From positions 1-39,739 of IMG/VR virus record IMGVR_UViG_3300033481_000004: DNA of 39,739 nucleotides. The stretch is one strand, 5' to 3'. Numbering within the stretch: position 1 is the first letter of the stretch; every line of letters begins with the position of its first letter. This document shows positions 1-39,739 of this stretch, piece by piece. The translations under genes were made by a program, and so were the position numbers. Below the pieces are notes generated by a model, which did no database searches, was not told the origin of the DNA, and saw nothing but the letters and a program-made list of their open reading frames with translations. Source of the DNA: a virus (lineage: Duplodnaviria; Caudoviricetes).

Positions 1-1
1 T

Positions 2-139
2 TGCGGGCCAGAGACGTTGGTTCGGGATTTGGAGTATTTTAAGAAAAAAGGGTATGAGGCGAAGAAGGCGTGGGGGGTGGATATGTTTCCCTGGACGACG
101 CATATTGAAACTATATGCTTGCTATACCGCATAAAATAA
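2..139 (+). CDS. rlmD: 3' end of host 23S rRNA (uracil-5)-methyltransferase RlmD/TrmA family (partial); last codons supplied by the prophage
   Basis: Frame 2 reads CGPETLVRDLEYF...GVDMFPWTTHIETICLLYRIK*, with the catalytic Cys (SC.P.TL.RDL) and DMFP.T.H.E motifs of this family. Confidence 0.9.
   Translation, partial: CGPETLVRDLEYFKKKGYEAKKAWGVDMFPWTTHIETICLLYRIK
95..109 (+). repeat. attL core
   Basis: ACGACGCATATTGAA matches ACGACACATGTTGAA at 38337-38351 at 13/15 positions; encodes TTH(I/V)E of RlmD. Confidence 0.8.
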
Positions 140-161
140 GGATTTAAGCGGTTTGTTATAC

Positions 162-216
162 TGACAACCGCAGGCAATGTCAACCATTTGACAACCAAAT
201 TTTGACGCGTTGTCAA
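162..216. repeat. Putative integrase arm-type binding sites (left)
   Basis: TGACAACC (162), TGTCAACC (178), TGACAACC (189), inverted GTTGTCAA (209); related copies at 38171-38197. Confidence 0.6.
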
Positions 217-1484
217 ATGGAAGCTGCCTTTTCAAATATATCAACGCTTTTTGATGCCATAGAATCAGTGGCATGTACATAAGTCTGGAGCGTGGTACTT
301 ATATTTGAATGTCCTAGACGAGCCTGTACATCTTTGACATCTGCTCCATTTTCTATAAGCATTGTGGCGTGGGTGTGCCGCAAGGAGTGGTAGTCAAAGG
401 CAAGCTTTAACTCAGTGTGTATTATTCTGCTACAGTATTTAAAAGAATCTGTACTTACGTATTCACCATTATCACGAACGCATACCATTTCAACTCTTTT
501 TAATGTACATTCGATTGCGCGTTCAGCGGGTATTAAACGATATATTGTATTATTTTTTTCGTCTTTTTCCGGTTTAAGATAATGGTCTATATAATAATTT
601 CCATATTCTAGCCTGTTCTTTTTTTGCATCGTTTTTGCGTATTTTAATACATTATATAAAGTATCTCCAAATTTGATTGTACGATTTGAGCTTTCGGTTT
701 TTGGAGTTCCGAAATACCATGCCGATTTTTCTTCTTTTTTCCCTTTCTGCTCCATTACCCTTCTGATTTCAACACCGTAGTTTCTTTTTAGTATAGTCTT
801 ATTTACTGTAATTGTTCGATTTTCCATGTCTATATCTTCCCAGGTAAGCCCGAAAGCTTCACTTATACGCAATCCTGTATAATACCCTATCATAAGCGGC
901 AAGTAAAAAACATTTCCTTTCGGAAATCGCTCAATAATTAACTTAAATTCTTCTGGTGGAATAATATAGCGTTCTTTTGGTTTACGCTCAAATTTAGGCA
1001 TTCTGGCACGCGAACAGGGATTTTCTTTGATATATGCTAACGGCTCTATACCATATTCATAAGCAGCCGATAATACGGATAATATTCCAACAACTGATGA
1101 TCTTGACAACCCTTGCATTTTTAAACGATTAATATATTCTTGTATTGGAGCACTTGAAAGCGATTTTAATTTGTATTGCCCGAACTGCGGTTTTAGATGA
1201 TTTTCTATAATCTGCATATACGCAAGCTGGGTATTATATTTTAAATTTGTTTTACAGTAAATATCGAACCAATAATCCAGATAATCTGCTATGCTTAATT
1301 CTGATGGTGTAAAAGATTGACCCGAACTATTATATTCACTCATTGCCTGATTTCCAGCTTTTAACGCTTCCGATTTGGTCTTAAATCCTCCTTTTGATAT
1401 AGATTTTCTCTTACCTTCTATTTTGGCAGCTTCAAAGCTATATTGCCATGTTGATCCTCTTTTCCTGGTTCTCAATTCTCCCAT
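213..1484 (-). CDS. int: Tyrosine recombinase / phage integrase
   Basis: N-terminal arm-binding domain (KGGFKTKSEA), YTGLRISE, HSLRHTHAT, RLGHSNISTTLQTY catalytic motifs. Confidence 0.97.
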   Translation of the reverse strand: MGELRTRKRGSTWQYSFEAAKIEGKRKSISKGGFKTKSEALKAGNQAMSEYNSSGQSFTPSELSIADYLDYWFDIYCKTNLKYNTQLAYMQIIENHLKPQFGQYKLKSLSSAPIQEYINRLKMQGLSRSSVVGILSVLSAAYEYGIEPLAYIKENPCSRARMPKFERKPKERYIIPPEEFKLIIERFPKGNVFYLPLMIGYYTGLRISEAFGLTWEDIDMENRTITVNKTILKRNYGVEIRRVMEQKGKKEEKSAWYFGTPKTESSNRTIKFGDTLYNVLKYAKTMQKKNRLEYGNYYIDHYLKPEKDEKNNTIYRLIPAERAIECTLKRVEMVCVRDNGEYVSTDSFKYCSRIIHTELKLAFDYHSLRHTHATMLIENGADVKDVQARLGHSNISTTLQTYVHATDSMASKSVDIFEKAASI

Positions 1485-1529
1485 TGTACTTCCTCCTTAA
1501 TTTTTTTGCATAAAAAATACACCATACCT

Positions 1530-1558
1530 TTGACAGATCGGCGCATTGATGATACAAT
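1530..1558 (+). promoter_or_regulatory. Sigma-A promoter antisense to the lysogeny operon
   Basis: TTGACA-17 bp-TACAAT with extended -10 TG at 1550-1551. Confidence 0.7.
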
Positions 1559-1609
1559 GTATTTGCGAAATCGTTGTATCTGATGCATGTCAGGTATAAT
1601 ATATAAAAT

Positions 1610-1644
1610 CCGTTCCGGTTACTATCCGGGCGGTTTTTATTTTA
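1610..1644 (+). terminator. Intrinsic terminator
   Basis: CCGTTCCGG-TTACTAT-CCGGGCGG stem followed by TTTTTATTTT. Confidence 0.6.
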
Positions 1645-1649
1645 TTAAA

Positions 1650-2168
1650 TCAATTAAACCCGTTAAGGCTATTTTGCAAAGATTGTATGGCTTTTGATAT
1701 TTCAGCCATGGCAATATAATATCTATACGCCCAAATACTGAGTAGCACAGTAAACACCGCAGATATTAAAAACCGTATCCAACGCGAAAAATTTTTGTTG
1801 TACCACATAAAAAACAAACCAATAGGGTAGCAGCAGCAAAACATCATTATAACAGCAAACCACCAACGTTGGTGAAATTTCAAGTCGTCTATGTTACGCT
1901 CTGATATAATTAATTCTGGATTATTGTTTTCTATTAATTCTACAGTTTTTTCAATTTTATCATTTGCTTTTTTCCCAAACTCAAACCTTGTAATTTTATT
2001 ACTGTTATGAACAAATTTAAGATAACCAGAATCAATCGCGCCTGCATATAAAAATTCTATTCTTTTTAAATCTTCATAATCTATTTTCTTTTTATTACCC
2101 CAAAATGTTATAATATTGCTTTCTTTTTTACCAACATATAATTCTTGTGATGTTCCTTTTATACTCAT
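1650..2168 (-). CDS. Membrane protein of the lysogeny module (superinfection-exclusion candidate)
   Basis: Soluble N-terminal domain plus two hydrophobic helices (WWFAVIMMFCCCYPIGLFFMW; FLISAVFTVLLSIWAY); lies between int and repressor. Confidence 0.6.
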   Translation of the reverse strand: MSIKGTSQELYVGKKESNIITFWGNKKKIDYEDLKRIEFLYAGAIDSGYLKFVHNSNKITRFEFGKKANDKIEKTVELIENNNPELIISERNIDDLKFHQRWWFAVIMMFCCCYPIGLFFMWYNKNFSRWIRFLISAVFTVLLSIWAYRYYIAMAEISKAIQSLQNSLNGFN

Positions 2169-2185
2169 ATCTTACCACCCGTATT

Positions 2186-2593
2186 TTACTTCTTTTTCTT
2201 ATCACGCATGATCTCAACTTGTTTCATAGCGTTTTCCAAAGCAAGCGCAAGCACAGCAAGTGACTTCTCGTCAATCTTTTCCCCATTAAAATAAAGTGGG
2301 CTTGTGTTCGGATCATTCATGTCCCCGATAATTTCATCAATCTTTTTTGCTATGTCCTTTTCTACTATTGGTCTTATTTTAGGATTTCCAGTTGTTTCTA
2401 CTTCTTTTCCTGTCATAAGGTAGTCCATTGATATATCAAAATATTCACATATCTTTTTGGCCAATACAGTCCCGACAATTGAACCTTTACTTTTCCATGT
2501 GCTGATTGTAGATGTCCTAACTCCGGTGTCTTTGCAAAATTTATATGGCGTAATACCACGCTCATTGCAGAGTTTCTCAAATATTTCGTACAT
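2186..2593 (-). CDS. CI-like XRE-family repressor
   Basis: HTH GITPYKFCKDTGVRTSTISTWK...ICEYFDISMDYLMTG; GAGGGG RBS; divergent from early operon. Confidence 0.88.
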   Translation of the reverse strand: MYEIFEKLCNERGITPYKFCKDTGVRTSTISTWKSKGSIVGTVLAKKICEYFDISMDYLMTGKEVETTGNPKIRPIVEKDIAKKIDEIIGDMNDPNTSPLYFNGEKIDEKSLAVLALALENAMKQVEIMRDKKKK

Positions 2594-2638
2594 GCTTTAC
2601 CCCTCTAAAAATAATTTTTGGATATCGCAAAAAGACTA

Positions 2639-2667
2639 TTGACTAACTCTGTACAACGTGCTATAGT
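2639..2667 (+). promoter_or_regulatory. Early lytic promoter
   Basis: TTGACT-17 bp-TATAGT, extended TG at 2659-2660. Confidence 0.75.
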
Positions 2668-2753
2668 ATGAACATAGCTCGGTATAAGAAGCTAATAACA
2701 GTGTTAAAGCGATAATAACTCGTTTATATGATATAACTCGTTCGGCAAAAACA

Positions 2754-2782
2754 AGTATATCACTAAACCGAGGTATACGCAA
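2754..2782 (-). promoter_or_regulatory. Lysogenic (repressor) promoter
   Basis: Minus strand TTGCGT-17 bp-TATACT with extended TG. Confidence 0.65.
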
Positions 2783-2808
2783 GTATTTTTTGCGAAAGGA
2801 GGTGCTTT

Positions 2809-2982
2809 ATGTCTAAAATGTACTCTTGTGCAGAAGTCGCAGAACGTTATGGTGTGCAAGTAATAACTATTTGGGAGTGGATCAGAAAGAAAAAACTTCC
2901 AGCAATGAAGATCGGCAGAGATTATCGAATCAGTGACAAGGATATTGAAACATTCGAAGAATCATGTCGCACAATTAAATAG
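2809..2982 (+). CDS. Excisionase-like HTH_17 DNA-binding protein, 57 aa (absent from ORF track)
   Basis: AAGGAGGTG RBS; MSKMYSCAEVAERYGVQVITIWEWIRKKKLPAMKIGRDYRISDKDIETF. Confidence 0.88.
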   Translation: MSKMYSCAEVAERYGVQVITIWEWIRKKKLPAMKIGRDYRISDKDIETFEESCRTIK

Positions 2983-3017
2983 GTACATACCAAGCACATT
3001 GAAAAGGAGGATATCGT

Positions 3018-3812
3018 TTGAACGAATTAAAAATTTTTGAAAATGCTGAGTTTGGTCAGGTGAGAACGGCTGAAATCGATGGTAAACCATATTTCTGCGG
3101 AAGTGATGTTGCCAAGGCTCTTGGGTATTTAAACACAAACGATGCTATGGGTAGGCATTGTAGGGCTATCGTGAAATGCGACACCCCTATCAGTGGCAAG
3201 ATGCAGAAGATCAATTTTATTCCAGAGGGAGATATTTATCGCCTGATTACTCACAGCAAATTACCATCAGCTGAAAAGTTTGAATCATGGGTATTTGATG
3301 AAGTACTTCCATCAATCCGCAAGCATGGCATGTACGCCATTGATGAACTGATAAACAATCCAGACCTTGCTATTAAGGCATTAACAGCCCTTAAAGACGA
3401 ACGGGAAAAGAACCGGGCACTGAGTGAGGAAGTGAATGTTAAGAATCAGCTTATTGGTGAGCTTAAGCCGAAAGCTGATTACATGGACCGTATCCTTAAA
3501 AACCCAGGGCTTGTGACTATTACACAGATAGCAAAAGACTACGGTATGAGTGGGCAGGCAATGAACGACTTACTACATAGTCTTAAAGTCCAGTATAAGC
3601 AAAGCAGTCAATGGCTTTTATATGAAAAGTATCAATCCTGCGGATACACTCACTCACAAACGATTAATTACGAACACACAGACGGCAGACCTGACGTGAA
3701 GATGAACACTAAATGGACACAGAAAGGAAGACTATTCCTTTACCAACTGCTTAAAGTAAACAGCGTTCTTCCATCAATAGAAAGGAGTGATTTCGATGGT
3801 AGAGCCATATAA
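3018..3812 (+). CDS. Phage antirepressor (BRO-N + ANT/KilAC)
   Basis: FENAEFGQVR..PYFCGSDVAKALGY, FESWVFDEVLPSIRKHG; C-terminal TITQIAKDYG...WTQKGRLFLY. Confidence 0.93.
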   Translation: MNELKIFENAEFGQVRTAEIDGKPYFCGSDVAKALGYLNTNDAMGRHCRAIVKCDTPISGKMQKINFIPEGDIYRLITHSKLPSAEKFESWVFDEVLPSIRKHGMYAIDELINNPDLAIKALTALKDEREKNRALSEEVNVKNQLIGELKPKADYMDRILKNPGLVTITQIAKDYGMSGQAMNDLLHSLKVQYKQSSQWLLYEKYQSCGYTHSQTINYEHTDGRPDVKMNTKWTQKGRLFLYQLLKVNSVLPSIERSDFDGRAI

Positions 3813-3993
3813 GCCTTTGTACACAGTAAGAGAAGCAGCAGAGGTATTACTTGTTAATGAGGATACGGTACGGGGCTTTATTCGCAACGGAGATCTTAAA
3901 GCCTTAAAGCTTGGGGCAATGAAGATTAGAGGAACCGACCTGGAAGCATTTATCGAGAACCACGAAACTATCCCCAAAGGAGCGCAGGCATGA
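3796..3993 (+). CDS. Second excisionase-like HTH_17 protein
   Basis: LYTVREAAEVLLVNEDTVRGFIRNGDLKALKLG; AAAGGAG RBS before ATG 3796. Confidence 0.85.
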   Translation: MVEPYKPLYTVREAAEVLLVNEDTVRGFIRNGDLKALKLGAMKIRGTDLEAFIENHETIPKGAQA

Positions 3994-4232
3994 TAAACAT
4001 TATAAGGTTTGACTTGCAGGCACTTGACAGAGAAATCAAATCAAGACCAAAATGTCCGGCTTACCTGATAATGAACGATGAAACCTTATCCATGTTTAAG
4101 GAAGCAGCATACCACGAAAACGCCGGAGTAATGAAGCTTATGGTTAAAACAGCAAAAGGATTAATCTATTGCGGTATCCCCGTAGCCACATGTAACGCGG
4201 TCCCGTATGGATTCATTGATATTAAAGATTAA
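3990..4232 (+). CDS. Hypothetical phage protein
   Basis: AAAGGAG RBS, ATGA overlap with upstream gene. Confidence 0.7.
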   Translation: MINIIRFDLQALDREIKSRPKCPAYLIMNDETLSMFKEAAYHENAGVMKLMVKTAKGLIYCGIPVATCNAVPYGFIDIKD

Positions 4233-4261
4233 TCACGCTATAAGAAATGGAGGATTTGAAT

Positions 4262-4495
4262 ATGGCTGCAAGAGCGCTATTGCACAAAAACAGACTTAAC
4301 GATTTAGAAACTTTTCTTGAGAATAAAGGATATATGATTTTGGCTACAAGTAAAAATCCTTATGAGGTTTTAAGAGCAAGAAAAGAAAAGGATACTGTAA
4401 TTATATACTGCAAATCATCGGCAAAGGAACACTTATCAGTGATGGATAAAGACTATAATCTTATCCGTGAGTTTATAAAACAGCATGGAAATTGA
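4262..4495 (+). CDS. Hypothetical phage protein
   Basis: GGAGG RBS before ATG 4262. Confidence 0.7.
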   Translation: MAARALLHKNRLNDLETFLENKGYMILATSKNPYEVLRARKEKDTVIIYCKSSAKEHLSVMDKDYNLIREFIKQHGN

Positions 4496-4508
4496 AGGAG
4501 GATTAACC

Positions 4509-4643
4509 ATGGAATCAAGAATCTGGATCCGGTTATGGCGCAGGCAATGTGAGCGCACGAAGTTTTTTATCGGCGTAGCAATGGCACAGGATCTTGTGAT
4601 TATGTTACTGGTCGGCGCGCTGGTGTTAGCACTGGCGAGATAG
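4509..4643 (+). CDS. Small single-TM hypothetical protein, 44 aa (absent from ORF track)
   Basis: AAGGAGG RBS; MESRIWIRLWRRQCERTKFFIGVAMAQDLVIMLLVGALVLALAR. Confidence 0.7.
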   Translation: MESRIWIRLWRRQCERTKFFIGVAMAQDLVIMLLVGALVLALAR

Positions 4644-4651
4644 GAGGGGTT

Positions 4652-4816
4652 ATGGATAAAAAATTAAGTGAAGCTCTTGAAACAATTAAAGCGGAATGCG
4701 AAAGTCACAAGCGTTGCAAAGATTGTCAGCTTTATATCGCTGGCGGTTGCGTGATTGATTTGAATTTTGACCCTTGCGAATGGGATATAGATTCATTGAA
4801 CGAAATGGAGGGATAA
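4652..4816 (+). CDS. Small Cys-rich hypothetical protein, 54 aa (absent from ORF track)
   Basis: AGGAGG RBS; MDKKLSEALETIKAECESHKRCKDCQL...PCEW. Confidence 0.7.
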   Translation: MDKKLSEALETIKAECESHKRCKDCQLYIAGGCVIDLNFDPCEWDIDSLNEMEG

Positions 4817-4817
4817 A

Positions 4818-5132
4818 TTGGAACAGGTGACAGCATGGAAGCCGAAATGTTGTAACAAGGCGTATCTGTATAAAGGCAATGCTCGCAGGCATGAGCAGAA
4901 ATGTCCTTTTAATCCTGACAACAAAGCCTGTGCCACTTGCGGATACAACAGCGAGGAATCAAACACTGTTTATGTTCGACCAATCATGGGAAACAACTAC
5001 GGCGATGATGATTATGAGGAGCGATATTTCTGGTGTGATTACCATGAAAAAGAGATTACAAAGTATGGTTTTGATGAAAACGCATTGCAACCACAGAAAC
5101 ATTGCGAACATTGGAAACCGAAGGAGGATTAA
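4818..5132 (+). CDS. Cys/His-rich hypothetical protein
   Basis: GGAGG RBS, TTG start, several Cys/His pairs. Confidence 0.7.
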   Translation: MEQVTAWKPKCCNKAYLYKGNARRHEQKCPFNPDNKACATCGYNSEESNTVYVRPIMGNNYGDDDYEERYFWCDYHEKEITKYGFDENALQPQKHCEHWKPKED

Positions 5133-5134
5133 GA

Positions 5135-5317
5135 GTGCAAGTTAGTTTAATCAAAAAGGACGGCGAAACATGGAACAGATTTAGGGTTGTGACAAAACAG
5201 GTGCCTGGATACGCCGTGCTGCTTAAAAAGTATCATGTTGATATTGAAAAGCCTTACAGGCAGAGCAAGTTGTACAGCTACTTTGAAACAAAAGGCGATC
5301 TGCTTAATGAGAAATAG
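5135..5317 (+). CDS. Hypothetical phage protein
   Basis: AAGGAGG RBS before GTG 5135. Confidence 0.65.
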   Translation: MQVSLIKKDGETWNRFRVVTKQVPGYAVLLKKYHVDIEKPYRQSKLYSYFETKGDLLNEK

Positions 5318-5329
5318 GAGGAAATAAAA

Positions 5330-5671
5330 ATGAAACTTACAGACGGTCGCAACGTTAATATTGACATCAATAATCCCCCTGGAATAGTTTACTCAGCTGA
5401 TATGCATATTTGCATATATAAAATTCATGCAGGCGCAGACACTTGGTATCCAAATTGGTATTTGAATTGTGAAATGCTCAATATCAGCGAATTAAGTTTG
5501 CATACAGACAATTTTAAAGAAGCTATTAAAAAGGCAAAATTTGAATTGTGTTGCAAGCTTAAAAGCTTAGATGAAGCGATAAGCGGATTCATTAATTCAG
5601 ATTTCGAGATTGATGTTTGCCCGGCTGAGGTATTAGCGGATCACAGGGACGTGGAGGTGTCTGATGAATAA
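5330..5671 (+). CDS. Hypothetical phage protein
   Basis: AGGAGG RBS, operon packing. Confidence 0.7.
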   Translation: MKLTDGRNVNIDINNPPGIVYSADMHICIYKIHAGADTWYPNWYLNCEMLNISELSLHTDNFKEAIKKAKFELCCKLKSLDEAISGFINSDFEIDVCPAEVLADHRDVEVSDE

Positions 5672-5879
5672 AGGATTATTTGGACCTGAGTTGAGCAAAG
5701 AAAACTGTGTTGCAATGAGCCGTGAAGAACACGAACGAATTACAGAACTTATATGCAGAGATAAGTTAATGAAAGCACATAAGCCAGTACCAAACGTTTC
5801 GTTGTGTCCAGAATGCGGCGAGGCATTAAATCCGGTTTGGAGTTACTGCCCTTGGTGCGGTCAACACTTTGAAGAATAA
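5664..5879 (+). CDS. Zinc-ribbon protein
   Basis: CPECG...YCPWCGQ; GGAGGTG RBS. Confidence 0.75.
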   Translation: MNKGLFGPELSKENCVAMSREEHERITELICRDKLMKAHKPVPNVSLCPECGEALNPVWSYCPWCGQHFEE

Positions 5880-5890
5880 GGAGGTAAACG

Positions 5891-6247
5891 ATGCTGAATA
5901 AGCAGAAGTTAATTGATGCGCTTGAAGATTTATGGGACGTTATAGACCATCAGGAACATGATCCGATGCAGGCAAACGGCGTTAATCGTGCTATAGCATT
6001 TGTTGGTAGTTTTCCAGATGATAACTCATGGGTTCCAATAGGAACAACATTTCCCGAAGAAAATCAAAAGGTATGGGTTACCAACGAATATCACGGTGGT
6101 TCACGCAGAGTTGAGGAAAGCGTTTACAAAAATAATGAGTTTTATGGGACTGGTTACAGCCATTGCGAGATTGTTTGCACAGACCTTGTAAAAGCATGGT
6201 GTCCGCGTTTTGTACCAAAACCATATAAGGAGGTAAGCGAGGAATGA
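5891..6247 (+). CDS. Hypothetical protein, DUF551-like C-terminus
   Basis: WVPIGTTFPE...VKAWCP..PKPY pattern. Confidence 0.6.
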   Translation: MLNKQKLIDALEDLWDVIDHQEHDPMQANGVNRAIAFVGSFPDDNSWVPIGTTFPEENQKVWVTNEYHGGSRRVEESVYKNNEFYGTGYSHCEIVCTDLVKAWCPRFVPKPYKEVSEE

Positions 6248-6426
6248 ACATAAAGATTTACTCCGGCACTCTTACAAAAGATGAACAGTTTGAATTAGGC
6301 AGGTTACTGCTTAAAGCCGGATATAAGGTGGGATATAGCACCGTGAAAGGAAAGGGAGTTAAGACGGCAACCGTTATCTCATTCGAAGATCAACAGGAGA
6401 GAGAAGAAAGCGAGGATTTATCATGA
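6244..6426 (+). CDS. Hypothetical phage protein
   Basis: RBS and ATGA overlap; LLLKAGYKV motif. Confidence 0.7.
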   Translation: MNIKIYSGTLTKDEQFELGRLLLKAGYKVGYSTVKGKGVKTATVISFEDQQEREESEDLS

Positions 6427-6593
6427 GCAAGGTAAGGGGTATATTCTGCCTGAATAGTAATTGCAAGCATTACTTTGAAGATAGTTGCATCAAAATTCTT
6501 GAAGATGATTCAATCGACATTTCAGAAGATGGAACATGCGTTTCATTTGAGGAAGGAGTTTGCGAAGGGTATAAGGAGGTAAGCGAGGAGTGA
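6423..6593 (+). CDS. Small Cys-rich hypothetical protein, 56 aa (absent from ORF track)
   Basis: MSKVRGIFCLNSNCKHYFEDSC...; overlaps both neighbours by 4 nt. Confidence 0.7.
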   Translation: MSKVRGIFCLNSNCKHYFEDSCIKILEDDSIDISEDGTCVSFEEGVCEGYKEVSEE

Positions 6594-6796
6594 TTAAGCT
6601 TGGTGGAGTTGAAGTGGCAGTAAATCAGAAACCTGTATCTGTCAGTTTTGTGTGTCCTATATGCGATCACGAAAATGAATATGATTACGGCGAGTTCTGC
6701 GATATGTGCGGTGAGCCTTGCGACTGGGAACAGGAAATAATTCAGTGCGAATCATGCCGATCAAAATTCACGGTAAGCGGTCAAGATTGGCAGTAA
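6590..6796 (+). CDS. Zinc-finger hypothetical protein
   Basis: CPIC...CESC. Confidence 0.7.
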   Translation: MIKLGGVEVAVNQKPVSVSFVCPICDHENEYDYGEFCDMCGEPCDWEQEIIQCESCRSKFTVSGQDWQ

Positions 6797-6805
6797 GGAG
6801 GAATC

Positions 6806-6967
6806 ATGAAGAAGAACAAAATCAACCGTAACGGATCAGCCGCAGGATTAAGCCAGTATCCATGGCAGAACGGCGGTAAAAGAAAAATGCCAAAGGGTGT
6901 TGGCGCACCGATTGGCGAGTTGAACAAAAAAATCAATCAAAAATTCAACCCTAATTATACAGGGTAA
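6806..6967 (+). CDS. Small basic hypothetical protein, 53 aa (absent from ORF track)
   Basis: AAGGAGG RBS; MKKNKINRNGSAAGLSQYPW... Confidence 0.5.
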   Translation: MKKNKINRNGSAAGLSQYPWQNGGKRKMPKGVGAPIGELNKKINQKFNPNYTG

Positions 6968-6983
6968 ATCGGAGGAATGCAAT

Positions 6984-8414
6984 ATGAAGTGTGTAAAAAT
7001 CAAGATTAAGAACCTTTTCGGTATTAGAGAATATGAAATGAACGGTCAGAGCGTGGAGCTTTCTGGCAAGAATGGAGCTGGGAAAACCTCTGTTATTGAT
7101 GCTATCCGGTACGGCCTTACCAATAAATCAGACCGTGATTACATAATCAGAAACGGCGAGAATGAGGGCGAGATCCTTATTGAAACCGATAACGGGATCA
7201 GGATTGACCGGAAATCAAGATCAAATCAGGCAGACTATAAGAGCGTGAAAAAAGATGGTAGAGAGGTCGGAAGCCCGGAAACATTCTTACGTGAAATCTT
7301 CACCACCCTGCAGCTGTCCCCAGTAGAGTTTATGGAAATGGATAAGAAACAGCAGAATGCAATTATCCTTGACATGATCGAGTATGACTGGGATTTAAAA
7401 AAGATTAAAGAATGGTTTGGAGAAATCCCTGACTGGATTTCCTATGACCAGAACATTTTACAGGTGCTTAATGATATCCAGGCAGATAACGGCTATTACT
7501 TCCAACATAGGCAGGATCTTAACCGTGATATGAGAAATAAGAGAGCATTTATTGAAGATATCGCTTCCACTATTCCTGCCGGTTACGATGCTTCGAAGTG
7601 GGAGTCTGAAAATGTAGGTGATCTTTATAAACAGATCGAGCGTATCCGCAAGGATAATGAAACCATTGAAAAAGCAAAGCGACTCCTTGAAAATCGTTCT
7701 AACAAGATCCGTAGTTTTGAAGCTGATAAGGAAATTGAACTTTCCGCCATTGACCGTGAATTTACCGGGAAAGAAACACGGCTGAAAGAACAGATTGCTT
7801 CCCTTGAAGAGCAGATCCGGTCATGCAAAAAGGATCTGGCTGGACTTGGAGAAAAGAAACTGGATAAGATCGAGGTTGCAGAACAGACATATAAAGCCAA
7901 TATCGCCAAATACAACGCCGAATTAGCAGAGTATGAAGATTACGCCACAAAGGAGCTTACGGACGTTTCTGGACTATCTGAGCAGGCTGAAACAGTAGAG
8001 AAAATGAAGGGACACCTTAACGAATACCGGAGAATGGAAAACTTGCAGACTGAGGTTGAAAAATTGGTGGAAGAAACGGCATTACTTACGGAGAAGATTG
8101 AAAAGGCCCGGACACTTCCAGGAGAGATTTTACAGGAAGCAACTATCCCGATCAATGGTTTAACAGTGCAGAATGGAATCCCACTTATTAACGGTCTGCC
8201 TATTAGCAACCTTTCAGACGGTGAGAAGCTTGATCTTTGCATTGATGTTGCTATTCAGAAACCGAACGGTTTACAGATCATCTTGATTGATGGCGTGGAG
8301 AAACTTTCCACAGACATGAGAAACGAGCTTTACCGGAAGTGCAAGGAAAAGGGATTACAGTTCATTGCTACACGTACTACTGACGATCCGGATTTAACCG
8401 TAATGGAATTATAG
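6984..8414 (+). CDS. SMC/SbcC-like coiled-coil ATPase
   Basis: Walker A GKNGAGKT, long coiled coil, signature LSDGE, Walker B IILIDGVE. Confidence 0.88.
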   Translation: MKCVKIKIKNLFGIREYEMNGQSVELSGKNGAGKTSVIDAIRYGLTNKSDRDYIIRNGENEGEILIETDNGIRIDRKSRSNQADYKSVKKDGREVGSPETFLREIFTTLQLSPVEFMEMDKKQQNAIILDMIEYDWDLKKIKEWFGEIPDWISYDQNILQVLNDIQADNGYYFQHRQDLNRDMRNKRAFIEDIASTIPAGYDASKWESENVGDLYKQIERIRKDNETIEKAKRLLENRSNKIRSFEADKEIELSAIDREFTGKETRLKEQIASLEEQIRSCKKDLAGLGEKKLDKIEVAEQTYKANIAKYNAELAEYEDYATKELTDVSGLSEQAETVEKMKGHLNEYRRMENLQTEVEKLVEETALLTEKIEKARTLPGEILQEATIPINGLTVQNGIPLINGLPISNLSDGEKLDLCIDVAIQKPNGLQIILIDGVEKLSTDMRNELYRKCKEKGLQFIATRTTDDPDLTVMEL

Positions 8415-8424
8415 GAGGTATCAC

Positions 8425-9051
8425 ATGGATAACGAAATTATTCAGGTAGAACAGGCAAAAGGGCTTTCAGTAGATGTATTTTCAAATCCTGAGAGTTTCC
8501 AGAAATTATATGATATTGGTAAAATGTTTGCTTCATCTTCACTGGTTCCACAGGCATACCAGCAAAAACCTATGGATTGCACCATAGCTGTTGATATGGC
8601 AAACCGCATGGGAGTAAGTCCTATGATGGTAATGCAGAATCTTTATGTTGTAAGAGGTAAACCCTCTTGGAGCGGTCAGGCGTGCACATCTATGATTATG
8701 GCAAGCGGAAGATTTAAAAATGTACATCACGAATACACAGGAGAAAAAGGAACTGATTCACGCGGATGCTATTTGCAAGCCGAAAGAGTTGAAGACCATG
8801 TGATTGTAAAAGGCCCGGAAGTAACTATTCAAATGGCAAAAGACGAGGAATGGTATTCGAAAAGCGGAAGCAAATGGAAGACAATGCCGGAGCTCATGCT
8901 TGCTTACAGGGCATCAGCATTCTTTGCAAGGGTCCATATACCAAATGCCCTTATGGGTTGCGCAGTAGAGGGTGAAGTAGAAGATATTACAAAAGAAAAG
9001 CCACAGCAAGCACCAGATGTATTTGCAGAGAGTAATGAGGTCCAGTCATGA
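8425..9051 (+). CDS. RecT-like single-strand annealing protein
   Basis: DCTIAVDMANRMGVSPMMVMQNLYVVRGKP...WKTMPELMLAYRA; adjacent to exonuclease. Confidence 0.7.
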   Translation: MDNEIIQVEQAKGLSVDVFSNPESFQKLYDIGKMFASSSLVPQAYQQKPMDCTIAVDMANRMGVSPMMVMQNLYVVRGKPSWSGQACTSMIMASGRFKNVHHEYTGEKGTDSRGCYLQAERVEDHVIVKGPEVTIQMAKDEEWYSKSGSKWKTMPELMLAYRASAFFARVHIPNALMGCAVEGEVEDITKEKPQQAPDVFAESNEVQS

Positions 9052-9845
9052 TCTTAACAGCAGAAAATTATTTCAGTCCGGAGGCTTCCAGAGAATATTT
9101 ATCAGTGAGCCAGTACAAGGACTTTTGCGGAACAATTGGTAAGCCAGCCTGTGAGGAGCAGGCACTTGCAAAACTCGCGGGAGAGTGGCAGATGGAAAAG
9201 ACCACAGCTTTATTAGTTGGCTCCTATGTAGACGCTCATTTTGAAGGAACGCTTGCATTATTCAAAGCACAGAATCCAGAGATTTTCACACAAAAAGGAA
9301 CGTTAAAGGCAGAGTATAAAAAGGCTGAAGAAATCATTAATCGCATTGAGCGTGACGAACTTTTCATGAAATATATGAGCGGTGAAAAACAGGTCATTAT
9401 GACAGCTGAAATGTTCGGTAGCAAGTGGAAAATTAAGATAGACAGTTACCTTAAAGGTAAAGCCATTGTAGACCTTAAAGTCATGAGAGAGTTACATAAG
9501 GCAGAGTATACCAAAGTCTACGGTTATATGAACTTCATTGAATACTGGGGCTATGATATCCAGGGCGCAGTATATCAGGAAGTTGTCTATCAGAATACCG
9601 GATTGAGACTTCCGTTTTACATTGCTGCAGCCTCAAAGGAACCGGAAACCGATATTGAATTGATCTGGATTCCAGACGATCACCTGAGAGAAAAACTTAT
9701 TGAGGTTGAAAGTAATACACCTAAGATCGTAATGCTTAAGAATGGCGAAATGGAGCCTATCAGGTGCGGTATGTGTGACTATTGTAAGCATACAAAGGTG
9801 CTTGAAAAACCAATCCATTACAGTGAATTGTTAGGGGAGGTATAG
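9048..9845 (+). CDS. PD-(D/E)XK exonuclease (RecE/DUF3799-like)
   Basis: LSVSQYK, KIKID, IVDLK, YDIQGAVY motifs. Confidence 0.85.
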   Translation: MILTAENYFSPEASREYLSVSQYKDFCGTIGKPACEEQALAKLAGEWQMEKTTALLVGSYVDAHFEGTLALFKAQNPEIFTQKGTLKAEYKKAEEIINRIERDELFMKYMSGEKQVIMTAEMFGSKWKIKIDSYLKGKAIVDLKVMRELHKAEYTKVYGYMNFIEYWGYDIQGAVYQEVVYQNTGLRLPFYIAAASKEPETDIELIWIPDDHLREKLIEVESNTPKIVMLKNGEMEPIRCGMCDYCKHTKVLEKPIHYSELLGEV

Positions 9846-9846
9846 C

Positions 9847-10158
9847 ATGGATTCTATTCTTACTGACAATAAAGAGTATTGCTTTTTCTGCGGCGGTTCT
9901 ACAGAGTGCGAACACCATTTAATTTTCGGATCATCTAACCGGAAACTCGCTGACGATGATGGATTAAAGGTTCCGTCTTGTAACCGCTGTCACAACATGG
10001 GTGATGTTAAAAACCGGATTCATGACAACCCAATGGCAGAGAAAATGTCAAAAATGATCGGCCAGCTTGCATGGGAAAATAAAATGATTGCTTCCGGCCT
10101 TACACAATATGCAGTAAGAGAATTATTCCGTAAGAGATATGGAAAAAGTTACTTATAG
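9847..10158 (+). CDS. Small HNH-like Zn-binding protein
   Basis: CFFCG..EHHLIFG..NR...CNRCH. Confidence 0.7.
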   Translation: MDSILTDNKEYCFFCGGSTECEHHLIFGSSNRKLADDDGLKVPSCNRCHNMGDVKNRIHDNPMAEKMSKMIGQLAWENKMIASGLTQYAVRELFRKRYGKSYL

Positions 10159-10209
10159 ATTCACAGGCTCCGCCGTTTTAAATGACTGCGGTGGAGCAGA
10201 AAGGAGCCT

Positions 10210-10602
10210 ATGGAATACAAATTTATAATCAAAGGCAGGCTTGATGGGCTTAACGATTATACCGGAGCCAGCCGCACTAATCCATATAAAGGCAACAAGA
10301 TGAAAGCAGATAATGAAAAGATCGTCATGTATGCCATCAGAGAACAGCTAAGACGGTTACATATAGAAAAACCCGTGATGCTTAAATTCACTTGGTATGA
10401 GCCAAACAGGAAGCGAGATCATGACAATGTATCATCTTTCGGCAGAAAGGTAATCCAGGACGCTCTTGTCAAATGTAAGGTGCTGCAGGACGATGGCTGG
10501 AAGTTTGTGACCGGGTTTACAGATGATTTTTACTGCGACAAAGAGAATCCACGAATTGAGGTTTTGATCGTGGAGCATGAAGGGGAAGGAGATAGACAAT
10601 GA
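10210..10602 (+). CDS. rusA: RusA-family Holliday junction resolvase
   Basis: RDHDN...KVIQDAL..VLQDD catalytic pattern; PRIEV C-terminus. Confidence 0.85.
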   Translation: MEYKFIIKGRLDGLNDYTGASRTNPYKGNKMKADNEKIVMYAIREQLRRLHIEKPVMLKFTWYEPNRKRDHDNVSSFGRKVIQDALVKCKVLQDDGWKFVTGFTDDFYCDKENPRIEVLIVEHEGEGDRQ

Positions 10603-11042
10603 GACTTGATGAAATGATTATAAAGGCAAATGCGGACGGGAAGACGTATTTCTGTAATGGTACATATCTTGAGTATTCCAAAGAAAAAGGCTTTACAGAG
10701 TACAACTTAAAAGAATCAAGACGCAAATTTGCAGATGTTGTTTGCACCGGTGACTGGAAAGAAAAGCCGAAGCGTCACCTGACCGTATCGGAAGCAGAAA
10801 AAGAACTGGATTGCGAGATTGATACGCCGGATATTTCGAAGCTGTTTAGACCGATGAGCGAGAAGCCTGATAATGGTCGAAACGTAATATTAGTATATGA
10901 TGATGCACAATATTTCTACAACCATTGTGGACACTATACAAAAACTCAAGATAAATGGTTTGATACTTCAAAAAATGCAATTTGTTTATCTTTCCGCTGG
11001 ATCGACCCAGCAGACCTGATAAAGCTTTTACCTAAGGAGTGA
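10599..11042 (+). CDS. Hypothetical phage protein
   Basis: AAGGAG RBS, overlap with upstream gene. Confidence 0.7.
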   Translation: MRLDEMIIKANADGKTYFCNGTYLEYSKEKGFTEYNLKESRRKFADVVCTGDWKEKPKRHLTVSEAEKELDCEIDTPDISKLFRPMSEKPDNGRNVILVYDDAQYFYNHCGHYTKTQDKWFDTSKNAICLSFRWIDPADLIKLLPKE

Positions 11043-11046
11043 TAAT

Positions 11047-11838
11047 GTGGGAGAAGGAGGATTTGTAAAGTTCGACCGGAAGATTTTGGAGTGGGAGTGG
11101 TACAAAGATCGTAATACTAAGGACTTATTTTTTCACATGGTGTTTAAAGCCAATTGGAAAGAAGGAAAGTTTCAAGGGATAGACATTCCACGCGGTTCTT
11201 TCGTATCCTCCTACCCCAAATTATCTGACGATTTAGGGCTTACTATAAATGAGGTAAGAACAGCATTAAAGCACTTGCTATCTACCGGAGAAATCACAGT
11301 CAAAGCACACACTAAATTCAGCGTATTTACGGTAAATAATTACTGTGTGTACCAAGACATTAACAGCCAAATCACAGACAGATCACAGACAGATCACATT
11401 CAAATCACAGACGAATCACAGTCAATTAACAGTCAATTAACAACAATAGAAGAAGGTAAGAAAGAAAGAAGGAAAGAAGGTAAGAAGGTAAGAAGTAATA
11501 CATATACCGATCCTGCAAAGATACGTCATAAGAGAGGGGAATACGGACACGTGCTTTTGTCAGATGAAGAAGTTGAACGTCTTTCTGGTGACTACGGAGA
11601 GAATATGTCACGGCAGGCAATACAGTTCCTTGATGAATATATGCAGATGCACGGGAAGTCTTACAAGGACTGTAACCTTGCTATTAGAAAATGGGTTGTA
11701 GATGCAGTAAAGAAAAAAGAAACGGAGAAATATAAACCAGCCAACAGCCAATCAAGTAATCCGGTTGAAAAGCAGCAGCAAAGCCGAGATATGATGCTTA
11801 ATTGGGTGGCAGCAAAGGAGGCACAGAATGGAAATTAA
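11047..11838 (+). CDS. Phage replication initiator (lambda O/DnaD-like)
   Basis: GFVKFDRKILEWEWY...IPRGSFVSS winged-helix N-terminus; internal iterons. Confidence 0.85.
   Translation: MGEGGFVKFDRKILEWEWYKDRNTKDLFFHMVFKANWKEGKFQGIDIPRGSFVSSYPKLSDDLGLTINEVRTALKHLLSTGEITVKAHTKFSVFTVNNYCVYQDINSQITDRSQTDHIQITDESQSINSQLTTIEEGKKERRKEGKKVRSNTYTDPAKIRHKRGEYGHVLLSDEEVERLSGDYGENMSRQAIQFLDEYMQMHGKSYKDCNLAIRKWVVDAVKKKETEKYKPANSQSSNPVEKQQQSRDMMLNWVAAKEAQNGN
11359..11495 (+). repeat. Iteron array (probable phage ori) plus purine tract
   Basis: About eight 11-bp tandem units (AATCACAGACA, GATCACAGACA, ATTAACAGTCA variants) followed by repeated AGAAGGTA/AGAAAG. Confidence 0.75.
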
Positions 11839-12373
11839 AGAGTTTGCGGTGTTCGCCGACCGATTAAAAACGGCGTTCCCCAAAGAAAACTTACTTTCAA
11901 CACCGGATCAGATGGAATGGTGGTATGACTTGCTAAAAGAATTATCTTTCCAGACCGCAATTGTTGCACTGAAAAAGTATACGCTTGCAAATAAGTTCCC
12001 TCCTACTATCGCGGAACTAATGTCAATAGCGGCAGATATTACAGACGACAGGCTTCCAGATGCAGACGAAGCCTGGGGCGAAGTTACAAAGGCTATCAGG
12101 AGATACGGATACCCAAGAGAACGCGAAGCCCTTGACAGTATGTCAGAAACCGTAAGAAAGACCGTGGAGCGTATCGGGTTCCAGAATATATGCCAGTCTC
12201 AGTATGACCAGTTTAACACGCTCAGGGCGCAATTCAAGGGGTTCTATGAGGCAGAATACCGGAGATCAGCGGAAACACGTAAGTTGCCGGAGAATGTGAG
12301 GATCGCGCAGGCTAATATAAAACAGCTGATCGAAGCAAAGGGGGATAACATTGGACGAATCGAGAGCAATTAA
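11828..12373 (+). CDS. Helicase loader/inhibitor (SPP1 G39P-like)
   Basis: WYDLLKEL...NKFPPTIAEL; AWGEV..AIRRYG; follows initiator. Confidence 0.8.
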   Translation: MEIKEFAVFADRLKTAFPKENLLSTPDQMEWWYDLLKELSFQTAIVALKKYTLANKFPPTIAELMSIAADITDDRLPDADEAWGEVTKAIRRYGYPREREALDSMSETVRKTVERIGFQNICQSQYDQFNTLRAQFKGFYEAEYRRSAETRKLPENVRIAQANIKQLIEAKGDNIGRIESN

Positions 12374-12596
12374 ACTTTGTATGTTCCGCCCGAAAGTAAC
12401 GGACCACACAAGGCACATGGAAAAGGATATGACAGCAGAAGAAATTAAGCTCCGGCGTGAATTCATCAAGAAAATGTTATGGAAGGTGAATCCATGGGGA
12501 CAGCTGACAGATGAACAGTTAGACGATGTAAGGATCTATAAAGTATGCGGTGACTGGTATATCGAGGACCACGATCTGTACGAATATGGATTTTGA
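12351..12596 (+). CDS. Hypothetical phage protein
   Basis: ORF with RBS, TTG start. Confidence 0.6.
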   Translation: MDESRAIKLCMFRPKVTDHTRHMEKDMTAEEIKLRREFIKKMLWKVNPWGQLTDEQLDDVRIYKVCGDWYIEDHDLYEYGF

Positions 12597-12609
12597 AAGG
12601 GGATCAGAA

Positions 12610-12885
12610 ATGACAGAGGTTACAGTATCACTCAAAGACATAGAAGCCCTGAAAGAATCTCTTAAACACGGCGATAAGGTAACATACAGTACACCAGTTG
12701 CGAAGTTCTTCGGTGAAGACAATGTCAGGGGAAACAGAATTTTACATAAGGCAAAGATTGTGAAGAAGCTGCAGCATTTGGCAATCATCGAATACAACGC
12801 CAAGCGCGGGAACAAGACAGTTAAGGCACAGTCGACCATGACATATAAAGAGATTTACTTCCAGCGGCGCGGGTGTGCGTGGTAA
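12610..12885 (+). CDS. Hypothetical phage protein
   Basis: AAAGGGG RBS before ATG 12610. Confidence 0.65.
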   Translation: MTEVTVSLKDIEALKESLKHGDKVTYSTPVAKFFGEDNVRGNRILHKAKIVKKLQHLAIIEYNAKRGNKTVKAQSTMTYKEIYFQRRGCAW

Positions 12886-12991
12886 GTGTTTAAAACGAGT
12901 TTCAGGTTAAGACGAACAATCCGCCATAAAAGGCAAAACGGGTGGGATTTGGGCTAACAGGGTGTGCCGCGGGGCACGAGAAAGGAAATGC

Positions 12992-13681
12992 ATGAGCGTT
13001 AAACCAATTTTGTTCAACACCGATATGGTCCGAGCGATACTGGACGGGAGAAAGACGGTGACAAGGCGAGTGGTTAAGCCACAGCCGGAAATGACACTGG
13101 CGTACATTATGGCTGGTCATAACCACGGCAAGTGGAAATATTCAGTTTTCGAGGAAGAAGAGTATAAAAAATATCAGGGAAAAGAACTGTACTGGACCCC
13201 TCCTTGCAATGGTGACGATATCCTCTATGTACGGGAAACATGGTGCTATGGTTCTGATACAACACAAATATTATTTGATCCGGAGCCAAGAGCCTATGAT
13301 ATTCAATACAAGGCAGATTACCCACATATTGATAAAGATTTAATCAAATGGCGACCTTCAATCCACATGCCAAAGGAAGCCGCCCGTATCTGGTTAAAGG
13401 TAACAAATGTACGGGTGGAGAGATTACGAAACATTACTGTTGAACAGGCGCAAAGCGAAGGTACTGAATCTGCCTGCAATAAGAAATGCAGAAGCTATCA
13501 ATGGTGTGACAGCGACATGGTGTTGAAAGGTGGCTGTGAATGCTTCAGTAAGTTGTGGGATACCACAATCAAGAAAACTGACATTAATCGTTACGGGTGG
13601 GTAGCAAATCCATGGGTATGGGTAATAGAGTTTGAACGGTGCGAGAAGCCGCAGGAGGAAAACAAAAATGCAGATAAATGA
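12992..13681 (+). CDS. ASCH/PUA-like phage protein
   Basis: KPILFNTDMVRAILDGRKTVTRR...LYVRETW...WRPSIHMP...NPWVWVIEF. Confidence 0.8.
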   Translation: MSVKPILFNTDMVRAILDGRKTVTRRVVKPQPEMTLAYIMAGHNHGKWKYSVFEEEEYKKYQGKELYWTPPCNGDDILYVRETWCYGSDTTQILFDPEPRAYDIQYKADYPHIDKDLIKWRPSIHMPKEAARIWLKVTNVRVERLRNITVEQAQSEGTESACNKKCRSYQWCDSDMVLKGGCECFSKLWDTTIKKTDINRYGWVANPWVWVIEFERCEKPQEENKNADK

Positions 13682-14000
13682 GATAGTAAAAGAAGTAGGG
13701 CAGAATGCCCGTGAACATGGCTGGTGGGACGGAGAAGAAAGAACGTTCGGGGAGTTAATCGCATTATGCCATAGCGAACTTTCAGAGGCTTTGCAGGAAT
13801 ACAGGGACGGCAGACAGCCAACAGAAACATATTACGGAGACAAAGGGAAGCCGGAAGGGATACCGAGTGAACTGGCTGACACGGTTATTAGAATCATGGA
13901 TATGTGCGACCACTACGGGATTGATCTGGAGGCTGCTATTGCCGAAAAGCACGGATTTAACATGACCAGACCATATAAGCATGGCGGAAAGGTGATTTGA
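13668..14000 (+). CDS. MazG-like nucleotide pyrophosphohydrolase
   Basis: LCHSELSEALQE...ELADTVIRIMD...KHGFN.TR.YKHG. Confidence 0.85.
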   Translation: MQINEIVKEVGQNAREHGWWDGEERTFGELIALCHSELSEALQEYRDGRQPTETYYGDKGKPEGIPSELADTVIRIMDMCDHYGIDLEAAIAEKHGFNMTRPYKHGGKVI

Positions 14001-14479
14001 TGAAACACATTTTAGATGCTTGTTGCGGAAGTAAAATGTTTTGGTTTGACAAAGAGAACCCAAACGTGATATTTGCTGACAATAGAGAACTTGAAACAAC
14101 TCTGTGTGACAAAAGGGCGTTGATTATAAAGCCTGATGAAATTATAGGCTTCCGAAATATGCCTTATAAAGATAACACTTTTAAAATGGTTGTGTTTGAT
14201 CCTCCACATTTAATACACGCCGGAGAAAAATCATGGTTGCGCCAGAAATACGGAGTACTGCCAGAAGATTGGCCAGAATACATAAGACGCGGAGTTGACG
14301 AATGCATGAGAGTACTCGAACCGTTTGGAACACTGGTTTTCAAATGGAACGAGGAACAGATAAAAACAAGTGAAATTCTGAAAGCAATAAATTATAAACC
14401 ACTTTTCGGAGATAAGAGAGCAAAAACACATTGGTTTATATTCATGAAACAGGTAAGCGAAAGGAAGGATAATCTATGA
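14000..14479 (+). CDS. SAM-dependent (probable DNA amino-) methyltransferase
   Basis: ILDACCGSKMFWFDK and VVFDPPH motifs. Confidence 0.85.
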   Translation: MKHILDACCGSKMFWFDKENPNVIFADNRELETTLCDKRALIIKPDEIIGFRNMPYKDNTFKMVVFDPPHLIHAGEKSWLRQKYGVLPEDWPEYIRRGVDECMRVLEPFGTLVFKWNEEQIKTSEILKAINYKPLFGDKRAKTHWFIFMKQVSERKDNL

Positions 14480-14907
14480 ACCGAGTAATTTTAATGGGAC
14501 GCCTGACCCGTGACCCCGAAACAAGATACTCCCAGGGAGAGCGTTCCATGGCAATATCAAGGTACACTCTGGCAGTAGACCGGAGAGGACGCAAGAGCCA
14601 AGAGAATGAGCAGAATACAGACTTCATCAACTGCGTGGCATTCGACAAGGCTGGGGAGTTTGCAGAGAAGTATTTCAGGCAAGGTATAAGAGTGCTGATC
14701 TCTGGCAGGATCCAGACCGGAAGCTATACGAACAAAGACGGCGTGAAAGTCTACACCACGGATATCGTTGTGGAAGATCAGGAGTTTGCAGACAGCAAGG
14801 GTGCCGGCGACAATCACCAACAGAGCAGACCGGAGCCGTCAAACGTTGGGGACGGGTTTATGAATATACCGGACGGCGTGGAAGATGAAGGTTTGCCCTT
14901 TTCTTAA
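14476..14907 (+). CDS. ssb: Single-stranded DNA-binding protein
   Basis: MNRVILMGRLTRDPE...acidic tail EDEGLPF. Confidence 0.96.
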   Translation: MNRVILMGRLTRDPETRYSQGERSMAISRYTLAVDRRGRKSQENEQNTDFINCVAFDKAGEFAEKYFRQGIRVLISGRIQTGSYTNKDGVKVYTTDIVVEDQEFADSKGAGDNHQQSRPEPSNVGDGFMNIPDGVEDEGLPFS

Positions 14908-14922
14908 GGAGGTACAAACGAT

Positions 14923-15597
14923 ATGGCAGCACCTAACGGAAACCACAACCATTGGAAACATGGAGGATCCGGAACGAGACTGTATTTTATTTGGAAGACC
15001 ATGCGGCAAAGATGCAATAACCCCAACAACGGTAAATACAAAAGATACGGAGAAAGAGGAATCAAAGTTTGCCCGGAATGGGACGATTACTCGAACTTTA
15101 AAAGATGGTCAATATCAAACGGTTATTCTGAAAAATTAACAATTGACAGAATAGATACAAATGGGGATTATGAACCGTCAAATTGCAGATGGGCTGACGA
15201 TATTCAACAAGCAAACAATAAAACCAGTAATGTAATGATAAATTACAAAGGCGAAATTATGACAATGGCTGAGTTTTGCAGGAAAAACAATCTTAAATAT
15301 AAGATGTTTTCTAAATACAGAAAGCTTGGAATGCCCATTGAAGAATTAATTAAAAAAACAAAAGTTAACACCAAATTTATCGTAACAATGCAGAAAGGAA
15401 AAACTATGGAAGATTTAAAGTTAAAGCATATTGCCGGAATTATAAAAATTAACGGAAGGATATCTATTTACGAAGATGATTTCGGAACTTCATTTTGCCC
15501 TACGGTAGCGGATTTCAACCGATGTGCGGAAAGTTATGTTGTTGGAATATCTGCAAGCGAGGGAACGTTGGATATTCATATCATGAATGAAATTTAG
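14923..15597 (+). CDS. HNH homing-endonuclease-like protein read in frame into a separate downstream gene
   Basis: RLYFIWKTMRQRC...YGERGIKVC..W...TIDRID.NG.YEPSNCRWA..QQANN; HNH part ends near 15370. Confidence 0.8.
   Translation: MAAPNGNHNHWKHGGSGTRLYFIWKTMRQRCNNPNNGKYKRYGERGIKVCPEWDDYSNFKRWSISNGYSEKLTIDRIDTNGDYEPSNCRWADDIQQANNKTSNVMINYKGEIMTMAEFCRKNNLKYKMFSKYRKLGMPIEELIKKTKVNTKFIVTMQKGKTMEDLKLKHIAGIIKINGRISIYEDDFGTSFCPTVADFNRCAESYVVGISASEGTLDIHIMNEI
15406..15597 (+). CDS. Hypothetical 63-aa protein with own RBS (in frame with HNH ORF)
   Basis: AGAAAGGA RBS before ATG 15406 (MEDLKLKHIAG...). Confidence 0.6.
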   Translation: MEDLKLKHIAGIIKINGRISIYEDDFGTSFCPTVADFNRCAESYVVGISASEGTLDIHIMNEI

Positions 15598-15625
15598 GAA
15601 ATTAAACCCAAGGGAAGGTGATAAG

Positions 15626-15847
15626 ATGGGAAAATATCCATGGTCCGGTAAGCGGACATTAGATCATTGCAGTTTAATCACGGCAATGGGAAAGCCACAT
15701 CAGGCAAACGGAAAATGTGATGGCTTCCAGAAGTCAGAAGATAATGACGAACCATGCGAAACCTGCATGAACTGTAAGCTGAATACTTTTTATGATAAAA
15801 ATGATAACGAAATGGCAACTGATGAATATTTGAGAAGTGGTTACTAA
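15626..15847 (+). CDS. Cys-rich hypothetical protein
   Basis: AAGGTGA RBS before ATG 15626; GKCDGF...DEPCETCMNC. Confidence 0.7.
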   Translation: MGKYPWSGKRTLDHCSLITAMGKPHQANGKCDGFQKSEDNDEPCETCMNCKLNTFYDKNDNEMATDEYLRSGY

Positions 15848-15858
15848 ACCAAAGTTTA
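15845..15858 (+). repeat. TAAA-N6-TTTA boundary motif
   Basis: TAAA CCAAAG TTTA, begins at the stop codon. Confidence 0.65.
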
Positions 15859-15884
15859 ATGAATTTAGAGAATTAAAAATATCA

Positions 15885-15930
15885 GAAAGGACCGGAGCTC
15901 CAGCTGGGCAAGGTCATGACGGCTCCTTTC
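15885..15930 (+). promoter_or_regulatory. Leader hairpin enclosing two palindromes
   Basis: GAAAGGACCG...CGGCTCCTTTC around CCAGCTGG and GTCATGAC. Confidence 0.6.
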
Positions 15931-15939
15931 GGTAAAACA

Positions 15940-17091
15940 ATGAAAGAGACTTTTAAAAGCAAAGTATATACAGACCGTCCGGCATATGCGGACTTTGACG
16001 CACCGGCTAAATTTGAGGCTATAAAAAGCATTATTGCGAAAAGACTCAGGGAACACCCAAATGCGACATGCTCTTATTCAGGTGGGAGTGATAGCGATAT
16101 TCTTCTTCACATGATAGAGCAGGTACGCGAGACATTCGGCCTACCTCCAATCCATTATGCTTTTTTTAACACAGGACTTGAAATGGAAGCGATAAAGCGT
16201 CATGTGAGCGAAGTGGAATCACTGTATGGCGTAACGATTACCAGATACCGTCCAAAGAAAAATATCGTGCAGGCCACAAGGGAATATGGTCAGCCGTTTG
16301 TTTCAAAAATTATGTCAGCCGGGATAGAGGGCATACAGCGTAAAAATATACCGCTGTCAATACATAAGGAATACGAAGACGCAGAGGATAAAGCGGCAAA
16401 ACGAGAGGAACTTAAAAAACGCTATCCTGGGTGTGAAACAACGATTAATTTTTTGTGTTGCTGCAATTCCAAGGGAGAGCCAAGGCCAGATATTCAATTA
16501 GTCATAAATTCATCAAAGTATATGTTGGATTTTATAACTGATAATCCGATCCCATTTAATGTTAGTAACAAATGCTGCGACTATTGCAAAAAGCAGCTGG
16601 CGCACAGTGTTCAACAATCATTCGATATGGTAATAACGGGAGAGCGCAGAGACGAGGGTGGTATGAGATCCGTTCCACGAAAGGATAATACATCTATGTG
16701 CTTTTCTGAAACAGCCGACGGAAAGTTTAGGCTGCGACCCCTGTTTTATGTATCAGACGCGGATAAACAGTGGTACAAAAATTACTACAATATCCGTTAT
16801 TCAGATGCCTATGAGGTGTACGGCTTAACACGTACAGGGTGTTGTGGGTGCTCAATATCAGCAAAGGCAACGGAGGATTTGGAAAAGATAAAACCGTATG
16901 AACCAAACCTGGTTAAAGCCGCATGGAATGTGTTTGGTGACAGCTATAGATACCGCCAACAGTACAATTCATACAAAGCATTTAGGCAGGCATGGGATAA
17001 CGAGCAGAAGAAGACTGCCAATAATGAAATCAAAGGGCAAATGAAATTTGAGGATTACCCAGGGTTTATCCCGGAGAGCATGGTTAACTAA
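15940..17091 (+). CDS. PAPS-reductase-family (CysH/DndC-like PP-loop, Fe-S) protein
   Basis: SYSGGSDS PP-loop, FFNTGLE, KCCDYCKK, ITGERRDE, RTGCCGC; start 15940 or 15916. Confidence 0.85.
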   Translation: MKETFKSKVYTDRPAYADFDAPAKFEAIKSIIAKRLREHPNATCSYSGGSDSDILLHMIEQVRETFGLPPIHYAFFNTGLEMEAIKRHVSEVESLYGVTITRYRPKKNIVQATREYGQPFVSKIMSAGIEGIQRKNIPLSIHKEYEDAEDKAAKREELKKRYPGCETTINFLCCCNSKGEPRPDIQLVINSSKYMLDFITDNPIPFNVSNKCCDYCKKQLAHSVQQSFDMVITGERRDEGGMRSVPRKDNTSMCFSETADGKFRLRPLFYVSDADKQWYKNYYNIRYSDAYEVYGLTRTGCCGCSISAKATEDLEKIKPYEPNLVKAAWNVFGDSYRYRQQYNSYKAFRQAWDNEQKKTANNEIKGQMKFEDYPGFIPESMVN

Positions 17092-17102
17092 ATTAGGATT
17101 TA
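17089..17102 (+). repeat. TAAA-N6-TTTA boundary motif
   Basis: TAAA TTAGGA TTTA, begins at the stop codon. Confidence 0.65.
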
Positions 17103-17111
17103 ACTGAATAA

Positions 17112-17156
17112 GAAAGGAGGCGGAGTTTCCTAGGAAGATGCGCATCGGCTCCTTTT
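17112..17156 (+). promoter_or_regulatory. Leader hairpin enclosing two palindromes (second copy)
   Basis: GAAAGGAGGCG...CGGCTCCTTTT around TTCCTAGGAA and GATGCGCATC. Confidence 0.6.
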
Positions 17157-17162
17157 GAAAAC

Positions 17163-17594
17163 ATGAAAAAAATATTATTAGGAGGCAGTCCATGTACTTA
17201 TTGGAGCGTTGCCCAACATAACGGAAGAGAAACAGAACCTTCAGGCTTGGGGTGGGAATTGTTTTTGAATTATTGCATTGCCAAGCAAAGATTCAAGCCA
17301 GATTTCTTCCTGTATGAAAACAACGAAAGCGCAGCAGAAGCAATAAAGCAGGAGATAAGCAAAGAATTGGGTGTCGAGTTAATGCACATAAATAGCGCAT
17401 TGGTATCTGCCTAGGTAAGAAAAAGAATATACGCTATGAACTGGGAGTGCGAACAACCAATTGACAGGGAAATATACTTGAAAGATATTTTGGAAACGGA
17501 AGCACTTTGGCAGACAACCGAGAGTAGCAAAAAATCCCTAAGGGTAGGGCAGTTGGATAAGGGTAGCCAGGGAGATAGGGTTTATTCTATTTAA
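17163..17594 (+). pseudogene. DNA cytosine-5 methyltransferase pseudogene
   Basis: Motif IV GGSPC, VI YEN, VIII SA*VRKR with in-frame TAG at 17412-17414 replacing the conserved Gln; truncated at 17594. Confidence 0.85.
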
Positions 17595-17684
17595 ATTGCA
17601 GTCATGGACAGACGACAATGAACTTGAAGAATTAGACTCAGACATGGGCTGTCTAGCAATTCATGTTAATAAGGAGGAATCAAA

Positions 17685-17888
17685 TTGAAAAAGAAATTGT
17701 ATGAAGCAGGAACCGAAGTTATAAAAGTTATCGGAATATATGTTAACTTAATGGTTTTATTGTATGCGGTAGGAACTGGATTGGCACAGCCAGAACTTGG
17801 AACAGGGTTGCTGGTAGTTGCCACATTCTTGAATATCATGTTCAACATTGCAAGAAAGGGGCGTGGGCCATGGAAGAAAAGACAGTGA
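17685..17888 (+). CDS. Small two-TM membrane protein
   Basis: AAGGAGG RBS, TTG start, two hydrophobic stretches. Confidence 0.7.
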   Translation: MKKKLYEAGTEVIKVIGIYVNLMVLLYAVGTGLAQPELGTGLLVVATFLNIMFNIARKGRGPWKKRQ

Positions 17889-18127
17889 GCCTTGCAGAAA
17901 TGAAGCTGCAGCACATAGTTGAGGAAAGTAATTTCAACCGGAATAAATTGGATACTACGGAAACGAAGCTGGATCTGGTCATGAGCATAATCGACAACCA
18001 CATACAGACCCTTGATGATACATTCATAAAGACGCACGATGCCGAGACGAAGAAAATCACCTACCGCGTTGTGCAGGCTATGACGAACCTGAGAAAAGAC
18101 ATTGAAGCCAAGATAAGGGAGGAATGA
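17870..18127 (+). CDS. Hypothetical phage protein
   Basis: Packed ORF with RBS. Confidence 0.65.
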   Translation: MEEKTVSLAEMKLQHIVEESNFNRNKLDTTETKLDLVMSIIDNHIQTLDDTFIKTHDAETKKITYRVVQAMTNLRKDIEAKIREE

Positions 18128-18507
18128 ACGTAATGTGCAGGCATGAATATAAATTATACAATGTTTCTGAATATTACCCATTGGCAATGACAATATTTGC
18201 ACATTCAAAATATGATTTTGTATGTAAGCATTGTGGAAAAGAAAAAAGCATTAAGTCATTGGACCTTCAAGATGAATTAATGAAAGAAAAAGCGCGCCAG
18301 GCAAAAATAAAAGCAATGGATCCAAACTATCAGCAATGCACACCAGAAAAGCTAACAATAAAAATAAAGCCATCATCAATGGCAAAAGAATTTAGCGGTG
18401 GGTTTGTTAAGGCTGTAAAAGAAAAATATCTAAAAAAGGGAATTGATCTCAACGAAATAAACGAGAGAAATAGATACGGTCAGCACTTACTTGTAGAGGA
18501 GGATTAA
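18124..18507 (+). CDS. Hypothetical protein (CRHEY...CKHCG)
   Basis: Packed ORF, ATGA overlap. Confidence 0.7.
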   Translation: MNVMCRHEYKLYNVSEYYPLAMTIFAHSKYDFVCKHCGKEKSIKSLDLQDELMKEKARQAKIKAMDPNYQQCTPEKLTIKIKPSSMAKEFSGGFVKAVKEKYLKKGIDLNEINERNRYGQHLLVEED

Positions 18508-18509
18508 GT

Positions 18510-18788
18510 ATGTCAAAACCGACAATTTACATGGTATACGATAGCGAAAAAGGCGATGAAAGAATCGGCAGTTACAACTCGGAAGATGCGAGTAAGCTAC
18601 TGGGGATTAAACCGGATCACGTATCAACTTATGCAAGCTCTGGTAACAGATATAAAAGCAGATACTTATTTATCCCGGAACAGCATAAGCCAATGAGAAA
18701 CGGGATTGATGATGAAATGCTTCGTGACTGGGACTTTACCACAGAAGCTTTAAAGGCTATGGCAGGAGGTGGAAAGCGTGGTAGCTGA
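18510..18788 (+). CDS. Hypothetical small DNA-binding-like protein
   Basis: GAGGAGG RBS; EDASKLLGIKPDHVSTYA HTH-like segment. Confidence 0.6.
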   Translation: MSKPTIYMVYDSEKGDERIGSYNSEDASKLLGIKPDHVSTYASSGNRYKSRYLFIPEQHKPMRNGIDDEMLRDWDFTTEALKAMAGGGKRGS

Positions 18789-19236
18789 TAAAAACACATT
18801 CAGACAATTTGTATCTATCTGCAAAGAGATTGACGATGAAGAAACCAGAGTAAGAAAGTTACAGGATCAGATAGACACCATGCGCCCGCTGGAAAGAGAA
18901 GTAACTGACATTGTTACCAGAGGAAAGAGAGGGAAAAAGCCACTCGGTATCTGCAAGATACGGGGAAGTGAGGACCATCAGGAACTAAATAAGAAACGGG
19001 CTGAGTTAAGGGAAAGAAAGGCAAGGAAAGAACTTTCCATAGCACAGAGAGAAAAAGGCATCATAGAAGCCGAGGAATTCATTTATAGCCTTGAAGAGAG
19101 CGAAACTAGACGTATACTACTATTCTACTGCATAGACGGCATACGGACGTGGAAAGGGGTCGCAGAGGCTATGGGAGAGGGATACACGGCTGATATGTGC
19201 AAGCAGGCGTTTTCAAGGTTTATGCGTGCAAATTAA
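18778..19236 (+). CDS. Late transcriptional activator (RinA/ArpU-like)
   Basis: Coiled coil then RRILLFYCIDGIRTWKGVAEAMG...SRF HTH; sits at end of the early region. Confidence 0.75.
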   Translation: MVADKNTFRQFVSICKEIDDEETRVRKLQDQIDTMRPLEREVTDIVTRGKRGKKPLGICKIRGSEDHQELNKKRAELRERKARKELSIAQREKGIIEAEEFIYSLEESETRRILLFYCIDGIRTWKGVAEAMGEGYTADMCKQAFSRFMRAN

Positions 19237-19247
19237 ATTAGAATTTA
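19234..19247 (+). repeat. TAAA-N6-TTTA boundary motif
   Basis: TAAA TTAGAA TTTA, begins at the stop codon. Confidence 0.65.
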
Positions 19248-19254
19248 AAGGAGA

Positions 19255-19530
19255 TTGGAGAATATGGAAAAGGAAGAAGCAAAGTTAATTGTTAAAGAGT
19301 TTTTATGTGACTCTGATAAACTTAATTATACAAAAACAGAACAAGAAAAAACACCATTGAGAAAAGCTTTTGACATGTCTTATCGGGCACTATGCGTTCA
19401 AACAGATGAAATATCATTCACTGAAAAAGAAGTTAATAAAATAATGAACGCCATAATAAGCAGTTGCGTAGACACGACAAATGGCATGCAAGATAGATTG
19501 TTAAATCTATTAGAGAGACATGTAAACTGA
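19255..19530 (+). CDS. Hypothetical protein flanked by two boundary motifs
   Basis: ORF with AAAGGAG/GGAG RBS; start may be ATG 19264. Confidence 0.7.
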   Translation: MENMEKEEAKLIVKEFLCDSDKLNYTKTEQEKTPLRKAFDMSYRALCVQTDEISFTEKEVNKIMNAIISSCVDTTNGMQDRLLNLLERHVN

Positions 19531-19536
19531 AATTTA
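19523..19536 (+). repeat. TAAA-N6-TTTA boundary motif
   Basis: TAAA CTGAAA TTTA, contains the TGA stop. Confidence 0.65.
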
Positions 19537-19553
19537 TTGCTGTCAAGCGAAAG

Positions 19554-19587
19554 TGTCACGTTTGTCACGCGGTCCCTATGCTATAAT
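19554..19587 (+). promoter_or_regulatory. Activator-dependent late promoter
   Basis: Direct repeat TGTCACG-TT-TGTCACG over a non-consensus -35; extended -10 TG-C-TATAAT (19582-19587). Confidence 0.7.
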
Positions 19588-19731
19588 TAAGATGGGAAAA
19601 GTGTAAAACCTCCCCGACACATATTTCCCCCATTTTCCTTCTCCCCGAGGAAACACATAAGCGGTCTAAAAGTTCCCCTTAATAGACCTTATCAAAATCA
19701 ATAAGGGCGTGCCGGTTCGAATCCGGCATAA

Positions 19732-19805
19732 CGGCGCATAGTTCAAATGGCAGAACAGCAGTATCGCCCCTGACTGTAATTCTGGTTCAAATCCAGATGT
19801 AGCCG
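19732..19805 (+). tRNA. tRNA-like element / pseudo-tRNA (no canonical anticodon loop)
   Basis: CGGCGCA acceptor strand, U8-A9, D stem GTTC/GAAC, stem GCAGT/ACTGT with 10-nt loop, T arm TCTGG-TTCAAAT-CCAGA. Confidence 0.55.
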
Positions 19806-19835
19806 CTCAGCCAGACTTCATATGACACCTCCTTA

Positions 19836-19876
19836 GAAAATGCCTGCCGTGGATACCATGGTGGGTGTTTTCTTTT
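19836..19876 (+). terminator. Intrinsic terminator
   Basis: 17-bp stem with five G-U pairs (folds fully only on + strand), U-rich 3' end. Confidence 0.7.
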
Positions 19877-19918
19877 CCTCCAATATGTTATATACTGGTA
19901 GAAAAGGAGGGAAACAAA

Positions 19919-20332
19919 GTGGAAGAAGCTAAGAGAAAGAAACCTTACGGGTTATGGGCGGGACTTATATTAGTCGGAGTAGTAATAGTTATCTGGATAA
20001 TATCAATGCTGTTGAAACCTAAAATAGACTATGATTCAATGGCAAAAGAGTTATTCAATTATGCTTATACGTTTGATAATGTAGACAAAATAGAAGCGGT
20101 TGATGATGATATATTTCACGTCACTGTAAAAAGTGATCCGTGGTATACCGCAAGCGAAAAAGATAAAATGATCTTTTGCAAGAAAATGAATGAAGGTATC
20201 ACATTGATCTGCCAGAAGTACAAAACAATCAGAGACATTGACCGGGCAGCTGTTTATTACTATGACGGTAAAGGGATAAAGGTGGCGGAACCCGGAAAAG
20301 GGGTAACGCTGGAAAGCAAAATATTGCATTAA
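19919..20332 (+). CDS. Moron: N-terminally anchored membrane protein
   Basis: AAGGAGG RBS before GTG 19919; one TM helix; terminators on both sides. Confidence 0.75.
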   Translation: MEEAKRKKPYGLWAGLILVGVVIVIWIISMLLKPKIDYDSMAKELFNYAYTFDNVDKIEAVDDDIFHVTVKSDPWYTASEKDKMIFCKKMNEGITLICQKYKTIRDIDRAAVYYYDGKGIKVAEPGKGVTLESKILH

Positions 20333-20336
20333 ACAC

Positions 20337-20367
20337 AAGCACTGAGGTGATTACCTTGGTGCTTTTT
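20337..20367 (+). terminator. Intrinsic terminator
   Basis: AAGCACTGAGG-TGATTA-CCTTGGTGCTT then T run. Confidence 0.75.
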
Positions 20368-20395
20368 ATATGTCAAAAATTAAGGAGGATAAGAA

Positions 20396-20935
20396 ATGGA
20401 AGTAACAGTATGTCAGTGTAGAAAATGTGGAAGATATCACGTATTTGAAAAAATTGGAACAAGAGACATTCATGTATGTGAATGCGGCGAAAGAATTGAA
20501 CGGTGGACACATAGAATGGAAAAGTGCGAAATAGAAAAAGAGCCAAATGAACCACTTGGGGCATGGAAAAGAAATGACACAGATACAGTTTGGCACGGTG
20601 ATAATAGCCCGGAATGGATACCGCCAAAGAAATTAACCAAAAAGGTCACAATAGATGTTGAAGCTGGAAAAGGATTTGACAAGCTATTGGGAGTTGCAAA
20701 AGAATTAAGCGAATCAATTGAAGACATTCCAGGGTTAGTTATGATTGACAACGATGGTAAAGTAAATGTGGTTCCAGTCATATCAATAGACTCTAAAATG
20801 ATAGTGTTCAGGACAATAACTCCTTACCGCAAATGCGACAGGGAAGAACTCGCAAAAGAATATACCGATAAACTTGGCATAAAGTGCGAGGTTATTGACG
20901 CTAGAACCGAACTGGTGGCGGTCATAGATGGCTAA
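20396..20935 (+). CDS. Hypothetical protein with N-terminal Zn ribbon
   Basis: AAGGAGG RBS; CRKCG...CECG. Confidence 0.7.
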   Translation: MEVTVCQCRKCGRYHVFEKIGTRDIHVCECGERIERWTHRMEKCEIEKEPNEPLGAWKRNDTDTVWHGDNSPEWIPPKKLTKKVTIDVEAGKGFDKLLGVAKELSESIEDIPGLVMIDNDGKVNVVPVISIDSKMIVFRTITPYRKCDREELAKEYTDKLGIKCEVIDARTELVAVIDG

Positions 20936-21263
20936 AGAATTCGCCAGATCATTCTATGATGGTATGCCATGGCGCAGATGCAGAAAAGCATACATAGCGG
21001 AGCGTATAGCGATTGATGGTGGACTGTGCGAGCAATGCCATGAGAGGCTTGGATACATGGTGCATCACAAGATACCGCTGACACCTGAGAATATAAATGA
21101 TCCGCTGATATCGTTAAGCCATGATAACCTTGAATTCGAATGCAAGGAATGCCATGACAGGGAAGAAGGACACTTCATAAAGCAGAGAGAGAACCGGAGC
21201 CGATGCACGTTTGATGCAGAAGGGAATCCGGTTCCTATTATTGAGAGGGAGGAAGCAGAATGA
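20928..21263 (+). CDS. Packaging-associated HNH endonuclease (HK97 gp74-like)
   Basis: FY...WRRCR...GLCEQC...VHHKIPL...NLEFECKECH; upstream of terminase. Confidence 0.9.
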   Translation: MAKEFARSFYDGMPWRRCRKAYIAERIAIDGGLCEQCHERLGYMVHHKIPLTPENINDPLISLSHDNLEFECKECHDREEGHFIKQRENRSRCTFDAEGNPVPIIEREEAE

Positions 21264-21406
21264 TATGGAAGCTTATTAAACGATTATGGTGCAAGCATAG
21301 CAAGACAAAGTACATACGCACTTACCTTGATGCTGAGAGACCAGGAGTAATGCGTACACACCACATACATGAGTGTAAGGAGTGCGGCAAGCGTATCTAT
21401 AATTGA
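21260..21406 (+). CDS. Small Cys/His protein, 48 aa (absent from ORF track)
   Basis: GGAGG RBS; MIWKLIKRLWCKH...CKECGK. Confidence 0.7.
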   Translation: MIWKLIKRLWCKHSKTKYIRTYLDAERPGVMRTHHIHECKECGKRIYN

Positions 21407-21422
21407 TTGGGAGGGCAGGAGA

Positions 21423-21614
21423 ATGCTTATACATGAAGTAATAAAGAAAGCTATAGATACAACCTTAACAATAAGACGACAGTCGTGGAGAGGGAGCGGA
21501 GTTGAATTCATGCTTACTGAACCAATCGCTCTACTCAAAAAGCATAGCGAACCAAAGTTCTGGAACCCAACACCAGATGATCTGATGGCTGATGATTGGG
21601 AGGTAATAGAATGA
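21423..21614 (+). CDS. DUF2829 / Tad2-like small protein
   Basis: IRRQSW and WNPTPDDLMADDWEV motifs; GGAGG RBS before ATG 21423. Confidence 0.7.
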   Translation: MLIHEVIKKAIDTTLTIRRQSWRGSGVEFMLTEPIALLKKHSEPKFWNPTPDDLMADDWEVIE

Positions 21615-21901
21615 ACAGCATAGCCAAAGCAACACAGGCCACGACAATGGTATTTGAAATGGTAGGAGCAAGCGGAGGGGAACTACATATAGTACTTGAT
21701 GATTGGAATGTGGAAGATGAAAACATCGTGTACTGTAAGCAAGAGATAGATAGACTTGCAGAATCAAAAGCAATTACTGACTCAGATCAAAAGATATATA
21801 TGGATTGTATTGATTGTCTTATGGGATTAAGCGAAGAAGAAAGAATCAGTGTTGTATCTAAAGCGTTTGATATACACGACAAGGACAATTCCGTTCACTA
21901 A
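21611..21901 (+). CDS. Hypothetical phage protein
   Basis: GGAGGT RBS; GGELHIVLDDWNV. Confidence 0.7.
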   Translation: MNSIAKATQATTMVFEMVGASGGELHIVLDDWNVEDENIVYCKQEIDRLAESKAITDSDQKIYMDCIDCLMGLSEEERISVVSKAFDIHDKDNSVH

Positions 21902-22076
21902 CTGCCATAAACGGCGGGTAAATAGAAACAAAGGCGGACGATTCCGTTCTGACGCAATGCCATAGGCCCCCCTTAAACGAAAGCGGGGGTTATTTTGATT
22001 TCACCGAGTCCCCACATCAAATTTTACGCGTGAAGTTTTACAGTACCCCCTCCCCAATGAAAGGAGATGATGAAAT

Positions 22077-22424
22077 TTGGATAAAGCTGCGAGGATTAGA
22101 AAAGAGGAAAACAAACTTAAAAAGATATTCAAGAATCTGGACGAAAATAAAAAGCAGTCAGTTGAGGGATTGATAAAACGGGCTGCTTTTATGCGTGTCA
22201 GTCTGGAAGACTTTGAGGAAGATCTTGACTGCAACGGATTTGTTGAAAAGTTTGCACAGAGCGACAAGCAAGAACCATACGAACGTAAACGTCCGGTTGC
22301 TGATCTGTATAATACTATGAATACCTCATACCAGAAAATCGTGAAACAGCTGACCGATCTCCTTCCGGAAGGAAAAGAGGAAGCCGATGAACTTCTCGAA
22401 TTCGTGGGCGGTGGTAAGCGTTGA
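22077..22424 (+). CDS. terS: Terminase small subunit
   Basis: Position and size; LIKRAAFM...ERKRPVADLY...KQL. Confidence 0.8.
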   Translation: MDKAARIRKEENKLKKIFKNLDENKKQSVEGLIKRAAFMRVSLEDFEEDLDCNGFVEKFAQSDKQEPYERKRPVADLYNTMNTSYQKIVKQLTDLLPEGKEEADELLEFVGGGKR

Positions 22425-24073
22425 CAGAGTTTGAGCAATATTTCACTCAGATAGCCGATGGAAGAATAAACGCCTGCGAAAAAATGAAGAGAATGTCTGA
22501 TCGCTTAATGGAACAGTTTTTAAATCCAGGTGAATTTCACTTTGATTATGATATAGCAAACAGACACACCACATTTATTGAAAAGTTCTGCAAACTGCCG
22601 ACCGGTAAACTCGGATCTCCGCTGCAGCTTGAATTATTTCAGAAAGCCAGACTGCAGGCCATATTCGGATTTGTTGATGATAATGACCTAAGACAATACA
22701 ATGAAGTCCTGATAATCGAAGGTAGAAAAAATGGTAAAACCACAGAGACCGCCGCCGTTGAATTAGATATGCTTGTTAATGACAAGGAAGGATCTCCACA
22801 GATTTACAACGTGGCGACCATGCTGGATCAGGCAAAGCTTGGATTTAATGCTGCAAACAAAATGCGGGTACAGTCGCCTTTGCTTAAAAAACACATCAGG
22901 AAAAGAGCTGCGGACTTGTATTGTGAGTTTAATATGGGGTTTATTAAGGCCCTTGCAAGCAACGCAAACAGCCTTGATGGTTTGGACACACATTGCGGCG
23001 TTATCGATGAATTGGCAGCAATTAAGAACAGAGATATATACGATCTGGTAAAGCAGTCAATGGGAGCCAGACAGCAACCGCTTCTTTTTTGCATTACAAC
23101 AAACGGATTTATAAGAGAGGGTATTTTTGACAGCCAGTATGAATACGCTTCAAAGATTATTTATGGAGAAAAAGAAAACAACCGCTTTTTACCATTTATT
23201 TATGAACTTGATAACATAGAAGAGTGGAATAAAGAAGAGTGCTGGGTAAAAGCAAACCCGGGGCTTGGAACTATAAAAAGTTTTGACTACCTGAGACAAA
23301 TGGTGCAAAAAGCTAAAGACGATGATTCATTTAAGCCTACTGTAATGGTCAAAGATTTTAACATGAAGCAAACGTCAGAGGCTGCATGGTTGAGATATGA
23401 GGATTTTGAAAATAAAGAAACATTTAATCACAAATTCAGGTATGCAATTGGCGGAATGGACGCTGCTGATTCAATAGATTTAAACGCAGCAAAAGCTTTG
23501 TGCATGAAGCGCAATGATGATCGCATTTACATAAAACAAATGTACTGGATTCCACAGGCAGTTCTTGATAGGCAAGAACTTGAAGGAGATAGAAAAGGAC
23601 GTGATAATGTTCCATATCAGCTGTGGAAAGATCAAGGTTATTTAAGAACTGTCGAAGGAAATAAAGTAAATAAACGGGTTATGCTTGATTGGTTTTGCGA
23701 TCTAAGAGATAAAGAAGACCTATTTATATTATATATTGGATATGATTCGTGGCATATAGATGATTCTCTTTTACAAGAATTTAAAAATGAATTTGGCGAA
23801 AAGTCAATGATACGAGTACCACAAGGTGTTATATCTTGCAGCCAGCCTATGAAGGATTTAAAAGCCGACTTGCAAGCAAAAAAGGTTGTTTATAACGATA
23901 ATCCAATAGACAAGTGGTGCTTTTTCAATTCAGTAGTCAAAACTGATGTAAATGGAAACATTCAGCTTGTAAAAACCACTGATTCAAGAAACCGTATTGA
24001 TGGCACGGCGGCTCTTATTGATGGTTATAAAATATTGCAAGATAAAATGCTTGAATATCAAAGCCTGATATAG
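22421..24073 (+). CDS. terL: Terminase large subunit
   Basis: GRKNGKT Walker A, IDELAA Walker B, WVKANPGLG, RIDGTAA nuclease motif. Confidence 0.96.
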   Translation: MTEFEQYFTQIADGRINACEKMKRMSDRLMEQFLNPGEFHFDYDIANRHTTFIEKFCKLPTGKLGSPLQLELFQKARLQAIFGFVDDNDLRQYNEVLIIEGRKNGKTTETAAVELDMLVNDKEGSPQIYNVATMLDQAKLGFNAANKMRVQSPLLKKHIRKRAADLYCEFNMGFIKALASNANSLDGLDTHCGVIDELAAIKNRDIYDLVKQSMGARQQPLLFCITTNGFIREGIFDSQYEYASKIIYGEKENNRFLPFIYELDNIEEWNKEECWVKANPGLGTIKSFDYLRQMVQKAKDDDSFKPTVMVKDFNMKQTSEAAWLRYEDFENKETFNHKFRYAIGGMDAADSIDLNAAKALCMKRNDDRIYIKQMYWIPQAVLDRQELEGDRKGRDNVPYQLWKDQGYLRTVEGNKVNKRVMLDWFCDLRDKEDLFILYIGYDSWHIDDSLLQEFKNEFGEKSMIRVPQGVISCSQPMKDLKADLQAKKVVYNDNPIDKWCFFNSVVKTDVNGNIQLVKTTDSRNRIDGTAALIDGYKILQDKMLEYQSLI

Positions 24074-24086
24074 AAAGGAGGTAAAA

Positions 24087-25340
24087 TTGGGAATAATATC
24101 AAATATTAAAATGGCAATTAATAATGTTGCTATGCAGTCAGCTTTTAAAATGATTACAGAACTAGGAAATGGATATTATGCATGGAACGGCAAACTGTTT
24201 GACTCAGACGTTATACGTGCCTGTATAAGGCCGTACGCAAAATCAATAGGAAAATTAAAAGCAAAGCATATACGCAATTTTAACGGTTCGATTTCAATTA
24301 ATCCAGATGTGTATATGCGTTTTTTATTGGAAGAGCCAAATCCTTTAATGTCTGGTCAGGTTATGCAAGAAAAAGTAGCGACACAACTTGCGCTTAACAA
24401 CAATGCATTTATTTTGATAGTTAGAGACGATAACGGAATACCTATTCAGCTATATCCCGTACCGGCAGCAGGCGTTGAAGCAAAATACTTTGACACAAAT
24501 TTGTATTTGAAATTTTATTTTTTGAATGGAAATACTTTGATGTTTCCTTATACTGAAATAATTCATTTGAGAAATGACTTCAACAACAACGACATTTTTG
24601 GAGAATCTCCAGAGTTGCCATTAAAGCAGATTATGGATGTTCTTACTACAACGGATCAGGGAATCGTAAACGCTATTAAAAACAGCGGAGCAATCAGATG
24701 GTTGTTAAAGTATAGCACCCCTATGAGGCCAGAGGATTTAAAAGAGAACGTACAAAAATTTGTTGACAACTATCTAAGCGTATCAAGCAAAACTTTTGGT
24801 GCTGCCGGTGCTGATGCCAAAGCGGACGTTGTAAGAATAGAGCCAAAAGATTATGTACCAAACGCACTACAGATGGACAGCACCAAAAAACGTATATATG
24901 AGTTTTTTAATACCAATGAAAAGATAGTAAATTCCACTTATACAGAAGATGAATGGAATAGCTATTTTGAAAGCAAAATAGAACCCGATGCACTTCAATT
25001 ATCATCAGAATATACACGAAAGCTATTCAACCGCCGTGAGCGCGGCTTTGGTAACAGCATTTACTTTGATGCATCTAACTTACAATGTGCCAGCCTATCA
25101 ACAAAACTTGCATTACAAGCCATGGTAGATCGTGGCGCGCTTACTCCAAATGAGTGGCGTGAAACATTTAACCTCAGCCCAGTAGCCGATGGTGATAAGC
25201 CATTACGTAGACTTGACACCCAAACAGTGGATAAGGTCACAAACCTTTTATCTAATATGAAACTTGATAACATAGCAGAAACAAAGGCAGCAATCTATGC
25301 CTTATTGAAAGGTGGTGAGAAGAGTGCCGAAAAAGATTGA
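24087..25340 (+). CDS. Portal protein (HK97 family)
   Basis: LLEEPNPLMS, EIIHLR, LTPNEWRE..NLSP..DGD. Confidence 0.94.
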   Translation: MGIISNIKMAINNVAMQSAFKMITELGNGYYAWNGKLFDSDVIRACIRPYAKSIGKLKAKHIRNFNGSISINPDVYMRFLLEEPNPLMSGQVMQEKVATQLALNNNAFILIVRDDNGIPIQLYPVPAAGVEAKYFDTNLYLKFYFLNGNTLMFPYTEIIHLRNDFNNNDIFGESPELPLKQIMDVLTTTDQGIVNAIKNSGAIRWLLKYSTPMRPEDLKENVQKFVDNYLSVSSKTFGAAGADAKADVVRIEPKDYVPNALQMDSTKKRIYEFFNTNEKIVNSTYTEDEWNSYFESKIEPDALQLSSEYTRKLFNRRERGFGNSIYFDASNLQCASLSTKLALQAMVDRGALTPNEWRETFNLSPVADGDKPLRRLDTQTVDKVTNLLSNMKLDNIAETKAAIYALLKGGEKSAEKD

Positions 25341-26025
25341 TGTAAAAGGTGAGATTGTAGGCAATAGTGATGCCTTGGTTTACGAGTGGTTGCAAATCGA
25401 ACACACGTCACCACAAGGAATATCTAAACAGTTGGCAGAAGCAAACGGGGAAGATATTGAAGTCGAAATCAACAGCCCGGGTGGTAACATATTTGCCGGA
25501 TCTGAAATCTACACAGCTTTGAGATCTTACAAAGGAAATAAAAAGATCCGTATTGTTGGCCTTGCAGGCTCCGCTGCATCAGTAATTGCAGAAGCCGGAG
25601 AATCAGAAATAAGCCCTACGGCAATGTACATGATACATAAGGTTTCAAGCTATGCCAGCGGAAACCACAAAGCTATGGAACATCAGGCGGAAGTACTCAG
25701 GACGGCAGATGAAGCCATAGTGAATGCCTACGTGGATAAAACTGGAATGTCAAAAGAAGAACTGCTTTCCATGATGGATAAGGAATCGTGGTTAAGTGCA
25801 CAGCAGGCCGTTGATTATGGATTTGTTGACAAAGTAATGTTCCAAGACAGCCGGATACCGCTTACGAATTCTATCGGCGGAATCCCGCCAGAAGCAATTG
25901 AAAAATTAAGAAACCTCATTAAGGGTCCGGGCAATAATGCCACGGATTTTTTTAATGCCAAAAATTTAGAGAAGCAAAAAGCAGAAGCCAGATTACGCCT
26001 GCTTAATTTGAAAGGAGATTTTTAA
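25324..26025 (+). CDS. ClpP-type head maturation protease
   Basis: INSPGG, GLAGSAASVI, MYMIH, ESWLSAQQAVDYGFVD. Confidence 0.94.
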   Translation: MPKKIDVKGEIVGNSDALVYEWLQIEHTSPQGISKQLAEANGEDIEVEINSPGGNIFAGSEIYTALRSYKGNKKIRIVGLAGSAASVIAEAGESEISPTAMYMIHKVSSYASGNHKAMEHQAEVLRTADEAIVNAYVDKTGMSKEELLSMMDKESWLSAQQAVDYGFVDKVMFQDSRIPLTNSIGGIPPEAIEKLRNLIKGPGNNATDFFNAKNLEKQKAEARLRLLNLKGDF

Positions 26026-27218
26026 TGAGAAGAGAAGAATATGTAGCAAAAAGAGAAGCTATGAAGAACGAGGCGCAGGAACTTATTAACGCCGGAAAAT
26101 TTGATGAAGCCAATGCAAAGATTGATGCAGCTGCAAAGCTCGATGAACAGTTTTCCAATGAGGCAAAAGCAGAAGCAAATCTTAAGGCATTAGGAGATAC
26201 TCCACTTTTAAACCTTTCCGGAGCTGTTACAATTCCGTCCGCTACTCCTGCTGCAGAACCGGAAGATATTTACGATTCTGTTGAATACAGAAAAGCATTT
26301 ATGAACTACGTGGTAGCGGGTAAGCCTATTCCTGATAAATTTACAAACGCTTCCACCACTACAAAGACCAGTGATGTGGGATCAGTAATTTCACCGACAG
26401 TACTTAACCGGATCATTGAGAAAATGGAAGCCACCGGAATGATTCTTCCGCTGGTTACAAGAACTACATATGCGGCAGGCGTAACCGTTCCTACTTCCAC
26501 CGTTAAGCCAGTAGCAACATGGGTTGCAGAGGGTGGAACTTCCGACAAACAGAAGAAAACAACCGGGCAGATTGATATTAAGGGCTACAAACTGAGATGT
26601 GCAATCTCCATGACTCTTGAAACGTCTGTCATGACATTAGCAGTATTTGAGACACAGTTTGTAAACAATGTATCAGAAGCTATGGTAAAAGCACAGGAGC
26701 AGGCTTTCATTTCAGGAACCGGAACCGGTCAGCCTAAAGGTGTGCTGGCTGAAACCGTAGTTTCAGGACAGAACGTTGAAATTGCTGCAGCGGCAAATCC
26801 TACATATGCAACGCTTGTTGATGCAGAAGCAGCTTTACCGCTTGCTTACGAGACAAACGCAGTATGGAACATGACAAAGAAAACATTTATGAAATTTATC
26901 GGAATGGTTGACGATCAGAAACAGCCTATTGCCAGAGTAAACTATGGCATTAACGGACAGCCGGAAAGAACGTTGCTTGGCAGAAGAGTTGTGTTAAACG
27001 ACTACATGACTAGCCTTGGAGCAACTATCACTTCTGACACTGTTGTGGCGTTCCTGTTTGACTGGTCTGATTACATGTTCAATGCAAATTACAACATGAC
27101 AATCAAAACCTATGAGGATAACGATACAGAAGATCAGGTAACTAAGGCTATCATGATCTGCGATGGAAAAGCAATCGATGTTAATTCCCTGGTAACCGTA
27201 ACCAAAAAGTCAGCTTAA
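26025..27218 (+). CDS. Major capsid protein (HK97 fold)
   Basis: Coiled-coil delta domain, ATWVAEG, GTGTGQPKG, LLGRRV. Confidence 0.94.
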   Translation: MRREEYVAKREAMKNEAQELINAGKFDEANAKIDAAAKLDEQFSNEAKAEANLKALGDTPLLNLSGAVTIPSATPAAEPEDIYDSVEYRKAFMNYVVAGKPIPDKFTNASTTTKTSDVGSVISPTVLNRIIEKMEATGMILPLVTRTTYAAGVTVPTSTVKPVATWVAEGGTSDKQKKTTGQIDIKGYKLRCAISMTLETSVMTLAVFETQFVNNVSEAMVKAQEQAFISGTGTGQPKGVLAETVVSGQNVEIAAAANPTYATLVDAEAALPLAYETNAVWNMTKKTFMKFIGMVDDQKQPIARVNYGINGQPERTLLGRRVVLNDYMTSLGATITSDTVVAFLFDWSDYMFNANYNMTIKTYEDNDTEDQVTKAIMICDGKAIDVNSLVTVTKKSA

Positions 27219-27233
27219 TAAAGGGGTGGTTAT

Positions 27234-27524
27234 ATGCTGACCATTAATGTAACAACGGAACAGATGCGCAGCATGGTCAGAATCAGCCACAACAAATTAG
27301 ATGATGAGCTTGATATTTTAAAGAAAGCATGTCAAACGGATCTGAGTATGAGTGGAGTTAATATCATACCCACCGGCGACATGCTTTCTTTGGCTACTCT
27401 CAGACTTTATTTGCGATGGCAAATGAACTATAACGGCGAAGCTGACAGATATATGCAGGCGTACCAATCAGCAAAAATAGCGATGTCTCTTGCGAGTGAA
27501 TATAGCGAGGTGCCAACACCATGA
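27234..27524 (+). CDS. Head-tail connector (gp6-like)
   Basis: Position; VRISHNKLDDEL. Confidence 0.8.
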   Translation: MLTINVTTEQMRSMVRISHNKLDDELDILKKACQTDLSMSGVNIIPTGDMLSLATLRLYLRWQMNYNGEADRYMQAYQSAKIAMSLASEYSEVPTP

Positions 27525-27829
27525 GAAATGATATTTGCACCTTAATTATTCGTGTTGGATCTGGAAGCCAGATTAACGAAACAAGCAAAGAAATATTTTG
27601 CACAAAATCATCATGCGTTAGAAGTGAGTTTTATCAGGCCTATGGAGTTGGTTTGAAACCAAAACTAAATATAGACATTGATCCAGAAGATTATGACTCA
27701 ATGTCTATATTATTAAACGGAACACTCATAACTCCACAAAAAGTTACTTATAACGGCGCGGTTTATAACATATTGCGCACTTATCAAGATCCAAAAGACG
27801 AATCAACATTGTCTCTGACTGTGGGGTGA
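27521..27829 (+). CDS. Head closure protein
   Basis: Position; RSEFYQA..VGLKP...YNILRTY. Confidence 0.8.
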   Translation: MRNDICTLIIRVGSGSQINETSKEIFCTKSSCVRSEFYQAYGVGLKPKLNIDIDPEDYDSMSILLNGTLITPQKVTYNGAVYNILRTYQDPKDESTLSLTVG

Positions 27830-27845
27830 TTATATCAAGGTTGAA

Positions 27846-28283
27846 ATGGATTATAAAGAGCAAATCGGAGCCATTGACGAAATGCTTAGATCAATACCAA
27901 AAACAATGCAATCAGAAGAAAAAAAGTTTTTGAGCAAAACTGGATCTGCAATTAAAAGCAATGTAGTCAAGTTTCTCCATAGGTCAGGGATTGAATCCAG
28001 ACTTGATATAGATCCAAAGAATTATGACGGATCTAGGCCATATGTACACATCAAAGACGATGTAAGGTTCACTGTAAAAAAGAATAAGCAAGGGGATCTT
28101 TATGTCAGTGTTAAAGGTGGGAAATACACCGGCTATAAGTGGGGATTCCTGAATGATGGACATATCGCAAGGGACGGTCATACTTTCGTGCCTGGAACCA
28201 AATTTATGGAAAGAGCATTGCAATCATCACAAGGCGATATAAACAATGCAATATACGAAATTATGAAAAAGGTGGTGCAGTAA
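27846..28283 (+). CDS. HK97 gp10-like tail completion protein
   Basis: FLNDGH...FVPGTKFMERA. Confidence 0.8.
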   Translation: MDYKEQIGAIDEMLRSIPKTMQSEEKKFLSKTGSAIKSNVVKFLHRSGIESRLDIDPKNYDGSRPYVHIKDDVRFTVKKNKQGDLYVSVKGGKYTGYKWGFLNDGHIARDGHTFVPGTKFMERALQSSQGDINNAIYEIMKKVVQ

Positions 28284-28615
28284 TGGACGTTGAACAATTA
28301 ATAAAAACCGCCTTAGATATTCCGGTAATTGATTTGTCAGAACCTTTGCTTTACCCATGCGCCACTTGGTATAAATCTACGGAAGAAACAGAACTTTCAG
28401 GCAGCGGAAAAGAAACCGAAGCATCAGACACTTATGAAGTTGATGTTTGGTGTCAAGCGCGTAATGATTTGGAATCTTACGCTGCGCTATTAAAGCAGGC
28501 TATTTCATCAATTGAATATTGCACCATTCCAGACATGACAATAACATTCGACACAAACGGAAAAGTGTGGAGAGCAAATTTCAATTTTAAACATGTAAAG
28601 GAGGATATAGCATAA
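28283..28615 (+). CDS. Tail terminator protein
   Basis: Position; YEVDVW. Confidence 0.75.
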   Translation: MDVEQLIKTALDIPVIDLSEPLLYPCATWYKSTEETELSGSGKETEASDTYEVDVWCQARNDLESYAALLKQAISSIEYCTIPDMTITFDTNGKVWRANFNFKHVKEDIA

Positions 28616-29203
28616 ATGGCATCAGTTAAATCAAACAGAATTAATATTAAAAAACCAGTGTATTGCTTGCTTACCACAGACACTCCGTCTGGTACTACAT
28701 ATGGAGCAGTTAAAGCATTTGGAGAACCAATGCAAGTACAAATTACTCCGCAAATGTCAACAGGTGTTTTATACGGCGGAGGAAAAAAGCAGGAAGATAT
28801 CGGAAAAATCAAAGGCTATGCGGTTGCTTTTGATGTAAACAAATTATTTTCTGAGGTAAAAGCAGAAATAATGGGGCATACGGTAACTGACGGTGTTGTT
28901 ATTGTAAAAGACGGTGACGAAGCTCCATACCTTGCATTTGGTTATGAGGTGGAACAGACGAACGGTACAAAAGAGCAGATTTGGTTCTTGAAAGGCCGCG
29001 CACAGCCTGCGAACCAGACAATTCAGCAGTCGGCCGACAACATTAACTTCTCAACCGATTCAATTACAATGAACTTTATCCCGCGTGATTCTGATGAAAG
29101 AATATCATGGTTTGGAGATACGGCAAACTCAAGCTACACATCAACACAGGCAGATGCTTTTTTTGCAACAGGCCCAGTATCATTCCCAACAGCAACACCA
29201 TAA
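28616..29203 (+). CDS. Major tail protein (phi13-like)
   Basis: D.APYLAFGYE...IWFLKG. Confidence 0.88.
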   Translation: MASVKSNRINIKKPVYCLLTTDTPSGTTYGAVKAFGEPMQVQITPQMSTGVLYGGGKKQEDIGKIKGYAVAFDVNKLFSEVKAEIMGHTVTDGVVIVKDGDEAPYLAFGYEVEQTNGTKEQIWFLKGRAQPANQTIQQSADNINFSTDSITMNFIPRDSDERISWFGDTANSSYTSTQADAFFATGPVSFPTATP

Positions 29204-29207
29204 TTAT

Positions 29208-29232
29208 AAGCCCCTATATATGGGGCTTTTTA
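29208..29232 (+). terminator. Intrinsic terminator after major tail gene
   Basis: AAGCCCC-TATATAT-GGGGCTT then T run. Confidence 0.75.
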
Positions 29233-29251
29233 TTTTGCAAGGAGGTATGGA

Positions 29252-29635
29252 ATGAAAAAAATAACTGCAAGGCCAGCAAATGAAATCGAGATACAATTTG
29301 CTGATGATACAATAATGCTGGCAACTTTTAACATCAAAGCCATGCGATACATGATGGAAATGTTGTATGAAAAGGAAAAAGTAGCCGCAGATATACCGAT
29401 AGAAGAGTTTGGGGCAGTCATTATTTATTCCGGAATCAAGGCTAACAACCCTGAGTTTACAATTGAAGAAGCCAACGCCTTGGCACTGTCAATGAATCCG
29501 GCAGATCTTAATGAAATTATTAATAGCTACAATGAATCAACCGGTATTATGGATCAGGAAACAGAGGAAGCAGTAACAAAAAAAGTGATTGCTCAGATAT
29601 TAACGGGGCTGGCAAAATCAAACTCGAAAAAGTAA
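29252..29635 (+). CDS. Tail assembly chaperone (gpG-like)
   Basis: Between major tail and tape measure genes; slippery A run near the end. Confidence 0.8.
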   Translation: MKKITARPANEIEIQFADDTIMLATFNIKAMRYMMEMLYEKEKVAADIPIEEFGAVIIYSGIKANNPEFTIEEANALALSMNPADLNEIINSYNESTGIMDQETEEAVTKKVIAQILTGLAKSNSKK

Positions 29636-29856
29636 TACTTGATTTTGATATGCTTTTTTACTTCTACTGCGTAGAATTGCATATGTCTGAGCAAGATTTT
29701 GAGATCAGCAGTCCGGCAAAAGTTTTAAAAATGATAGATATTTACCATGACAAATTAAACATTAACTCACAAGAAAATTATCAACCAAAATATTTTTCGC
29801 AGCAGAGTGAAGCACATACTGTAAATTCTATGAAAGAAGTGGAGGGCTTCCTATGA
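29578..29856 (+). CDS. Tail chaperone -1 frameshift extension (gpT-like); coordinates start at the slip site
   Basis: A AAA AAA at 29578-29584; -1 frame open and continuous with ORF 29650-29856, which lacks an RBS. Confidence 0.7.
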   Translation, partial: KKSDCSDINGAGKIKLEKVILDFDMLFYFYCVELHMSEQDFEISSPAKVLKMIDIYHDKLNINSQENYQPKYFSQQSEAHTVNSMKEVEGFL

Positions 29857-31562
29857 GCGATAGCGCATACAAAAAAACAATAGTAATCGGGCTTGACTAC
29901 GCTCAGTTTTCGGGAGGTATTACAGAGTGTAACCGGAAAATGGGATTGCTTGAAGCTGAGTTTAAGCTTGCAAAAGAACAGGCCAAAAACTACGGCACTG
30001 AGACAGACCAGCTTACAGTTAAAAAAGAAGCCCTTTCACAAATGATTAATTTGCAAACAAAAATTGTCGAAGAACATCGCAAGGCATACGACAAAGCTAT
30101 GCTTGGCGGAGTAGGAATGGAAAAGCAAGTTGATGCCCTTGACAAAAAACTGCTTACTGCCAGAACTACTCTTGAAAAGCTTAACGGTGAATACAATACT
30201 GCCAGCAAGGAACTTGACGAATATAAGAAAAAGACAGAAGAAGCAGGAGACAAAACAGAAGAGTCAGAAAAGAAGCAAAAATCATTTGGAGATACAATAA
30301 GAGGGGTCGGAAGTGTATTAGGTTTAGAAGCTTCACCGGCAATTGAAGCTTTTGCATCAAAATTTGACGGCCTTGGTGAACACGTTGGATTGGCAATGGT
30401 GGCACTGGGCGCGATTACCACAAAATTGTACGATGCATCTAAGTCTGCGTCTGAGTATGCAGATAATATTCTTACAATGTCAAGCACAACCGGATTGGCA
30501 ACAGACACACTTCAAAAGATGGATTATGCAGCTGAGCTTGTTGATGTATCAACCGAACAGATTAGTTCTTCCATGACAAAAATGATTAAAAGCATGGATA
30601 AGGCCAGAGACGGCAATGAGGATATGCAAAAATCATTTGCTCGTCTTGGAGTCAGATACAAGGACGGCAACAAAGAATTGCGTAACGCAGAAGATACTTT
30701 CTATGATCTTATTGATGCTCTTGGAAAAATAACAAATGAAACCGAACGCGATTCAAAATCAATGGAAATATTCGGCAAATCCGCCAGGGAACTAAATCCC
30801 TTGATTGAAGCAGGAAGCGGAAGACTAAGAGAACTTGGCGAAGAAGCCGAGAGCCTTGGATATGTGCTTGATGATACGTCATTAAATAAATTAGGCGCGT
30901 TTGATGATTCGCTGCAGCGAATGAAAAAATCAAGCGAAGGATTACAAAATTCATTTGGTTTAGCACTTGCTCCTATAATGACCGCGTTTTTTGATACTCT
31001 TGCAAAAGTTCCAGTGCCAGTTTTACAGTCATTGATAACCCTTGGTGGTACTGTAGCAAGTATAATGCTTGTTGTAAAGGCTATTAAGGAAGTCACAAGT
31101 ACTGGAAAGGGAATGATAGATTTTTTCAAGGGCTTAGATGCTCAGTCTATTAAAACAACTGCTATTATTATTGGAGTTGTGGCGGCTTTGCTTGCTCTTG
31201 GCGTTATTATTGCTGTTATCGCTGGAAAAGGAAATGACCTCAATAAAACAATGGAGGGCGTAAGCAGCAGCGTAGGCAATATGAAAAGCAGCATACAAAA
31301 GCAGCAGACACAGTATTACGCTTCTGGAACCGATTATGCTCCCGGAGGTTGGTCTTGGACCGGCGAACATGGTCCAGAGTTAGCATATCTTCCTACTGGG
31401 TCAAAAGTGATTGATGCAGAAAACTCAAAAAAAATATCCGGTGGAGATATATATAATGTCAATCTTACGTTAGACGCAAGAAAAGTAAAAGATTTTACCG
31501 ATGCTGTTGACTTTATGCAAAAAATAAAACCGTCAATAAGGGCAGGAAGGAGCAGACTATAA
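29853..31562 (+). CDS. Tape measure protein (short, 569 aa)
   Basis: Helical Ala-rich sequence; C-terminal YASGT...WTGEHGPEL motif. Confidence 0.9.
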   Translation: MSDSAYKKTIVIGLDYAQFSGGITECNRKMGLLEAEFKLAKEQAKNYGTETDQLTVKKEALSQMINLQTKIVEEHRKAYDKAMLGGVGMEKQVDALDKKLLTARTTLEKLNGEYNTASKELDEYKKKTEEAGDKTEESEKKQKSFGDTIRGVGSVLGLEASPAIEAFASKFDGLGEHVGLAMVALGAITTKLYDASKSASEYADNILTMSSTTGLATDTLQKMDYAAELVDVSTEQISSSMTKMIKSMDKARDGNEDMQKSFARLGVRYKDGNKELRNAEDTFYDLIDALGKITNETERDSKSMEIFGKSARELNPLIEAGSGRLRELGEEAESLGYVLDDTSLNKLGAFDDSLQRMKKSSEGLQNSFGLALAPIMTAFFDTLAKVPVPVLQSLITLGGTVASIMLVVKAIKEVTSTGKGMIDFFKGLDAQSIKTTAIIIGVVAALLALGVIIAVIAGKGNDLNKTMEGVSSSVGNMKSSIQKQQTQYYASGTDYAPGGWSWTGEHGPELAYLPTGSKVIDAENSKKISGGDIYNVNLTLDARKVKDFTDAVDFMQKIKPSIRAGRSRL

Positions 31563-31563
31563 T

Positions 31564-33312
31564 ATGGCAACTCAAACAGTACAATGCAAAGCTGACACAT
31601 ACGTGGCGTTTAACTCGCCGAGTGGAAATTTCAGCAGTTTAAGTTATATGTATGTTCACCGGATTACAACTTCTTCCTCTGCCATGCTTGCCTTTCTGCA
31701 ATTTGATATTCCGTCATTTACGAATAAACAAATCACAAAAGCAGAGTTAAAAATACATTGTCAACAAAAAGGACGGCACAGCACAATTGCTGCCGCCCAG
31801 TATGCTATACCGGTAAGCGTAAATACTTTGACTGGTAGTTCTGTGCAATCACAATATATCGATAGTGATTTGGCCTATTCTCCTACGCAGATAACTTCTC
31901 CTGCTTACGTACAGACTGCAAATGAATGGATTGTATGGGACATAACGGCTATTGTAACAAATGGTCAAGGCACAAACGATGCTGTGTTTGGATTAAGCGA
32001 CTTAACTGGAACGCAGTCAGATGATACCGAAATCTGGAAGTTTTCTTCCCGTGAATCAGGAAATATTCCATATATTGAGGTAACATACAATGATGCGGTT
32101 CCTGATCTTCCCACTATTTTATATCCAAACGGTGATGTAATTGAAAAAGGCAATGCGCTTACATTTCAGTGGAAACATAATTCACTTTACGATACCGGTC
32201 AGGTAAAATATGATTTCGGGTGGAGACAACAGGGCAATGCTTCTTGGACTGAAACACTTGGAGTTGTTACAACTACTCAAAACCGTACATTAGACAGCAA
32301 CGCCTTGCCGACCGGAATTATTGAATGGCGTGTAAGAACCTACAATGCAAATAATGCAGTATCAGAGTATGCTTACGGATCGTTTGAACTTACTGGGCGG
32401 CCTACGGCTCCAATCATTGATACCATGAAGAATGATGCCATTACAGAGATCGCGTGGAGAAGCAATGCAGCTGAAACGGCTATATTTCGGATATGGATTT
32501 ACCAGGGCGCGACGCTTATTCATGACAGCGGAAATATGCCGGGTGGATTAAAAAGTTCTTATATTCCAAACATGGTGTTTCCAAACGGTACATACACGGT
32601 TAAGATGCGCATAGGCAGCGTATACAACGTTTGGTCAGACGAAAGCGCAAAGGTGTTTACTATATCGGCATCAGTGCCAAACACGCCAGACATGGTCTTA
32701 TCTGTCACGCATGGCGGTATATTGATTAGCACAACCTCCACGGCGGCAGATAAGATCGTATACCGTTCGGAAGATGGCATTGCATTTATTCCAATTGGAC
32801 GTTTTACCGGATCTGAATATATTGATTATGCTGTGAAGTCTGACGTTATGTATGAGTACTTTATCAGGGCGCATAACGGCAGCTACGCAGACAGCGGCAA
32901 ACAATCAATCAAGGTAAAGTACAAAGGCGCGTTGCTGTCTGAAATAAATAATCCAGGTGATTACATCGAAATATATAAATCAGATAGCGATTGGTTTAAC
33001 AGCATAAAGTCAAAATTTTCAAATGAAGCAGAACTTGTAAAATACGAAGGGCGCACTTACCCGGTAAAAGAGTCTGGAATTCATAAAGATTTTGGAATTG
33101 GAATTACATTTTATCTCAGCAATGACAATGCAAAAAGAATTGAATCATTGTATGGATTGAATGGAATTTACTTATTCCGTAACAGTGAAAAATGCTTTTG
33201 TTGTGAGATAGAATCATTCGAGCATGAAAATACATTATTTAATGCCGGTAAAAATGTAGAAATATCGATAAACCAGATTGATTATAGCTTGGAGGTGAGG
33301 TTTGATGTATAG
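31564..33312 (+). CDS. Tail/baseplate protein (DNRLRE-like N-terminus, Fn3-like domains; Dit-like position)
   Basis: ADTYV...AFLQFDI...ITKAELKI...FSSRES...PYIEVTY; follows tape measure. Confidence 0.7.
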   Translation: MATQTVQCKADTYVAFNSPSGNFSSLSYMYVHRITTSSSAMLAFLQFDIPSFTNKQITKAELKIHCQQKGRHSTIAAAQYAIPVSVNTLTGSSVQSQYIDSDLAYSPTQITSPAYVQTANEWIVWDITAIVTNGQGTNDAVFGLSDLTGTQSDDTEIWKFSSRESGNIPYIEVTYNDAVPDLPTILYPNGDVIEKGNALTFQWKHNSLYDTGQVKYDFGWRQQGNASWTETLGVVTTTQNRTLDSNALPTGIIEWRVRTYNANNAVSEYAYGSFELTGRPTAPIIDTMKNDAITEIAWRSNAAETAIFRIWIYQGATLIHDSGNMPGGLKSSYIPNMVFPNGTYTVKMRIGSVYNVWSDESAKVFTISASVPNTPDMVLSVTHGGILISTTSTAADKIVYRSEDGIAFIPIGRFTGSEYIDYAVKSDVMYEYFIRAHNGSYADSGKQSIKVKYKGALLSEINNPGDYIEIYKSDSDWFNSIKSKFSNEAELVKYEGRTYPVKESGIHKDFGIGITFYLSNDNAKRIESLYGLNGIYLFRNSEKCFCCEIESFEHENTLFNAGKNVEISINQIDYSLEVRFDV

Positions 33313-34408
33313 CCTTGCACAAGGCGGTTATACCCATGAAGAAGTATTAAGAATGCTTGAATCTGACCGCACCATTAATTTTCGGTATGAACTGCTGGAT
33401 AAAAATGAAGTTAAGTTAAAAGATCTGGAAAATGTGAGTGGAAATATTCGATTTGACAGCTCTCAGGAAATAATGGGAACCGCTTCGCTCACAATCAGGG
33501 AAATCGGGGACGTAGACCTTAAAACAGTAGACTTAAGGGTGCGTCCTTTCTTCCGGTTAAAATCACCTGCAGGCTGGCTTGAATATCCCCTCGGGACTTA
33601 TATCATGAGTAGCCCAGAAAGATCCAGACAGGATAGCGGAGTGCTGCAACAGGTGGATTGCTATGATTACGGAACGATTTTGAAAGAGGATAAGATCACA
33701 ACCAGATTGTTTATTGCAGCCGGAACAAATTATGTTACTCAGGTGCGAAGCATTATAACGGCAGCAGGAATCAAAAAGACCAATATTGAAACGTCTATTC
33801 TCACAGTAAGCACAGCCTTAGAATTTGAGATAGGCACAAGCAAACTGGATATCATTAATTCGTTGTTGACCGCTATTAACTATGAGCCGTTGCATTTTGA
33901 CAACCGTGGGTATGCGGTCAGCCGTAGATATGTTGAGCCACTTAATCGCCAGACTGAGCAGGCTTACCAGACAAACGATAGGAGCATTATAAAAGGCGGT
34001 GCAAAGCAAAGTGTTGACATTTACAATGTGCCTAATATATTCGTGCGTTACACAGACGATCCGGACGGCGTAGAGTTAAGGAGCCAATATACAAACGACA
34101 GCGTAGCAAGTGTAATATCAACTGTTAATCGTGGGAGAAATGTGGTTGACATTGAAAGCGTGAACGACATAGCTGATCAGTCTACCCTTAACGATCTGGT
34201 CAGGCGTATCGCCATTGAGAAAAGCCAGACTTACGATGCTGTTATACTGCCTACGGCCTTGATGCCACATCATTCTTACCGTGACTGTGTTTACGTTGGT
34301 GAGAACAGTCTCGGAGTAGGAAACAAATATATTGAGTATGCATGGGAAATGGATCTAAGTGTTGGTGGAACCATGACACACACTTTAAAGAGGGTGGTGA
34401 AACTATGA
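33305..34408 (+). CDS. Baseplate hub (Tal-like) protein
   Basis: Position; EYPLGTY, GTSKLDIINSLL, VPNIFV. Confidence 0.7.
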   Translation: MYSLAQGGYTHEEVLRMLESDRTINFRYELLDKNEVKLKDLENVSGNIRFDSSQEIMGTASLTIREIGDVDLKTVDLRVRPFFRLKSPAGWLEYPLGTYIMSSPERSRQDSGVLQQVDCYDYGTILKEDKITTRLFIAAGTNYVTQVRSIITAAGIKKTNIETSILTVSTALEFEIGTSKLDIINSLLTAINYEPLHFDNRGYAVSRRYVEPLNRQTEQAYQTNDRSIIKGGAKQSVDIYNVPNIFVRYTDDPDGVELRSQYTNDSVASVISTVNRGRNVVDIESVNDIADQSTLNDLVRRIAIEKSQTYDAVILPTALMPHHSYRDCVYVGENSLGVGNKYIEYAWEMDLSVGGTMTHTLKRVVKL

Positions 34409-34650
34409 ATTATAGTAACCCGGGTGAACAGCTTGACGAAATGAGATTACTGTTTGAAAGAGATAAGGCATATCGAATGGCGGTAGTAGATAGCGTTACG
34501 AGCAACAGACCATACCTCAGATTTTACGGCGAAACTGCGGCAAGCCAAAAGCCTTATAAATATCTCCAATCATACACACCAACCCAAGGAGATAAAGTAC
34601 TTGTGGCGCGCGTGGCTAAAACCTATGTAATACTCGGAAAGGTGGTATAA
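34405..34650 (+). CDS. Small tail-tip OB-fold-like protein
   Basis: YKYLQSYTPTQGDKVLV...YVILGKV. Confidence 0.7.
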   Translation: MNYSNPGEQLDEMRLLFERDKAYRMAVVDSVTSNRPYLRFYGETAASQKPYKYLQSYTPTQGDKVLVARVAKTYVILGKVV

Positions 34651-34651
34651 G

Positions 34652-35635
34652 ATGAATTACGACATTGAACTGAACGCAAATGACAGTTCGGTACTTGAAA
34701 CACAATACGCATTTACACAAGGGGATTACGGGCAGATTCAATTCAGTATCAGGGTGAAAACGGATGGCGTATACGTTACAAACGCACAGCGGGCATACAT
34801 TGTCTTTACACTTCCCAATGGCTACGTTGTAACCGGAGCTGATATGTCTAAAAGCGTTGCGACATATACATACCCATTTCAGGGTAGCGAATTACAGGTA
34901 CCTGGGATAATACTAGCCGATGTAAAACTCGTTTACACTAACGGGCAAATATCGTCTAATAAATTTTCTTTTATTTGCCGGTATGATCCATTGCATGATA
35001 AGTCATTTAATGCCGGCCCATACATTTCACAGCTACAACAGATTGTAGATGACGGGCAGGCAAAGATAGATTATTTACAATCGCTCATTGAAATATTGCA
35101 GACCGATGTCGGCGGAACGCCAGTAATGAGAAGCGATCTACACAATACACGTGATGCTGTTGCTGCAGGAACAAAAGCCGTTGACGCAAATATGGCGCAA
35201 AACATTTTACTCAAAGGTGACGTAACACATCAAAATGAAAACGATGCAAATAAAATTGTGGCAGCAGATGCTTTATATGCTGTAAAGACAAATTTACAAG
35301 GACAAATTGATACAACAGATGAAGAATTAACAACAATAACTAATAGCTTGACGGCATTAAATGCAAAGGAAATACAGTTTAAACCGAGCGTTAGCCCGGT
35401 TTTTGCATCAACAAATGACTTAGCTAGTGGCGCCGAAGTAATGTTTACTGTCACATTTGACAAAGCATTTAGTTCTGCTCCAACGGTTAATTTTACCTTG
35501 CGAGCAAATGGTGACAATTTTTTAACACAGGTAAACAGTATTTCAACAACCGGATTTACCGGATATATTCGAAATCCGTTTTCAACCGCAAAAGCAGTAA
35601 GCAGTGTCAGCTTATGCTATATTGCAATGTGCTAA
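34652..35635 (+). CDS. Receptor-binding/tail fibre protein (BppU-like N-terminus, H-type-lectin/gp53-like C-terminus)
   Basis: FTQGDYG N-terminus; C-terminal VTFDKAFSSAPTV...ISTTGF...YIAM. Confidence 0.75.
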   Translation: MNYDIELNANDSSVLETQYAFTQGDYGQIQFSIRVKTDGVYVTNAQRAYIVFTLPNGYVVTGADMSKSVATYTYPFQGSELQVPGIILADVKLVYTNGQISSNKFSFICRYDPLHDKSFNAGPYISQLQQIVDDGQAKIDYLQSLIEILQTDVGGTPVMRSDLHNTRDAVAAGTKAVDANMAQNILLKGDVTHQNENDANKIVAADALYAVKTNLQGQIDTTDEELTTITNSLTALNAKEIQFKPSVSPVFASTNDLASGAEVMFTVTFDKAFSSAPTVNFTLRANGDNFLTQVNSISTTGFTGYIRNPFSTAKAVSSVSLCYIAMC

Positions 35636-35646
35636 ATTGCTATTTA
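35633..35646. repeat. TAAA-N6-TTTA boundary motif at end of tail fibre gene
   Basis: TAAA TTGCTA TTTA, begins at the stop codon. Confidence 0.6.
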
Positions 35647-35722
35647 CTAAACTAAATATATTTGTAAACTGTAGTCCCGACAGGGGGGCTTATTTTTATG
35701 CCAAAAGGCAGAAAGGAATCTC

Positions 35723-36106
35723 ATGAGCGATATCGAAAAGATCCAATTTGGCGAACAGACATTTGATCTGGTAGCTGATGGCACAAACCTCAATAACAAC
35801 GGTGGGTCTATTACATTTAGAATCGGAAGCTCAGATTTTAATGTAATAAAAGCCAACTTAAAACTCAACAAAGATATTACGCAAATCAATGTATCTGGAA
35901 AAATTGATTGGAGCAGATCTGATTTGGTTTACGCAGGACGGTTATCAAACATTGAAAATTATGATATAGGCGCAGGCATAAAAGAAGATGTGCTTATAGC
36001 AGAATTCCGGTTGCCAGATACAAGAGAAAAAGTAAAAGACAATGAAGCTAAAATAGCTTATCTATCAATGATGTTAGATGTTGACATGGAGGTGATGGCA
36101 TTATGA
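35723..36106 (+). CDS. Hypothetical tail-associated protein (XkdW-like position)
   Basis: C-terminal AKIAYLSMMLDVDM; precedes XkdX. Confidence 0.7.
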   Translation: MSDIEKIQFGEQTFDLVADGTNLNNNGGSITFRIGSSDFNVIKANLKLNKDITQINVSGKIDWSRSDLVYAGRLSNIENYDIGAGIKEDVLIAEFRLPDTREKVKDNEAKIAYLSMMLDVDMEVMAL

Positions 36107-36243
36107 ACAGCCCACATTATGAAGAGGTAAAAGGATATTACGACACAGGCAGATGGTCGAAAAAAATGGTATGGAATGCCGTAGGGCGTTGGATTACCCC
36201 AGAAGAGTATAAACTGATTACTGGTGAAGAGTACGTAAAATGA
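36103..36243 (+). CDS. XkdX-family protein, 46 aa (absent from ORF track)
   Basis: YEEVKGYYDTGRWSKKMVWNAVGRWITPEEYKLITGEEY. Confidence 0.88.
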   Translation: MNSPHYEEVKGYYDTGRWSKKMVWNAVGRWITPEEYKLITGEEYVK

Positions 36244-36266
36244 GAGAAAGCATGAGGAACAATAAA

Positions 36267-36689
36267 ATGAAAGAAAAGACCGCTTGCATCGTATTTGGAG
36301 CAATCGCTACGGCAGGAGTTAAAATTTTTGGTGGGTGGACACCTACACTTAATGTAGTCTTAATTATGATGGGAATTGATATGCTACTTGGCACAGCTGT
36401 TGCTTTTTTTTACTCTAACTCACCTAAGACTGAAAGCGGAGCGGCAAGTTCAGGAGCAATGCTTAAAGGCATTGTAAAAAAATTCGGAATGGTATGTGTA
36501 ATAGCCGCGTCACACCAAATTGATATAGCACTTGGCGTTAATTATGTAATGCTCGCTACGGTATACGGATTTATTGCAAACGAAGCACTATCTATTATTG
36601 AAAACGCCGGATTAATGGGAATCGTAAAGTCAGATTTACTCATGAATGCAATAGAGATACTTAAAAACAAGTCAAATAAGGCTGAATAA
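36267..36689 (+). CDS. Holin (phage holin 4 family)
   Basis: FGGW...ID...G..KK...NEALSIIENAGLMG; alternative start 36252. Confidence 0.9.
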   Translation: MKEKTACIVFGAIATAGVKIFGGWTPTLNVVLIMMGIDMLLGTAVAFFYSNSPKTESGAASSGAMLKGIVKKFGMVCVIAASHQIDIALGVNYVMLATVYGFIANEALSIIENAGLMGIVKSDLLMNAIEILKNKSNKAE

Positions 36690-36738
36690 GCATGAGGGTC
36701 GGGGTTATGCTCGACCCTTTTTAATTGGAGGAATATAA

Positions 36739-37578
36739 ATGAGCGCAGAGAAAAATAGGCAGGCGGTATGTGATAAATACGGCACTATAATAGGACGTAA
36801 TATCTATAACCAAGACTTACGCGACTACTGTTATAATAAATATAAAGACGGCAAGTATTACAGTGATTGCAGCAGTTCAATAAGTTATTCTTACAAAGAA
36901 TCAGGGTATGGATTCGGAATACTCAACACAGCAGGAATGTACACCTCATACAAACTTGCGACTGTTGACGCAGACATAGCAGACGGCATTCCAGATGCTT
37001 CCAGGCTACGCCCTGGTGATATGTTGCTATTCGCTGGAACAGACGCGAGCAGGCCCCTTAAAATCGGTCATGTTGAAATGTACTGCGGTAATGGTATTAT
37101 TTGCGGGCATGGAAGCGGGAACCCATCTTATAAGGATCTTGTGGCATACTGCCGTAGTCGTTATAATTCGTTTGCTCTTGGCGGTTGGCGCAAAGGCCTT
37201 GTATGTGTGAGAAGATACATACAGGACGATGTGACACAGCAACCGGAACCAGTTAAAAAGTCAGGCTGGGAAAAGCAACCGGACGGCTGGCGTTTTTTCC
37301 TTGGTAATACTGGTGAACCGGTACGCAATAGCTGGTACTTGGATACTGATGGCAAGTGGTACTGGTTTAATGCCGCAGGAATCATGGTAACAAATGTCTG
37401 GTATCAATATGAGGGCGGCTGGTATTACCTTGGAGAAGATGGAGCCATGGTTAAGGGACTAAAGTACATTGACGGCAAGTTCTATTACCTGGACGAAAAT
37501 GGCAGAATGGCAACCAAAGAAATCACGTTTACTCCTGACAACAACGGAGCATTGAAATATCCAGAAATGGCATTATAA
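36739..37578 (+). CDS. Endolysin (NlpC/P60-like peptidase + cell-wall-binding repeats)
   Basis: SDCSS, LRPGDMLLF, GHVEMY; WYYLGEDGAM-type repeats. Confidence 0.9.
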   Translation: MSAEKNRQAVCDKYGTIIGRNIYNQDLRDYCYNKYKDGKYYSDCSSSISYSYKESGYGFGILNTAGMYTSYKLATVDADIADGIPDASRLRPGDMLLFAGTDASRPLKIGHVEMYCGNGIICGHGSGNPSYKDLVAYCRSRYNSFALGGWRKGLVCVRRYIQDDVTQQPEPVKKSGWEKQPDGWRFFLGNTGEPVRNSWYLDTDGKWYWFNAAGIMVTNVWYQYEGGWYYLGEDGAMVKGLKYIDGKFYYLDENGRMATKEITFTPDNNGALKYPEMAL

Positions 37579-37582
37579 TTAC

Positions 37583-37614
37583 AAGGCGGTTTCCTTATTG
37601 GAGCCGCCTTTTTT
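37583..37614 (+). terminator. Late operon terminator
   Basis: AAGGCGGTTTC...GGAGCCGCCTT then T run. Confidence 0.8.
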
Positions 37615-37686
37615 ATTTTGCCGGTTAGTCTACGATTCCCATACATTACCAATTAAAAAAACGTTACGGAATGATATTATATCAGT

Positions 37687-37887
37687 ATGAAAATACTGCT
37701 TGATGATTACATGAAAAATAATAACCTGACAGAGCGGCAATTAAGTATAATGACTGGTGTTCCGCAAAGTACAATTAACGGAATCAGGAACGGAGCAATG
37801 CCAAGAGCTGACACCATTGAACGGTTAGCAGCCGGATTAAATTTAATGATAAATGACCTTGTAGATTCCCCGTATTTAAAAAAGTGA
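37687..37887 (+). CDS. Small XRE-family HTH protein
   Basis: LTERQLSIMTGVPQSTINGI...PRADTIERLAAGL. Confidence 0.85.
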   Translation: MKILLDDYMKNNNLTERQLSIMTGVPQSTINGIRNGAMPRADTIERLAAGLNLMINDLVDSPYLKK

Positions 37888-37965
37888 ACGGTTTGCCGTT
37901 CAAGACGAGACAAATGTAAAAAAAAGGTATATTATATACATAATAAACAAGGAGGTTATGGGGGA

Positions 37966-38127
37966 ATGGCTGCAGAAGATGAAAAAGTATGGAAGATTTA
38001 CAAAAGTATTTTAATGCTAACAGATGAAGAATTTGAATCTTTGCGTAATACCTTGGACAACATGCGTGACCAATATGTTAGTAATTTAATATTAATTGCA
38101 AATGAAAAACGTAAATCTTTATACTGA
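37966..38127 (+). CDS. Hypothetical 53-aa protein (absent from ORF track)
   Basis: AAGGAGG upstream; MAAEDEKVWKIYKSILMLTDEEFE...; followed by hairpin 38136-38170. Confidence 0.55.
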   Translation: MAAEDEKVWKIYKSILMLTDEEFESLRNTLDNMRDQYVSNLILIANEKRKSLY

Positions 38128-38336
38128 ATACAATGAAAATAGAGTGTGCTTAATCAACACACTCTATTTCGTTGTCAATGCCTACCATTCGTCAACCCTG
38201 TGCAAATGTTACTATATGGCTTATTATGTTACAATATAATTATATATTTATTTGTTTCCTTTTAAACCTTAAATATTTGATTGATTTTATGCCATTAATC
38301 GGCATTTTAAAACCTAATACAATATGATAGCCATAA

Positions 38337-38351
38337 ACGACACATGTTGAA
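38337..38351 (+). repeat. attR core
   Basis: ACGACACATGTTGAA, 13/15 identical to attL. Confidence 0.8.
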
Positions 38352-38402
38352 GCGGTGATAATGATGACGTATTGCGGTTTGAACAAGAAAAACAGGGGTT
38401 AG
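38337..38402 (+). pseudogene. Displaced 3' end of rlmD
   Basis: Reads TTHVEAVIMMTYCGLNKKNRG*, parallel to TTHIETICLL at attL. Confidence 0.75.
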
Positions 38403-38440
38403 ACCACAAGATGTTGTGGTTTTTGACTGAAAAATGAGCA

Positions 38441-38482
38441 AAAAATGGGGCTAAAAAATGCGATTTTTAGCCCCGTTTTTTT
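38441..38482. terminator. Bidirectional intrinsic terminator
   Basis: AAAAATGGGGCTAAAAA...TTTTTAGCCCCGTTTTTT. Confidence 0.75.
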
Positions 38483-38556
38483 GGCACTTCCACGGATGAC
38501 ATAGGATAGTTGAAGGCAAAATCGGTCCAAATTGTTTTTATAGATAGGAAAAAGTA

Positions 38557-38632
<76 letters not shown>

Positions 38633-39204
38633 AAACGGTAAGCCGCAGGTATGAACGCTTGTGGCTTAAATCATAATTTATAGGGACGGGACACTTGATA
38701 GATCAAGGTAAAAAAAGGTATATTTTTCAATTTTAATATGGGTCATTGTCTGACGACGCACTAAGGCAGTGAAATATAAATCATACGGTATGCACGAGGA
38801 TCATCTTCATATAGGCAGGGGTGACAATGACAGCAACCCGTATGAACAAATTTCATAAGCTTTTCATACGTTGAAAATACTGATTAACAAAACATGCAAT
38901 AATGGATGGGCCTAATACATTTTCAAAATAACGAAAAGTACCGTTAGAGGATATTTTATTATCTTGCTTAGCAAGAAAAGGTTTTACCACCAATTTGGAA
39001 CTCCGTTGATATTTAAAACAAAAAGGATAAATCTATGGAAATTCCAAACAAAACTATTTACAATAATTGAAATGATTAAACCACGATTTTGCGGCAGACT
39101 ATAACACGCTTAGTTCCAATTTTACGAAGGAGCAGGGCGTGTTTTTATATCCAAAAACAGAAATGGAGTAATACAAGTGGTAACTAACTATCGTAAGCGC
39201 TTAC

Positions 39205-39304
39205 GATAGTTGAAGGCAAAATCTTTCCAAAGTGCTTTTAGAGATAGGGTAAAGGATGGGATATACCTCTGCAAGGTGAACGCTTAAATGCCGTTCAAGA
39301 GGTC
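39205..39304 (+). pseudogene. Decayed duplicate of 38505-38604 including 5' part of tRNA-Ala
   Basis: GATAGTTGAAGGCAAAATC...CGCTTAAATGCCGTTCAAGAGGTC aligns at 700-bp offset; T arm lost. Confidence 0.7.
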
Positions 39305-39739
39305 CACTTTCGCTTGAATTTTAGCAACAGATATGACTGCTCGTGGCTATTGTTTTCACTTATATGGCTGGGACACTTGGTAAATCAGGGATAGAAATTA
39401 AAGGGTATGTTTTCAGTGATGAGAATGTGCCTTATTTTATTTGTCGTTTTCATGGCTGATTATGTATTATAGAAGATATGTAAAGGTGACAATTTGATAT
39501 CATAATATGTAAATATCTGTAATACGAGACAGTGAGGATAAAGATATTTAAGGTAATAAATATCGTGAATTAAATTATGGAGAAGAATCTGATAATAGAA
39601 TAATGAATTACGCTTATTTAATTGAATAATTGTAAGCGCTACATAAAGAAGCGTATTGATCTTTCTGAATTTTTCACCTCTGAAAAAATCAAATAGTACC
39701 ATTATTCAAGCCACAAGATTTTTGCATTGCATCTGACCA

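What the first reader, a model, noticed from the sequence alone, without database searches (positions are those of the whole stretch)
15366..19536. Candidate phage gene-cassette system: TAAA-N6-TTTA sites at accessory gene boundaries
Seen: a 14-bp motif with inverted 4-bp arms and a 6-bp spacer sits exactly at gene ends. Exact copies: TAAA-CCAAAG-TTTA (15845), TAAA-TTAGGA-TTTA (17089), TAAA-TTAGAA-TTTA (19234), TAAA-CTGAAA-TTTA (19523). Near copies: TAAC-ACCAAA-TTTA (15366) and ATGA-ATGAAA-TTTA (15583). The four exact spacers are all YYRRRR, so the sites are asymmetric and co-oriented. Each overlaps a stop codon (except 15366, see fusion) and is usually followed by the next RBS, giving promoterless one-gene units. 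I did not see it at the ends of core replication or head genes. A few random matches are expected in 40 kb of AT-rich DNA, but not repeatedly on stop codons. Known: tyrosine recombinases use inverted arms around 6-8 bp directional spacers, and integrons array promoterless cassettes. Inference: an integron-like cassette acquisition system in these phages. No dedicated recombinase is in the window and the att core has a different 7-bp geometry, so the enzyme would act in trans or have been lost.
Basis: partly seen in the sequence, partly recalled or inferred. Interest (0 to 1): 0.85.

Follow-up and report, generated by a model that had tools for sequence, protein, structure and literature searches.

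The report
Minimal gene-swap sites in Clostridia phages
A 14-base DNA word marks the points where this prophage and its relatives swap small optional genes, and a mobile element of gut Clostridia has the same kind of word at its own ends, so the word is likely a recombinase docking site that is probably used by an enzyme supplied from outside the phage.

Summary
The motif is real: 10 exact copies against 2.6 expected. The near-copies at 15366 and 15583 are not swap points.

In related phages the sites cluster at the end of the early operon. Junctions with a site are swapped in about 80% of cases, against about 45% for nearby junctions without one.

No phage recombinase tracks the sites. However, a roughly 6-kb mobilizable element with a tyrosine integrase, found in Lachnospiraceae-family genomes, has this site at its ends (30 of 37 right ends). 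It sits in many different target sites with variable spacers, and one empty target has the same 14 bases as window site 19523. Host chromosomes carry related sites around single genes, including lnu(C).

Best reading: tyrosine-recombinase core sites used in trans (0.55). Main rival: RecT-driven microhomology (0.27). Not an integron, pdif module or PeSL. Not found in ten literature searches. The scan noted the phage motif before on other DNA; the link to the element appears new.

The parts
15603..15616 (+).
   Evidence: L031 similarity ends at 15609 and L002 begins at 15600; an X5 contig ends at 15606, X6 and X11 begin at 15616-15617
15845..15858 (+). Swap site overlapping the stop of 15626-15847
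   Evidence: L002 and X11 end at 15850, X1 and X3 at 15859; X8 begins at 15846 and L082 at 15856
17089..17102 (+). Swap site overlapping the stop of the PAPS-reductase-like gene; empty form of a site that is filled in L085
   Evidence: L085 has one extra gene between two sites here; L005 begins at 17099, X1 and X3 at 17098; X13 ends at 17092, X8 at 17103 and 17107
17592..17605 (+).
   Evidence: X6 begins at 17592 and X8 at 17594
19234..19247 (+). Swap site overlapping the stop of the regulator gene, followed by an RBS
   Evidence: X1 and X3 contigs end at 19237; PWM score 14.9
19523..19536 (+). Last site of the array; same 14 bases as the empty target of a mobilizable element in L140/L165
   Evidence: An X1 contig begins at 19531
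15366..15379 (+). Very degenerate copy inside the HNH fusion; perhaps a relic, not a current breakpoint
   Evidence: PWM score 2.7; contigs run through it; fusion shown by PHROG domains
35633..35646 (+). Exact copy on the stop of a tail-region gene, outside the array
   Evidence: an equivalent site in G001, G002 and G003; swapping not tested
14923..15597 (+). HNH endonuclease fused to a 63-aa accessory gene
   Evidence: phrog_3377 at aa 12-163 and phrog_29188 at aa 162-224
15626..15847 (+). One-gene cassette, 73 aa, no family
   Evidence: Shared with L002 at 89% from site to site
15916..17091 (+). One-gene cassette, PAPS-reductase-domain protein
   Evidence: PF01507; 47 relatives in varied contexts
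17163..17594 (+). Broken C5 DNA methylase remnant between two sites
   Evidence: PF00145 partial match; premature stop at 17412-17414
18778..19236 (+). Transcription regulator at the end of the early operon; the family most associated with site-rich genomes
   Evidence: phrog_36; present in 10 of 15 site-rich and 1 of 12 site-poor genomes
19264..19530 (+). One-gene cassette, 88 aa, no family
   Evidence: Bounded by sites 19234 and 19523; no homolog among 33 genomes
8425..9051 (+). RecT-like ssDNA annealing protein, the enzyme of the main rival explanation
   Evidence: phrog_561, E 1.8e-58
213..1484 (-). Prophage integrase, the only tyrosine recombinase in the window; its likely att core is a different 9-bp repeat at 156 and 38119
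   Evidence: PF00589; 29% identical to the element's integrase

Best explanation
The 14-base motif marks gene-swap points in Clostridia temperate phages and is likely the core site of a tyrosine recombinase that probably acts in trans, with the integrase family of a roughly 6-kb mobilizable element as the best candidate so far. Shown: swaps map to the site; the left arm travels with the upstream gene and the last base with the downstream gene; partners usually share the first four spacer bases; the element has this site at its ends and at its targets. Inferred: the enzyme binds the AAA and TTT arms and exchanges strands across the 6-bp spacer, tolerating some mismatch. Inferred: site-by-site recombination between co-resident phages or within one genome inserts, deletes and replaces promoterless genes at the end of the early operon, where the built-in stop codons and the following RBS keep each new junction expressible. 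Inferred: new genes are captured at chance look-alike sites, and misaligned exchanges give the doubled-spacer sites. The identity of the enzyme on phage arrays is untested (about 0.3 for this family).
For: Six window sites coincide with breakpoints in relatives or contigs, with one empty/filled pair. De novo EM on 389 junction windows, seed sites excluded, recovers the motif. With seed sites excluded, junctions with a site are variable in 31 of 39 upstream clusters and 34 of 42 downstream clusters, against 92 of 204 and 88 of 205 nearby without a site (p 9e-5 and 6e-6). One downstream gene joins 14 different upstream ends exactly at the site (seed-selected set). The left arm is A-rich even inside coding DNA: 66/75/80% in 44 sites against 32/32/44% in 1167 controls, and the arms do not covary, which argues against a hairpin. 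In 42 of 59 same-upstream pairs the second mismatch comes by position 17, shorter than the 23-27 bp quoted for Red-beta (PMC3945230, passage). The element carries a relaxase, excisionase, HTH protein and 432-aa integrase. It has the site at 30 of 37 distinct right ends, against 55 of 1297 control windows, and at 17 of 23 ends among the 67-80% identical homologs. Six copies with 98-100% identical integrase sit in six different targets with varying spacers. 24 of 30 element junctions score 9 or more on the phage-derived matrix. The empty target of L936 in L140/L165 has the same 14 bases as window 19523.
Against: No copy of the element was found inside a phage early array; L140/L165 and L892 are viral records, but the sites lie outside the array. 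The commonest phage spacers (TTAAGA, TTAGGA, TTAACA) were not seen among the element's junctions. No cassette gene was shared between phage arrays and 306 chromosomal, metagenomic or other viral loci. Phage cassettes are too short to hold the element's accessory ends, so exchange would be core-only (inferred). Many indels in the same regions occur at RBS microhomologies without the motif, and about 45% of nearby motif-free junctions are also variable. 17 of 59 same-upstream pairs share sequence into the RBS, as does the L085 insert. Left arms are often poor. Pairs are not independent, and five of the 37 element ends were first found by a motif search.
Confidence: 0.55

Rival explanations
1. 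The motif is a stop-plus-ribosome-loading linker kept for gene expression. Because many junctions share motif plus RBS (about 14-25 bp), the phage's RecT-type annealing protein recombines them by microhomology, with no site-specific enzyme.
For: A RecT-like gene is in the window. Spacer positions 5-7 are a stop triplet in 114 of 128 sites, and 77 of 128 sites end 10-19 bp before a start codon. Partners usually share the spacer (83-87% against 26-28% at random). Motif-free RBS microhomology indels are common. The four bases between site and RBS vary even for the same gene pair.
Against: Shared identity is mostly below the Red-beta minimum. The left arm is selected inside coding DNA. Sites also occur with no gene following (19523), inverted on both sides of single genes, and at the ends of an integrase-bearing element whose targets share nothing beyond the site.
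Confidence: 0.27
2. A phage-encoded tyrosine recombinase acts on the sites: either the Xer-like 330-345-aa gene often found just after the arrays, or the prophage integrase. Phages that lack the second gene borrow it from co-resident prophages.
For: Many arrays are followed within 0.2-2 kb by a co-oriented tyrosine recombinase. The geometry fits a tyrosine enzyme.
Against: These genes belong to several families only 20-35% alike. By my count-8 of 13 SSB-selected phages with such a gene have three or more sites, against 6-7 of 15 without one. Near-complete site-rich genomes lack it (G000, G001, G011, G019, G022). The window integrase's likely core is a different repeat.
Confidence: 0.13
3. The motif is a protein-binding or RNA-processing signal (for example for the adjacent regulator) and merely lies at gene boundaries where swaps are tolerated.
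For: It is co-oriented with transcription and confined to the end of the early operon. The regulator family tracks site-rich genomes, 10 of 15 against 1 of 12.
Against: Breakpoints fall inside the 14 bases, and junctions with a site are swapped more than neighbours without one. There is no hairpin covariation. The same geometry forms the ends of an integrative element.
Confidence: 0.05

Closest known systems
Integron cassette arrays and CALINs, including those in phages (Qi et al. 2023, PMC9892861; abstract and outline seen)
   Same: Arrays of promoterless single-gene units separated by a recurring site; integrase often absent in cis.
   Different: 14-bp double-stranded-type site with no attC hairpin or R boxes; no IntI; spacer matching is usual; Clostridia hosts.
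PeSL cassettes of T4-type phages (Arbiol et al. 2010, PMC2839356; abstract and section 14 read)
   Same: A repeated intergenic motif from stop codon to RBS at which phage accessory genes are shuffled.
   Different: PeSLs contain a sigma-70 promoter and a terminator stem-loop and form mini-circles. This site is 14 bp, with neither element at the junctions, and circles are not shown.
Tn916/Tn1549-type conjugative transposons and Tn6218 (PMC5812530, PMC12229494, PMC3914685; passages read)
   Same: The element found here has a tyrosine integrase and excisionase, many target sites, and short variable spacers at its junctions, like coupling sequences.
   Different: Tn916-family junctions read TTT-coupling-AAA, the reverse of AAA-N6-TTT. 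The spacer here has a consensus. The integrase matches Tn1549 Int only weakly, whereas Tn6218 Int is 65-75% identical to Tn916 Int (supplement rows). The element has a MobA/MobL relaxase, where Tn6218 has rep.
pdif modules of Acinetobacter plasmids (recalled, no paper read)
   Same: Single genes flanked by inverted recombinase-type sites with a 6-bp centre, as in the chromosomal version of this site.
   Different: No conserved 11-bp XerC/XerD arms; information is confined to 14 bp; phage arrays are co-oriented.
Relaxed homologous recombination by Rad52-like annealases (De Paepe et al. 2014, PMC3945230; passages read)
   Same: Generates mosaic temperate-phage genomes; a RecT-like gene is present here.
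   Different: Needs about 23-27 bp of identity and no particular sequence; does not explain arm selection or the element ends.

Membership tests
Integron / CALIN | attC sites with R''-R' boxes forming a bottom-strand hairpin | tested here: not met
   0 attC-like box pairs in 14.9-19.7 kb on either strand; no arm covariation
Integron / CALIN | Integron integrase IntI | tested here: not met
   TIGR02249 far below its cut-off for the window integrase, the element integrase and two array-adjacent recombinases
Integron / CALIN | Array of swappable promoterless single-gene units | tested here: met
   no plus-strand promoter-like match at the sites; only part of the window region is one gene per unit
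Integron / CALIN | Excised circular cassettes | not testable with these tools
   Only assembled contigs were available; no back-joints listed
pdif / Xer modules | 28-bp site with 11-bp XerC and XerD arms | tested here: not met
   Little information outside the 14 positions apart from the RBS; definition recalled
pdif / Xer modules | Inverted sites flanking single genes | tested here: inconclusive
   Seen in chromosomal loci such as L625, L641, L642 and L643; not in the phage arrays, which are co-oriented
PeSL cassettes | Sigma-70 promoter plus terminator stem-loop inside the repeat | tested here: not met
   No plus-strand promoter or terminator match at the sites
Tn916/Tn1549/Tn6218 family (for the mobilizable element) | Junction geometry TTT-coupling-AAA | tested here: not met
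   Junctions read AAA-N6-TTT, against the ends given in PMC12229494
Tn916/Tn1549/Tn6218 family (for the mobilizable element) | Integrase closely similar to Tn916 Int | tested here: inconclusive
   No direct comparison made. Weak match to Tn1549 Int chains; apart from one 67% hit, listed plasmid hits are 30% or less
Tn916/Tn1549/Tn6218 family (for the mobilizable element) | Many target sites with non-identical spacers at the two ends | tested here: met
   Six near-identical copies in six targets; left and right spacers differ in L626, L932, L933 and L936
Tyrosine-recombinase core site | Two inverted arms around a 6-8 bp asymmetric spacer, with crossover inside the site | tested here: met
   the left arm is weaker than the right
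Tyrosine-recombinase core site | Binding and strand exchange by a named enzyme | not testable with these tools
   Needs a reporter or in vitro assay

The most novel reading that the evidence does not exclude
Clostridia have their own integron equivalent: one family of minimal AAA-N6-TTT sites, worked by a widespread mobilizable-element integrase, that shuffles single genes in phage early operons and in chromosomes and conjugative elements, including resistance genes such as lnu(C).
Probability: 0.3. Interest if true: 0.92.

Novelty: new variant of a known kind. Interest (0 to 1): 0.72.

Why it matters
How temperate phages gain and replace single accessory genes cleanly at gene boundaries is an old question, usually answered with illegitimate or relaxed homologous recombination. 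Here a defined 14-bp site marks the swaps across many Clostridia phages, and a candidate enzyme can now be tested on a two-site reporter. If the chromosomal sites belong to the same system, it would also explain how gut Clostridia assemble single-gene cargo, including lnu(C), without integrons. A 14-bp, mismatch-tolerant site would be a compact engineering tool for these bacteria.

Tried and rejected
Unseeded motif discovery on all BLAST segment ends returned only coding-composition noise. Raw end histograms peak at the motif but include seed-selected sites, so they were not used as a test.

Pinning the crossover from parent triples was inconclusive: true parents are unknown and the bases before the RBS vary.

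A dedicated recombinase in cis was rejected as necessary. Presence/absence over 27 genomes found no enzyme common to site-rich phages.

The genome-wide pattern scan gave mostly chance hits. A hotspot that looked recombinase-adjacent lies next to an adenine deaminase. The 20-copy repeat in G252 is a palindromic repeat with no recombinase nearby. No cassette was shared between phage and chromosomal loci.

The regulator gene found no viral relatives by direct search, and GenBank phages gave only distant hits. No raw reads were available; contigs cannot show circles. Rfam finds only two tRNAs. The two hairpin leaders fold no better than shuffles (z about -1.2).

Literature: ten searches. The two with literal motif strings returned only listings on unrelated topics. 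Subscription papers and bioRxiv supplements are not covered. Figure S5A of PMC3914685 (Tn6218 ends) could not be seen. A position-by-position spacer profile of the element's junctions was not computed; spacers are given as printed. A resemblance to XerS/XerH dif sites is recalled only and was not tested.
Full report
Observation. The window is a 39.7-kb prophage record with its integrase at the left end, an early operon, then packaging and tail genes. TAAA-N6-TTTA occurs 10 times against 2.6 expected, and 0 of 100 shuffles reach 10. TTTA follows TAAA at +10 ten times and at most four times at other offsets.

Breakpoints in the window. Relatives fetched by SSB and by the PAPS-reductase-like protein (127 loci) share DNA in blocks. 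L002 shares the 73-aa gene from the degenerate site at 15603 to within the spacer at 15845. L031 ends inside the 15603 site, and L005 begins at the right arm of 17089. L085 carries one extra gene between two sites where the window has one; its flanks also resemble each other through the RBS. Contigs from seven public runs end or start at 15606, 15616, 15846, 15850, 15859, 17092, 17098, 17103, 17592, 17594, 19237 and 19531 (the tool's tables were cut). They also break at motif-free places such as 18127 and 18790, and they run through 15366.

Other phages. Of 119 viral loci with one exact variant, 49 have a gene stop nearby on the motif strand, mostly at offsets 0, +5 and -8. De novo EM on 389 junction windows from 56 loci, seed sites excluded, recovers wAAW-YTRRRA-TTTR. 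In 33 genomes read nearly whole, the sites cluster mainly within 1.5-5 kb at the end of the early operon, with up to 14 in one array. After dropping 19 duplicate loci of 287 and excluding seed sites, junctions with a site are variable in 31 of 39 and 34 of 42 clusters. Nearby junctions without one are variable in 92 of 204 and 88 of 205, and distant ones in 116 of 376 and 126 of 381. One gene is preceded by 14 different gene ends exactly at the site and another by 9; the first set was selected by the motif. Many other indels use RBS microhomology without the motif.

Anatomy. In 128 sites selected on the inner nine bases only, the left arm is still A-rich, including 44 cases where it is coding DNA (66/75/80% against 32/32/44%). 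The outer bases do not covary. The left arm follows the upstream gene (76% against 51% identical) and the last base follows the downstream gene (89% against 64%). The first four spacer bases match in 83-87% of swap pairs against 26-28% at random (pairs are not independent). Doubled-spacer sites peak at 8-bp spacing (17 cases). The spacer nearly always contains a stop triplet.

Enzyme in cis. Arrays are often followed by a co-oriented tyrosine recombinase, but of several unrelated families. Site-rich near-complete genomes without one exist, and I count 7-8 of 13 against 6-7 of 15 phages with three or more sites when the gene is present or absent. No other enzyme tracks the arrays; the adjacent regulator does. 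The window's integrase likely uses a different 9-bp core at 156 and 38119. The window encodes a RecT-like annealase.

The same geometry in hosts. The motif plus RBS occurs in 37 of 151 genomes of the family of a Lachnospiraceae MAG, against 11 with the reversed control, and in 21 of 101 against 5 in a second family. Some single genes are flanked by inverted copies; one is 92% identical to lnu(C). One upstream flank joins several different downstream sequences at the site.

A candidate enzyme in trans. A roughly 6-kb element with a MobA/MobL relaxase, excisionase, HTH protein and 432-aa tyrosine integrase is bounded by two co-oriented sites. Related DNA was found in 64 of 301 family genomes, many hits being short. 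Of 37 distinct right ends, 30 carry the site 105-150 bp after the integrase match, against 55 of 1297 control windows; one locus was dropped as too short. Five ends were first found by motif and the DNA query included the end, but 17 of 23 homologs at 67-80% identity also have it. Six near-identical copies sit in six targets with differing spacers. The target of L936 is seen empty in L140/L165, with the 14 bases of window site 19523, beside a prophage integrase and not in an early array. Of 30 junctions, 24 score 9 or more on the phage matrix. The commonest phage spacers were not among them, no element was found in a phage array, and no cassette was shared between the two settings. The link is therefore one of geometry and partial sequence overlap, not of demonstrated activity.

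Mechanism. Most likely the sites are tyrosine-recombinase cores used in trans (0.55). Exchange within the spacer joins one gene's stop to another gene's RBS, so every product is expressible. The main rival is RecT microhomology on a shared linker (0.27). Most partners share less than the 23-27 bp reported for Red-beta (PMC3945230, passage), but 17 of 59 share more, and RecT-type events clearly could add to the pattern.

Comparison with known systems. It works like an integron array or PeSL shuffling, but fails the tests for attC, IntI, PeSL and 11-bp Xer arms. The element behaves like Tn916 in using many targets with variable spacers (PMC5812530, passages), but has the reverse junction geometry (PMC12229494, passages). 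It is unlike Tn6218 in gene content (PMC3914685, passages and two supplement tables). PMC5704250, PMC8138268 and PMC5125667 were seen as passages only and did not describe this site in those passages. Ten literature searches found no description; coverage is limited to open papers. Earlier notes of this scan report the phage motif and a chromosomal version on other DNA, with the enzyme unknown. Two look-ups for the element returned nothing matching.

Verdict. A real, widespread, apparently undescribed gene-swap site with a testable candidate enzyme. Interest 0.72; new variant of a known kind.

Noticed in passing
window 17110-17160 and 15885-15932; L005, L085, L081-L084, L108, L122: A recurring leader that begins with an RBS-like word and ends in its complement precedes methylase-like and PAPS-reductase-like genes and travels with them. 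It folds no better than shuffles, but the ends recur in relatives.
   Followed up: partly
G252 (L604-L621): A multi-copy palindromic repeat whose ends are two inverted copies of the site around a small hairpin; 20 pattern hits in one genome, no recombinase nearby.
   Followed up: partly
L641:7992-8530; L767: A lnu(C) gene lies between two inverted sites; the copy in the ISSag10 element on plasmids keeps look-alike sites on both sides.
   Followed up: partly
L626:1867-7960, L724, L932, L933, L936: A mobilizable element family with AAA-N6-TTT ends and many targets, which I could not match to a named element.
   Followed up: yes
window 35633-35646; G001, G002, G003: A site on the stop of a tail-region gene, shared by relatives; it may mark tail-module exchange.
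   Followed up: no
window 19733-19805: A weak tRNA match (31 bits) in the intergenic region before the late operon.
   Followed up: no
window 38502-38604 and 39202-39304: Two 103-bp copies, 81% alike; the first overlaps the tRNA at 38557 and the second looks like a decayed copy.
   Followed up: no
window 11352-11497: 11-bp and 8-bp tandem repeats inside the 263-aa gene, probably the replication origin.
   Followed up: no
L051, L053, L057, L076: Two or three Xer-like recombinase genes in tandem upstream of SSB in site-poor phages.
   Followed up: no
L646, L672, L707, L709, L716, L734, L749, L758: A chromosomal site downstream of an adenine deaminase gene is joined to several different downstream sequences in different metagenomes.
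   Followed up: partly

What the first reader, a model, noticed from the sequence alone, without database searches (positions are those of the whole stretch)
19592..19876. Late-leader ncRNA displaying four CCCC loops, two T-arms and an anti-Shine-Dalgarno tract
Seen: directly after the late -10 box, successive hairpins expose C-rich loops. These are GTGT-[AAAACCTCCCCG]-ACAC (19601-19620), TTTCCT-[TCTCCCCG]-AGGAAA (19634-19653), GGTCTA-[AAAGTTCCCCTTAA]-TAGACC (19663-19688) and GCAGT-[ATCGCCCCTG]-ACTGT (19758-19777). There is a free T arm TGCCGG-TTCGAAT-CCGGCA (19710-19728), a tRNA-like cloverleaf, ACACCTCCTT (19825-19834; CACCTCCTT matches the 16S rRNA 3' end), then a G-U-rich terminator. Known: Staphylococcus RNAIII/RsaE use UCCC loops to pair with SD sequences, CsrB-type RNAs sponge proteins with repeated loops, and HK022 put RNA antiterminates. 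Inference: an abundant late phage RNA that silences host mRNAs, sponges a C-rich-RNA-binding protein, or promotes read-through of the two terminators before the packaging genes.
Basis: partly seen in the sequence, partly recalled or inferred. Interest (0 to 1): 0.8.

Follow-up and report, generated by a model that had tools for sequence, protein, structure and literature searches.

The report
Phage tRNA-shaped RNA matching host tmRNA
Behind its putative late promoter this temperate phage carries a conserved patchwork of folded non-coding RNA modules, and one tRNA-shaped module has a loop arm complementary to the start of the likely host's ribosome-rescue RNA (tmRNA), so it likely works as an antisense blocker, which has not been tested.

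Summary
All the described hairpins are at the stated coordinates. The 285-nt unit is a real, uncatalogued promoter-to-terminator RNA cassette. It is shared and reshuffled among prophages of Lacrimispora and related Lachnospiraceae.

Homologs correct the anatomy:
- The third 'CCCC loop' is one stem of a likely H-type pseudoknot.
- The 'free T arm' loop is not conserved.
- The cloverleaf keeps covarying stems but carries a 9-10-nt C-rich loop instead of an anticodon loop.
- The anti-SD tract comes with an anti-AUG (32 of 35 segments), as in csRNAs.

New here: the cloverleaf's loop arm is complementary to the host pre-tmRNA 5' junction. That junction is the best or tied-best genome-wide match in 5 of 5 Lacrimispora genomes. 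The match is genus-specific, and arm variants track tmRNA variants.

Best reading (0.4): an antisense cassette cut out by host tRNA-processing enzymes, aimed at pre-tmRNA and at translation starts. The match was found post hoc. Expression evidence is one low-depth contig. Read-through control is unlikely, because many relatives lack the cassette. No search here found the RNA described.

The parts
18769..19236 (+). Putative late-gene activator (Ltr/RinA/DUF1492-like); context
   Evidence: phrog_36 E=2.5e-6. Relatives hit RinA weakly (2 of 54) and DUF1492 below cut-off. The model resembles viral DUF1492/sigma-4 proteins.
19555..19569 (+). Direct repeat GTCACG-TTT-GTCACG, likely activator site
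   Evidence: Sequence; conserved behind close activators; Ltr proteins bind such repeats (PMC3753634 passages).
19579..19587 (+). Extended -10 element (TGn TATAAT); start site predicted near 19594
   Evidence: Sequence; conserved in homologs; not mapped.
19594..19629 (+). 5' hairpin with C-rich loop (loop 1)
   Evidence: Fold; run of 4 or more C in 12 of 27 leaders, unpaired probability 0.95 in the window.
19634..19653 (+). Hairpin with C-rich loop (loop 2), optional module
   Evidence: Fold; seen in L046, L047, L074, L144.
19663..19707 (+). Likely H-type pseudoknot: S1 19663-68/19683-88, S2 19676-81/19702-07
   Evidence: S1 100% paired with 3 double-sided changes in 30 rows; 36 distinct units; S2 partner present when only the 3' side was searched; 1-3 copies per leader.
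19710..19728 (+).
   Evidence: Stem 100% paired in 20 rows, 1 double-sided change; loop varies.
19732..19805 (+). tRNA-shaped element with 10-nt C-rich loop in place of the anticodon loop
   Evidence: Rfam tRNA 31 bits; 16 variants, 91% of cells paired, 8 pairs with double-sided change; nearest host tRNAs are Gly and Trp.
19758..19777 (+). Loop arm complementary to the Lacrimispora pre-tmRNA 5' junction (6 leader plus 12 mature nt)
19819..19834 (+). Single-stranded anti-AUG (CAU 19819-21) plus anti-SD (CCUCCUU 19828-34)
   Evidence: Unpaired in the fold; CAU 4-10 nt before the anti-SD in 32 of 35 distinct segments.
19835..19876 (+). 18-bp G-U-rich hairpin and U tract, likely intrinsic terminator
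   Evidence: -24.5 kcal/mol, 0 of 200 shuffles; an equivalent hairpin is present in homologs.

Best explanation
The region is a conserved, modular non-coding cassette between the putative late promoter and a likely terminator, and it likely works by base pairing: host tRNA-processing enzymes would cut the transcript at its tRNA-shaped element, whose C-rich loop arm is predicted to pair with the 5' end of the host's nascent pre-tmRNA, while the 3' piece would pair with ribosome-binding sites and start codons. Shown: the sequence, the covarying stems, the modular reshuffling, the complementarity and its host-genus specificity. Inferred: transcription; cutting by RNase P and RNase Z; loop-loop capture of the G-rich leader hairpin of pre-tmRNA before its acceptor stem can close, which would block maturation and lower trans-translation; repression of translation starts by the 3' piece; a stabilising or spacer role for the pseudoknot.
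For: (1) The arm pairs with the junction at -32.4 kcal/mol. None of 4000 host background windows is as strong (minimum -23.8), and 6 of 12 distinct arm variants beat all 4000. (2) With the window's own complement and up to 3 mismatches, the junction is the sole best site in 3 of 5 genomes and tied best in 2 of 5 (four of the five sites confirmed as tmRNA coordinates, the fifth by identical sequence). (3) Genus-specific: -30 to -32 for 4 of 4 Lacrimispora junctions, -8 to -24 for 30 other family junctions, and at best -18.9 for 43 tRNAs. The prophages of this class found in held genomes lie in that genus. (4) Arm variants track tmRNA 5' types: L074 and L144 pair 18 of 18 with the genus type; L004 and L236 pair 12 bp plus one bulge with the commonest family type; the prophage in G002 pairs best with G002's own allele. 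(5) Four variants (L045, L083, L184, L231) carry a G that breaks the base of their own stem and extends pairing to the host leader. (6) The host junction folds as a hairpin with a G-rich loop; predicted net binding is -17 to -19.5 kcal/mol after unfolding. (7) The tRNA elbow bases are invariant while the loop is never a 7-nt anticodon loop; the acceptor-T domain is what RNase P reads (PMC11143913 passages). (8) Anti-SD plus anti-AUG before a terminator is the csRNA layout (PMC3091779 passages), and the leftward ORFs it would start run 2-81 codons with no shared peptide.
Against: The tmRNA match was noticed post hoc in a low-stringency BLAST (E 0.44). Both partners are hairpins, so one stem match counts twice. 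All variants descend from one ancestor, so they are not independent. Six of 12 variants do not beat the background (1 to 44 of 4000 windows as strong, which also took the best of four hosts). Six other arm classes (L047, L018, L022, L029, L082, L055) reach only -5 to -25 with any of 34 junctions, and L047 does not match its own host (-10). The commonest arm has a 3-nt mismatch to its own hosts. Mature tmRNA has its 5' end paired and is long-lived (general knowledge), so blocking new synthesis during one lytic cycle may achieve little. No conserved phage or host mRNA target was found for the 3' tract or the loop, and L020/L021 have lost the anti-SD. Transcription and processing are not shown.
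Confidence: 0.4

Rival explanations
1. Generic anti-Shine-Dalgarno small RNA of the LhrC/csRNA kind: the C-rich loops and the 3' tract are redundant seeds for G-rich ribosome-binding sites, and the tmRNA match is a coincidence.
For: Anti-SD plus CAU in 32 of 35 segments. C-rich loop 1 in 12 of 27 leaders. The window's first loop and L073's tRNA-like loop share AACCUCCCCG. LhrC uses three redundant UCCC sites (PMC4132741 passages).
Against: No recurring target among the top five translation starts of 8 (pro)phages, apart from two homologous pairs. No homologous loop targets in 7 (pro)phages. Host matches are sporadic; the best is one membrane-protein gene in 4 of 49 genomes. It does not explain the genus-specific 18-nt match.
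Confidence: 0.2
2. A decaying phage tRNA slot (Gly/Trp-like ancestor) with hitch-hiking hairpins; the modules are passive, and the tmRNA-complementary arm is chance or a captured inverted piece of ssrA DNA.
For: The nearest host tRNAs are Gly(UCC/CCC) and Trp. An ARAGORN-called tRNA-Ile(UAU) sits in the same slot in L079. The acceptor stem is only 78% paired. Many relatives lack the cassette.
Against: None of 16 variants has a 7-nt anticodon loop. The same enlarged loop persists while the D, anticodon and T stems stay 94-100% paired with double-sided changes. Pseudoknot S1 covaries.
Confidence: 0.15
3. Decoy array against host anti-phage RNases: the pseudoknots mimic type III antitoxins, as pseudo-ToxI does, and the tRNA shell baits tRNA-cutting enzymes.
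For: Up to three pseudoknot copies per leader. Type III toxins occur in the host group: ToxN 2 of 49, CptN 25 of 251, TenpN 9 of 251 over cut-off, with H-type repeats upstream. Pseudo-ToxI precedent (PMC5086642 passage). A Tad2-like gene lies 1.5 kb downstream.
Against: Model R1 finds nothing in 39 host toxin loci. Phage units abut with linkers as short as 2 nt, leaving no single-stranded tails. Loop lengths differ from CptI, whose L1 is 1 nt. No type III toxin gene in the phage for the two families searched.
Confidence: 0.12
4. Sponge for a C-rich-RNA-binding protein.
For: Several exposed C runs on one RNA.
Against: Only loops 1, 2 and 4 are exposed, their flanks differ, and their number varies between leaders. 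No GGA loops on the + strand. No candidate protein was identified.
Confidence: 0.08
5. put-like cis antiterminator that carries polymerase through the downstream terminators.
For: Position at the 5' end of the late transcript; a terminator follows in nearly all leaders parsed.
Against: Leaders of about 60 nt with no module precede the same kind of terminator (L005-L015, L023, L099). Pseudoknot absent from 31 of 54 near and 52 of 52 distant loci.
Confidence: 0.05

Closest known systems
StxS of Shiga-toxin lambdoid phages (PMC7547250; abstract and outline seen)
   Same: A short transcript between the late promoter and its first terminator is processed into a regulatory small RNA.
   Different: StxS comes from a constitutive, Q-antiterminated promoter and uses Hfq and RNase E. 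Here the regulator is Ltr-like, the RNA is a multi-module cassette with a tRNA shell and a pseudoknot, and nothing has been tested.
C4 antisense RNA of phages P1/P7 (named as an RNase P substrate in PMC11143913, passage seen; its cloverleaf fold and loop pairing are recalled)
   Same: A phage antisense RNA with a tRNA-like fold, cut out by RNase P and pairing through loops.
   Different: No Rfam c4 match. C4 targets the phage's own immunity transcript (recalled); here the predicted target is a host stable-RNA precursor, and no own-genome target recurs.
Streptococcal csRNAs (PMC3091779 passages) and Listeria LhrC / staphylococcal RNAIII and RsaE (PMC4132741 passages)
   Same: Unpaired anti-SD plus anti-AUG before a terminator; repeated C-rich loops.
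   Different: No Rfam match, no two-component promoter, phage-borne, no target found; the loops are mostly CCCC, not a fixed UCCC.
Type III antitoxins ToxI, CptI, TenpI and phage pseudo-ToxI (PMC4627078, PMC5086642 passages)
   Same: Small H-type pseudoknots with an A-rich last loop, sometimes in tandem, upstream of a terminator.
   Different: No toxin gene downstream, no model match to host antitoxins, no free tails, non-identical copies.
Phage late-leader tRNA genes; allo-tRNAs and irregular tRNA polycistrons (PMC5389517 passages)
   Same: tRNA-derived genes in a mobile-element polycistron; an apparently normal tRNA-Ile(UAU) shares the slot in some relatives.
   Different: 7/5 acceptor-T layout and short variable loop (not 8/4 or 9/3); a 9-10-nt loop with no canonical anticodon.

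Membership tests
Functional tRNA gene | Cloverleaf with D and T elbow bases | tested here: met
Functional tRNA gene | 7-nt anticodon loop with U33 | tested here: not met
   9-10-nt loops in 16 of 16 variants; ARAGORN makes no call in the window, though it does call some relatives
Functional tRNA gene | Regular 7-bp acceptor stem | tested here: not met
   Bulged base in the window; 78% of cells paired
Functional tRNA gene | Aminoacylation | not testable with these tools
   Needs a charging assay
Type III antitoxin | H-type pseudoknot unit | tested here: inconclusive
   S1 covaries; S2 is conserved as complementarity without a trustworthy double-sided change
Type III antitoxin | Near-identical tandem repeats with single-stranded cleavage tails | tested here: not met
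   One copy in the window; divergent, abutting copies in relatives
Type III antitoxin | Toxin gene after the terminator | tested here: not met
   The next ORF has no Pfam or PHROG hit; CptN and TenpN are absent from the phage; the ToxN model was not run on the phage by itself
csRNA | Unpaired anti-SD plus anti-start codon before the terminator | tested here: met
csRNA | CiaR-box promoter and csRNA sequence | tested here: not met
   The promoter carries GTCACG repeats; no Rfam hit
LhrC/RNAIII/RsaE-type UCCC sRNA | Exposed C-rich seeds | tested here: met
   Loops 1, 2 and 4; loop 3 is likely paired
LhrC/RNAIII/RsaE-type UCCC sRNA | Pairing to specific mRNA SD regions | tested here: inconclusive
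   No conserved target
CsrB/RsmZ sponge | Repeated GGA loops on the transcribed strand | tested here: not met
   The + strand loops are C-rich; no Rfam hit
HK022 put-like antiterminator | Required in cis for read-through | tested here: inconclusive
   Absent from many relatives that keep the terminator; no assay
C4 antisense RNA | Match to Rfam c4 families and complementary sites in the phage's own genome | tested here: not met
allo-tRNA | 8/4 or 9/3 acceptor branch and long variable arm | tested here: not met
   7/5 layout and 3-4-nt variable loop
tmRNA fragment | Sense-strand similarity to host tmRNA pseudoknots | tested here: not met
   Only the antisense 5' match appeared (hits to L213 printed)

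The most novel reading that the evidence does not exclude
Lacrimispora phages have turned a tRNA gene into a display scaffold whose anticodon arm is an antisense probe for the host's nascent pre-tmRNA, co-evolving with the host's tmRNA 5' end. This would be a phage-encoded RNA inhibitor of trans-translation, shipped in a mix-and-match cassette of pseudoknots and tRNA shells with interchangeable payloads.
Probability: 0.33. Interest if true: 0.88.

Novelty: new variant of a known kind. Interest (0 to 1): 0.67.

Why it matters
If the pairing is real, it is a phage RNA that switches down ribosome rescue by intercepting a stable-RNA precursor. No title in the listing (15 of 41 papers shown) describes such a phage RNA. 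It would also be a natural case of a tRNA scaffold displaying an antisense loop. It names one partner, one 18-nt site and natural allele pairs, so it is directly testable. Even if the pairing is not real, the cassette adds an uncatalogued pseudoknot and a conserved non-decoding tRNA-like family to phage late leaders, and shows that such leaders exchange RNA modules independently of their activator.

Tried and rejected
- Searches for close relatives found none by DNA in GenBank phages (only a 22-nt T-arm-like hit), by exact patterns or by the single activator protein. The 54-protein alignment worked.
- L090 is the window's own contig and L091 a near-identical fragment; both were left out of all counts.
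- Dropped as chance hits from the pattern scans: 6 of 19 (L072, L076, L077, L080, L081, L085), 7 of 23 (L223, L226, L235, L237, L241-L243) and 4 of 31 distinct stretches.
- One search used an S2 register that I mis-set by one column; one search replaces it. In one search the S2 'double-sided' counts come from misaligned rows (long-loop and first-copy units) and are not used. The S2 tally is mis-registered for six-letter partners and is not used.
- Loci were selected by patterns that enforce S1 pairing, so S1 statistics are partly by construction. One search's pattern was built from the host sequence, so it shows conservation (46 of 49 genomes; G005's hit is its own prophage), not specificity.
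- Rejected: a leftward small gene from the apparent SD+ATG on the - strand; descent from tmRNA pseudoknots; chromosomal copies of the pseudoknot (R1 hit 6 of 49 genus genomes, every inspected hit in a phage leader; one weak hit inside a coding region in 151 family genomes).
- Expression: one soil metatranscriptome holds a single 174-nt contig at depth 2 over 19630-19774 and nothing else of the 2.3 kb laid. Contigs give no strand or ends and DNA carry-over is possible, so this is not counted as evidence.
- The activator model has no significant PDB match, so Q-like versus Ltr-like action is unresolved.
- Literature: searches showed no description of this RNA. Twelve-letter motifs were absent from the searchable supplements of PMC10690425 (3 of 6 held files not searched, 3 more unreadable) and PMC8040213 (2 of 8 not searched). 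The large alignment files there could not be read, so a module may be listed in them as an unnamed candidate.
- Seen as search listing only: PMC3152322, PMC13682666, PMC12283969. PMC8012679 gave no relevant passage.

Full report
Setting. The window is a 39.7-kb temperate siphophage record: integrase at the left end, replication genes, then terminase, head, tail and lysis genes. The finding lies behind a small regulator (18769-19236; phrog_36, E 2.5e-6) and one 91-codon ORF. The regulator's named close relatives include proteins from Lacrimispora, Enterocloster and Roseburia. Its family touches RinA and DUF1492 weakly, which fits the Ltr activators that bind direct repeats at the late promoter (PMC3753634 passages). 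A GTCACG direct repeat (19555-69) and an extended -10 (19579-87) precede the region. The host is inferred from relatives, not known.

Observation. The + strand folds far better than shuffles (z -4.2) and better than the - strand does (z -2.0). Five C runs in 285 nt exceed all 1558 other window strands, though composition explains part of it (P 0.037). Rfam finds only a marginal tRNA; across 20 homologous loci it found five tRNA hits and one sub-threshold chance hit.

Homologs. An alignment of 54 activator proteins fetched 42, 12 and 54 loci, and four productive pattern scans added more. Promoter-to-first-terminator units behind this activator family run from about 60 to over 400 nt, and cassette leaders reach about 550 nt. 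The pseudoknot module occurs in 23 of 54 loci with a close activator and 0 of 52 with a distant one. It also sits behind differently arranged promoters and other late regulators. The order is fixed: C-loop hairpin(s), one to three pseudoknot units, a GC hairpin, one or more tRNA-shaped elements, an anti-SD tract, a terminator. The content is mix-and-match. The cassette is therefore accessory and is exchanged between phages.

Pseudoknot. Loop 3 holds CCCTTA, complementary to TAAGGG 20 nt on. It is one of 6 such folds on the window's + strand by a permissive parser, and the only one there with six Watson-Crick pairs in both stems and a strong G-C content. In 30 aligned units S1 is fully paired with three double-sided changes; a fourth appears in L236 and L322. 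S2 is nearly invariant, so it has no reliable covariation. However, a scan anchored only on the 3' strand and the next hairpin returned 27 cassette leaders among 31 distinct stretches: 26 show the full partner upstream (a few with one mismatch) and one is cut by a contig end. Nineteen have a 5-7-bp S1 and 8 only a weak A-U one. The pseudoknot is likely, not proven. It resembles type III antitoxins in topology only: no model match in 39 host toxin loci, no free tails, no toxin gene.

tRNA-shaped element. Sixteen variants keep the D, anticodon and T stems at 94-100% pairing; the whole cloverleaf has eight double-sided changes (0 of 500 shuffles for cells paired and covariation score, 5 of 500 for the number of such pairs; related sequences inflate such controls). 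The elbow bases are invariant, the acceptor stem is loose (78%), and the loop is always 9-10 nt and C-rich. The nearest host tRNAs are Gly and Trp, so it probably descends from a tRNA gene. The same non-decoding loop kept across covarying stems argues for selection on a new role. The same slot in relatives holds a normal-looking tRNA-Ile and tRNA shells with other inserts.

The tmRNA match. While testing whether the pseudoknots came from tmRNA (they did not), the only window hit was the loop arm, antisense to the host pre-tmRNA across its 5' processing site (E 0.44). I first took it for chance, then tested it. It pairs at -32.4 kcal/mol against a background minimum of -23.8 in 4000 host windows. 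Genome-wide it is the sole best site in three genomes and tied best in two. The site is present in 46 of 49 genus genomes. It is genus-specific: -30 to -32 in four Lacrimispora junctions, -8 to -24 in 30 others (34 of 35 loci parsed). Variants follow host types: L074 and L144 are fully complementary to the genus type, L004 and L236 fit the commonest family type, and the prophage of G002 prefers its own host's allele. Four variants sacrifice their own terminal stem pair for a base that extends host pairing. The host leader and 5' end are predicted to fold into a hairpin with a G-rich loop, the mirror of the phage arm. By inference it would last until the 3' end of tmRNA is made, which gives a window for loop-loop capture.

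Against the match: it is post hoc, inflated by hairpin symmetry and shared ancestry, weak in half of the variants, and absent from six other arm classes. It is also hard to square with the stability of mature tmRNA unless the RNA is made in lysogens. That tmRNA affects the growth of some phages is recalled, not checked here.

3' tract. In 32 of 35 distinct segments a CAU lies 4-10 nt before the anti-SD; the search required the anti-SD but not the CAU. The leftward ORFs it would start share no peptide. This is the csRNA layout. No conserved target emerged in 8 (pro)phages or 49 hosts, so it is either a broad seed or a relic of a gene start.

Mechanism. Most likely the promoter fires under the activator, and possibly at a low level in lysogens (inferred). 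The transcript would stop at 19876 and be cut at the tRNA shell by RNase P and RNase Z (inferred from anatomy; for substrate rules). The pieces would act by base pairing: the shell on pre-tmRNA, the 3' piece on translation starts, with the pseudoknot protecting or spacing the 5' piece. Confidence 0.4. Rivals: generic anti-SD RNA 0.2, decayed tRNA slot 0.15, nuclease decoy 0.12, sponge 0.08, antiterminator 0.05.

Comparison and verdict. It works like StxS in position, like C4 RNA in using a tRNA-like fold for antisense (recalled), and like csRNA/LhrC in its seeds, but it fails the membership tests that could be run for C4 RNA and csRNA; for LhrC-type RNAs the target test was inconclusive. Earlier notes of this scan describe other patchwork late leaders with pseudoknots, with no sequence look-alike to this one, so the layout is a recurring kind. 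The modules and the predicted target are new as far as the searches reach. Interest 0.67.

Noticed in passing
L073 about 1605-1690; L088, L089, L182, L222, L228, L231 (behind or before the C-loop element): A second tRNA shell (acceptor stem, T arm, in most copies ending in CCA) whose D and anticodon arms are replaced by a small pseudoknot or switch plus an A-rich linker. In L073 the linker ends like the host tmRNA resume context. It lacks the G3-U pair and gave no Rfam tmRNA hit. It may be a mini-tmRNA-like decoy.
   Followed up: partly
L003, L004, L073, L079, L083, L088, L089, L231, between the first and second pseudoknot copies: A further small hairpin whose loop is complementary to the sequence just downstream, i.e. 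a fourth pseudoknot with a 1-nt first loop as in CptI; four knots in a row. Seen by eye.
   Followed up: no
L005-L016, L023, L024, L099, L100, L103: The late promoter is followed within about 60 nt by a terminator with no module in between. This implies that the Ltr-like regulator or leakiness allows read-through, as Q does in lambda.
   Followed up: partly
L005-L016, L032, L100, just after the first terminator: A different conserved hairpin with a GAAA-containing loop, followed by an anti-SD tract.
   Followed up: no
L025, L060, L064, L066, L105-L107, upstream of the pseudoknot: Further structured modules of 60-200 nt inserted in the same leader; no Rfam hit in those searched.
   Followed up: no
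window 21369-21614 (+): Tad2-like (Thoeris anti-defence) gene, Pfam E 9e-8, between the leader and the terminase genes.
   Followed up: no
window 19919-20364 (+): Membrane-anchored accessory ORF with its own likely promoter and terminator; similar-looking genes follow the leader in several relatives.
   Followed up: no
L079, L222, L232, L236, L329, L339: tRNA-Ile(UAU) in the same slot (ARAGORN call for L079; the others by near identity).
   Followed up: no
L150, L166, L170, L195, L196, L200, L201 (host chromosomes): Type III toxin-antitoxin loci whose antitoxin repeats are strongly diverged from each other yet keep the pseudoknot pairing.
   Followed up: no
window 38557-38630 (+): tRNA-Ala(GGC) near the right end, possibly the attachment region or host flank.
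   Followed up: no
Host tmRNA genes, L211-L214 and L340-L370: In Lacrimispora and several other family members the pre-tmRNA leader is predicted to pair with the first mature bases as a hairpin; the six leader bases are conserved across the genus.
   Followed up: partly
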